From: Eledone cirrhosa
Lineage: Eukaryota
Direction: 5' to 3'
DNA: 64,000 bases
NCBI GenBank assembly: GCA_964016885.1
Contig: OZ024743.1
Span: 109,926,001-109,990,000 of the forward strand
Position numbers and translations under genes: made by a program. The notes under the pieces were generated by a model. That model had not been told where the DNA came from. It saw nothing but the letters and a program-made list of their open reading frames with translations, and did not search any database. Positions 1 to 64,000 of the stretch are shown here, in pieces; within the stretch, counting starts at the first letter, position 1; each line of letters opens with the position of its first letter.

Positions 1-58
<58 letters not shown>

Positions 59-83
59 TTATATAAATGTAATAATAATAATA

Positions 84-462
84 ATAAATGTAATCTGAAT
101 TTTTCGAATATTAATAATAACATTCTATTCGTTTGCAATTATACAAACCAGCCTCAATTTTATAGTCATGTAAGAAGAATGAACCCTCCATTCTTCCTCT
201 TGTGTTGGCATGTGAACAGAACTGCAGACACTAATGTTTCTGAGTTTCACCCTTTATCAGTACATCTCACTGTTCACGTGACAAACTGTCAGAGCTAGTG
301 AAAATATATGCTATTTTCAAAAATACACAGTGAATGATCGGCATGATTTGCATATTAGTAGACTGGCCAGTCAGTTTCCTGTATACGAGCGATAAATGTC
401 CGGTTTTGCCAAAAAAAAAAAAAATTCGCTCTACATGGCTGAATACAATAAATGTAATCTAT
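84..462 (-). mobile_element. Non-coding HHR repeat family A (retrozyme-like), ~364 bp unit
   Basis: AAATGTAATCT recurs at 86 and 450. Homologous to 55320-56250. HHR at 223-264 and octamer ATTTGCAT at 346-353. Flanked by (TA)n. Confidence 0.7.
223..264 (-). ncRNA. Type I hammerhead motif, family A (G8>A)
   Basis: Minus strand: TGTA-CTGATAA-A GGGT GAA ACTC A-GAAA-CAT TA GTG-TC-TGCA; all three stems pair. Confidence 0.65.
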
Positions 463-487
463 TCTTCTTAGCCGGTAATCTGAGTAT

Positions 488-650
<163 letters not shown>

Positions 651-672
651 AATACATATATATATATATATT

Positions 673-722
<50 letters not shown>

Positions 723-779
723 GCAAGCATTGCTTTATTGTACTACAATAAAACTCACCTCCTACACTATATATATATG

Positions 780-812
<33 letters not shown>

Positions 813-813
813 T

Positions 814-889
<76 letters not shown>

Positions 890-999
890 AATATATATAT
901 ATATATATATATGTATATAAATATATATATATATATATGTATATATATACATATATATATAGTGTAGGAGGTGAGTTTTATTGTAGTACAATAAAGCAA

Positions 1000-1084
1000 T
1001 GCTTGCATAAATTCCACAGAACTTTCCATAAAGTTTACAGCTAATATGATAAACTTTATCAATTCAGAATCCTTTTCTCAAAGG

Positions 1085-1155
<71 letters not shown>

Positions 1156-2035
1156 TTCTTTAAAAATATACCCATCTTTCTACCTTATTTCAAAGTTATT
1201 TATTATATTTATTATATTCTACATCACTCCTAATTTCTAACCCGTAATCTGTACATTTTCTCACTGTGCCTAACATAGAAACGATTATTACACAATACAC
1301 CATATTCTTACTTCATATCACCTTGAAAAAATCCTTCGTAAACATAAACATTTTTTTGACGTTAGATTATTCATCCTCTATTCATTACTTTATTCTCCCT
1401 TTCATCTAACTTATTCATGCTCATCTCACAATATATCCTTACTTACATTACTTGTGTTTTTTTAATAATACATATCAACATTTTATTTCCATCGCACATA
1501 TTATTAAACCCTTAAATATTATTCTTAATACATATTAACAATTCCTTTTCATCGCACATATTATTAAACCCTTCTATATACAAACCTTAACTTTACATTA
1601 TTTTTCTCTTAGTTAATTTTCAAATTCTTTTAATTTATACATTATCTTCCAACGGTTTTTTCAACCTCTCTATGTATAACAATATATTTTTCTCAGTTAT
1701 AAAAGCAATCTCTCTCTCTCTATCACCCATCTCTCCTCCTATCTCATTTTCCTCACTATAGTCATCCCCCTCCACTTTTTACTCTCATCTCCTCCTCTTT
1801 TTCACCCCCCCCCCCACCTCCCTCAAAAATTGTTTTCCTCAATATCACACATCAATCTAAAACTACTTTTCATATGTTGATTTAAAACTGCACTATCCAC
1901 AAGTGTTTTTTAACCTTCAAATCATGTCCTCCTATTTTATCTGATGAAAACACAAATGTTACTGCATGATGATATTTGTTTTTGAGATGCGCATAATAAA
2001 ATACATGGAACTCATTTAACCATCTTTTGATCTTA
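1000..2035 (+). mobile_element. 3' end of Naiad-type PLE family B (ORF tail, 3' UTR, HHR)
   Basis: [14 protein letters not shown] matches the C-terminus of the 38808-39023 ORF (CFHKFHRGFHKVYR). The UTR is homologous to 37376-38800 and 40430-41426. Confidence 0.85.
1933..2003 (+). ncRNA. Type I hammerhead motif, family B (GAAA>GAGA)
   Basis: TATTTTAT-CTGATGA-long stem II-GAGA-TGCGCA-TA-ATAAAATA; palindromic stem III. Confidence 0.75.
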
Positions 2036-2040
2036 TATAT

Positions 2041-2073
<33 letters not shown>

Positions 2074-2075
<2 letters not shown>

Positions 2076-2380
2076 AGGGCGGGTAAAATTCCCGAGATCC
2101 ATGGACGAGTTCTCTCCAGCGGTCTCTGTCCCTCATTATCGCTGCCATGTCCTTCGTCTCCAACAGACCAGTGTCTGACCCTAGGGCATCAACAAACTTT
2201 AACGTTGGTCTTCCTCTTCTAGTGTGTCCATATAGGGGCTCCGAAAGGAGTACTGAGTGCAATGTCAACTCTGGATGTCGGTGAGCATGTCCAGCTAACC
2301 TCAGTCTCCTCTGTGTCACTTTCGAGCTGACTTTTGGGAGGCTCCCATACAGCTCTGAGTTTTTCATCCTCAGTGTATAC
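2074..2380 (-). mobile_element. RTE-clade LINE 3' fragment
   Basis: ELYG..PKVS..VTQRRLRLAGH..RHPE...RRGRP...RDRWR is a typical RTE C-terminus. Confidence 0.85.
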
Positions 2381-2383
2381 TCA

Positions 2384-2452
<69 letters not shown>

Positions 2453-2462
2453 TATATATATA

Positions 2463-2797
2463 TCTATATATATACAACTGAGGATGCCTGTCTGTGTGTG
2501 TGTGAGTTCGAATCCCTAAAACTCGAGAACCGCCCAACCGACTCTTTTCAAACTTTACACATGTAATGCGAGGGTTTCTGCGAGTCTTTTGAGCAAAAGT
2601 AATTCAAATTTTCAATGTCCTAGCGACCGCATTAGACAATTTATCAATATCTCTTTATAATTCTTAGGCTTTCTCTTTTTAGTTAGATACATCCATATAA
2701 CGTCGCGCCCATATAATATCTGTCTGTATATCTGGCTGTCTGCATTATGTCACTCCGCTGACGATGTCTGTCTGCGCGCGCGCGCGTGTGTGTGTGT

Positions 2798-2835
<38 letters not shown>

Positions 2836-2849
2836 GTGTGCGTGCGTGC

Positions 2850-2933
<84 letters not shown>

Positions 2934-3520
2934 TTGAATCCCTAAAACACGAGAAGTACCCAACCGATTTTTTTCAAACTTTACATGTGTATTACTTATG
3001 TTTCAGTTAGTGTTATGCACACAAACAAATTCCACCTTTTTTTTACCTCCTAGGGCTCACACTGGGTGAAAAACCGTTTTTTAAGAATGTTTGTGTTTTT
3101 TTGAGGCGTTGCGTCAGACCGATTACTTTGAAATTGTATCTATGCATTAGTCAGTCTCTTCTTCATACTGTAAGCAAATAAAATCCAACTTTCTTATGGC
3201 CTAGGGCCCGCATTAGGTGAAAAATTTCATTTTTTCAGCTTCTTAGGGCTTTTTGGAGGCGTTACGTCTAGCCAATTTTCACGAAATTTCAAGTCATATT
3301 ATGCACATAAAATATATTCATTTCCTTGATCCCCCAGGGCCCGCATTAGGTGAAAACCTGCATTTTACCTGCTTCATCGAAGAAAATCTTAAAGAGTATC
3401 CAGCCATCAGAGTATTCGATTTATTTTGTTTACAGGCATGCAGTTTCTCCACGATTAGTTCTGTTGGTGGCCCCCGTTCCAAAATACATTATCCCGTGCA
3501 ACGGCGGGTACCACTGCTAG
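2463..3520 (+). mobile_element. Non-autonomous Helitron
   Basis: 5' TCTATATATATA; 3' hairpin CCCGTGCAACGGCGGG (3493-3508) then CTAG (3517-3520); A|T insertion site; internal (GT)n. Confidence 0.8.
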
Positions 3521-3540
3521 TATATATATATATATAATAA

Positions 3541-3730
3541 ATGTTTCTACTTTTGGCACAAGGCCAGCAATTACACAGTGGATTACGGGTACTTTATTTT
3601 ATCGACCCTGGTAAGGATGAAAGGCAAAGTTAACCTCGGCACGATTTGAAATCAGAATGGCAAGGGATGTAACTCTATGCGTCAAAGCATGGCGTTTCGA
3701 CCCTCTACCGATATTGCCAATCCACTACCT
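3541..3730 (-). mobile_element. tRNA-derived SINE (octopus-type)
   Basis: GGCACAAGGCCAGCAATT...TTTATCGACC...GGATGAAAGGCAAAGT body is shared with the copies at 24278, 29620 and 55815. Confidence 0.8.
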
Positions 3731-4116
3731 AATAATAATAATAATGAATTTGAAGACTAAATTCCAATCATTTAATAATCGAATCGTTATTTTGTCACCC
3801 TTTTTTCAGCCTTAAAGAATTAGCTTCTAAATAATTTCCTTTTTTCTTTAAACCATTGAACCCCACCCATCCTGTAGACACCTGTCTTATAGGCATTGTT
3901 AGTCCAAGTGATAAACAAGGATTGGTATTCCTATTTTGAACTTGCTTACTGTATTCTTTCTGCCTTTGTTAATTTTATAGCTTTAAAGAATTAGCTTTTA
4001 ATGAACTGCCTTTTCTTTAATTCCTTCAACCAATGACCCACACCCATGACAATTCCCACCCTATCCCACCACCAGATAAGGAAAAATATAAATACTACCA
4101 TTTTACATGGACAGCC

Positions 4117-4167
4117 AGCTTCCTGATGATTTCTCACGAATGAAACAGTTCTAGTCCTGTAGAAGCT
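4117..4167 (+). ncRNA. Type I hammerhead motif, family C
   Basis: AGCTTC-CTGATGA-T TTC TCAC GAA T-GAAA-CAG(8 nt)CTG-TA-GAAGCT; ends a ~420 bp insert just before (TA)n. Confidence 0.8.
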
Positions 4168-4192
4168 CTTCTATATATAAATATATAAATAA

Positions 4193-4241
<49 letters not shown>

Positions 4242-4272
4242 TTTGAATGGATACAGTTTAGTTGAAAGGAAT

Positions 4273-4393
4273 TTATTGACACGTGTTTCTATAACAGTTA
4301 CATAACCTGAAAACAGCTGCTATCTACAAAGTATTAGTTATGCAGACATTCAATATTTCAATGTTATTATTTACTGTCATTTCATCAGAATAA
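4273..4393 (-). ncRNA. Type I hammerhead motif with ~90 nt stem II, family D
   Basis: Minus strand: TTATT-CTGATGA-A ATGACAGT...ACTGTTAT A-GAAA-CACGTG-TC-AATAA. Confidence 0.75.
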
Positions 4394-5002
4394 TGTTACT
4401 GAGGACATGTTTGGTTTTTATAGAGAATATTAGGAGGGAGGGGTGAAGTTGTTAGAAGAATAGTTGAGGGAGTGGTTTTTTGATAGCAGTGAGAATTGTT
4501 GGTGGCAGTGAGTAATTAGATTCCCATCTGTTGTTTTGACATTTTTTTAGAATATATTATTGGTTATTTTTCTAAATCTATAGAAGGATTAGAGATAGTA
4601 AAGATATGCATGGTTGGTTTTGTGGTTGCACTTAATTAACATTCAGACTTAAATTTTTCTTTCAAGTGTACGTACCCTTTCACCCACGCATTCACACACA
4701 AACATATTTGCACACCTCTACAAAATACATATACTCACATTCACATAGTAACATGTTCCTACTTACATATACATACACATGCATACATATATATATACAC
4801 ACATGTATTCATGTACATACATACGCGTTCATGTGTATGCATTTTGATACTCAACTTATCTTTATATACACACGTATAGACACACACATATATACATACA
4901 TACTCTAGTCTATGTGTATACATATACATATATATATATATACCTATATATATATAAGTACTTTAATACATGAATATACTTACATCTAACTATACACATC
5001 AA

Positions 5003-5033
<31 letters not shown>

Positions 5034-5120
5034 GAAAAAATTTGAACAGGGACAAAACAGAGAGGCAGTACAATAAATGTTTATTAATTTCACGCTCAGG
5101 AGAGTGGGGGGTAGGTGGGG

Positions 5121-5155
5121 GACGACGTTTCGGGCATAAGCCCATCCTCAGGTGA
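5121..5155 (-). ncRNA. Minimal hammerhead-like core in the PLE terminal repeat
   Basis: Minus strand: CTGAGGA-T GGGC TTAT GCCC-GAAA-CGTCG-TC; stem I does not pair convincingly. Confidence 0.55.
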
Positions 5156-6600
5156 GAAGTGTGTGGGGACAGAGTTCAAAAGGTGTGTAGGGGAGTGGTG
5201 GAGAGACATATAGCGAAAGGAAACGGTGCGAATGAAAAAAACAAATAAAGATAAAAAATAAAAATAAAGCATGATCAAAATACAAGGAATAAGAAAATTT
5301 AAAAATAAAGGCATGATCAAAATAAACTGAAATTAAAAGGGGGGTAAACAGGTGGTGGAAGGGTGTGGGGTGAGTAGGGGTGGTGGCGGGTGGAGTGGGG
5401 AGAGGGAGACGGGGTGTCCGAGCGGGGAGGGATGAAGGTGGTGTGTGTGTAGGTGTGCGTGCGTGTGTGTGTGTATGTGAAAGTAAGGGTTGCGGGAAAA
5501 ACGGGGTTGCATGTTCAGGAAGGGGTGTGTGTGGGGGGTGTTTTTGTGGGTCGGAGTGTCTGTGCGTGTGTGGATAGGGGGGTGGGTCGAGGGAAATCTG
5601 GAGGCTGAGGGTGTAAATATCTGGTGGGAAGCACGTGTGTGTGGGGTTTAAGCGTGTTGTGGGTGTGGGTGGCGTGTGGAGAAAAAAATTGTTTTGGGGT
5701 GTGTGTGTGGGTGAGTTATATAGGTGATGACGTAAGAGGATGGTTGAAAAGTTGGTAAGTTCCAAGGATGTTAGGAGGATTGCTTATAAGTCAATTTCTG
5801 CGTGTGGGTAATCCATGAAGCGGTGGTCGGAAGAGGAGAGATGTGGGCTAAGCGCGCAACAGGAAGTGGTCAGCAGTGGGAGTGCTGTGGTCTGTTGGTG
5901 CTGGGAGGTGGTCAGAAGGGCATAGCAGCAGTCGGTAGAATGGTAGGGGGCGAGGATGGGTAGGTGTGAATGTTGGAGTGAGGAGGGTGTGTGTGTGTAT
6001 TAGTAGGGGTGTTAGTGGGATGAGTGAGTATGGAGCGAGCGTGTGGGTGGAGTAGGGAGAGAAGGGTGTGTGTGGTTCTATGGAGGGAGTGTGGTGTACT
6101 GGTGTGTGTGTAGTTTGATGAAGAGTTGTTAGTGAGTGTTAGTATCGGGAGGAGGGGAGGTGTTGAATGCAGGTGTGAGTGGGGGTTAGTGGTGGTAGGG
6201 TGTGTAGAGTGGTGGTGTACGAGGGTGTGTGGGTACGTGTGCGTAGGGTTGGGGGTGTTAGTGATGTTAGTTGCGTGTGGGGTGGGTGGTGTAAGTGGGT
6301 GCGTGTGTTCATGTGCTTGGGGTTACGGCGTGTTAGTGAGGTTAGTTGCGGGGTGGTGGGATGGAGGTGTGGGGGTGAGAGGTGTGGGGGTGAGGGTTAG
6401 TGGTGGTAGTAGGGTGTGTGTTTAGTGTGAGCGCGTGTATATATGTGCCGGTGGGTGTGTGCGTGTGATAAGGAGGGGGGGAGGAGGGAAGGGATGTTAG
6501 TATGTTAGTTGGGGAAGGGTGGTCAGAAGAGTGGTGGAGTGGAGGTGTTAGTATTGTTAGTGTGGGGTGGGCGGTGAAAAGGAGGGGTGTGTGAGTGGTG

Positions 6601-8614
6601 TTAGTGGGGGATGAGTGTGTGGGAGGGGGGCGGTCGAACGCTAAAGGAATAAGGGGGGGGGAGTTCAGGTCGGGGGGAGTGTGGGTCTGTAAGATGAAGA
6701 TAGTTCGTTGTTCGACCGTAAGGCGATGGGCGGGTGTTCCGTGGCACTGGAGTAGGCCACAGACTGTGAGATGGCGTGCGGAGTGTCCAGGGCCACCAAA
6801 GTGGCGGGCGATGGGGGAACTGCCCCCGAGACGAATATCCCGGAGGTTCTCCGTGACTCAGTCCGCCAGGCGACGTCCCGTCTGTCCGACATAAGACGCG
6901 AAGTCCGTAGACTAGGTTGGAGGAGGTGCAGCGGAAGGCATGCCGGACCGAGAGAGAGTGGCCGTTGGGACCCTGGAAGGTGGTGGTGTTGGGGATGTGG
7001 GGACAGGTGTTGCAGCGGGGCATAGAACAGGGAAAGGAACCGGGGGGGGGGGGCAGAGCGTGGGTTGGGGGCTAGGGAGCTGTGGACGAGGAGGGTGCGG
7101 AGATTGCGTGCGCGTTTGAAGGAGGGGAGTGGTGGGGTTGGAAAGATGTGGGAGGTGGAGGGGTCGGACTGGAGGCGTCGGAAGAGGCGGCGGATGGTGC
7201 GGTTGAGGGGTAAGGTGGAGGGGTGGTAGGTGATGGGGAAGGGGAGACGGTGGGTGGGTGTGCAGTGGCGTGGGGTGAGGGTGGTGGAGCGGGGGACAGC
7301 ACGGGCGCGGGTGAGAGCGGTGTAGACGAGAGAGGGGGGGTAACCTCTGCGGATGAAATGGCTGACTAGGGAAAGGGCTTGGGACTCGAAGTCAGCATCA
7401 CGGCTACAGAGGCGGCGGATCCTGAGAAATTGGGAGTAGGGAATGGAGTGTTTAGTGTAGGTGGGGTGGGAAGAGGTGAAGTCGAGATAAGAGTGGGAGT
7501 CCGTGGGTTTGAAGAAGGCGGAGGTGACGAGGGATTGGTGGGAGGGGTCGAAGGCGACGGAGATGTCTAAGAAGTGGACGTGGGTGGTGGAGATAGAGGT
7601 GGTGAAGTGGAGGGAGGTGTGGAAGGAGCAGAAGAAGGAGAGAAAGGAGTAGAGCTGTTCTCGGGTGAGGGTCGTGGCTCCGATACAGTCGTCAATGTAA
7701 CGACCGTACAGTTCGGGCGTGGGGCCGGCGTACTGGGCAAAGATTTGGGCCTCAACATGGCCAACAAAAAGGTTGGCATAGTTCGGGCCCATTCTTGTGC
7801 CCATGGCTACCCCCGTGACCTGTTGGTAAAACTCACGCGAGAAGGAGAAACAATTTAGGGTGAGGACCAGCTCGGCGAGGCGAAGGATGGTGGGGGTGGA
7901 GGGAATGGGGGAGGGGCGAATGTCGAGGTAGTGTTTGAGGGCGCGAAGACCGTCGGCGTGGGGGATGACTGTATAGAGGGACTTGATGTCTAGGGTGAAG
8001 AGGAAGGGCTGTGGGCCGGGAAGGTAGGTGAAGGAGTCGAAAAGGCGCAGCGCGTGGTTGGTGTCGGAGATGTGGGAGGGGAGGGTGGTGACAAGGGGGG
8101 TGAGGAGGGCGTCTAGAAAGGCGGAGATGAGTTCGGTGGGGCAGTTGCAAGCGGAGACGATGGGGCGGCCGGGGTTGTCGGGTTTGTGGAGTTTGGGGAG
8201 GAAGTAGATGGTGGGGGTGCGGGGGGTGCGGACGATGAGGTGGCAAGCGGTGGGGGGAGGAGGGAGGAGGCGATAAGGTCTTTGATGGTGGAGGAGACTT
8301 GTTGTTGGTAGAGGGGGGTGGGATCGGAGGGTAGAGGGCGGTAAAAGAGGGGGTTACAGAGCTGCTTGAGGGCTTCGGCCGTGTAGAGGTCCGCGCGCCA
8401 TATCACTACGGCGCCTCCCTTGTCCGCCGGTTTGATGACGATGTCATCTCGGCTACGGAGGGAGCGGAGAGCGAGGAGTTCGCCCCGTGAGATATTGTGC
8501 CGTTTGGAACGGTGGCGGAAGTCGAAACAATTTACTGCGCTACGGCTGGCATCGACGAAGGCGTCCAGGGTGCTAAATTGCCCTGGGGCCGGCGTCCAAG
8601 AAGATTGTCGTCGA
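6601..8614 (-). pseudogene. Frameshifted PLE RT/GIY-YIG polyprotein
   Basis: IKPADKGGAVVIW, PKLHKP..PGRPIVS, MGTRMGPNYANLFV, YGRYIDD, KPTDSHSYL..SSHP, IPYSQFLRIRRLCS, RCNTC zinc linker, NLVY...YVGQT. Confidence 0.92.
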
Positions 8615-8635
8615 TATATATATATATATATATAT

Positions 8636-8853
8636 TGGTAAAAGGAAAAGAAAATGCTGACAAATTGTTCCCAGTTAAAAATAGTTTAATTAGGAATAAG
8701 TAAAAATTAGTAATAAGTATTGGTTAGTATTCAGTTTTGGTTTTAAGTTTTTACCGGTTACGCATTTCTAATGCTTTTCAAAAATAATTTTGAGATAGAG
8801 CGCCCGAGATGTTTGCTCTAATCTGATTAGAGCAAACATCACGGGCGCTCTAT
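8636..8853. repeat. Short copy of the 27771-28529 fold-back family, with its own hairpin
   Basis: Homologous to 27771-27975; ends in the hairpin ATAGAGCGCCCG..GCTCTAATC-T-GATTAGAGC..CGGGCGCTCTAT. Confidence 0.8.
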
Positions 8854-9128
8854 TGGTAAACCACAGTAGTCAAATCCTGGACTTTAAACAGAGAGAAAAT
8901 TTAACTATCTGTGTTTACACACCAAATGCAAATCTGCGAATGACTAGCAGAACCTGCTGCGTTTTTTAAAAAATACACACAGCGTACCAGCTTCATCCCA
9001 GTTGCGTGAATAGGATTATTATTCCCTGTGATTGTTTCATATGTTTATTTTAGATAGATATTTATGTCAATCAATTTCTAGTTGACCTATATATATATAT
9101 ATATAATATATATATATATATATAATAT

Positions 9129-9162
<34 letters not shown>

Positions 9163-9199
9163 AATATGTGTGTGTGTGTATATATATATAAGGGATATT

Positions 9200-9460
9200 T
9201 GGTAACGTTTATCTATTTTCTTCTTCAAACTAACATTTTAGAATTAGCTCCGTTTAAATGATTGTTTGTCTAGTTAATTTCTATGGACAAAGAGGAAAGA
9301 TTAGTTAAATTGTATCTGATTGTTCCTTATATCAATAACACTTACCTGTTATTTCTTCAAAGTTACATTTTAAACCTAAGTCAGTTTAAATGATTATTTT
9401 CTTTTTAATTTCTATGAAGAAAAGATTGGATACATTTTAACTTACTATTCTTCAAACTTG
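9200..9460. repeat. Two-unit (~130 bp) dispersed repeat
   Basis: TTACATTTT...GTTTAAATGATT...TTAATTTCTA units; a homologous pair lies at 44930-45195. Confidence 0.6.
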
Positions 9461-9518
<58 letters not shown>

Positions 9519-12500
9519 TATATATATATATATATGAGAAATTTTTTAATTGTTGATATCAAAACGTCTACCTATGTTCATTCTACAGTAACATGTATGT
9601 GTTTTATATTAACATCTCAATCCTGAAATGAATAGAAGGAGAACATAATTGGGGATCTAGATATTATCAAATGTTTCTCCAATAAAGAAATTGTGATTCA
9701 TGTAATTGAATTTGTGTACAATTGCATGGTTGTCATGTTTATCACACTATAAATGTGAAGTTGCATTACAATATGCCTTTAGAATGGACGTAAAATTAGA
9801 AATATGTATGAAAGTTGTAGAGGCATGTGAAAAAGTGTTAATAATAATAATCTGCCTCCGATGGTGTTGAATTGTCAAGCATAAAAGAATATATTTTCGG
9901 AAATTATGTGCAATGCCTGAACTTTATGTAAATGCATGCTTTGATTATTTTCAAACACAACTCTTTGATATCATAGCGTTTATTATTTTCTTGTCTCTCA
10001 AATTCCGCATGTGATGCACTAGAGTAGGGCTTTAATAAGAAGAAATACTGTTAGAATTCCTGGAAAAAGCTGCTAATTATGTGTTTGAAATAAATACACA
10101 ACATATGAAAAACATGCATTGGAATATTTAAAATGTACGATTCTAGAGTATCATTCTATAACCAAAAGTTGCTTTCCTGAATAATAATAAAGATGTGACG
10201 GTAAAATACCTAAGTGACATTATGTTATAGAATTTAGCAAAGTTAAAAGAAAGTTTGACATTGTAGAATGGAGAGTTGAACATAAATGACAAAATGATAT
10301 GAGATTTGTATACTATGTAAGTATTTGAAAGAAAGCAAAATATGAAGCAGAAAACTGAAGTATGTAATTCACTAAACATGGAAGAAAATGAGCTTATATG
10401 CATGTATACATACAAAATGAGAAATGCTAACCATATTAAGTATTGTGACAATAGAAAAAGAAAATTAAATAACTATCTAGATTTTACCTTATTAAAATAT
10501 GCTCTATATATAAACATCAATTTAATTTTGATTTATATGTAAATAGAAAATGATGTCAAACGAAAATTGAAAGTTTGTAAATAAAGATGACTTCGTAACA
10601 TAGAACTGTCGGCTAAAAAAAGTTGGAGCGCATTTTATTCTGCATAAGGATGGTGGATGTTCTACTTAATTTATTTCTTAACCAAACGAACGCATGTCCT
10701 GCAAATTAAACTGGATAATTTATTCATTAATATTGACTTCTATATGTTAACCCTATGAACAAAACGATAAGTGTAGTTAACTTTGGATGAAGGGACGATA
10801 ATCTCTGTAACGCTAAAATACAGTATCATGCTTTTGATTTTCTATATTATGAGCAATAAAGACAGCAATTCGCCTTTGAGCTTTTTGCATTGTTTTGTAT
10901 TAAAGAAAAACTGGTATTATATCTACATCATATAGTTCGCCAAATCTAACATAGACTGCGTTGGATATATATATTTACTGCTTCGCTCATTTTAATCTGC
11001 TACATCATTTATTTAACTATTAAACACATTTATTAACCAGGATAGATATTGCGACCTATTTGAAACTAAATTTGACTTCAGGTTCCAATACATTATGTGT
11101 AAAGTTTTCTTTAATTCAAGTTGAATTGCAAGGTCATCCATAGTATATATTGTAAACTTAATTGCATTTGAATACCAAATTGCAATATTTACCAGGAAGA
11201 AATGTCTGACTTGCTTGGTTTATCAATTGAGGTTCCTGGTGCCGATGTATTGATCATCTGGCATGCTGTATGAAAGATTTCATTGAGCTGTACCATAATC
11301 ATTTCCACTAATATAATGTCGTCTGAATTGCAGCTTGTATCTTCCCTTCATGAACAAAATTCTTGATAAATCATTTATATCAATGCTACCTTCATCATTA
11401 TTGTCCTGAAATTAATTGTGACATTTTCATGTGTGTTTCATAAATCACATTAATCAATGTAATTACATTCATTTAAATCTAGTTCGTCACACTCTACCCT
11501 TCACGTTTCCAATCGGAAACTAGAGTGTTCAGAACTAAGTAGCTAAGTGGGCGTTGACACATCATTATAATATGCAATATTAGGCAAGACATGTTACGGT
11601 TACGAAAATAATCTGAATTCTAGAATTTAAAATTTAGTTACTAATCACAATATGATGTCAGATATACAATGTTAGCGGTTATTGAAAGTGACTAGGCCAT
11701 ATATTATTAGTTTCATGTTTCATACATGGTTCATTTAACTACAGGAGACATCAATAGTAAAACACGATTGAAATACTGTATTATATTTAATATATTACTT
11801 TACACATATGAAACAGAGATTAAAATATCAATTATTAATAGTAATTGACAACATATTAATATAATAGTATAATATGAGCAACATTTGAGTCTAATGAAGT
11901 GATGACTAGCAATTAGTTGGATTTACTGATACCAATATATCTGTTCTTACAAGGTTAAAAGGCGAAATGTGTATTAGGTTAGAGGTATTCTACTTTATAA
12001 TGTTTACTCGGGTATAATAAGCTTGTTGCAAAATATTACGACGATTATTAATTTTGTATTCTGATTGAGTACATGTTTTTTACCAATGATAAAACAATAT
12101 AGTCTAATTCTGTTAATATCAGGGTTCTCGTTATTATTGTGTACTCAATTCCTATCGGTATCAATAAGCCGAGGGTATAATTCATAATTCAACAGCATAT
12201 ACAATTGAAATGCCTATCTCTGTTGGGATGAGGTTCTTGTTGCACACATTGACATAGTGATATTCAGCATATCGGATGCTATTTGCGGCCTGCTTACATT
12301 TTCTCATAACCAATCCAATCTGTTTTATATGCCTGTTTGTCGATGTCCCGGTTGTGGTATGTAAACTATACTTCGTAAGATTGCGACAGTTCTTCTCTAG
12401 TCTGATCCAGCCCAGTTCAGCTTTTGTTGTTTGTGAAATTATAATATTTAATTATACATATCTGTGTGGTATTTTGTGTTTTCTCTGCAGGAATCCGTGG

Positions 12501-14784
12501 TTGATATACCATTATTTTAAGTATGATGTAATAATTTATAATTTAATTTAATTGATATATACGCAAGTTATATGTTGGGTGTGAGGAAAAATTCTATCTC
12601 ATGGTTTCTGCGATCTCCAGCAATAGCCTGTGCCAATCGTATGTGCATTCGATCTTTTATTTTGATAGGTTTTCTGCAATTCTCTAATTTACACCTCAAT
12701 GCAGTTTTTCCCTGCTGAAGACAATTCGGTATGCGTTATTTTTCAAGTGGAAACTTTTAATGTTGTTTTCGTTTATCTTATAGCTGTTCGAGTCCATGTA
12801 GGTAAGACTTAAGGATAAAGCATCTTATATGTTTTGTATACACTAATGTTGATCCTTTGTGTTGGGAAATTCATGGGCTAGTAATTACGATTAATTATAT
12901 GTCTATAATTTTGATATTACATTACACTTGCCGTTAGTCATATTACATATAGAATTGCTTCTACGTATTTATTTTGTATTTGTGTTAGCATTATTCTTTG
13001 CGTAAAAAGTTGTGTTGTATTTAATGATACTACTAAGAATGGAAGTTATGAATGTTGTAAAAATCTAAATGATTGACCTAGGGGTTATATATTTATTTAA
13101 GAGTGTGTGCATTCTTTGGGAGAAATCGAGCAACTAGTTTTGTTTTAATCTTCCATGTGTCTTGTCATGAGAAGACAGTAAATTATGGTGTGTAGAAAAT
13201 AGGAATAGCTATATATTTGATATAAATAATAACTTAATAGTTACTATTTTTCATGTGTTACATAGTTGATCAAGGTATTTCGTGATCGACCAGAATAATG
13301 ACAAAAAGTCAGTCAAGTGAATATCTAGTCTAGTCATATGAGCCACTTGGTTTAGATATACGCTATATACATCTGATTAATATGGAGCACATCACAACGT
13401 ACAAACGACAGGGCAGTTAATAAGATTCTTGTAGTCATTCTTTTGCAATTCGGTTATAAGCTACGGTTTAAATGCTGTTTTTATGTGTGGTGTTCGTGCA
13501 GTCTTATACCCAACGGCACTTAGGTGATGATCACATAGGTTTAATACTTTCAAGATATCATATATACACGTCTCCACTAGATGATATGTAATTCCACATT
13601 TTGAAGACTGTTTCTTTCACATGCGGAATTTGCATCAAATGATTATGATGCTCCACCATACTCCTAACTAGGTTGTTGTACATCTATAATGATATATCTA
13701 TGTTAATGACAACTGACACCGAGAAATATGAAAGGATGTATGTTGCGAGTAGGCAATAGTGATTTTATCAACAAGTAATTATATTGACCATAGCTTTAAT
13801 ATTATATCTCTATTTAATCACACAAATGTAAGGCATAGACATGATCTCCGAAATAAGTGTGTCTCAAGAGATATTTTACTCCAACTCATTGTGGAATTAA
13901 TTGGTAAACATAAAAAAGACAAATGTTTAAATTTTAAATTCGTATTATTTCGTGCATTAGGAGTGCCCTGAACTCCCATTCAAGATACCAAATCTAGAAT
14001 CGGATTATATGCGTTATGGTTCAATGATTAAATATTTTAACGCAAGCTACCAGATAAAAGGTAATTTTCGTTGTTTAATCTGAATTTTTTGGTGAACATA
14101 TATTTACACGGGATTGATATTAGAATAAGCATTAAACCTGTATCAGTGATATATAATTTACATTACATGTGCAATGTGCTTGTTTATTTAACTATACCTG
14201 TTTACGTTTTAAACCGTGATTATATGCAATAAAGCACTTATGTGATGAGTTATGAAACGGAACATATTCTTAGAAAAAATATAAAAGTATCAGGAAACCT
14301 TGGATTGAGAACGAATATGATATCAAAGGCAGTCAAAGATACTTTAAATGTTCTTTGTTTTATTAATATATGTTACACACCCTGATCTCTTCTGTAATAG
14401 CTTATAATACCTTACATATATTTTAAGATTGGAAATGACTATAAGCAAAACGGATTACAAGCTGTCACTCTAACGGCATTAGCCTTTCAGTTTTCCTGCG
14501 GATGTTCGCATTAGAATGCATTTTATAAATATAGTGGTTAAGTGGTTAATCTGGTGAAAACACGAAAAAGGACTAACGTGAATGAGAGTAAAACTGAAAT
14601 ATGTGGCAAAATATACATAGAGATACATCTACCAACATCCATAAAGAAATACACACACATTTATAAACACGCACATATATACACACACATACACATAATA
14701 CACACACATATATATATATATAGTTGTGTGTGTAGTTGTGTGCATGTATATATTAACATTAAATCAATATCGTAAATATTATAA

Positions 14785-14832
<48 letters not shown>

Positions 14833-14930
14833 TTATAATATTTACGATATTGATTTAATTTTAATATCATCATTGTTCACTCACGGATACATTTAGGTAT
14901 CCACCATGTTAAGAGCAAAAACAAATTTTG

Positions 14931-15008
<78 letters not shown>

Positions 15009-15009
<1 letters not shown>

Positions 15010-15780
15010 CTGTATATATATAAAATTAAGTATGTGTGTGTGTCTATGTGTCTATGTCTTACCTATAGGGGCCTACATTTTACGACCAATTTTCATGAAA
15101 CTTTACAGGATCATAGATTAGTATCGTTTTTTTATTCCGGGGTCATTCTGCAGATAAAAATCGATAGGTGGGTCACCCTTTTTTATGTATTGAAAAATAG
15201 GAGTTTTGGCTCTAGCCCCCACATTTTGCCACCGATTTCATTCAAATTTTAAGGTAAAATAGAATTTATCATTGCACATATTGCAATGGCTTTATATTTT
15301 GCATTTCTTGTTCAGGGACGGCGTGGCAGCCGCTTAAACATTCAAAACTACCACTTTTAGACTCAAATCTTCACTTTTGGGGCTCTAGCTCCCACAATAA
15401 TCAACCTACTTTGTTCAAATTTTACACTACGCTAGATCTTATTATCTCACCTCTTCAGGTGACTTTACATTTTGGATAATTTTGTTTAGGAACGGCGTGG
15501 CAGCCGCTTAAATATCCGAAAATACCACATTTTCGCTCAAATTTCCGCCTTTTCGGCTCTAGCTCCCACATTTTTCAACCGATTTTGAAACTCTCTACCC
15601 CACCATGCTCCTTGGTCAGGCACCGGCGTTTCTCAGTGATAGAGGTCATCACCACCCTCTCTCGCATGGCCTGTGTGTGGCCAAAGATGAGTCATCGAGA
15701 AGCAGTCGCTAAGATCAACACCTTTTCATCAAAGCAGATATTATTTTGCCTACCCAGGCAACGCTGTGTACTGCTGCTAG
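15009..15780 (+). mobile_element. Non-autonomous Helitron
   Basis: 5' TCTGTATATATATAAAA; 3' TACCCAGGCAACGCTGTGTA hairpin plus CTAG|T; internal direct repeats (GGCTCTAGCTCCCACA). Confidence 0.75.
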
Positions 15781-18069
15781 TATATATATATATATATATA
15801 TATATATGTCTAATGGTAGCTAAGATATTCCATTGGCTGTATGGTGGTTGAGGACTCTGATATATATAGGGTGATATATATGTATCTATGAATGTATGAT
15901 TGTAGGTACGTGTACGTGTGTGTATCTGTGTGCTTGTGTGTGTAAATACGCATGAATTTACACACACACATAGGCAATCGGGTTTTTGCCTTGTGTGCGT
16001 GCGATTGTGTCTGGAGAATGGATTATGATAGATCACCCTCTGTGATTCGTTTATTGAATTCTATTATTAAAGGGAAGCTTTAGTCGCATAACCAGAAGGG
16101 CTTCGTTAATTCGCAAAGTGTGTTACATATCCACGATGGTGGTAGTTACCTTCGTATATTTGTTCATGCATTTGTGGATATGTTTGTCGACTAGAGGCCA
16201 TTTGGTCATCCTGCTTTAGACAATTTTAAACGCTGAATAATTCTGGAAGTATGCAACAAATAAATGACCCAGATCTCATCCATTTTGTCATGAAACAATT
16301 TGATTATTCTACAAACGTGTTCCAGACAACCTAATGTGACAAGAATCCAGCAAAATGCAGCTATATTCAACGTGCCAAATAATATTTGTTTATTTCACAT
16401 AACCTGATATTGTTTTGATAGTTGTCAATAAACCTGTTGTTGGATTTGATGTGTTCTAAATATATTTATAGTGAATAATGGGGCAAATGTCCCATTGTTG
16501 TTCTGGTAAGATCAAATTATATCCATTATTATTTAATGTGGATATCATGAGTGTTTAAAAATGTTATATTCTATTTCATTATAATTTCCACATTCTTCCC
16601 ATAGACATTTGGTCTCATATATAGAAATCATTATTGCATTTTTCCAGTACTTCAATCACTCGCCATATTTCTATAATCAATTCTTACATGATATTTGCTA
16701 CTTATTCACCAATAAAACTGATAATCTCTTCAAATAATCCACCCGTTCGTTTAGCTTAATCTAAATTTAATTTCCTGATACCAGTATTATTTTTTAAGAT
16801 TATGAGGTTAATTAAGAGTGTGGATCCTATTATAATTTCATTATACCAGTAAAAGTTTTTCAAGAATATCAGTTTAATTAAGAGTGTTGGTCCCATTTGT
16901 ATAGTGTATAACATTCTGAATGTCATTGGAATCCCTTTTCCATAAATCATTGAAATGTTCATTTCCATCTTCATGTATGTTAGACGAGTTGGGCGATCCA
17001 TGGATCCAGTTTATTATATTTGTGTGTCTCAGACTAACGAATTTATTTATATAATTATAGAGTCCTGTTGATTTTTTCGAGTCAGCAGCTGTCTGCCTAT
17101 TATATGTAAATTCTCACCACCATTATACTGCATGTAAAGCAATTTACGCAATTAATGACTTAGCCTTTTACAATGTGTCTTCTTGATGACGTCTCCTTTT
17201 TCTTCATAAGCTTTTTTACAACATCTGCATCCTGGGAGCATTCATCCTCAAACCTTATCTCCTGACCATTCTCATCAAACCAATCCCTATCTATTGTTAT
17301 ACTAGATTCAGGTATTTCCTGCACTGCCTTCTAAATCCAACCCTGAAACATTGCCAAAACGATGTGTCGTTGATGGTAGGAGAACGTTCTTGCTAAGCGA
17401 CTTGAATATCTGAAAATCTTAGCTCACAACCATCAAGGCGATTTGAAACCTTAATCGAGTTATGATTTCTAGGTGCCGGTTTTATTATTTAATAATGTTT
17501 TGATCTTACTAAACTCTGTTCATTTCTGCAGACAGATGAGAACAGATATAACATACCCCATGCATGTCACCTTTGTCAACGATTATATCATTTCCTCTGT
17601 TAATGCAAGATATGATAAAAAAAAACGATCCCAGAATGAAATCATTTGGCAAAGTAATGAAAAGATAAATAGTTAATACTTATAGAAATAAAGAAGTTCA
17701 CATTCGACATTAGACATTACATCAGAGTCGACTATTTGAGAACGAACGCTAGAACAAATAACATAAAAGCAGGAAGCACTTTAACAAAACAATGTTACGC
17801 TTGTAAATTTTAGCAAATATTCCATACATTGAATGTAATCTATCACGGGAATGAAATAAGGTGACCTGTTTATATATTTCTATAATCGATTGCGGCGATT
17901 TTAGTACATTAAGATATTAAGAAATCATGAATTCCCAGAAGCTATCTGCCATATATATTTGAAATGTTATACACCTTAATACCATCAAGTCTAACTGTCT
18001 CGTCCCCTATCTGAACGAATATATATATGTATATATATATATATAAGCATATATATATAGATATATGCA

Positions 18070-18211
<142 letters not shown>

Positions 18212-18277
18212 GCTTAGAGTTTAGACTCAAAGAGGTCATTTACAATCATTTCAGCTCTAGGAATCGCTTCTGAGCAG

Positions 18278-18570
18278 TATAAATTAATATTTGATGAACA
18301 TTTACATGTTATAGTTGCAATTGACTAATAAGATCGCTAGAGTGAAAAATCTTAATTCAACAACATAAGGTCTACCTGTACGATCTAGAAAATAATAAAT
18401 CAATACTCACAGACTCATATGGGCAAAAAGCCTTTTGCCCATATGAGTCTGTGAGTATTGATTTATTATTTTCTAGATCGTACAGGCAGACCTTATGTTG
18501 TTGAATTAAGATTTTTCACTCTAGCGATCTTATTAGTCAATTGCAACTATAACATGTAAATGTTCATCAA

Positions 18571-18584
<14 letters not shown>
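18278..18584. repeat. Near-perfect ~300 bp palindrome
   Basis: The arms mirror around GGGCAAAA-AGCC-TTTTGCCC (18421-18440). Confidence 0.95.
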
Positions 18585-18660
<76 letters not shown>

Positions 18661-18665
<5 letters not shown>

Positions 18666-19172
18666 GTAAATAAGTATACGTACATACATATATTTATACA
18701 GACGTACAGTAGTATGTATATTCATACATACACACATGTATATATATATATATATATATGTACGTATGGGTTTACCTAACATTTATTAACATGCTCGGTT
18801 TGTTTGTAAACAAACAGCCCAAATTATTAGCCGTACAGTGTTCGGCAACCATCGTTGCCCTATTTGTTCAACACTGACAAAGGAACGATGAACTAGTTTC
18901 TAGCTTATTAGCCATCATCAGCACCGTATACCTTCCTGTCAGTTGATTGAACGTTTGAAAGTATATACTTTCCTTGTGCATATTAACTGTTGAGCAGCCT
19001 AATTTGCATATCGAGTGACTTAGTCGGCCGGTCGTACGGAACACGATAAATGGAAAAAATGAAATTTCATTTCTCACTCTTAGTTCGGCTAATGCATAAA
19101 TGTAAGTATATATACGTACATACATATATGTATACAGACATACAGTAGTATGTATATACATACATACATGCG

Positions 19173-19249
<77 letters not shown>

Positions 19250-19336
19250 TTATGGGTTTACCGAACATTTATTATAATGCTCTGTACTAAGAGTGAGAAA
19301 TGAAATTTCATTTTTCCATTTATCGTTTTCGGTACA

Positions 19337-19340
<4 letters not shown>
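18661..19340 (-). mobile_element. HHR repeat family F, diverged copy (more than one unit plus an inverted fragment)
   Basis: Homologous to 41975-43178. HHR at 18886-18926 (CGGTG-CTGATGA-TGGCT AATA AGCTA-GAAA-CTAG-TT-CATCG). Octamer at 19002-19009. Confidence 0.8.
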
Positions 19341-19405
<65 letters not shown>

Positions 19406-19532
19406 ATATGTATACATATATATATAGTAACAATAATACATTTGAAGACTAAAATCCAAAGAGGGCTCGATAAGGATAAATATATATGAAATATATAAGA
19501 ACCGTAGAGCAAATATTTATTAAAATAAATAA

Positions 19533-19567
<35 letters not shown>

Positions 19568-20121
19568 CGTGTGTGTGTGTGTGTGTTTGTGTGTATGTGT
19601 GTGTGTGTATATAAATATATCTATATATAGTAGTTGATTGTGTGAAAAATGAAATGAATTTCAAGTATGCCATTTTGAATTATTAATGATACCTAAATTC
19701 ACTGAGTAAAATTGAAGCGAAGTCAATATAGCTTGTTACAGAAAATTGCTTGGAAATGAAACAGGAGATCGCCTTTTGCTTAATTCTAATTAACCATAAT
19801 GATAATCCACTATACTAATAGCTGGTGCACGATGTTGGAAGGTAAGAGTGCTCTTCGAGGGGGATGCAGACCTGAAACATATAGTTGTCATGGCAATTCG
19901 TTATAACGAATCGAATTACTGTGAATTTAATAGATACATGTGAAGGAGAAAATTATAATTGGTAATTTATATATGCTAGGTTGTGCTAGGGAGTGTATCA
20001 ATACGATGTTATCATTGGTTCATATTAGAAATAACGTCTCTTTAAACTTCGATTCCAGGCAATGACCACTCACTCACAGCCATATATTTCTCTGATACAC
20101 ACACACACATATATAGATGTA

Positions 20122-20162
<41 letters not shown>

Positions 20163-20163
20163 C

Positions 20164-20230
<67 letters not shown>

Positions 20231-20477
20231 TATATGTATATGTATATCTGTATATATATATATGCTTTTTTTATGCATGCATTGTGTGCCACTGACTCTT
20301 AATATGTCTCTATATAATATACGCAATGGTGGTAATCAGTGGAACGATTTGACGATCGTGTACTAACATGAGTTCTGCTGCTAATGGTGTAATTACAGTA
20401 TAGGCAACCTATTTGCCAGACATAGATAAATAGAGAAAAGTCAGAGATTATGGAGTGAAAGAGGTATGATGGGGAGA

Positions 20478-20573
<96 letters not shown>

Positions 20574-20968
20574 TGTAGAGAGAAAGAAGAATGTAAGTTA
20601 GATGTAGGGAGGATCGACATCTGCATTAGATTTTCGAAATGATCAAGTAATTGATTGTAAGAATGCGCTCAGAAAGAAAATCACGAAATATCCACGAACC
20701 TGGGTTCAAATAATTTTTCATTGGATCTCGATCTTATTCTAAGTGACGATCTAGATTTACCTTCAGGTAATATATCTGACATTTAGAGAAAATGTACGAT
20801 GCATATATGTGCTGATATAACATAAAAAAAAGAACGAAAATATATAGACAAATAGAAAAAAAGAACATGAAAACTATATAATATAAAAGAAACAAACGAA
20901 CAAATACATAGTCATTATATAACGGAACGAATTTTGTAGGTGAATGCATATGATTGCTCGTGTGCGCG

Positions 20969-21013
<45 letters not shown>

Positions 21014-21030
21014 TTCGTTTCTGAAAGTAT

Positions 21031-21099
<69 letters not shown>

Positions 21100-21298
21100 T
21101 TTGTGTACGTGTGTGTATATCTATGTGTATTCTGGAAAATGCATTTACTTGTCCAATTTAAGTGAGGTGAGGATAGAATGAAAGATCTGCAAGACACGAG
21201 GGAAGACAACATGGAATTCCAATCAATGTTATCGGCTTGAAAACCCAGCCTAACGATAAACCCGTTAAGATGAATCAACAACGAACGTAAAGAAATAT

Positions 21299-21367
21299 CT
21301 TCTTCTTCTTCTTTTTCTTCTTCTTCTTCTTCTTCTTCTTCTTCTTCTTCTTCTTCTTCTTCTTCTT

Positions 21368-21398
<31 letters not shown>

Positions 21399-21546
21399 TT
21401 CTCCTCCTCCTCCTCCTCCTCATCTTCCTCCTCCTCCTCCTCCTCCTCCTCATTCTTCTTCTTCTTCTTCTTCTTCTTCTTCTTCTTCTTCTTCTTCGTC
21501 TTCTTCTTCTTCTTCTTCTTCTTCTTCTTCTTCTTCTTCTTCTTCT
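21299..21546. repeat. (TTC)n/(TCC)n microsatellite
   Basis: Read directly; a second (TTC)n lies at 30153-30237. Confidence 0.95.
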
Positions 21547-22249
21547 CTTTCTTCGTATATCGAAACCTTTTACAGCTCTCTCTCTCTCTCTCCTAAGTCT
21601 CTTCTTATACCGATTGTTATAGAATGTTTTTTATTTGTTACTGCTTCATAGAATGTTTGTGACCAGGTTGTTTCTTTTTCTCTCTGATGTAACTTTAAAA
21701 CATATACCCCTATTTATTTTAGAACCGTTTTAGATTGCCCCCCAATCTTTTAAGAAATATCCATGGGGAAACGAATTTTTTTGTTTGGCCATCCACAGAT
21801 TGGAAGAACTGAAATTTAGTTAGTTCAGAAAGCAACGACAGCAGCAGCAGCAGCAACAGCATCAGTAACCACAACATAACATAGAAAATGAATTCCCGAA
21901 ATTGAAAAGTTTGACACTGGGCCTCATCATCTAGAAGTAAAGATGTGGTAGAACCTCCAAAACCGAATAAAGGAAAACCAAAACACAATAGAAACACATC
22001 CGATATCATACACACGCACATATCCCCACCCCCAACAGACACACACCCACATAACAAAACACAGACAACATACGCCACAATTACAGGAACATTCACAAAA
22101 AAACTCAAACAAAAGCAACACTGCAACCACCACCAGCTATAAAAACAACGAAACACATAGATACCAAGCTTCGTTCTACTAAGAAGGGCCAACCAAGAAT
22201 TGAGAGGCATCATAGTACGAAGCAAAAGGTTGTAGAGACAGGCAATTGG

Positions 22250-24860
22250 TTTTGATAAAAGCAGCTTCAAAGTGACACATACACTAATGTGATTGGACTT
22301 TGAAACTTGGGAAATAAATAGAGCCACACGCATGGAGATTGACAGTAGAAGAAACATTTTTTAGTAAAGATCTAGCGATAGAAAAAACAGGGAAGATTAG
22401 TAGTTAGTAGCTAAATTAGAAGAGGCGATTAAAATGGGTATTGTTCTAGAGGCGAGAATGACATTAGACCATTACTCCAATGCAAACCGGAACAGAAAGT
22501 TACACCGCCAGATATAACGTGCGGGCTCTAAGAAACGAGAGAACGAACGATAGTCGATGGGTCCGTGTGACAGAGGCGCAACGTGGAAACAAAACCAGAA
22601 TTCGATCATTAACGGACTGATTCACAGGTATGCTATTCATATCCAATGCAGATGTGTGGCGCTTTTTGTCAGCACCTTGCATGACTGATCTTGGAGAACG
22701 GGTGCTCCAAAATTGTGGCAGACATCAATTCCTAACTTGAAGGCCTGCTATAATTATGGGCGACTGATACGGAGTAATGAGAAAATCTGATAACAACAGC
22801 TGAGATTCGGGGAGGAGATAGCCGACTGTACGAGGCGTAAATTGCTCGCTTTAGATGCTATGCCTCATGCCTTTGACGTAGATATGCCAGACTTATTGTA
22901 CGATCTTCTCAGTTCTGTAATTTGAGGTGTAGTAACGAAGATGAGAAACAACAAGAACAAGAAGTACGTTTTAGGTATTGCCAGGCCCATAACTCTGCAA
23001 AAGAGAGATAAAGATTTTGCACAAGGTGCTTCCAATGAATTTGGCACTGGTCATCGTGGGCCCTACTTTGACAATTTCCACCTCATTCGATATATCATGA
23101 AGAGAGTGGGGAATAAAACTAGCTTCGTTGGGATTCTCTTAAATTTGAATCAATCTAAATATTTCGATAGCGTAGGTTTGTGTTATATGGACATTGTTCA
23201 TAAGGCAGCCAACTTAAGTCGCATCTTCAGACGTAGGAGCAATGCAATGTACAACGGCATCTACCCGGTGGTGAAAGTCAACGCCCACGTATCGAAATCG
23301 TTCCAGTTCACGCACTTGTTCTATCAAGGATGAACTCTCTTCTCCTTTCTGTCTGCACTGACTCTGGATGTAATACTGCGAAATATGGAGCATTTGCAGG
23401 CCATCATGCTCAAACGGGAACGAAGCAGGATAAACGTGGACTGCTCACCGTGATGGTGTCGAACACCTTGGAAATCGAGGTGATTAGCAACTTCTTAGAC
23501 GCTAAAAAAATGTGAAGTCTTCAAAGATCAAGCCGTAAAAATCGATATGTTTGCAGCTAGGCAAATACAGAGGCATATCCGTGTCATTCAATAGCCTCAT
23601 AAGGTGGATAAGAACAAGAACGTGATGAAAGACAGGTTCCCCACTGTCACCCAGAAATTGGCTGTGAGGAAGCTATCCGAGAAACGTCAGGTATAGGTGA
23701 AGAAAGCGTGCATTGCGTTTGTCATCTATTACCGCCTGACTGTGGTGCCTTGCCCCTGTTCACGCCTCACCAGATTGGAACACGTTCTCTTCTACTTAGT
23801 GTGGAATGAATAAGTTGCATTGATCAGGCATTACATCTCCAGCCAGCAATATTTACACGGAGAGCTGGGTGTACCATAGCTGATGATGCGCAATCATGAG
23901 TTGAACCCACAGCATATCCAGGCATTCGTGAGCGGTGAACAGGTGTAGTAGCCGTTTGTGAGACATGTCTTTCTTCAGCTCATCACTCATTATGTGCTTT
24001 TGGAGAGTAGCGTGGTTTAGGATTAGTTGGATCCGTGAGTTAACCCTGCGTTATTGATATCAATGTATTGGTTATTGTTATTTGATTTATCTATTTTACT
24101 CAATTTCATCTAAACCTACCGTGCTTTGCTTGTGTATTGATTTCGTAGGCAGAGAGGGGCACCATCATACGGTGCTCCTGGAGAGTATAGTGATTTTGTA
24201 TGGCCCAGCATGTTTCGTCAGTTGCGACCAATAAATAATCTCTTATTATTATTTTTGTCTTATTATTATTATAATTGGCAGTATCGGTTGAGGGTCAGAC
24301 GCCATGCTCTGCCGCATAGAGTTACGGCCCTTTATGATCTGAGTTCAATTCCCGCCGTGGTTAGCTTTGCCGTTCATCCTTACGGGGTCGATACAATAAA
24401 CGCACTATGGTCGATTTAATCGAATCTCCCCTCGCCCCAAATTACTGGCCTTGTGCTTATACTAGAAATCATTATTATTATAATTAGCCTTTTCAAATCT
24501 CACATTGAAAGGAAGTTTAGGCTGGAGAGAGAAGTGTTGCCCGAATAGTGCGTGAATGTCACGAGAATGGCGCGTTTGAGTGGTCCTACTCTGATCATGC
24601 GCCTGTAGGCTGGTGAATTTGAGGAAGTGAGGGGTGCTCTTCCCGGGTGCCCTCGAAGCGTCGGGTAGTTCAGGATTGGTGGGGTACCTGTGTCTGCCTT
24701 GCGTGGCTTTCCTACCTATTGGGGAATTTTTCTTGTATTTTTCTTGTTTATTGTTATTGTTTTCCTATTTTTACTCGAAATGTGTCAAAGCCCAAACGTC
24801 CCGGTCTATTGTATAATCCCTAAAACGTCGTCCTTTTTGTCCAATAAAGGAAGCCTTATT
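22250..24860 (+). mobile_element. Degraded Tx1/L1-like LINE with a nested SINE
   Basis: RT remnants (HLIRYI, LNLNQSKYFDSV, MYNG..VKVN, ..QG). 3' UTR ends near AATAAA at 24843. Confidence 0.65.
24278..24470 (+). mobile_element. tRNA-derived SINE
   Basis: B box GAGTTCAATTCC; body is the reverse complement of the 3541 family; (TTA)n tail. Confidence 0.8.
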
Positions 24861-25399
24861 ATTATTATCATCATTATTATTATTATTTTATTATTATTAT
24901 AATATAGGCTGATACACCATTACAATTAACTTACACGAGTTGGTCGTAACCCATGTCCATGGATCCTGCAATTCCTCATTAATCACTACAATTTAAGTAC
25001 TCTTCTCAAAATTATAGCTGTTTCCAGGAATACACATTTTGCAGCAGCTGAGTACACATTGCATCACCAATCTTTGAGATCCAAATCTGCGCCCTCTTTA
25101 TTCTGATGTGAAGTGCTCTAACAACTACCGCAGTGGCCTCCAACCTATTCAATATCATATTTTAAAGATTGATACTTTTCATCGTTTTCTTCTTTTTCTA
25201 CCATTATATCATCTCCACCCACTGCTATGTCAATGAAAAGACAATTTTCTCCTTTTTCCATCAATATAGAGATCATACCTCCTTCTTGCGATATTATCAT
25301 CACATTGTATGCTAATTTTCAATAAAAGATTTACACTTTAATTTTCAAACGAGGCCATAGCATAGTGCACATGCCATTTTGTTCTTATTTTATATCACA

Positions 25400-26378
25400 C
25401 TAGCAGTAAAGCCCGGCGTTGCTCGGGGTCGCTCAGTAGCTGTGTTAAAGTTACAATGTTAAGTTTCTTTCTTGGCTTAAAAACTGTAGTGTCTACTGTG
25501 CAGACTTGCATGTGGTGTTTTTGATTAATATTCCCTCAACCAACAATATGCCTTATGAAGTTAAGAAAACATAACGATAACCCGAATGTTATAACAAAAG
25601 AGGATGCTGGGGATAGAAACTGCACTGGTTATTTATTAACAAAGAACGAAAATGTAAACACTGCAACGCAGAGAAAAACATTAGCGTAACCAAATTATCA
25701 GTTATGTCTGTCTGCACGCCTATATCACCTCTCTGCACGATTATCTGTCTGCGCGCCTATATCACCTCTCTGCACGACTGTCTGTCTGCACGCCTATATC
25801 ACCTCTCTGCACGACTGTCTGTCTGCACGCGTATATCACCTCTCTGCACGACTGTCTGTCTGCACGCGTATATCACCTCTCTGCACGACTGTCTGTCTGC
25901 ACGCGTATATCACCTCTCTGCACGACTGTCTGTCTGCACGACCGTCTGTCTGCACGCCTAACGACGAAATATTTGCTTGTTTTACGTAGTCTTTAAATAG
26001 ACTTGTTTTCAAGTAAAAATATTGTTTTAAAATGCTTTTAAATGGAAATGAAGCAAAACGGAAGCTTAGTGTTCGAACTGATGAATTTTGCAGGTCAATA
26101 TTTTAAACGCTGAGAAAGCCAGCGTAATTTTTTACGTAAGACGCTCAATGTAAACAGAACAAAGGGAAATAACTGATAACTTACGCTCAAAAATCGATAC
26201 ATTATATTCGATTTCGTCACATAGGGTGGGTCAATTTGAATTGTTTTTTTCCGATGTCTTCGCTAGGGCTCAATGTACAAGTATAGCAATTTCGGTGCAA
26301 TTCCGTGAGAGATTCTAAGAGGAGATGTGTGCCAAAAATCGATAGACAGACAGACAACCACAGTTTTATATATATAGA
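25400..26378 (-). mobile_element. Non-autonomous Helitron
   Basis: Minus-strand 5' TCTATATATATAAAA at 26378; 3' hairpin CCGAGCAACGCCGGG plus CTAG at 25400-25403; A|T site. Confidence 0.8.
25706..25959. repeat. 37 bp minisatellite inside the Helitron
   Basis: About 6.5 copies of GTCTGTCTGCACGC(C/G)TATATCACCTCTCTGCACGACT. Confidence 0.95.
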
Positions 26379-26763
26379 TTGGCAATAATGTTGATTTGAA
26401 TCTGGAGCATTCTAAACTGACTGAATATGATGCAAAATCAGCAATTTCGGGAGGTGTAGTACATAATTAGGTAGTAGTGAACTCTTTTGATGGGTATACA
26501 CTTGATTTTTGATGTCTCTACAAGAGAAAGTATCTGCGACTACCAAATGAGTCCTGGCCAATAAGTATCGGCCACATTCACAAAACGTAAAAAAGACCAG
26601 AATCATGAGCTGCATATGGTTAGATCAGCATTCGGCATTGACTCCTAAGTGTAAGTAACACATTATTGAACAAATATCTTACCTACATATATAACACAAG
26701 ATAATAGATACACTTGTTCATGTCCATGCATAATAATATATATACATATACATACATACACAC

Positions 26764-26810
<47 letters not shown>

Positions 26811-27085
26811 AGCGAGAGAGATGGTCTCATAAGATATCCATAACTTATACAATTACGTTCTATATAAATTTATATATAATGAGATGCATTCATACACAAA
26901 CGCTACAATTACAAGTTTAGAAGAAAAAAGAAATAATTCATGAAAGTGTGTAATAAATGGTATTGAATAGAATACTTTATTTTCGAAACTAGCGCAATAA
27001 TATAGACTTATGTCTATTTAGAACGCCAATCAGGTGCAGAGACGACATCATATGTAACATATAGACACACAGAGACACATACACA

Positions 27086-27195
<110 letters not shown>

Positions 27196-27218
27196 GTGTG
27201 TGTGTGTGTGTGTATATG

Positions 27219-27271
<53 letters not shown>

Positions 27272-27396
27272 TAAATCTAACAAAATATACGGTAGTGTCC
27301 AATCCGTATGAAGAACTCAATGTAATCCAAATATCATGAAAAGAGAAGATTTATTCAACATTTTTCGATGAAAAACACAGGAAATCAGAGTCAAGA

Positions 27397-27754
27397 TAAA
27401 TTAAGAAAAATAATGAATAAAAACAAACAAACAGTTCCTTATATTAAAAAATTCATCATTTTACGATCGTTTCTAGGATATATATGTGTGTTGGTATGTA
27501 TATCATATAGATCTATGTAAAATGTTTACAAACTATCAGAGGGAATATACATACCTACACATATATATGCTGAAGACATCATATATATGTGTAGGTATGT
27601 ATATTCCCTCTGATAGTTTGTAAACATTTTACATAGATCTATATAATATACATACCAACACACACATATATATCCTAGAAACGATCGTAAAATGATGAAT
27701 TTTTTAATATAAGGAACTGTTTCTTTGTTTTTATTCATTATTTTTATTAATTTA
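27397..27754. repeat. ~360 bp palindrome hinged on CTGAAGA
   Basis: The arms mirror around 27570-27579. GAAA-CGATCG-TA at 27678-27689 is HHR-like. Confidence 0.9.
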
Positions 27755-27770
27755 TATATATATATATATA

Positions 27771-28529
27771 TTGGTAAACGGAATAGAAAATGCTGACAAA
27801 TTGTTCACAGTTGAAAAATGGTTTAATTAGGAATAAAAGAGTATTAGTGATTGTATGGGTTAGTATTCAGTTGTGGTTTTAAGTTTTTAAGTTTTTACCG
27901 GTTGCGCATTTCTAAATGCTTTTCAAAAATAATTTTGAGATAGAGTGTCCGTGTTGTTTGCTCTGATCTGATTAGTTTTGGGAATTCTACCTGTTTTTAT
28001 GTTAAAAATGTGGCTCCAGCGTTACTTTGGTGTTGCAAACATTCTTGTGGTCAAAACAATTTTGATTCGTCGGTAGAGGTCATGTGAAAGTAAAAAATTG
28101 TTTTTGCGCCAAGACTGTTTTTATGTTAAAAAAGTTATGTTAAAAAAGTTTTTATGTTAAAAAAACTTTTTAAACATAAAAACGGTCTTGGCGCAAAATC
28201 AATTTTTTACATTCACATGACCTCTACCGACCAATCAAAATTGTTTTGACCACAAGAATTTTTGCAACACCAAAGTAACGCTGGAGCCACATTTTTAACA
28301 TAAAAACAGGTAGAATTCCCATAACTAATCAGATCAGAGCCATCAACACGGACACTCTATCTCAAAATTATTTTTGAAAAGCATTTAGAAATGCGCAACC
28401 GGTAAAAACTTAAAAACTTAAAACCACAACTGAATACTAACCCATACAATCACTAATACTCTTTTATTCGTAATTAAACCATTTTTCAACTGTGAACAAT
28501 TTGTCAGCATTTTCTATTCCGTTTACCAA
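27771..28529. repeat. ~760 bp fold-back palindrome in (TA)n
   Basis: TTGGTAAACGG...CCGTTTACCAA arms with few mismatches; the centre has stuttered TATGTTAAAAAAG units. Confidence 0.95.
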
Positions 28530-29619
28530 TATATAATAACGTGTGTGTTACACCTCTATTCTTTTAACTATATATATATATATATATATATACATGTGTG
28601 TTTGTGTGTGTATGTATATATAATTCAAGCATTGTCTTTAGGAATATAGTTAAGCGTTTACTTATATTTTAAAAAGATCTATAAATGCGTATATATACAC
28701 ATTTCTAATATAGTTATATTGTAGTATACTGCACATACTTATAAATTATTTCTCTTTGCCAAATGCTTTTTTATAAGATATATATTCAATTTATAATCAT
28801 GGGAAATTTCTTCTGTCGTGTTCGACATATATTCATCCTAAGGATGCTTTTCAGAAAAATAATGGCTGTAGATGAAAACAAATGCTTTTAAATACTTTTG
28901 GTTTCGATTCTATATATCTAGTTTTGAATGAAATTTAAGTCAAAATTGATACGGGTTGCGATTGTAACAAATATATTCCTATTAATTCAAACTAAACTGA
29001 CATGGCTTATGACAGAAATGTTCATCTTTTCAAAATCACGATCTACACCGGACATTTATTATTTCCGGCAAATTATTGTTTCAGATTCGTATTATTTGTC
29101 AGTGTAAATCACTTTGGCATATAATATTGATTAGGCACAAACTAAATGGAATATATATTGCATAACACATGAATATATAATATGCTGGTCATTTTAGAAA
29201 AAAAAAATTAATTCGAGGATAGTTTAATTCCAATCTTCAGATAATATAGTTAGTTAGTGTAAAACAGAAACGCATATTATGATGTTAGGTGACATAAATA
29301 TTATCCATACCTGTGTATAAGGATTAGCAAAAGACATTATGTTTATCTGCCTGAGTTGAGCCATCATTCAAATAGATTGTTTTGTTTTAATATTTCCAGT
29401 TATTGTATCAGTTTAAATATATATTAACAAGAGGTCCAGTAAACAGGACATATAGGCAAAGATTTAGAAACAAATGCATTGATACTCACATTTGTACACC
29501 CACATATATATAAATATAAATATGCCGTAGGTACACTGTATTTAGAACAATTATTTCAGGTCAATTTTAGGTCACTCTACTATTAAGGTCAGTCCCACGG
29601 ACAGATTCTACTACTAATA

Positions 29620-30012
29620 CAAACATTTATTAGTATTAGGCCAGCAATTATCCCAGTGCATTACTGGTGCTTTATTTTATCGACATCGTAAGAATGAAGA
29701 GTGAAAGGCAAGTTCACCTCGGCGGGATTTGAAATCAGACTGTAAAGGGGCGTAACTCTATGCTGCAAAGCATGGCGTATGACCCTCTACCAATACTGCC
29801 AATCTAACGCACCTACACTACTGCTAATAATTTCTTCTACTTTTGGCACAAGACCAGCAATTAAACCACGGCATTACTGGTACTTTATTTTATCGACTTC
29901 GTAAGGATGAAAGGCGGGATTTGAAATCAGACCGTAAAGGGGCGTAACTCTAAGATACAAAGCATGGCGTCTGGCCCTCTACGGATACTGCCAATCCACC
30001 GCACCTATACGA
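29620..30012 (-). mobile_element. Two tandem tRNA-derived SINE copies
   Basis: Both match the 3541-3730 family. Confidence 0.8.
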
Positions 30013-30329
30013 CTGCTAATAATATTACTACCACACCTTCACCATCGTCTCCAATTTCCTCTTCGTCTCCTACTGCTCCTTCTCCTCCTCCCTCGTTGTC
30101 TTCTCCTAATTTTCCCTCTTACTTTTCTATACTCCTATTATAGCTGCTGTTGCTTCTTCTTCTTCTTCTTCTTCTTCTTCTTCTTCTTCTTCTTCTTCTT
30201 CTTCTTCTTCTTCTTCTTCTTCTTCTTCTTCTTCTTCGAAAGCTTTTACAGCTTTCTCACATAAGTCCGTTGCTATTCCCATTGTTATATTGAAAATTTG
30301 TTAGTTTCATAGTATCTTTTTTATAGAAA

Positions 30330-30860
30330 TCTGTTATGCTTGCTAGATGGTCATATCAGACGCAACTGTCTCAAATTTTTCCTGTCTATTTCCCAAGGTA
30401 TACCATCTGAGGCACATGGATTTTATACACACATGTTACTTGAAGTTTAAATTGCGGTTTGTTTTACCCGTCAAATCTGAGTAGCGATTTTTAGCGAGAC
30501 ATTACATAAGCACAGGTCTGATCACACGCTTCGGAGAAGTACCAGCTCTTTAGCAATGCCCTCACAGCTATGCATCCCATTGAATAAATTTATTTAAAGA
30601 CCTCTGAGAGGAACCCCATTTTGGCTGCTTGTATTCGAGATCGTATTCTTTCGGTAATTAAAAAAAAGATTCTGAATCAGATATAAGTGTAGACAAGCTC
30701 ACAGAATCAAAGACGGCGAGTTTGTCTTTTCCAAAACCTCCCCTCGTCAAATGAGCGAGTGCCAAAGCTAGCGCTTTCTTGAACAAACACCTGCAGCAGT
30801 GTAAATATTTAATGAAGTCTCCCCTTATTCGTGACATCGGTCCCCGGATAGTTAAACTTC
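30330..30860 (-). mobile_element. RTE-clade LINE 3' fragment, degraded
   Basis: Minus-strand ERIRSRIQAAKMGFL; (TTC)n on its 3' side. Confidence 0.6.
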
Positions 30861-31519
30861 ATCTTTTGCTGTGTAACTCCCCTCACATATAGGATGTATT
30901 GCACAGGATTTCTTGAGGATAGGAACGTCTCATATGCACCGCACTGATTTCTGTTTCTGCCGTGCATAACTCGAAACAGTTCAATAGAGAATGACCCCCA
31001 AATTTGAATGTATTGAGTACCCAGACACGGAATAACAATGAGTAGTTTGATTATGATTACACAGCCAGCAGGCTTTAGCATCACATATCAACTTCTCTAA
31101 ATCTCTGCTTGGTCTCTTTGAATATTTCTTTTCATCTACTGTGTAATTCATAAAATAAATAATAGTAACACACTAACAGTTGACTCAGCCAAGTATAAAT
31201 AATTCTACAATGGAAAACTGAAATTCTGTTAACGAATATGAAAAAGTAATCATTTAAATAACAATGAGTTTATAAAATATTCTTCTGAATACTTCGTCGC
31301 GACATGTTATTAGATGTAGCCTTGAGCAAACATTGCAGATTAGATGGCACTTAGACGTCGATAGAGTTAACTGAAATTCTATATTAAAAAAATAATAAAT
31401 GTTATAAATATTTCAATATTAAAATGAAAGTGTCAGAGAAATACAGGAACCCAGACGGACAAATAGTCGCACATCTATTTGTATATAGAAATACACATTC
31501 ACACACGTACACACACATA

Positions 31520-31642
<123 letters not shown>

Positions 31643-32391
31643 TAATATATATATGTATACACACACACATATATATACAATACATGGTGGTTGCCGCACA
31701 TAGAGTGGTTAGGAGAATGATTAAGTAATCAACAAATATATATATATATATATAATAAAATATAAAAAACAACAACAACACATAATGGAATAAGATATTC
31801 AATATAAAAAATGATGAATAAATGCTCAAATACTAAATGGAATATTTCTCATTTTAGACACCATGCAGTGTCTGGAAATATTCTTTGAAAGAAAATTCAT
31901 TAGAACTTAATTTGGATTCGTAATCTTCGTTTCTCTTCGAGTTCCATTATTCAATGTATAATCAGTAATTAAGAATGTGAGTAGGACATTGGCGGGCGGA
32001 CAGCACTCTAGTATTCCATAGCTATTATGTAGAATCCTGATGGACATTTCTCTAATTAAAACCGAGTGAAGGTTATAGGTGTTAATTCGAAGCTAAAATC
32101 ATTGACAAGTTTCAGGATTGAGTTTTGAAACTCTGACCTAAAAGACGTAGCAGATGTCAGGCAGCGCTTAAGTGATTGAGATAGGGATGTGTGTACATAT
32201 ATATAAGTATGGATATATACATGTAAATATGCATACCTAAACGTGACAGTGTGTCCAAATAGTTAAACATATATTCATTGATACGTACATATAGTTAGAA
32301 CATTGCTTCAATGCTGTTCCATAAGGAGGCTAAAAAATCGCTGCCATTTACAAAGGAATATGCAGGCATACATAAGTACACTATATATGTA

Positions 32392-32535
<144 letters not shown>

Positions 32536-32575
32536 ATATATGGGTATGTATGTATATATATATATGTATGTGTTT

Positions 32576-32669
<94 letters not shown>

Positions 32670-33045
32670 GTATATGTATAGATATATATATATGTATAGA
32701 TATATTACATAGATATAAACGTAGAAGGACACACAGAGAGATGAAGAGATAGATACAGAGCTACCGAGATATTTTGAAAGTAAGATGGATAGATACCGAT
32801 TGTTGGCATTTCCTTCTATGCATTGTGATTATTTTAAAATTCAATCATATGTTACTCGATTTCTAAGCCGCGATTAAGAGACCATTACATACTCATATAC
32901 ATCTACATACCAGTATAGCTGCTCGTATATACATATGATTTTGTATACATGTACATACATGTATACATGTACATGTTTGTACATAATTGTACATACATTC
33001 TGTATATATGTACATAAATGCATATACATATATGCATATAAATAA

Positions 33046-33181
<136 letters not shown>

Positions 33182-33200
33182 ATATATATATATGTATGTG

Positions 33201-33254
<54 letters not shown>

Positions 33255-33279
33255 TATATATATATGTATGTGTGTGTAC

Positions 33280-33311
<32 letters not shown>

Positions 33312-33357
33312 ATCTACATATACATACACACAAGTATATCCTATTCGTATGGATTTC

Positions 33358-36511
<3,154 letters not shown>

Positions 36512-36528
36512 TAAAATAACAGAGTAAA

Positions 36529-36873
36529 GTTTAAGCAATGAATCGCTGCATCACCCCTAACGGGATCTTCTGAAACAAACAAAGTCAATCCGTCAACGCA
36601 GAAGTGAATATTTTAAAAAACGTTGCAATACGATAGACGTGGTTTTGTCTTTGCGTGTTTTGCTTTGCGTTTTTCACCGCTCCAAGTAATAACGTATTAT
36701 ATTCGTTTTTTTCCCGTTCTTTGCCAGGGAACGTTCCAAGAAACAAAGTATCGTCTTCCTGTCTTCCTCCGGTTGCAACGTTTTTTGAAATATTCACTTC
36801 TGCGTTCACAGATTGACTTTGTTAATTTCAGAAGATCCCGTTAAGGGTCAAACCAGCGATTCTTTGCTTAAAC
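36529..36873. mobile_element. MITE-like or fold-back element with ~100 bp inverted arms
   Basis: 36529-36628 is the reverse complement of 36773-36873; flanked by (TA)n. Confidence 0.7.
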
Positions 36874-36889
36874 TTAAATTTATTATTAT

Positions 36890-36947
<58 letters not shown>

Positions 36948-37087
36948 AGAAGAACAAAATTGGTTATTGTGATCCAGTTCTTGGTTAAGAAAGCCAGTTT
37001 CCTGGATGGTTTCAACGTACCAATGAAACGGTCGTAAATACCTGGATAAACACCTTCTCTTGATGCTTACCTGTGTTTTCTCTTTTA

Positions 37088-37214
<127 letters not shown>

Positions 37215-37596
37215 ATAAGATCAAAATATGGTTAAAAGAGTTCCATGTATTTTATTATGCGCATTTCAAAAACAAATATCATCATGAGATGACATTTGTT
37301 TTGGAAATGCGCATAATAAAATACATGGAACTCTTTTAACCATCTTTTGATCTTATATATTCTATATATATATATGCGTTTTCATCAGATAAAATAGGGA
37401 GACATGATATGAAGGTTAAAAAACTCTTGTGAATAGTGCAGTTTTGAATCAACATATGAAAAGTACATTTAGATTGATGTGTGATATTGGGAAAAACATG
37501 AGGGGGGTGGAAAGGATGAAAAATAGGAGGAGATGAGAGTAACTAATGGAGGGGGAGGAGTATAATAAGGAAGGATGAGATAGGAGGAGAGATGGG

Positions 37597-37692
<96 letters not shown>

Positions 37693-38607
37693 TTTATTAC
37701 TGAGAAAAATATATTGTTTTACAGAGAGAGGTTAAAAACCGTTGGAAGATAATATATAACTTAAAAGAATTTGAAAATTAACGAAGAGAAAAATTTAAGA
37801 ATAATGTTAAATTAAGGTTTGTATATTGAAGGGTTTAATAATATGTGCGATGAAAAGTAATTGTTAATATGTATTAAGAATAATATTAAGTTAAGGTTTG
37901 AATATTAAAGGGTTTAATAATATGTGCGATGGAAAAAAATTGTTGATATGTATTATTAAAAATAAAAATAGTAATGTACTTAAGGATATATTGTGAAAAG
38001 AAGTAGAAGAGTGGATGAATTATGAATTTAGAGGAATTAGTTAGTGTTTAAGTATGTTTTTATGTAAAGTGATATGTATGTGTAATATATAAATAGTTTG
38101 TTTACAAATGAGCGCAGAAAGAAAAGAAGGAGATAGTGTTTAAGGAGAAGACTTTAACACCAAAATATGTATGTTTATGACGTATTTCCTAATGGTAATA
38201 ATATAATGTAATAAAGGAGATTAGTTAGGGTTTAAGTTTGTTTTTATGTGTTGTGATGTGTAAGTTAGACGGGCATGTAAGAGAGAGAAAAATAATGAAA
38301 AAATATGTTTATGTTTGCGAAGGATTTTTCAAGGTGATACTATAAAGTATTTAAAAGGGTAATAGTAAGTGTTATGGCTAGTGATAGGATGGAAGAAGGA
38401 AGATCGGATATATTTCTGTGAGTAATAATGAGAATTGAGAAGTATCTAGGAAGAAAGTGTACAGATTAGACGTTAGAAATTAAAATAAATCTGGAAAAAA
38501 GGAAGAAAGGGAAGTGATAAATAGGAATGATATAGATTGGGTAACTAGTATTATATAATGTATAATAAATAACATTGAAATAGGGTAGAAAGATGGGTAT
38601 ATTTTAA

Positions 38608-38757
<150 letters not shown>

Positions 38758-38807
38758 CGTGTGTGCTTTTCAGAAAAAAGGATTTTAAATTGGTAAAGTA
38801 TTAGATA

Positions 38808-40420
38808 TTATCTGTATACTTTATGGAATCCTCTGTGGAATTTATGAAAGCAGAGAGAAAACAAGTCAATGCGTCTATTTATTATATAATCTAAATTAGA
38901 TATAATGGTAAATTTCTCACATAAACAGAGATTAGATGTCTTGGATAGAGAGGCATTCAAGTATGGAGAGGCAGAACAAACTTTCCTCCAAGAGATGTTA
39001 TAGTTAATATTTTTGTCTTTCAAGGACCATATGAGTTCTGAGAGTGCCGTGTTGGTTCTTTTAAGTTGGTATTTAAAAGAGGAATGATGATTATAAAGAC
39101 GAGTTTAAAGGAGTTGGAAGTGGAGCCAAAATAGGTAAAGGAATTGGTGTCAATTATAACTTTACATTCATATATTAAGTTTTTCTCAAGACAATGATTG
39201 TTGAGAGGACATTTATTTTTAACAGGGCAATTACAATTGCGATTAGAGAAATTAACAGAGTTATTAACAAGTGACCTAGTGTTATCTATAGGAGGAATTG
39301 GATTGGAGAAGTTATTTACGATAGGAATAATAATTTCTTGATTTAGTTTGGGATTAAGAACATTTAACGAAGTTGCGTTTGACGTTGTATTTGGGTTTGC
39401 AGAAATTAGCCTAGAGTTAACAATGACGTCGGGAGTGATATTACTATTATTATGATATTCAGTGTTGGAAGGAAGAGATTTAGTATTTAGTATTTTATTG
39501 TTGTGTTTATAGATAATGTTGGAGATGTTGGAGGAGGTCGAATAGGAACATTTTATAGTGTGTTTGTTAAATATTTTACTATAGATATGTGAGGGAGGGA
39601 AGCATTTATTTAAGGCACTAAAAATAATTTAGGAATATTATTATTAATAGAGATGTGGAAAGGAGAATTATACCAGATTATGCTTTTGTATCTAGGTCTT
39701 TTATTAAAGTTATTGGAATGACCATGATTAATTATTTTACTGTAAGAGCTTCTAGGATTTGTTTCTTTACTGTATTTGATTTTATCAGGATAACCGGCTT
39801 TAGAAAGCGCGTTATTATAGTAATTGGCGTTAGCATCAAAGATGTTTTTATTAGATGTTAGGTTGGATATTCTTTTTCCAATATTACTGACTATAGCATT
39901 CTTAATATTAGTGGGGTGGTTAGATTTAAAATTAACATAATTTAGATTCTCATTGTTTTTATGGTAAGGGTAATATAGGCCAGTGTCAAGATTAAGAGAT
40001 ACATCCAAGAAGTTAGCTAGTTTTATGTTGTTATCAAATTCAATGTTTAAGTTATGTTGGTTAAAGAGATTACGTATATTGTTCTTAATAATATTAAGGT
40101 TAACTATGTTGCAATTTAAGATAGTAAAATGTCCATCGTCACGATGAATTCCACCGCGAAGTTGAGGAATTTTGCGAATCAAAGAGTTCAAAATAAAGAT
40201 ACCAATTAAATCTGTCAATTGGGATGATTCAGATTCACCCATTGTGATGTCAAAGTTGTTAGAGGTATCAGCTCTGGTCCAATATTCATTGTTGAACTCT
40301 AGGATGGTTTTACGTGCGGTGAGAATTATGTGAAGTTCATCTATGGTAATGTCTGAATATTTGTAAGCGAAAAGATAGAGCATTGTTGAGAAGTGAGGGC
40401 GAAATAGAAGAATAGTAGCT
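38808..40420 (-). pseudogene. Frameshifted Naiad-type RT/GIY-YIG ORF
   Basis: FDITMG..SQLTDLIG, GIHRDDG, NFLDVSLNL, YHK..YVN.KSNHP, CNC...CPL..CL..LIY, NLCLCEK...C.H. Confidence 0.9.
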
Positions 40421-41363
40421 GGCAATATCAAATAAAACTTATTATTACCCTTTATATACTTTATAGTATCACCTTGAAAAATCTTTCGCAAACATAAACA
40501 TTTTTTTTGACGTTAGATTATTCATCCTCAATTCATTAATTTTTTCTCCCTTTCATTCTCGTCTAACTTACATATCACAACATATAAAAACAAACTTAAA
40601 CCCTAACTAATCTCCTTTATTACATTATATTATTACCATTAGGAAATACTTCATAAACATACATAGTTTGATGTTAAAGTCTTCTCCTTAAACACTATCT
40701 CCCTCTTTGCTTTCTGCGCTCATTTGTAAACAAACTATTTATATATTACACATACATATTACTTTACATAAAAACATACTTAAACGCTAACTAATTCCTC
40801 TAAATTCATAATTCATCCACTCCTCTACTTCTTTTCACAATATATCCTTAATTACATTACTATTTTTATTGTTAATAATACGTATCAACAATTTCTTTCC
40901 CTCGCACATATATTAAACCCTTCAATATTCAAAGCTTAACTAAATGTTATTCTTAATACATATTAACAATTTCTTTTCATCGCACATATTATTAAACCCT
41001 TCAATATACAAACCTTAATTTAACATTATTCTTAAATTTTTCTCTTCGTTAATTTTCAAATTCTTTTAATTTATATATTATCTTCCAACGGATTTTAACC
41101 TCTCTATGTAAAACAATATATTTTTCTCAAGTATAATAGCTATCTCTCTCTCTCTCTCTATCACCCATCTCTCGTCCTATCTCATCCTTCCTTATTATAC
41201 TCCTCCCCCTCCATTATTTACTCTCATCTCCTCCTCTTTTTCATCCTTTCCACCCCCCTCATTTTTTTCCCAATATCACACATCAATCTAAAACTACTTT
41301 TCATATGTTGATTTAAAACTGCACTATTCACTAGTGTTTTTTAACCTTCATATCATGTCTCCC

Positions 41364-41426
41364 TATTTTATCTGATGAAAACACAAATGTCATTACATGA
41401 TGATATTTGTTTTTGAAATGCGCATA
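41364..41426 (+). ncRNA. Family B hammerhead ending at its cleavage triplet
   Basis: TATTTTAT-CTGATGA-stem II-GAAA-TGCGCA-TA, after which homology stops. Confidence 0.8.
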
Positions 41427-41974
41427 TATATTATTTATACTCTAGTCCTACAAATTGTAGAGTGCTACTTATCCGAATCTACATTGCTCTTATATATACA
41501 TGAATATAATGATATATGTGCCTGTGCGTTTGTGTGTGTATTCATAATAAATGTATCTATATATTTACACATATATGATGCGTATGTATGTATATATTTG
41601 CATGTTCAGTTACTTCTGAATCCGCTTTTCAATCTGTATTGATTTCTGGCTGCATGTGGGTGGAAGCATTCCTACATTTATTGTTATCTGTTATTGGCGT
41701 ATTGTTGTGATAGGTGTAGATGACCTCTCATTATTAATATTGTAAGCATGTTAGAGGATCCAATATAGTGACATGCTCGTCATCTAGTGACCACACTACA
41801 CCTGCTGCTGGCATATCATACATATTTCACCTGCTCAACATATTATAATTATAGAATTGTTATATAATGAGAAAGATCAGATAAACGCGTGTGTTTATTA
41901 CTTCCTGCCAGTATAATAGTAAACTTATACATTCACCCACGCACTCAATTATATATATATATATATATATATAT

Positions 41975-43282
<1,308 letters not shown>

Positions 43283-43499
43283 CGTATATAGAAGCACATA
43301 TATGCATATATATAAACTGCACCACACACACATATATCAATATATATATATATATGTACATATTTATTTATTTATTTATATATCTATAACTATATGTGTA
43401 CACTGATATATATATATACATATATATATATAGAATATCCCGATAAGGGTGAAAGCAGCGATTATTTGCTTAAATTTAATATGTTATTTTAATAAATAA

Positions 43500-43614
<115 letters not shown>

Positions 43615-44468
43615 CTTAAAAGAAATAGGAATTTCACTTCAAGAATAGCTTTATACAATATGTATAAATATTTCGTATCTCCAAATAAATACGGTTTTAA
43701 GAAGCCGTAGCTATGTAAACACAGTGGGCTAACGTCATTTGGTGATGTCCAGCAGAAGCAAGTGGGACAAACGTCTATGCATTTCAGGCTTAACTGGCCT
43801 TCGTCAGGGCGGTCCCGCCCACCTCTGGCGACTGCTGGACTAGAAGACAGGCTGGAATATATAGATATCTCATCTGTGTATTCATCTCATTTGCATATGA
43901 AGCTGCATAAGTTGGCTCAACTTATAATAAAAAAGAAATAGTATTTCGCTTCAAGCATAGTATATATTCTCGCCTGTCTTCTAGTCCAGTAGTCGCAAGC
44001 GGTGGGAGGGACCGTCCTGACGAAGGCCAGTTAAGCCTGAAATGCATAGACAGTTGTCTCCCTTATTTCTGCTGGACATCACCAGAGGCCGTTAGCCCAC
44101 CGGTGTTTTCATAGCGGCTTCCTAAAACCTTATTTCTTTGGAGATACGAAATATTTATACATATTGTATAAAGCTATGCTTGAAGCGAAATACTATTTCT
44201 TTTTTTATTATAAGTTGAGCCAACTTATGCAGCTTCATATGCAAATGAGATTAATGACCTCATTTACACAGACAAGAAAAATATACATGTTCGCCTGTCC
44301 TCTAGTCCAGCAGTCGCAAGCGGTGAGAGGGACCGTCCTGACGAAGGCCAGTTAAGCCTGAAAATCATAGACGATTGTCTCCCTTGCTTCTGCTGGACAT
44401 CACCCCGGTGTTTGCATAGCTACGGCTTCCTAAAACCGTATGTCTTTGGAGATACGAAATATTTATAC

Positions 44469-44470
<2 letters not shown>
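43615..44470. mobile_element. Retrozyme-like array, family I: 321 bp unit, one inverted plus tandem copies
   Basis: HHRs at 43772-43811 (-), 44013-44052 (+) and 44334-44373 (+): CGTC-CTGACGA-AGGC CAGTTAA GCCT-GAAA-TGCA-TA-GAC. Octamers at 43889 and 44239. Confidence 0.9.
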
Positions 44471-44526
<56 letters not shown>

Positions 44527-45194
44527 TAATAGGGATATATATGTATAAATTTATACATAGTCACAGATACATATAGGAGTGTGGCCACATTCCACGGAGT
44601 GGCTCATTGAAAACATTAATTAAGCAAATAATTATAAATCAGAGCTATATAAAATTGTAAGTTTGAAGAACAGTCCTTTCAGCAACCAACCTACATGCCA
44701 TCCAGCTGCCATTCACAACCTTCCATTTTGACCACTAGCCACGTAATAGTTCTTACCCATTTTGAATTCATTTCTGGCGGCGATCATTGTTACAATTTTA
44801 GTCTTAACTGAGGTGTCTCTTGAGAAGCTCGAAACCTCATGGATAATACCGGGTTGGACATATCAACAAAGTACGAGCGAACCTATCTAGTCGGGACTAG
44901 AAGAATTTTGGTAAGATTTATATACATTTTTCTTTCCAAACTTACATTTTGACTTAGCCCCGCTTAATTGATTATTTGTCTAGTTAATTTCTACAGGCGA
45001 AGAAGACTGATCAGGTAATTTTTATCTGACTGTTCCTCGCGGAGGACTATCTGTGTCATTTATCTGTTATTTCTTCGAAGTTACATCTTAAACTTAGGTC
45101 CGTTTAAATGATTATTTATCTACTTAATTTCTACGGACTAGGGAGAAGACAAGTTGGGTATATTTTACCTGACTGTTCTTCAAACTTACAATTT

Positions 45195-45298
<104 letters not shown>

Positions 45299-45777
45299 TA
45301 TATGTATATATATATATATATATACATGAATATAATTATATATGTGTCTGTGCGTTTGTGTGTGTATTCATAATAAATGTATGTATACATTTACACATAT
45401 ATGCTGCGGATGTATATATATATTTGCATGTTCAGTTACTTCTGAATCCGCTTTTCAATCTGTATTGTTTTCTGGCTGGATGTGGGTGGAAGCATTCCTA
45501 CATTTATTGTTATCTGTTATTGGCGTATTGTTGTGATAGGTGTAGATGACCTCTCATTATTAATATTGTAAGCATGTTAGAGGATCCAATATAGTGACAT
45601 GCTCGTCATCTAGTGACCACACTACACCTGCTGCTGGCATATCATACATATTTCACCTGTTCAACATTTTATAATTATAGAATTGTTATATAATGAGAAA
45701 GATCATATAAACGCGTGTGTTCGTTAATTCCTGCCAGTATAATAGTAAGCTTATACATTCACCCACGCACTCTATTA

Positions 45778-45852
<75 letters not shown>

Positions 45853-46074
45853 GCGTATATACGTATATAGAAGCACAAATATGCATATATATAAACTGCA
45901 CCACACACACATATATAAATATATATATATATATATACATATTTATTTAGTTATTTATATATCTATAACTATATTTGTACACTGATATATCTATATATAT
46001 ATATATATAGAATATCCCGATAAGGGTGAAAGCAGCGATTATTTGCTTAAATTTAATGTTATTTTAATAAATAA

Positions 46075-46126
<52 letters not shown>

Positions 46127-46536
46127 CCTGGAGAGATGACCCCTTAGCGTTTGTCAAGGCAGAATTCTAGGAGAAGGAAAACTCTGATATAACACCTGCA
46201 ACTCTGATGGTATCCAATGATGTTGACTTGTTCTTCTTTTTGGTAAATATCATCTTGGTTAAGAGAGTGGGACTGGCTTTGTGCAGTACCTTTACTCACT
46301 ATAAAAGCTTCACGGCACAGGCATTGCTTTATATCTGGAGATCTCTCTGCACTTGTCGTCACATGGTACCATGGGCACAGCACTATGTGCCAATAATTGT
46401 CACAAGTGTATTGTTTGTACCAGAGCTTTCAAGTCGCTGGCTGGACTAAACAGTCACACTTGTTTAGCGTATCGGTAGGGTTTCTCCTACATGGATGTAA
46501 AGTAGTGACCGTACTCGAAAACGAGTTGGCAGCCAC

Positions 46537-46540
<4 letters not shown>
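46127..46540 (+). mobile_element. Bipartite non-autonomous RTE derivative
   Basis: RTE 5' motif TAGGAGAAGGAAAACTCTGA joined to an RTE-type terminal zinc finger, CIVCTRAFKSLAGLNSH. Confidence 0.6.
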
Positions 46541-46587
<47 letters not shown>

Positions 46588-46593
<6 letters not shown>

Positions 46594-47776
46594 ATACTTT
46601 GGGAGGGTCATGTTGCCAATAAGAAACACATGCACCAGTTGCTTTCACTTCAATTTAATTTAATATATATTTATAAATTTACAAATTTATAAATTTCTGG
46701 TTGGTTGGTTGGTTCCACAACCAGATAGTTGTTTATATATATATAGTCATAGTTCTTTCGTCACACACTCTGTGACCTCTTCAGTGACTGGGGATTTCTT
46801 TCTTCGTTTCTGTGCCTTTCCTTTCTTCTATCCTACGCCATTTTGTTTGTGTGTGGGTTGCGTGCTCAGTTTGCGCATGCGCCACATCCGGGTGTCTGTG
46901 TGTGTTTGTGTTCATTTTTCTATTTTTCTATTTATATTTGTTTGTTTATTTATTTATTTATTGTTGGTTGGTTGTTTGTTCTATGTGTGTGTGTGTTTTC
47001 ATTTTGTCTTGTGTGTGTTTTCATTTTGTGTGTGTTTTCAATTGTAAGTTGTTTATATATGTGTGTGTGTGTTTTCATTTTGTCCTTAATTGTAAGTTGT
47101 GATGTTGCTGTTCCACTCATATTTTCTATTTAATTTTGGTTTTAATTCTTTTATGCTTACTGCCTCTGTAATTTGCCTAAACATTGCGTCTTTCTTGTGT
47201 GTGGATTCTATTTTTATTTCTATGCTCTCTAATTTACCCCTGTGTTCTATCTTAGCATGTTGGTAGAGCACAGATGATTCTTTACTATCTTGGAGGTCTC
47301 GCCAGTGTTCATTTATTCGTTCCCCTATACTACGAGCTGTCTCACCTATGTACACTATATTTTTGTTTCTACATTGTCCCTCAGTACATCTTATGCTATA
47401 TACTACATTTCTAGTTTTACAGTTAATATGGGGGCTTATTTTACAGGTTATACATTTCTTATCTATACATGAGGGTCTTTGGAACGGGTATGTCTTGCTA
47501 ATAAGTGTTTTTACGGAGGTACCAGGTCTTTCTACTATCTTAATATTGAGATTATGTTTCTTTAGGGCCCTTCTAAATTTGTAGGCTAGTTCACCTCTAG
47601 GGGTTGTATTGATTGTATTAAATTGAAGTTGTATTAAATTGAAGTTGTATTAAATTGAAGTGAAAGCAACTGGTGCATGTGTTTCTTATTGGCAACATGA
47701 CCCTCCCAAAGTATAACAATATCGGTTTCAACACACGATTTCAGATAAAGAATCTTGCTAAACAAATTCAGAAACG

Positions 47777-47778
<2 letters not shown>
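46588..47778 (-). mobile_element. PLE family J: GIY-YIG 3' part, UTR, HHR and inverted tail
   Basis: Open frame ~47086-47615. HHR at 46745-46789 (AGTCA-CTGAAGA-G GTCAC..GTGAC-GAAA-GAAC-TA-TGACT). 46588-46660 is inverted at 47650-47721. Confidence 0.88.
47086..47615 (-). CDS. PLE GIY-YIG endonuclease domain (5'-truncated; frame extends beyond the listed ORF)
   Basis: TPRGEL..VERPG..CIDKKCITC..NCKTRNVVY..C..C..VYIGETARS..ER..EH..RQITEA..LNRKYEW. Confidence 0.8.
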
Positions 47779-47821
<43 letters not shown>

Positions 47822-47825
<4 letters not shown>

Positions 47826-48128
47826 AAAGAAATAGGAATTTCACTTCAAGAATAGCTTTATACAATATGTATAAATATTTCGTATCTCTAAATAAATACG
47901 GTTTTAAGAAGCCGTAGCTATGTAAACACAGTGGGCTAACGTCCTTTGGTGATGTCCAGCAGAAGCAAGGGGGACAACCGTCTATGCATTTCAGGCTTAA
48001 CTGGCCTTCTTCAGGGCGGTCCCGCCGACCTCTTGAGACTGCTGGACTTGAATACAGGCGAGAATATATAGATATCTCGTCTGTGTATTAATCTCATTTG
48101 CATATGAAGCTGCATAAGTTGGCTCAAC
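47822..48128 (-). mobile_element. Family I retrozyme-like unit (duplicated copy)
   Basis: HHR at 47979-48018 (CTGAAGA core); octamer at 48096-48103. Confidence 0.85.
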
Positions 48129-48130
48129 TA

Positions 48131-48198
<68 letters not shown>

Positions 48199-48958
48199 CT
48201 ATGTTTCCTTTCTTCTTTTTTCATTGTTTACCTGTGTAGGGACCTGGTTAGTCAGTCTGGTCACTACTTCTGATCAGATCCAAGAATAGCCCTTAAAAGG
48301 ACTGTTGTCTCATGCGATAAGGATGGACAGACCAAAGCACAAGTTCAAAAGGACGAACCAGGCGAGAGATGTAGTTTCCTTCAGCTATTTATTTTCATAC
48401 ATGAAGCGACGATACAGAGGTACACGGCGTGCTTGAGTGACAAGCGTGACAGAGGAAAGGAACAACGATACGCTAGCTGACTCTGCCAAAGGTGGATTGG
48501 CGAATGTGTTTGGAACCACTCTATTTATACAAAAATAATCGGTTGATGTTTAGCCACTGCGTTGGCGTTTTATTTTAGTGGCTTTAACGGTTGTTTGTTC
48601 CACGGTGAGGTGGAACAAAGCAGATAGATGGCGCTGTTTATTTCACATATGTTATTTCCGGTGGCTGTACACCTGTTTTTTTTTTTCCCGAGAAAACTCT
48701 GCAAACCTGTTATGGCTTAATTGGTATACTTTATTGTTTCGACATCTGTCTCACGCAACGGACAGGCCTTTGGCTAATATTAGTCGATGTAAGCCTAGGT
48801 CGGACAGAAGTAATGTCGAGAAGTTCCTCTCGACGGTTGAAGAGCTTGGTAATCAGAGTTTCTCGTTCAACCTATAATTTCCAAAAGAATAATTTTTAAG
48901 GTTTCCTCTTAACTATTTCCTGCTTTGTTTTCCGAACTATTTTGTCCCTCTCCACCCT

Positions 48959-49126
<168 letters not shown>

Positions 49127-49667
49127 TTGATATTTTGCTGAACTCCTTGTAGAGTTTTTTTCAGAATGTATTTGACTGCTATTTCTTGTAAATAAACATT
49201 CACTTCCATCCTGACGTCACTAGCCCCGTTTTTTCCTCATGTGCTTTTTCATAAATACACATGAAGGCGAACTAGCCAGTTTTAGAATTCCCTTTTTCGG
49301 ATTATATTACTGTGAGAGCCCTGGTTTTCTGTTGAGCTCTGCTGATGAATGAAATTCCAACCGTGACCATCTCCACTGAAAGTTTTCATGAAATAGTCTT
49401 TTAAGACTATACAGAGCATTTGATGTTATTCCAAATTGAAGGATAAGTGTTTCAAACTTTATTTTATCATGAGTTAAAGGTCTATAGATTTTTCCCTGGA
49501 TTTTACTAAATTCTGTGGATGAATTTATATCCTGATTCTCTTTTGAGATGAGTTTGAGTTATTTTTCCTAAATCTTTCGTTAACTACTTTTCCCATCTTG
49601 ACGTTATAGTCGCTTATATGTTATAGAATGCCGTTAGCTTCTTGCTAAATCAATCTCTTTCCCTCTC

Positions 49668-49734
<67 letters not shown>

Positions 49735-49827
49735 TACTTAGGTTAATAGGGGTTAGGTATTGTATACCCGTGTCCCATTAAGGTATTGGCAGCATAATAA
49801 TTATCTCTATGCTTTGGAGCAGAACCG

Positions 49828-52562
49828 TATATATGAAAAAGAACACAAGAGCGTCTACAACATCAAAAGATTTGTATTGGCTTACAATGTTTCTTCCTTA
49901 CGTAACCGTAGGATTCGTCAGAGCTATAAAAGGGGTTTGATTGGTGTTATGGACTCTACCAACCAAACATTCAAGAACAAAGAGTAAAGAGAGTAAAGAG
50001 CAAAAGTAGGGGACGATAAGTCTAATTTTGGTGCGGGAGGGTGGGGTGTGGGTACTTGTTTACTAGCTGCGGTCATATTCATTCCCGGGAGTCGGGTGGT
50101 TAGCTGAACCATAAATGGGGTGGCGTCGATAGTATGGTGCAGAGGGTGCGCAGAGGCTACACAAACACAAAGGGCATACAATATATATATATATATATAT
50201 AGCAGAGGAGAAAGTACATGAGATAATTAGAAATGGAAAAAGAGTAATAATAATAATCTATAATTAATAGTGTATAAGAAGGCATGGGGAAGATTACACT
50301 ATAATAAGGTATAAAAGTAAGAATAAGGTAAAATATAAAGGAGGATAAAAGTGGAAATAATAAAGATAAAAAAATATATAGAGAATATATAAAGAAATAT
50401 AAGCGAATATTTGGAGGGGAAAACACAATGTAAAAAAATCGATTTTTTTCAAATAATAATAAAAATATAATAATTATGGGGGGAGAAAACGGGATAGAAA
50501 AATATGATCAAGTGTGATTAGTTGAGAGAATATAAGATGATAATAGTTATGTCAAGTTTATACATCTTAATAATAAATAATATGTGTATCAGAGTTGCAG
50601 AACCTTCAATTCACTTACGGGTTCAAGCCACGTGGCATGGTCCATTGTTTATTTGTGCGGTCATGTGCGTTTGTTTTTGACACCACAGCAGATGCACAAG
50701 TTCGTAAATTCCAATGCAGATATAACTCTATTTTTGCTCACCCGGACATTGACGGAGGATCCAATATTCCTAGTTCAATATGTGTTTTGTGTTATTTTGG
50801 TCGCACAAATCAATCACTTGGTTCAATATTATGGAGTTTGGTTTTCTGGTCTTCGTAACAGTGTCAGTGGTTGTATATCTGGAAATCACAAGGATCACAG
50901 TACTCCGGTTTGGTGTGATTATCGGTCATCTAGCTATGTTGTTGGTGGTTGGATTCAATTCTATTCGCCCGAACGTTGAACTTTGGTGTCGATAGGACAT
51001 TAACGAGGCAGGGTGAGATCGCATCTGTGGTACAAAACGGTACGCAAGGAAATTCTTCGTCTTCGTTTCATCCGGGTCCAGCAGTCACGTGCAAGAACCG
51101 CTACGTAGTAATTGTGGGGTTAATCGGTCAAGTCAGCAACTGACCGAAAATTCAGGCAGGCATGACAGGCGCGTTTAGGTCGGCAGCTTTTTTATGTGTA
51201 CGTGTGTCCGACACACACAGACACATATTTATATGTATTTCAACTCAAAAGACTCAAATGATTCACCCACTGGTACTAAAATCGGTCAAGACAGCAACTG
51301 GCCGACAATTCCCTTAGGAATTCAGACAGGCATGACAGGTATATTTAGGTCAACAGCTTCTTTATGTGTACGTGTGTCCGATACACACAGACACATATCC
51401 ATATGTAATTCAACTCAAAAAATTCAGTTGATTCCCCTATTGATATTATATCTGTGTTGCCCGGATATGCATACTGTGGTGTTCTGGTCGTGCATAGCAT
51501 TCACTGTGTTTTGCCATTACCTTGGAATGTGATGTTATGGTCATCAATAGGCCGGCAAGCGCATTTCGCTCTTATATTGCGGAGAATGGTGTTCTGGTCC
51601 TCAGTAAACATTTGGGTCAGCAGGAGGGGTGGTGGTTCTCAGTTTCAACTACGACAATACATATGTGTTACTCTGCATATCGTGCTCCTCTCAGAGAAGA
51701 GTATTATAGGCGGAATTCGTGCCACACACCACATATAGAGAGAATTTATACAGAAAAGTATACATACATATAGACATACATACACACATCATACACTTAC
51801 ACATACACACTCATATGCATACATACATATATTCACATACATGTCACATATACACATACACACAATATAATACGCATGCATACAATATACAAATATATAT
51901 ATACATACAATATACATGCATACAATGCACGCACACATGCGTGCATGCTTGCACACACGCACGCACACCCACACATATGTGTGCGTGTGTGTGTGCGTGT
52001 GAGAGATAAAAGGAGAATACACACACACACACACACGCAAAAACACCAACCATGTAGGGGACTGCACCACCCTTAGGGTACCTATCTATCTGGGTTACGG
52101 GTTGGGGGGGAAAGGAGGGGAGCTCTAGTCTAGGTGGGGGTTGCGTGATATATGTTACGTCTATGTGCTAGGTTTAAAATAGAAGAAGGAACTAAGGATT
52201 TTGTGTTGGCAAGAGGAGAATATTTCCGATTTCCTGTTAAGCAGGTTCCGTTTAGAGTGTATTATGGCATGGCATTCCAGTAAACACAGGTCACAACGGG
52301 AATGAATATGACCGGGAATGAATATGACCGCAGCTAGTAAACAAGGACCCACACCCCACCCTCCCGCACCAAAATTAGACTTATCGTCCCCTACTTTTGC
52401 TCTTTACTCTCTTTACTCTTTGTTCTTGAATGTTTGGTTGGTAGAGTCTATAACACCAATCAAACCCCCTTTTATAGCTCTGACGAATCCTACGGTTACG
52501 TAAGGAAGAAACATTGTAAGCCAATAAAAATCTGTTGATGTTGTAGACGCTCTTGTGTTCTT

Positions 52563-52570
<8 letters not shown>
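49828..52570 (-). mobile_element. Naiad-type PLE 3' remnant with ~255 bp inverted terminal repeats carrying HHRs (family K)
   Basis: RCDLCLLE..LLNRKSEIFSSCQH at 52161-52300. HHRs at 49879-49925 (-) and 52476-52522 (+): GCT-CTGACGA-stem II-GAAA-CATTG-TA-AGC. Confidence 0.85.
51118..51437. repeat. Two ~158 bp tandem units
   Basis: ATCGGTCAAG..GGCATGACAGG..TTTATGTGTACGTGTGTCCGA begins at 51123 and 51281. Confidence 0.85.
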
Positions 52571-52621
<51 letters not shown>

Positions 52622-52910
52622 AAAATATATTTAATTCGTTTGGAAGCCTCGACAATGCAAATGGGTAAATCTCCGGGTAACAAGGTCCGGTAGTGGAGAG
52701 ATAGATGTAAGTGGGTGTACGTTGAGATGCGTGGTGTGTTTAAGATGTGTGAGATATAGTGGTAGAACACTGGAAGGTAATAACCGTATTGGTAGAGCAC
52801 TCAGTCCATGGGACGAGTTAGGTAGTAGTGGTTACACAACAGTTAGTTCACCATACCGCTAAGGTGAAACATTTGTTCTCGGTATGGTCACCTAACTGTT
52901 GTGTAACCAC

Positions 52911-53576
<666 letters not shown>

Positions 53577-54113
53577 TATATATACATATATATACTTATA
53601 TATACATATATACATATATAGGTGTGTGTGTGTGCATACCATTTAAGTTAGTCTAGCAAATTGCTAGAACTGGTGGATTTGGTTACCACACAACGATGCA
53701 AAAAGTTGATTAATGCACTCAAAGGTATGCAAGTCAACCATTGTAGATGGGGTATCCAGTAGCTGGTATATGAAGGGACTGACTCGTAACAATGTTATTC
53801 AGGCAGTCCCCGAATCGAATTTACGTTCTTCAATTTACTCTTTGATATTCATTTTCCCCTTACATCATATGTTTGGGTTCAACGTAATCCTGTAAAGTAA
53901 TTATGTGGGAGTTACCTGATAAGATCCTGCCGGATTGCATTATAATTCGATGAAGATGTGTAATCTAATTATGTATAGTGATTTCGCAGAACTAATATTT
54001 TAAATCAACAATTCCAGTCCGGCTTCTGGTGTTATTTAAAGAGTATACACACACACTCACATACAGACATACACACACACAAACATACATACACACACAC
54101 CCACACACACACC

Positions 54114-54163
<50 letters not shown>

Positions 54164-54199
54164 AACAATCACACACACATACACATATATATATATATA

Positions 54200-55080
54200 T
54201 TATTATACTTTGGGAGGGTCATGATATCAATACAATCACACGCACTTGTTGGTTGGTTCGATAACCGGAAGGTTGTTTATATATTGTCAAAGCTCTTTCG
54301 AAAAACATTGTGTGACCTCCTCATTGACTAGGATTTTACTTTGAATATCTTGTTTGTTCTGTCCTATACCATCTTGTTTGTGTGTGCTTATATTGCGCAT
54401 GGCTTATATACTTGTGTGTCTGTGTGTATGCGTGTTTATTTATTTATTTATGTGTTTATTTATTTGTTGCATGTTGGTTGGCTGTTCCATCTGTGCGTAT
54501 CTGATTCATTTTCTTAGTTTGGTTTCTGTGCGTGTAAGACAAATCACAGAGGCGACAACCTATAGACGAACTCCAAACAAAATTAAACAGAAAATATGAG
54601 TGGAATAGCAACATCACAATTAGTAATTAAGGATAAAATGAAGACATACAGACACCTACAAATCCAAACTATCAAAACAAATAAGACACACACAGAACAA
54701 ACAACCAGCTAGTGACAAGTAAATAAACACATGAAAAAAAATAAATAAAAACACAGACACGCGGATGTTAAGCATACGCAAACTAAGCCCTCAACACACA
54801 AACAAAACAAGATGGTGTACGACAGAACAAATGACAGACAAAAAAAAAAAACCTAGTCACTGAGGGGGTCAGAGAATATGTGAGAAAAGAGCTTTGACAA
54901 TTCATAAGCATTCTTCCGGTTATAGAACCAGCCAACCAACTGGAAATTTATTGTAAATTGAAGTTAAAACCAATATGTGAGTGGGTTTTTATTGGCAGCG
55001 TGATCTTCGCAAAGTATACCAATATATGTTACAATACACGTTCAGATAAAAAATCTTGCAAAACAAATTCAAAACAAAAT
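54200..55080. mobile_element. PLE family J, diverged tail-to-tail copy
   Basis: Central RQITEA remnant; degenerate HHRs at ~54286-54329 (-) and ~54855-54899 (+). Confidence 0.75.
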
Positions 55081-55191
55081 ATACACACACACACATACAC
55101 ATACACACACACACATACACACACACATACACACACACACACACATGCACGCACACATTCACACACATACACACACACACACATACATATA

Positions 55192-55314
<123 letters not shown>

Positions 55315-55319
55315 CAAAT

Positions 55320-56249
55320 AGTTTTCTCTCTATATGTCTGAATACAATAAATGTAATCTGAGTTTTTCGAATATTAATAATAATATTCTATTCATTTGCA
55401 ATTATGCAAACAGCCTCTTTTATGCTATGCTGGTAGAATGAGCCCTCCATTCTTACTCTTGTGTTGGCATGTAAACAGAACTGCAGACGCTAAATTTTTC
55501 TTGGTGATTACCCTTAATTAGTGCAGTTTACTGCTCACCTTCCAACTTTCAGCGCTAATGAAAGTATATGATATTTTCTTAAACAAGACTGATCGGCCTA
55601 ATTTGCATAGTATCAGCCTGGCTGATCAGACAGAACTGCATGTTAGCAGATACACTGATCAGCCAGGTTTGCCTCTAAACAGATAGACCAGTTAGTTTCA
55701 TGTATACGAGCGATTAATAGCCGGCTTTGCCATAATCATATAACTAACAAATATTTATCGCTCTCCATGGCTGAAAAACTAAAAGGTTATCTGAGTTTTT
55801 CGAATATTAATAATTGTTTCTACATTTGGCACAAGGCCAGCAATTAAGCAGTACATTACTGGTACATTATTCTATCGACCTGGTAAGGATGAAATGCAAA
55901 GTTAACTCTGGCGGGATTTCAACTCATGGCGGGAATATTAATATGGCTGATCATTGGACCTACTAATATGAACATCTGACTGATCAGCCAGTCTGCTAAT
56001 ATGCAAACCAGGCCTGTATATTTCAAGAAATATCGTATATTTCCACTAGCTCTGACAGTTGGCAGGTGATAAGTAAACAGCACTGATGAAGGGTATCACC
56101 AAGAACTATTAGTATCTGCAGTTCTGTTTACATGCCAAAACAAGAGCGAATGAGGGGCTTATTCTATTGACATAGCTTAAAGAATATTTTTGCATAATTG
56201 CAAACGGACCGAATATTATTATTAATATAAAAAAAACTCAGTTTACATT

Positions 56250-56250
<1 letters not shown>
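55320..56250. mobile_element. HHR repeat family A, inverted pair, with a SINE fragment at 55815-55930
   Basis: Homologous to 84-462. HHR motifs at 55481-55526 (-, decayed) and 56078-56121 (+). Octamer at 55601 and a variant at 56001. Confidence 0.75.
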
Positions 56251-56299
<49 letters not shown>

Positions 56300-56306
<7 letters not shown>

Positions 56307-56631
56307 CAAAACGAGAAATCAGTGATGCATCTGAAATCAATTTATTGTGTGTTACAATTGTTTCGCCGGCAGACAGCTCGAGACACGATCATTGCATGGA
56401 TCTTTTCTGACTCTGGACCTGCGGGCTCGTCGGACATGTCAAATGCTTTCGGAGCAAATTCTTTCCCTGGGGTGTTGGCGTCAAAAAAATCATCTTCGTA
56501 CTTCTCGTTATTGGCTGCTGCTTTTCTACGTCATCGTAATTCTGACAAACAATTCGGCTGACCATTCTGCCACACTTCGATGAGTTACTACTGGGATTGG
56601 TAGTTCACACGTCCACGTGCGCACTCACACG

Positions 56632-56671
<40 letters not shown>

Positions 56672-56766
56672 CACACACGCACACACACACACACACCACA
56701 CACTCAATGTGTAAGACACAATAAATTGATTTCAGATGCATCACTGATTTTTCGTTTCATATTATA
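56300..56766. mobile_element. Small insert with ~60 bp inverted tails and a decayed HHR
   Basis: Minus strand 56349-56386: GTGT-CT(--)CGA-GCTG TCTGC CGGC-GAAA-CAATTG-TA-ACAC. Confidence 0.65.
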
Positions 56767-56849
56767 CCATACTCTGCTCTGTAAGAGCATAGAGTGCTCA
56801 ACCGGCATACGGCCATAGAAGCATCTTAGCTACTATCACACACACACAT

Positions 56850-56900
<51 letters not shown>

Positions 56901-56909
56901 CATATATAT

Positions 56910-57107
56910 TGTTTCTCGATCGACTTTCGTCAAATCGTTGGTCTTTCCAATTGCTAATACTATCTATCGGTCGCAACTCCAGGTAGAAGGAGCAACGTGA
57001 AATAAAGTGTCTTGCTCAAGGACATAACGCATCGCCTGGTCCAGGAATCGAACTCACAACCTTACGATTCCGAATCCAATTCCCTAACCACTCAGCCACA
57101 CGCCTTC
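56910..57107 (-). mobile_element. tRNA-derived SINE, second family
   Basis: A box TGGCTGAGTGG, B box GAGTTCGATTCC, body GTCCTTGAGCAAGACACTT. Confidence 0.85.
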
Positions 57108-57110
57108 ACT

Positions 57111-57149
<39 letters not shown>

Positions 57150-57191
57150 ATATATATTTATTTATATATATATATTATATATATATATATA

Positions 57192-57243
<52 letters not shown>

Positions 57244-57249
<6 letters not shown>

Positions 57250-57530
57250 TTGTTGCTCTGAAATAGCTATATATATATGAATGTATATATAGTGTATTTT
57301 GTAATACACTGTATGCTTAATAAAAATCATTTTGAAGACCTTATGCTATTGTTTTAGAGTAGTGACAGACTCATTTACTTTAATTTCAGCAAACAGGGGG
57401 ATAAATAAAGCTGACAAGGCCTTTTTTCTGCATTTATTGATGCTTATCAAAGCCAACTACTCCTCCCGTTTGCTGAGGACCTGGATGTTTTGGTTCTTAT
57501 AGAATTCTAGTTAATAATCAGATAAGAAAT
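57244..57530 (-). mobile_element. Family L single-arm copy
   Basis: Matches 52995-53272; HHR at 57409-57454 retains TTGATAA. Confidence 0.85.
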
Positions 57531-57537
57531 TCAACAA

Positions 57538-58775
<1,238 letters not shown>

Positions 58776-58821
58776 TATATATATATATTTATATATATAT
58801 ATATATATATATATAAATGTA

Positions 58822-58852
<31 letters not shown>

Positions 58853-58904
58853 GAAAGATGTAAAATAAGAAAATTATAAAAATTAACTTACTTACTAACA
58901 TTTC

Positions 58905-58985
58905 ACTCCAACTAATTAGTTTCTGAAAGTGAATAAACATGGTTTCCGAATGGAACATGGAGAATACCTTTCGTCATCAGGAAGT
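58905..58985 (-). ncRNA. Type I hammerhead motif with extended stem II
   Basis: ACTTC-CTGATGA-C GAAAG...CTTTC A-GAAA-CTAATTAG-TT-GGAGT. Confidence 0.65.
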
Positions 58986-59019
58986 CAAAAAAATTTCCGG
59001 ACTTTCGTATATATATATA

Positions 59020-60601
59020 TATATGAAAGTCTGGAAAGTTTTTTGGTTGAAAATAAAATTAAAAAAATTAAAAATAAAATTACAAAGAATCAGTCCGGAG
59101 ACTTGTACTTATGTAATAGATGTTTGGTGACGTGTGGACAACGTGTGAAACATTCACTTCTCGTCTTTAGGCAATCACTATTGCCTAATCTCTTTAGGAT
59201 ATTTATTCGTTCGTCAATACGTAAGCCATACGTCGGATTTCCCCTTGCGTATGGCTTGGACTTAGTGATGGGTTTCCATTGAATGGAGTACCGTATACTT
59301 GAGTCCTTGAGGGATCATACGTGACTCGCGAGTTTCGTGGATGAACGTCTGTCCGGTTATCTGAAGGTAGACTGGTGGTTCAGGAAACTATCCTTGAATC
59401 GGCCCTCCTCGATGCCCACATAGGATTTGACTTCCTGTGGTTCGTTTGGTCGGTTGGAAGTGACCACAGCTTCATAGATTACAGCTGGAGTGTTGCATTG
59501 TTGTAGAAGGGGACAAGCTTCAGGCTTATGGCAAGAGCACCCTGGTGGGGTGTTGCTCCTAGGGCTGCTGGTGATGTGGCCTTCATTTTCTTAGCGCAGG
59601 AGTATCCTAGTTTAACATTGTGTCGGTTAAAGATGGAGTGGCATGTATGACCTATGGGGAAGTGTCTATCTAAGAGGGCTAGACATTTTTTTTCCGACAT
59701 TCGTTTTACCGTTGAGTGAGAAGGGAGGAGAGAACAAGATAGTTTGTCTATTGATGCGCTTACTTTTTTTAATGGTGTTGTTGCTAGTGGGAGAGTAGGT
59801 GATAGGTTGTGAGAAGCCGCTGTTAGCCAACGCCGTGTTATAGTAGGGTGCCGCCCTGTCAAATATAGCCTTATTAGAGGAGAGGTTTGAGATTCTTGTA
59901 CTGATATTCTTAACGAAGTTTCTAAAAACAGTGGGATGGTGCATGAGTCCTTGTGAATGTAATTATGGAGCGTTTCCTGAACCACCAGTCTACCTTCAGA
60001 TACCCGGACATACGTTCATCCACGAAACTCGCGAGCCACGTATGGTCCCTAAAGGACTCAAGTATAGGGCACTCCATTCAATGAAAAGCCATCACTAAGT
60101 CCAAGCCATACGCAAGGGGATATCCGATTGTGGCTTATGTATTGACGAACGAATAACTATCCAAAAGAGATTACGCAATAGTGATTGCCTAAACACGAGA
60201 AATGAATTTTTCACAAGTTGTCCACACGTCACCAAACATCTATTACATAACTACAAGGCCCGGACTGATTGTTTGTAATTTTATTTAAAAATTTGTTATT
60301 TTATTTTCAACCAAAAACTTTCTGGTCTTTCGCAGTTATCTCCCTTACCCCCCCCCCACCCCCACACACACACATACGCAGTCTACTATTGCCTGTGTGA
60401 AGTGACCGAGTTTCTGCGCATGCGCGTTCGTACGGTTGTCCTTCTTGTTCCTATAACCATATTCATCCCGAGCTGAAGTTCCGCGAAGGTGAAACAATTG
60501 TTCTCGGTATGGTGAACTAACTGTTGTGTAACCAGGTCTATCTAACTCGTCCCTTGGACTGAGTGCTCTAACACTACGGATATTACCTTCCAGTGTTCCA
60601 C

Positions 60602-60606
<5 letters not shown>
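59020..60606. mobile_element. Naiad-type PLE with an inverted duplication of the GIY-YIG 3' end
   Basis: Minus strand HHPTVF..ISTRISNLSSN..PPFS..VIYEA..YVG. 59025-59388 is the reverse complement of 59973-60332. HHR motif at 60468-60507 (CCGAG-CTGAAGT..GAAA-CAATTG-TT-CTCGG). Confidence 0.85.
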
Positions 60607-60663
<57 letters not shown>

Positions 60664-60754
60664 CCAAAGATTAATATGGTTCATTGATTACTCAATGAAT
60701 ATAGTTTTACAATAGGTTAAAAACACTCTACAAGGAAGTTTCTGGAGTTATTAA

Positions 60755-61089
60755 TATTATTCAGAAGATTAATAAACAAAGACATTCACATAATCAAAAT
60801 ATATATTTTTATTATATATATTTCGAAGGTACTGTGCTGTTGTTTCAGTACGTCCTCGTCAGATAATATACATGAATTGATGTATGACGTGCCTCAACGG
60901 TCTTGGTGGTTCAATTCTAGTATTCGCAATACTGGAATTGAACCATCAAGACCGTTGAGGTACGTCATACATCAATTCATGTATTTTATCTGACGTAGAC
61001 GACTGAAACAACAGCACAGTACCTTCGAAATATATATAATAAAAATATATATTTTGATTATGTGAATGTCTTCATTTATTAATATTCTG

Positions 61090-61097
<8 letters not shown>
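60755..61097. repeat. ~340 bp palindrome with an outward-facing HHR in each arm
   Basis: Centre TATT-CGC-AATA at 60921-60931. HHRs at 60807-60868 (-) and 60984-61044 (+): TTTAT-CTGACGA..GTACTG/CAGTAC..GAAA-TATATA-TA-ATAAA. Confidence 0.85.
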
Positions 61098-61149
<52 letters not shown>

Positions 61150-61157
<8 letters not shown>

Positions 61158-61520
61158 AGAACAAAAGATGGTTAAAGGAGTTCCATGTATTTTATTATGC
61201 GCATTTCAAAAACAAATATCATCATGCAATAATATTTGTGTTTTCATCAGATAAAACAGGAGGACATGATATGAAGTTTAAAAAACACTTGTGGATAGTT
61301 CAGTTTTAAATCAACATATGAGAAGTAGTTTTAGATTGATGTGTGATATTGGGAAAAATATTTTATTTAGAGAGGGGGTGGGGGAAAGGATGAACAAAAG
61401 AAGGAGATGCGAGTTAAGGTGGAGAAGGAGGCGTATAATGAGGAAGGATGAGATAGGAGGAGAGTGCTTCTTATCCGATATCTGCATTGCTTTATTGTAC
61501 TACAATAAAACTCACCTCCT

Positions 61521-61523
<3 letters not shown>
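61150..61523 (-). mobile_element. Family B PLE tail with an intact HHR (61188-61258)
   Basis: Reverse complement of ~1730-2035 with canonical GAAA; adjoined by the 40 bp tag also seen at 729-768. Confidence 0.88.
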
Positions 61524-61557
<34 letters not shown>

Positions 61558-62443
61558 CACACATATACATACATATACATACATATATGCACACATTCTT
61601 CTACATAATTTGTGTTTCGTATATATACACAATATACTGAGTATCTTGGACAATATATGTTCCTTTCCGTCTCAATATAAACAGTCACATTTTTTTTCTC
61701 TTGGATTATTATGGTTCTAGATAAAGTCTATTGAGCTTAATTATTGAGAAACACAAGATTCTGTACATGATTGATATGTTTTGATTCATTATTTAGATAT
61801 AAGCACACACACACACACACACCCACACATACACATACTCATATATATATATATATATATATATATGTAATAGAAAAAACGAAGAAGTTTTGTTTACATG
61901 TGAAAAGTATTTATTGTGTATCGACCTGCTGCGCGTGTTTCGGAGAAGATTGGCCTAAGATGACCCATATATCATTTGTCGCATCACCGTCTGAGGAGCA
62001 TATCGATACTAGAGTCAGGTCCATATGAGGTCGATTGGCCGCTCTCCATCTTTCTCTCTCTCTCACCTGTCCCAAGACAAACATTAAATGAACGAAGATG
62101 TTTATTTCTCCGTTACGAGCCTCCTATTATTGTCAGTAATCTCATTCATCAAAACTAAAGTAGGGTGAGATCTGAAGAGCATATTTTAATGTTTGTGACC
62201 TGTTCTTTTTCAAACATTCTGTTTCTTCTTTCCTATATTCTCTTCCTTCTTTCCAGTCAACTCACACCGAACCGCTGATCTCTGTCCTTCGAGGTAATAT
62301 TTCACCCAACGGCGTTTCGACGGTATTTTGCTATTTTAAAAAGCTTCCATACGCTGAGTGTTTCCCTTTTCCTGAGAATTCTAATACACCAGAGTCTCAA
62401 ACCTAGATTTTCGAGTTAATTTGTTTATATATAAATATATATA

Positions 62444-62534
<91 letters not shown>

Positions 62535-62889
62535 GTGTGTATGCGCGCGCGTGTGTGTGTGTGTATGTGTGTATGTATGTGTGTGTGTGTGAGTGTGTGT
62601 GAGTGTGTGTGTGTGTTTTTTCTGTTTGTGTGTTGTGTGTATGTAAAACACGAATGCGAAAGCGACTTTAATTGGGAAAGAATTTTATAGAATGAGCGCA
62701 AATAAACTCTATCACCATTTCTTCCATTGAGAGATAGTTTGAAGCTGCTAAGTTAGTTGAGTACTGTAAAACAATGAATATAGTGAGGACATCGACAAAT
62801 TTTGAATTAATATACAAAAATGGAGATATTGTTCTAGTTACCGATCAAAATTATACTGAAAAAAAAAAAGGATGAGGAATATGATGCCA

Positions 62890-63360
62890 CTTTTACCTCC
62901 TTACGGACAACTGACGCTGCATATCAGGTCCGAACACAGAAGAACCGAACTCCCACTGACATCACCCCCATCTCTCTCACCCTCCCCATATCTCTGTAAT
63001 ATGAGCAAATGGGGTCCCACGTGCCGCCTCACGGCCCCGGTGGAAAGAATGGAGAAGGTGTTTCTCCGGAGGATGGTAAAGGAGATGCGCTGGAAGAAGC
63101 ATTCCATCTCGTGAGGTTCACACTTGCGGCTATCCAGCTCAGCACCTATGTCAGTATGTAGAAAGGTAGCCCTACGGTCAAGTATACCATAAGTCTCCAC
63201 TGCTAGGGACTCGGTTGCAAAGCTGTCAGAGAGCCTCCAATACTTGTGCAGCAGGACCTGGGTTAGTCTCAGACTGAACCATATTGCGGCTGGAGGATGT
63301 GTCGTTGCAAGTGGCATCCCAGACGAGGGGTTTACCACTGCGGAACTGGAAGATGGTCAT
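62890..63360 (-). mobile_element. CRE-like RLE non-LTR retrotransposon 3' fragment
   Basis: GKPLVWDATCNDT, KY..L...AVETYG, FQRIS..I.R.N..SIL. Confidence 0.8.
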
Positions 63361-63452
63361 AGAATAGGTGTCTCAAGTCGAAATCTATAATGTTTTGGAA
63401 CTTAGCGTATATATGAAGATAAAGATGCTAATGCTCATTAACGTGTTGATGG

Positions 63453-63483
<31 letters not shown>

Positions 63484-64000
63484 GGAGGATACTGATCTTG
63501 AATATTATAATGATGATGATCATGGTGTTGATGAAAAGCTTATTTTATAAAGGAAGAAATACGACTGACGTTTATTTTATAATGAGAATTGTCATTAATG
63601 CTTACAGGTTAAGATTTCCAAGAAAAATATCAGTTCTTTTGTACATCTACACCAAATCAAATTTGCATATATCATATTTAAATAAATGTGTATGGGCAGA
63701 CAATATAGTAATATTTAACAATCTTCATATCGTGACAGCATATCCATTCATACCTAACCATTTGTAATCACTAGAGTTGAATATCACATATGATATATGT
63801 TTTTAACATTGTTCACCGAAATCTGTTCCAATGTGAAAAGGCATTAAAATGATGAAACTATTATAGTGTAAAATAAAATTAAAAAATAAGTTTTCATTAT
63901 TTGCTGTGTTATAACCTATTTATTAAAATAGATGAAAATTGCAGAGACATGTTAACAGAATTCTGTTCCCCTTCTGAATTCCAGCGAATGTAATTTCTTT

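Follow-up and report, generated by a model that had tools for sequence, protein, structure and literature searches.

A mutated copy of a dispersed hammerhead repeat in a (TA)n tract of Eledone cirrhosa, with insertion ends resembling those of Penelope-like elements

Two hammerhead motifs on one strand, 321 nt apart, raise the question whether positions 43615-44470 of the DNA analysed here, a stretch of 64,000 nucleotides from Eledone cirrhosa (the window), release a linear or circular RNA of that length, as an earlier note had proposed. The locus was compared with its relatives in the genome (3.0 Gb searched). With good confidence, it is read here as one mutated copy, likely inactive, of a hammerhead repeat that is dispersed and has no open reading frame; the enzyme of a Penelope-like element (PLE) likely inserted it into a (TA)n microsatellite. 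Positions in the repeat unit are given as q-numbers, which are counted along L003 (minus strand), a natural unit close to the family majority with 322 nt and a junction of 2 nt; q1 corresponds to window positions 43970 and 44291, and the predicted cut to q79.

Structure of the locus and form of the hammerheads

The two plus-strand hammerheads of the earlier note were recovered with CUGACGA cores at 44017 and 44338 and AUA triplets ending at 44048 and 44369, as was the inverted upstream copy on the minus strand (core 43807-43801, triplet ending 43776). A relaxed hammerhead scan of the window returned eight hammerhead-like matches, including both plus-strand triplets, and passed over the inverted copy because its second stem I pair is mismatched. 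The claim that coding capacity is lacking was borne out, since the longest ATG frame within 43615-44470 has 59 aa. The locus is built of two head-to-head arms (Table 1), which overlap by 2 nt at 43959-43960. The direct arm departs from the family majority by about 4% substitutions and by an internal deletion in its second copy, the inverted arm by about 7%. Target-site duplications are illegible because the flanks are (TA)n.

Table 1. Features of the locus and of related insertions in the window
Feature	Position	Strand	Remarks
Left (TA)n-rich flank, likely target	43064..43614	.	from sequence
Inverted arm	43618..43960	-	q209-322, q3-238; head-to-head with direct arm
Inverted arm, 3' end			long site B, about 40 nt past site A ('tail'), continuing into (TA)n
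Inverted-arm hammerhead	43770..43813	-	core 43807-43801; predicted cut after 43776
Inverted-arm U6-type upstream element	43886..43897	-	distance to own TATA 10 nt shorter
Direct arm, about 1.6 units	43959..44472	+	q~312 through q322, q1-322, q1-199
Direct arm, 3' end		+	short site A, continuing into (TA)n
TATA box ahead of hammerhead 1	43960..43969	+	upstream element absent; direct arm begins here
Hammerhead 1	44011..44054	+	canonical type I; core 44017-44023, helix II 4 bp, palindromic helix III; predicted cut after 44048
Cut-to-cut unit, 321 nt	44049..44369	+	ends meet in stem I, branched hairpins between (predicted fold)
T7 run at site B	44200..44206	+	between the two hammerhead cores; would be a Pol III terminator
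U6-type upstream element, then mutated TATA box	44238..44289	+	between both hammerheads; 12/12 letters as in host U6 gene L140
Hammerhead 2	44332..44375	+	predicted cut after 44369; helix III palindrome gone (ATCA)
Right (TA)n-rich flank, likely target	44459..44559	.	from sequence
Two-armed insertions of the coding GIY-YIG PLE family	46586-47777, 54197-55074, 57662-58776		Pfam GIY-YIG match in 46586-47777
Second window copy of inverted arm	47823..48132	-	inside local segmental duplication

The second window copy of the inverted arm has 12 variants in common with it, of 16 and 18, and is classed as a product of the segmental duplication, flanks included, and not as a separate insertion. The duplication pairs window positions 41501-43925 with 45327-48132 at 95-96% identity, and its halves differ in repeats sitting inside (TA)n tracts. 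Within the first 35 nt of the inverted arm a private change is common to the direct arm, and the remainder of the arm agrees with the duplicate. This mixed sharing of variants may point to assembly of the locus in two steps or to conversion close to its axis.

The hammerhead motif consists of a helix I of 6 bp with a bulge and a distal helix, a helix II of 4 bp with a 7-nt loop, and a helix III of 2 bp which closes on a palindromic loop. By these dimensions it is a canonical metazoan type I hammerhead, for which a helix I of 6 bp, a helix II of 4 bp, a helix III of 1-2 bp and a palindromic loop are given in the cited part of PMC4209133. The term 'minimal' used in the earlier note was dropped: the same part of that source describes minimal hammerheads with a helix II of 7-8 bp, a helix I of 4-5 bp, an unpaired base before helix II and a scant or absent helix III, whereas the present motif has a 4-bp helix II, a 6-bp helix I, no unpaired base and a 2-bp helix III. 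The bulged distal helix I and the 7-nt loop 2 are candidate parts of a loop 1/loop 2 contact. The G10.1-C11.1 pair, called highly conserved in canonical type I motifs (PMC4209133, part cited), is A-U in 8/8 rows of the family and G-C in 8/8 rows of an older sister subfamily. Between the two groups, three of the four helix II pairs and two of the six helix I pairs have changed on both sides (16 rows); this covariation is regarded as essentially one subfamily split with few independent events.

Nor can the hammerheads of the locus be called 'clean'. Stem I is mismatched in all three copies, with a C.A mismatch at pair 4 in hammerhead 1, a C.A mismatch at pair 5 in hammerhead 2 and mismatches at pairs 2 and 5 in the inverted-arm copy. 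The helix III palindrome TGCA is kept at 44048 and in the inverted copy and has become ATCA at 44369. That TGCA prevails was confirmed beyond these two of three copies by 53 of 59 hammerhead copies from loci selected by their tail, of which 12 were fully intact and 43 had an intact core. Rfam searching gave no hammerhead match at the gathering score, nor at E<=5; a match to a miRNA model at 43790-44034 (56 bits; cut-off 200) was rejected as a reflection of the inverted repeat only. Isolated motifs of 68-71 nt folded no better than shuffles (z -0.77 to +0.98). Other hammerhead-like cores of the window, with a long helix II, lie at 41432 (+), 61196 (-), 60813 (-), 49401 (+) and 4352 (-); those at 41432 and 61196 look like one further family.

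Layout of the repeat family and its relation to Penelope-like elements

The unit gave 2085 first-look candidates genome-wide, of which 40 were scored. Exact genomic matches numbered 141 for a 55-nt hammerhead stretch and 737 for a 25-nt tail stretch, and reversed controls gave 0. A set of 170 distinct loci was formed from 89 loci found via the 55-mer, 59 via the 25-mer (the tail-selected set) and the 22 best full-length or array loci; the 148 loci of the first two groups were chosen without regard to length. Twelve duplicate loci had been removed before layouts were counted, and L108 (G000:C1:381878500-381880000), which consists of six alternating arms with a duplicated two-armed block, was removed before stop positions were counted. 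The unit has about 324 bases and no ORF. Divergence from the majority has a median of 3.6% and a minimum of 1.0% (96 segments), so that the burst of the family is past. The older sister subfamily (L111-L139; L004:2195-2537) gave 3275 first-look candidates genome-wide. It has a unit of about 340 nt, likewise ORF-less in the loci examined, with an AUC triplet, G-C at the base of helix II, a T5 run 3' of the hammerhead in place of the T6 run at site B, and similar ends; its promoter region is as in the family.

Among the 170 loci, 108 are head-to-head, with an inverted 5'-truncated arm, 61 are single-armed and 1 is complex. Two sites account for the termini of 237/283 arms, namely site A (q189-205, centred at q~199) and site B (q225-246, centred at q~238-242), about 40 nt apart. 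These canonical ends adjoin a microsatellite in 194 of 237 cases, and head-to-head pairs lie mostly in (TA)n. In the 73 pairs with two canonical ends the tail stands at one end only in 68 (A/B), the others being A/A (4) and B/B (1; p 1.5e-15); the present locus is an A/B pair. At least one non-canonical end was found in 35 of the 108 head-to-head loci. Partial tandems predominate, arrays of 3 and 10 units are present, and same-strand hammerhead pairs occur in 4 of the 59 tail-selected loci.

The two arms of an insertion are taken to derive from one source. At q172 the minor allele was common to both arms in 13 pairs and discordant in 1, of 133 (expected 2.0 and 28.9), and rare variants were shared at 9.5% between arms, 11.6% within an arm and 1.5% between loci. 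A search of sequencing runs listed four with the repeat, all from one study and none of them RNA, which is no evidence for or against expression. In the contigs of these runs, sites A and B were seen as loose ends that enter (TA)n, together with go-back joints of unit length; the contigs were not counted as independent support because they possibly come from the same sample as the assembly.

The same layout is known from PLEs, whose insertions carry an inverted 5'-truncated copy and a tail of 30-40 bp, often at one end only (PMC8557442, part cited). In vitro, the tail is the stretch between two internal start sites of the reverse transcriptase (RT), cutting and extension take place on both strands, and the substrate is chiefly uncut RNA (PMC11167929, part cited). 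The inverted truncated arm, the one-end tail and the microsatellite target make it likely that the family behaves as a non-autonomous element mobilised by Penelope enzymes. An autonomous PLE was rejected as a reading of the unit, from which an RT plus GIY-YIG ORF between terminal repeats (pLTRs) is absent. The coding GIY-YIG PLE family of the genome likewise has two ends, accounting for 16 and 14 of 34 ends (24 loci) and lying about 54 nt apart. Comparison of the unit with this family, which is abundant in the window and was the sole one compared, gave no significant sequence match, and the mobiliser is thus inferred from its footprints. A parent PLE was also sought at 29 further loci of the older subfamily, where the ORF listing contained no attached PLE ORF.

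Several observations were made on the PLEs themselves. The coding GIY-YIG family is young (1854 first-look candidates; 97-99% identity over a 201-nt probe among the best 40) and has a CxxC motif upstream, a hammerhead-like motif of its own and a tail of about 54 nt. Further PLE-like fragments of the window lie at 6342-8685 (-), 33416-34786 (+), 39020-40512 (-) and 59479-60015 (-), and two of these fragment families gave RVT_1 and GIY-YIG matches below the Pfam cut-off. Around the fragment at 39020-40512, tandem dimers of 79 bp stand in opposite orientation at 37795-37955 and 40876-41035.

Promoter motifs, dimer folds and the template of reverse transcription

The stretch q241-322 is the best kept between the two subfamilies (80/82 majority letters). 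It contains a 12-nt element, which we take to resemble the octamer motif, and a TATA box 42 nt further downstream (45-47 nt in U6). In host U6 genes the element stands at -77 to -79 and the TATA box at -31. Of the 6 U6 loci tested, 4 are preceded by both motifs (at 3 independent places), as is the top U6atac locus. The element was absent from the other two U6 matches, from two U2 loci and from RNase P, where the absence is weak as the model start may be misplaced; from seven other U6atac matches, some with (TA)n flanks, which are probably retrocopies; and from the 3' 1070 nt of the coding GIY-YIG PLE family. The element with its TATA spacing was found in 0/20000 shuffles, in a motif-plus-spacing test set up after the match had been seen. 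By local alignment of whole U6 upstream regions with the unit, the 12-nt match was no better than 34/300 shuffles. The U6 genes form a tandem array at G000:C19:31.78-31.84 Mb (spacing about 1.8 kb) and the U2 genes another at G000:C3:307.35-307.45 Mb (about 2.2 kb); upstream of U2 a TATA-like box lies near -35 and the U6 element is absent. The same element and TATA spacing also occur in a second, unrelated hammerhead family of the window (41973-43071 and 18752-19065), a 467-bp tandem on the minus strand with an inverted arm at 42929-43071; its cores are CUGAUGC (window copy) and CUGAUGA (18891 copy).

The start predicted from these motifs is q22 by the TATA box and q25-27 by the element, which lies 79-80 nt before q28 (77-79 nt in U6). 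The 5' ends of arms heap at q27-40, where 27 ends fall, compared with 28 over the following 50 nt (p 8e-6; assembled loci), and the edge of the heap is sharp (13 at q27-31, 2 at q22-26); in the tail-selected set alone the heap was not significant (6 against 8, p 0.065). The TATA-to-heap distance is 37 nt against 31 nt in U6. An intact promoter precedes one hammerhead core in 64 of the 148 loci chosen without regard to length and two cores in none of them, so that unit-length RNA could arise from the family's own promoter only via rare copies such as L014, L018 and L106, in which two cores do follow an intact promoter. The T6 run that falls at site B, present in 45/51 read-through copies, equals some host U6 terminators in length; 76 of 201 arms reach upstream beyond the T6 run of the previous unit, which would be awkward for Pol III.

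Folds were calculated for 12 of 21 natural dimers, the other nine being left out because core or spacing was mutated. Hammerhead spacing in these dimers ranges from 321 to 334 nt; the unit length of 321 nt given in the earlier note holds for the locus and not as a family figure. The double-hammerhead fold lay 0.9-6.5 kcal/mol above the ensemble in 10/12 dimers, and two single hammerheads lay 13.8-26.1 kcal/mol above it in 12/12. According to these predictions there is roughly an even chance that intact family dimers would self-cleave as double hammerheads and might end as a unit-length circle. With cleavage as a prediction, the family is placed as a new member of the known non-LTR retrozymes, and to this extent the dimeric cleavage and retrozyme assignment proposed for the locus were retained; cleavage of the locus dimer itself, at a cost of 12.8 kcal/mol (second worst of the 12), was not.

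In the preferred reading, rare long master copies would be transcribed from the internal promoter with a start near q25-28. A Penelope-type ribonucleoprotein would nick both strands of a microsatellite and prime cDNA from each side, one cDNA at site A and the other at site B, on the same source RNA. Both cDNAs would pass uncut hammerheads, stop early and become joined head-to-head. As the template, a linear read-through RNA that stays uncut and spans about two units appears more likely than a monomer circle, with roughly an even chance for the former, a lesser one for the latter and the rest mixed. Only tentatively, the whole cycle may be put as follows. The family would be a PLE parasite driven by a U6-type promoter, with an uncut linear RNA with two hammerheads, made from its own promoter, as template in place of a circle. 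A dimeric PLE enzyme would prime at both tail-bounding sites from opposite sides of one break and could carry PLE and retrozyme RNA in one event. Nearly all new copies would be unable to transcribe a dimer, so that only rare long copies would be masters.

The classical cycle is a possibility to be held just as tentatively. According to it, masters are cut by double hammerheads and ligated to a circle of about 324 nt, round which two PLE reverse transcriptases run; element and mobiliser are unchanged, and the template alone differs. The hammerhead site is crossed by 201/244 arms, and 5' ends do not heap at the predicted cut (2/62 and 1/21 arms), from which it follows that templates were uncut or religated, the latter as a circle predicts. 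The circle is also favoured by the double-hammerhead fold of most dimers, by the pairing of the unit ends in stem I, by the sharing of variants across passes (16-18%, against 22% within a pass), and by the circular retrozyme RNAs found in vivo in coral, mussel and axolotl (PMC7229834, part cited). Against it stand the stops at q27-40, which were found in 8/10 arms on the second pass and in 16/168 on the first (p 1.3e-6; p 6e-5 when set against the local baseline), and the finding that 0/201 arms of the sets not chosen by length enter the body of a third unit. Together these suggest that the template was a linear RNA which began at the promoter and covered about 1.65 units.

Both observations have to be read with others. 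The second-pass stop rate climbs throughout, from 0.5 to 1.5 per 100 nt, and the spike at q27-40 is a similar multiple of the baseline in both passes; a real 5' end and a stall in the G-rich strand of stem I, set on a climbing baseline, account for this equally well. Of the 22 loci picked for full length or as arrays, 7 or 8 continue into a third unit, and the direct arm of the present locus starts about 40 nt upstream of q28. The sole long array, L106 (G000:C2:83920635-83923934), with ten hammerheads, repeats one internal deletion at a distance of about 1560 bp and was thus grown at least partly by DNA duplication, which speaks against the circle, as does the cleavage in vitro of only 1/9 Xenopus dimers (10.64898/2026.07.22.740005, part cited). 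Pass-specific variants that would mark a dimer master with unlike units were sought and not found. A scar of RNA editing was likewise sought, with no sense A-to-G excess (7.6 against 12.4 per 1000 for T-to-C). The idea that the tail holds the start of a relic ORF was rejected, as the longest open stretch around the unit, 87 codons, gave no support. With a candidate promoter, a predicted start site and three candidate master loci (L014, L018, L106) at hand, circle and linear template are directly testable.

That the locus itself yields a linear or circular RNA of 321 nt is very unlikely, and the corresponding claim of the earlier note is not supported. The two hammerheads, 321 nt apart, have kept their catalytic cores and triplets, a host gene could provide the transcript by read-through, and three proximal helix III pairs persist for the 44369 site in the dimer fold. 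The fold of the locus dimer, with the penalty given above, has two helix III and two stem I mismatches, and its helix III duplex has +0.9 against -4.7 kcal/mol. A promoter element was sought on the sense strand upstream of hammerhead 1 and not found, the TATA box before hammerhead 2 is mutated, and the T7 run lies between the cores. A 321-nt product would thus need transcription from outside and two impaired cuts, and the models leave little room for a unit-length circle from 43615-44470. The cut-to-cut unit folds at -79.1 kcal/mol (z -2.08; 4/100 shuffles as good). Ligation of the cut ends would restore the genomic sequence over the cut site, so that junction reads are non-discriminating.

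Slightly less probable still is the view that the copies are severed pLTRs of one autonomous PLE family and no self-standing mobile element. Their layout and tail are PLE-like, pLTRs and retrozymes are related in Xenopus (10.64898/2026.07.22.740005, part cited), and PLE coding matches lie outside the unit in 19 of the 170 loci, four of which (L004, L100, L254, L190) have an arm fused to a 5'-truncated PLE ORF, in sense and upstream in the first three and as the opposite arm in L190. L029 adjoins a PLE in the other orientation and was left out of this count. No PLE coding match was found on the far side of the four fusions, which involve three PLE families with differing breakpoints; nested insertion with deletion is an alternative for them. 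This diversity tells against a single parent family, as do the 130/201 arms that run from the unit start into the end of the previous unit without an intervening ORF, and the older subfamily, which has the same ORF-less unit in the loci examined. A miniature inverted-repeat DNA transposon or a locally amplified satellite with an incidental hammerhead, suggested by the inverted pair in (TA)n and its partial local duplication, is largely refuted by the systematically unlike outer ends (68/73), the variable inner junctions, the 61 single-armed loci and the covarying hammerhead helices.

Comparison with known systems

The preferred reading makes the locus an ordinary decayed repeat copy, and the family is useful as a fossil record. 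A search of the literature on cephalopod hammerheads, retrozyme promoters and non-autonomous PLEs, with subscription journals and bioRxiv supplements outside its scope, returned nothing on this family, nor on retrozymes with tail-type ends. Metazoan non-LTR retrozymes are defined by a type I hammerhead per unit, head-to-tail units of 150-450 bp and the lack of an ORF, and further by the lack of PBS and PPT, by long target-site duplications where there are any, by dimers that cleave themselves, and by unit-length RNA in linear and circular form (PMC7229834, part cited). The present family agrees with them, as far as the cited parts describe them (PMC7229834; 10.64898/2026.07.22.740005), in its unit of 321-334 nt, which has no ORF and a single canonical type I hammerhead, its short palindromic helix III, its predicted dimeric cleavage and the abundance of PLEs in the same genome. 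It differs in layout, since the known retrozymes form tandem arrays and the copies described here are mostly dispersed two-armed insertions of less than two units; cleavage and circles are predictions for this family. Mobilisation by PLEs is proposed in the retrozyme papers, where the sections cited (PMC7229834; 10.64898/2026.07.22.740005) argue for the link from homology and co-occurrence only and do not contain the tail-type ends and the promoter described here. The footprints and the composite insertions tie the retrozyme to the Penelope machinery.

With PLEs (PMC8557442 and PMC11167929, parts cited) the family has in common a partial tandem with an inverted 5'-truncated arm, a tail of about 40 nt at one end, microsatellite targets, and a hammerhead upstream of both RT start sites. 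Unlike them, it has no RT/GIY-YIG ORF, its hammerhead is canonical and not minimal, and it has no match to the one coding family tested. Hammerhead repeats with an internal promoter are also known from newt and Schistosoma (PMC2220036 and PMC6765202, parts cited): satellite 2 of the newt has an internal promoter of snRNA type, reported as Pol II, and the SINE-like repeats of Schistosoma are transcribed by Pol III, only from a copy with an upstream neighbour. The present family resembles both in combining a hammerhead repeat with a putative internal promoter, and differs in that its motifs, known from sequence, match the upstream element and TATA box of the host's own U6 and U6atac genes.
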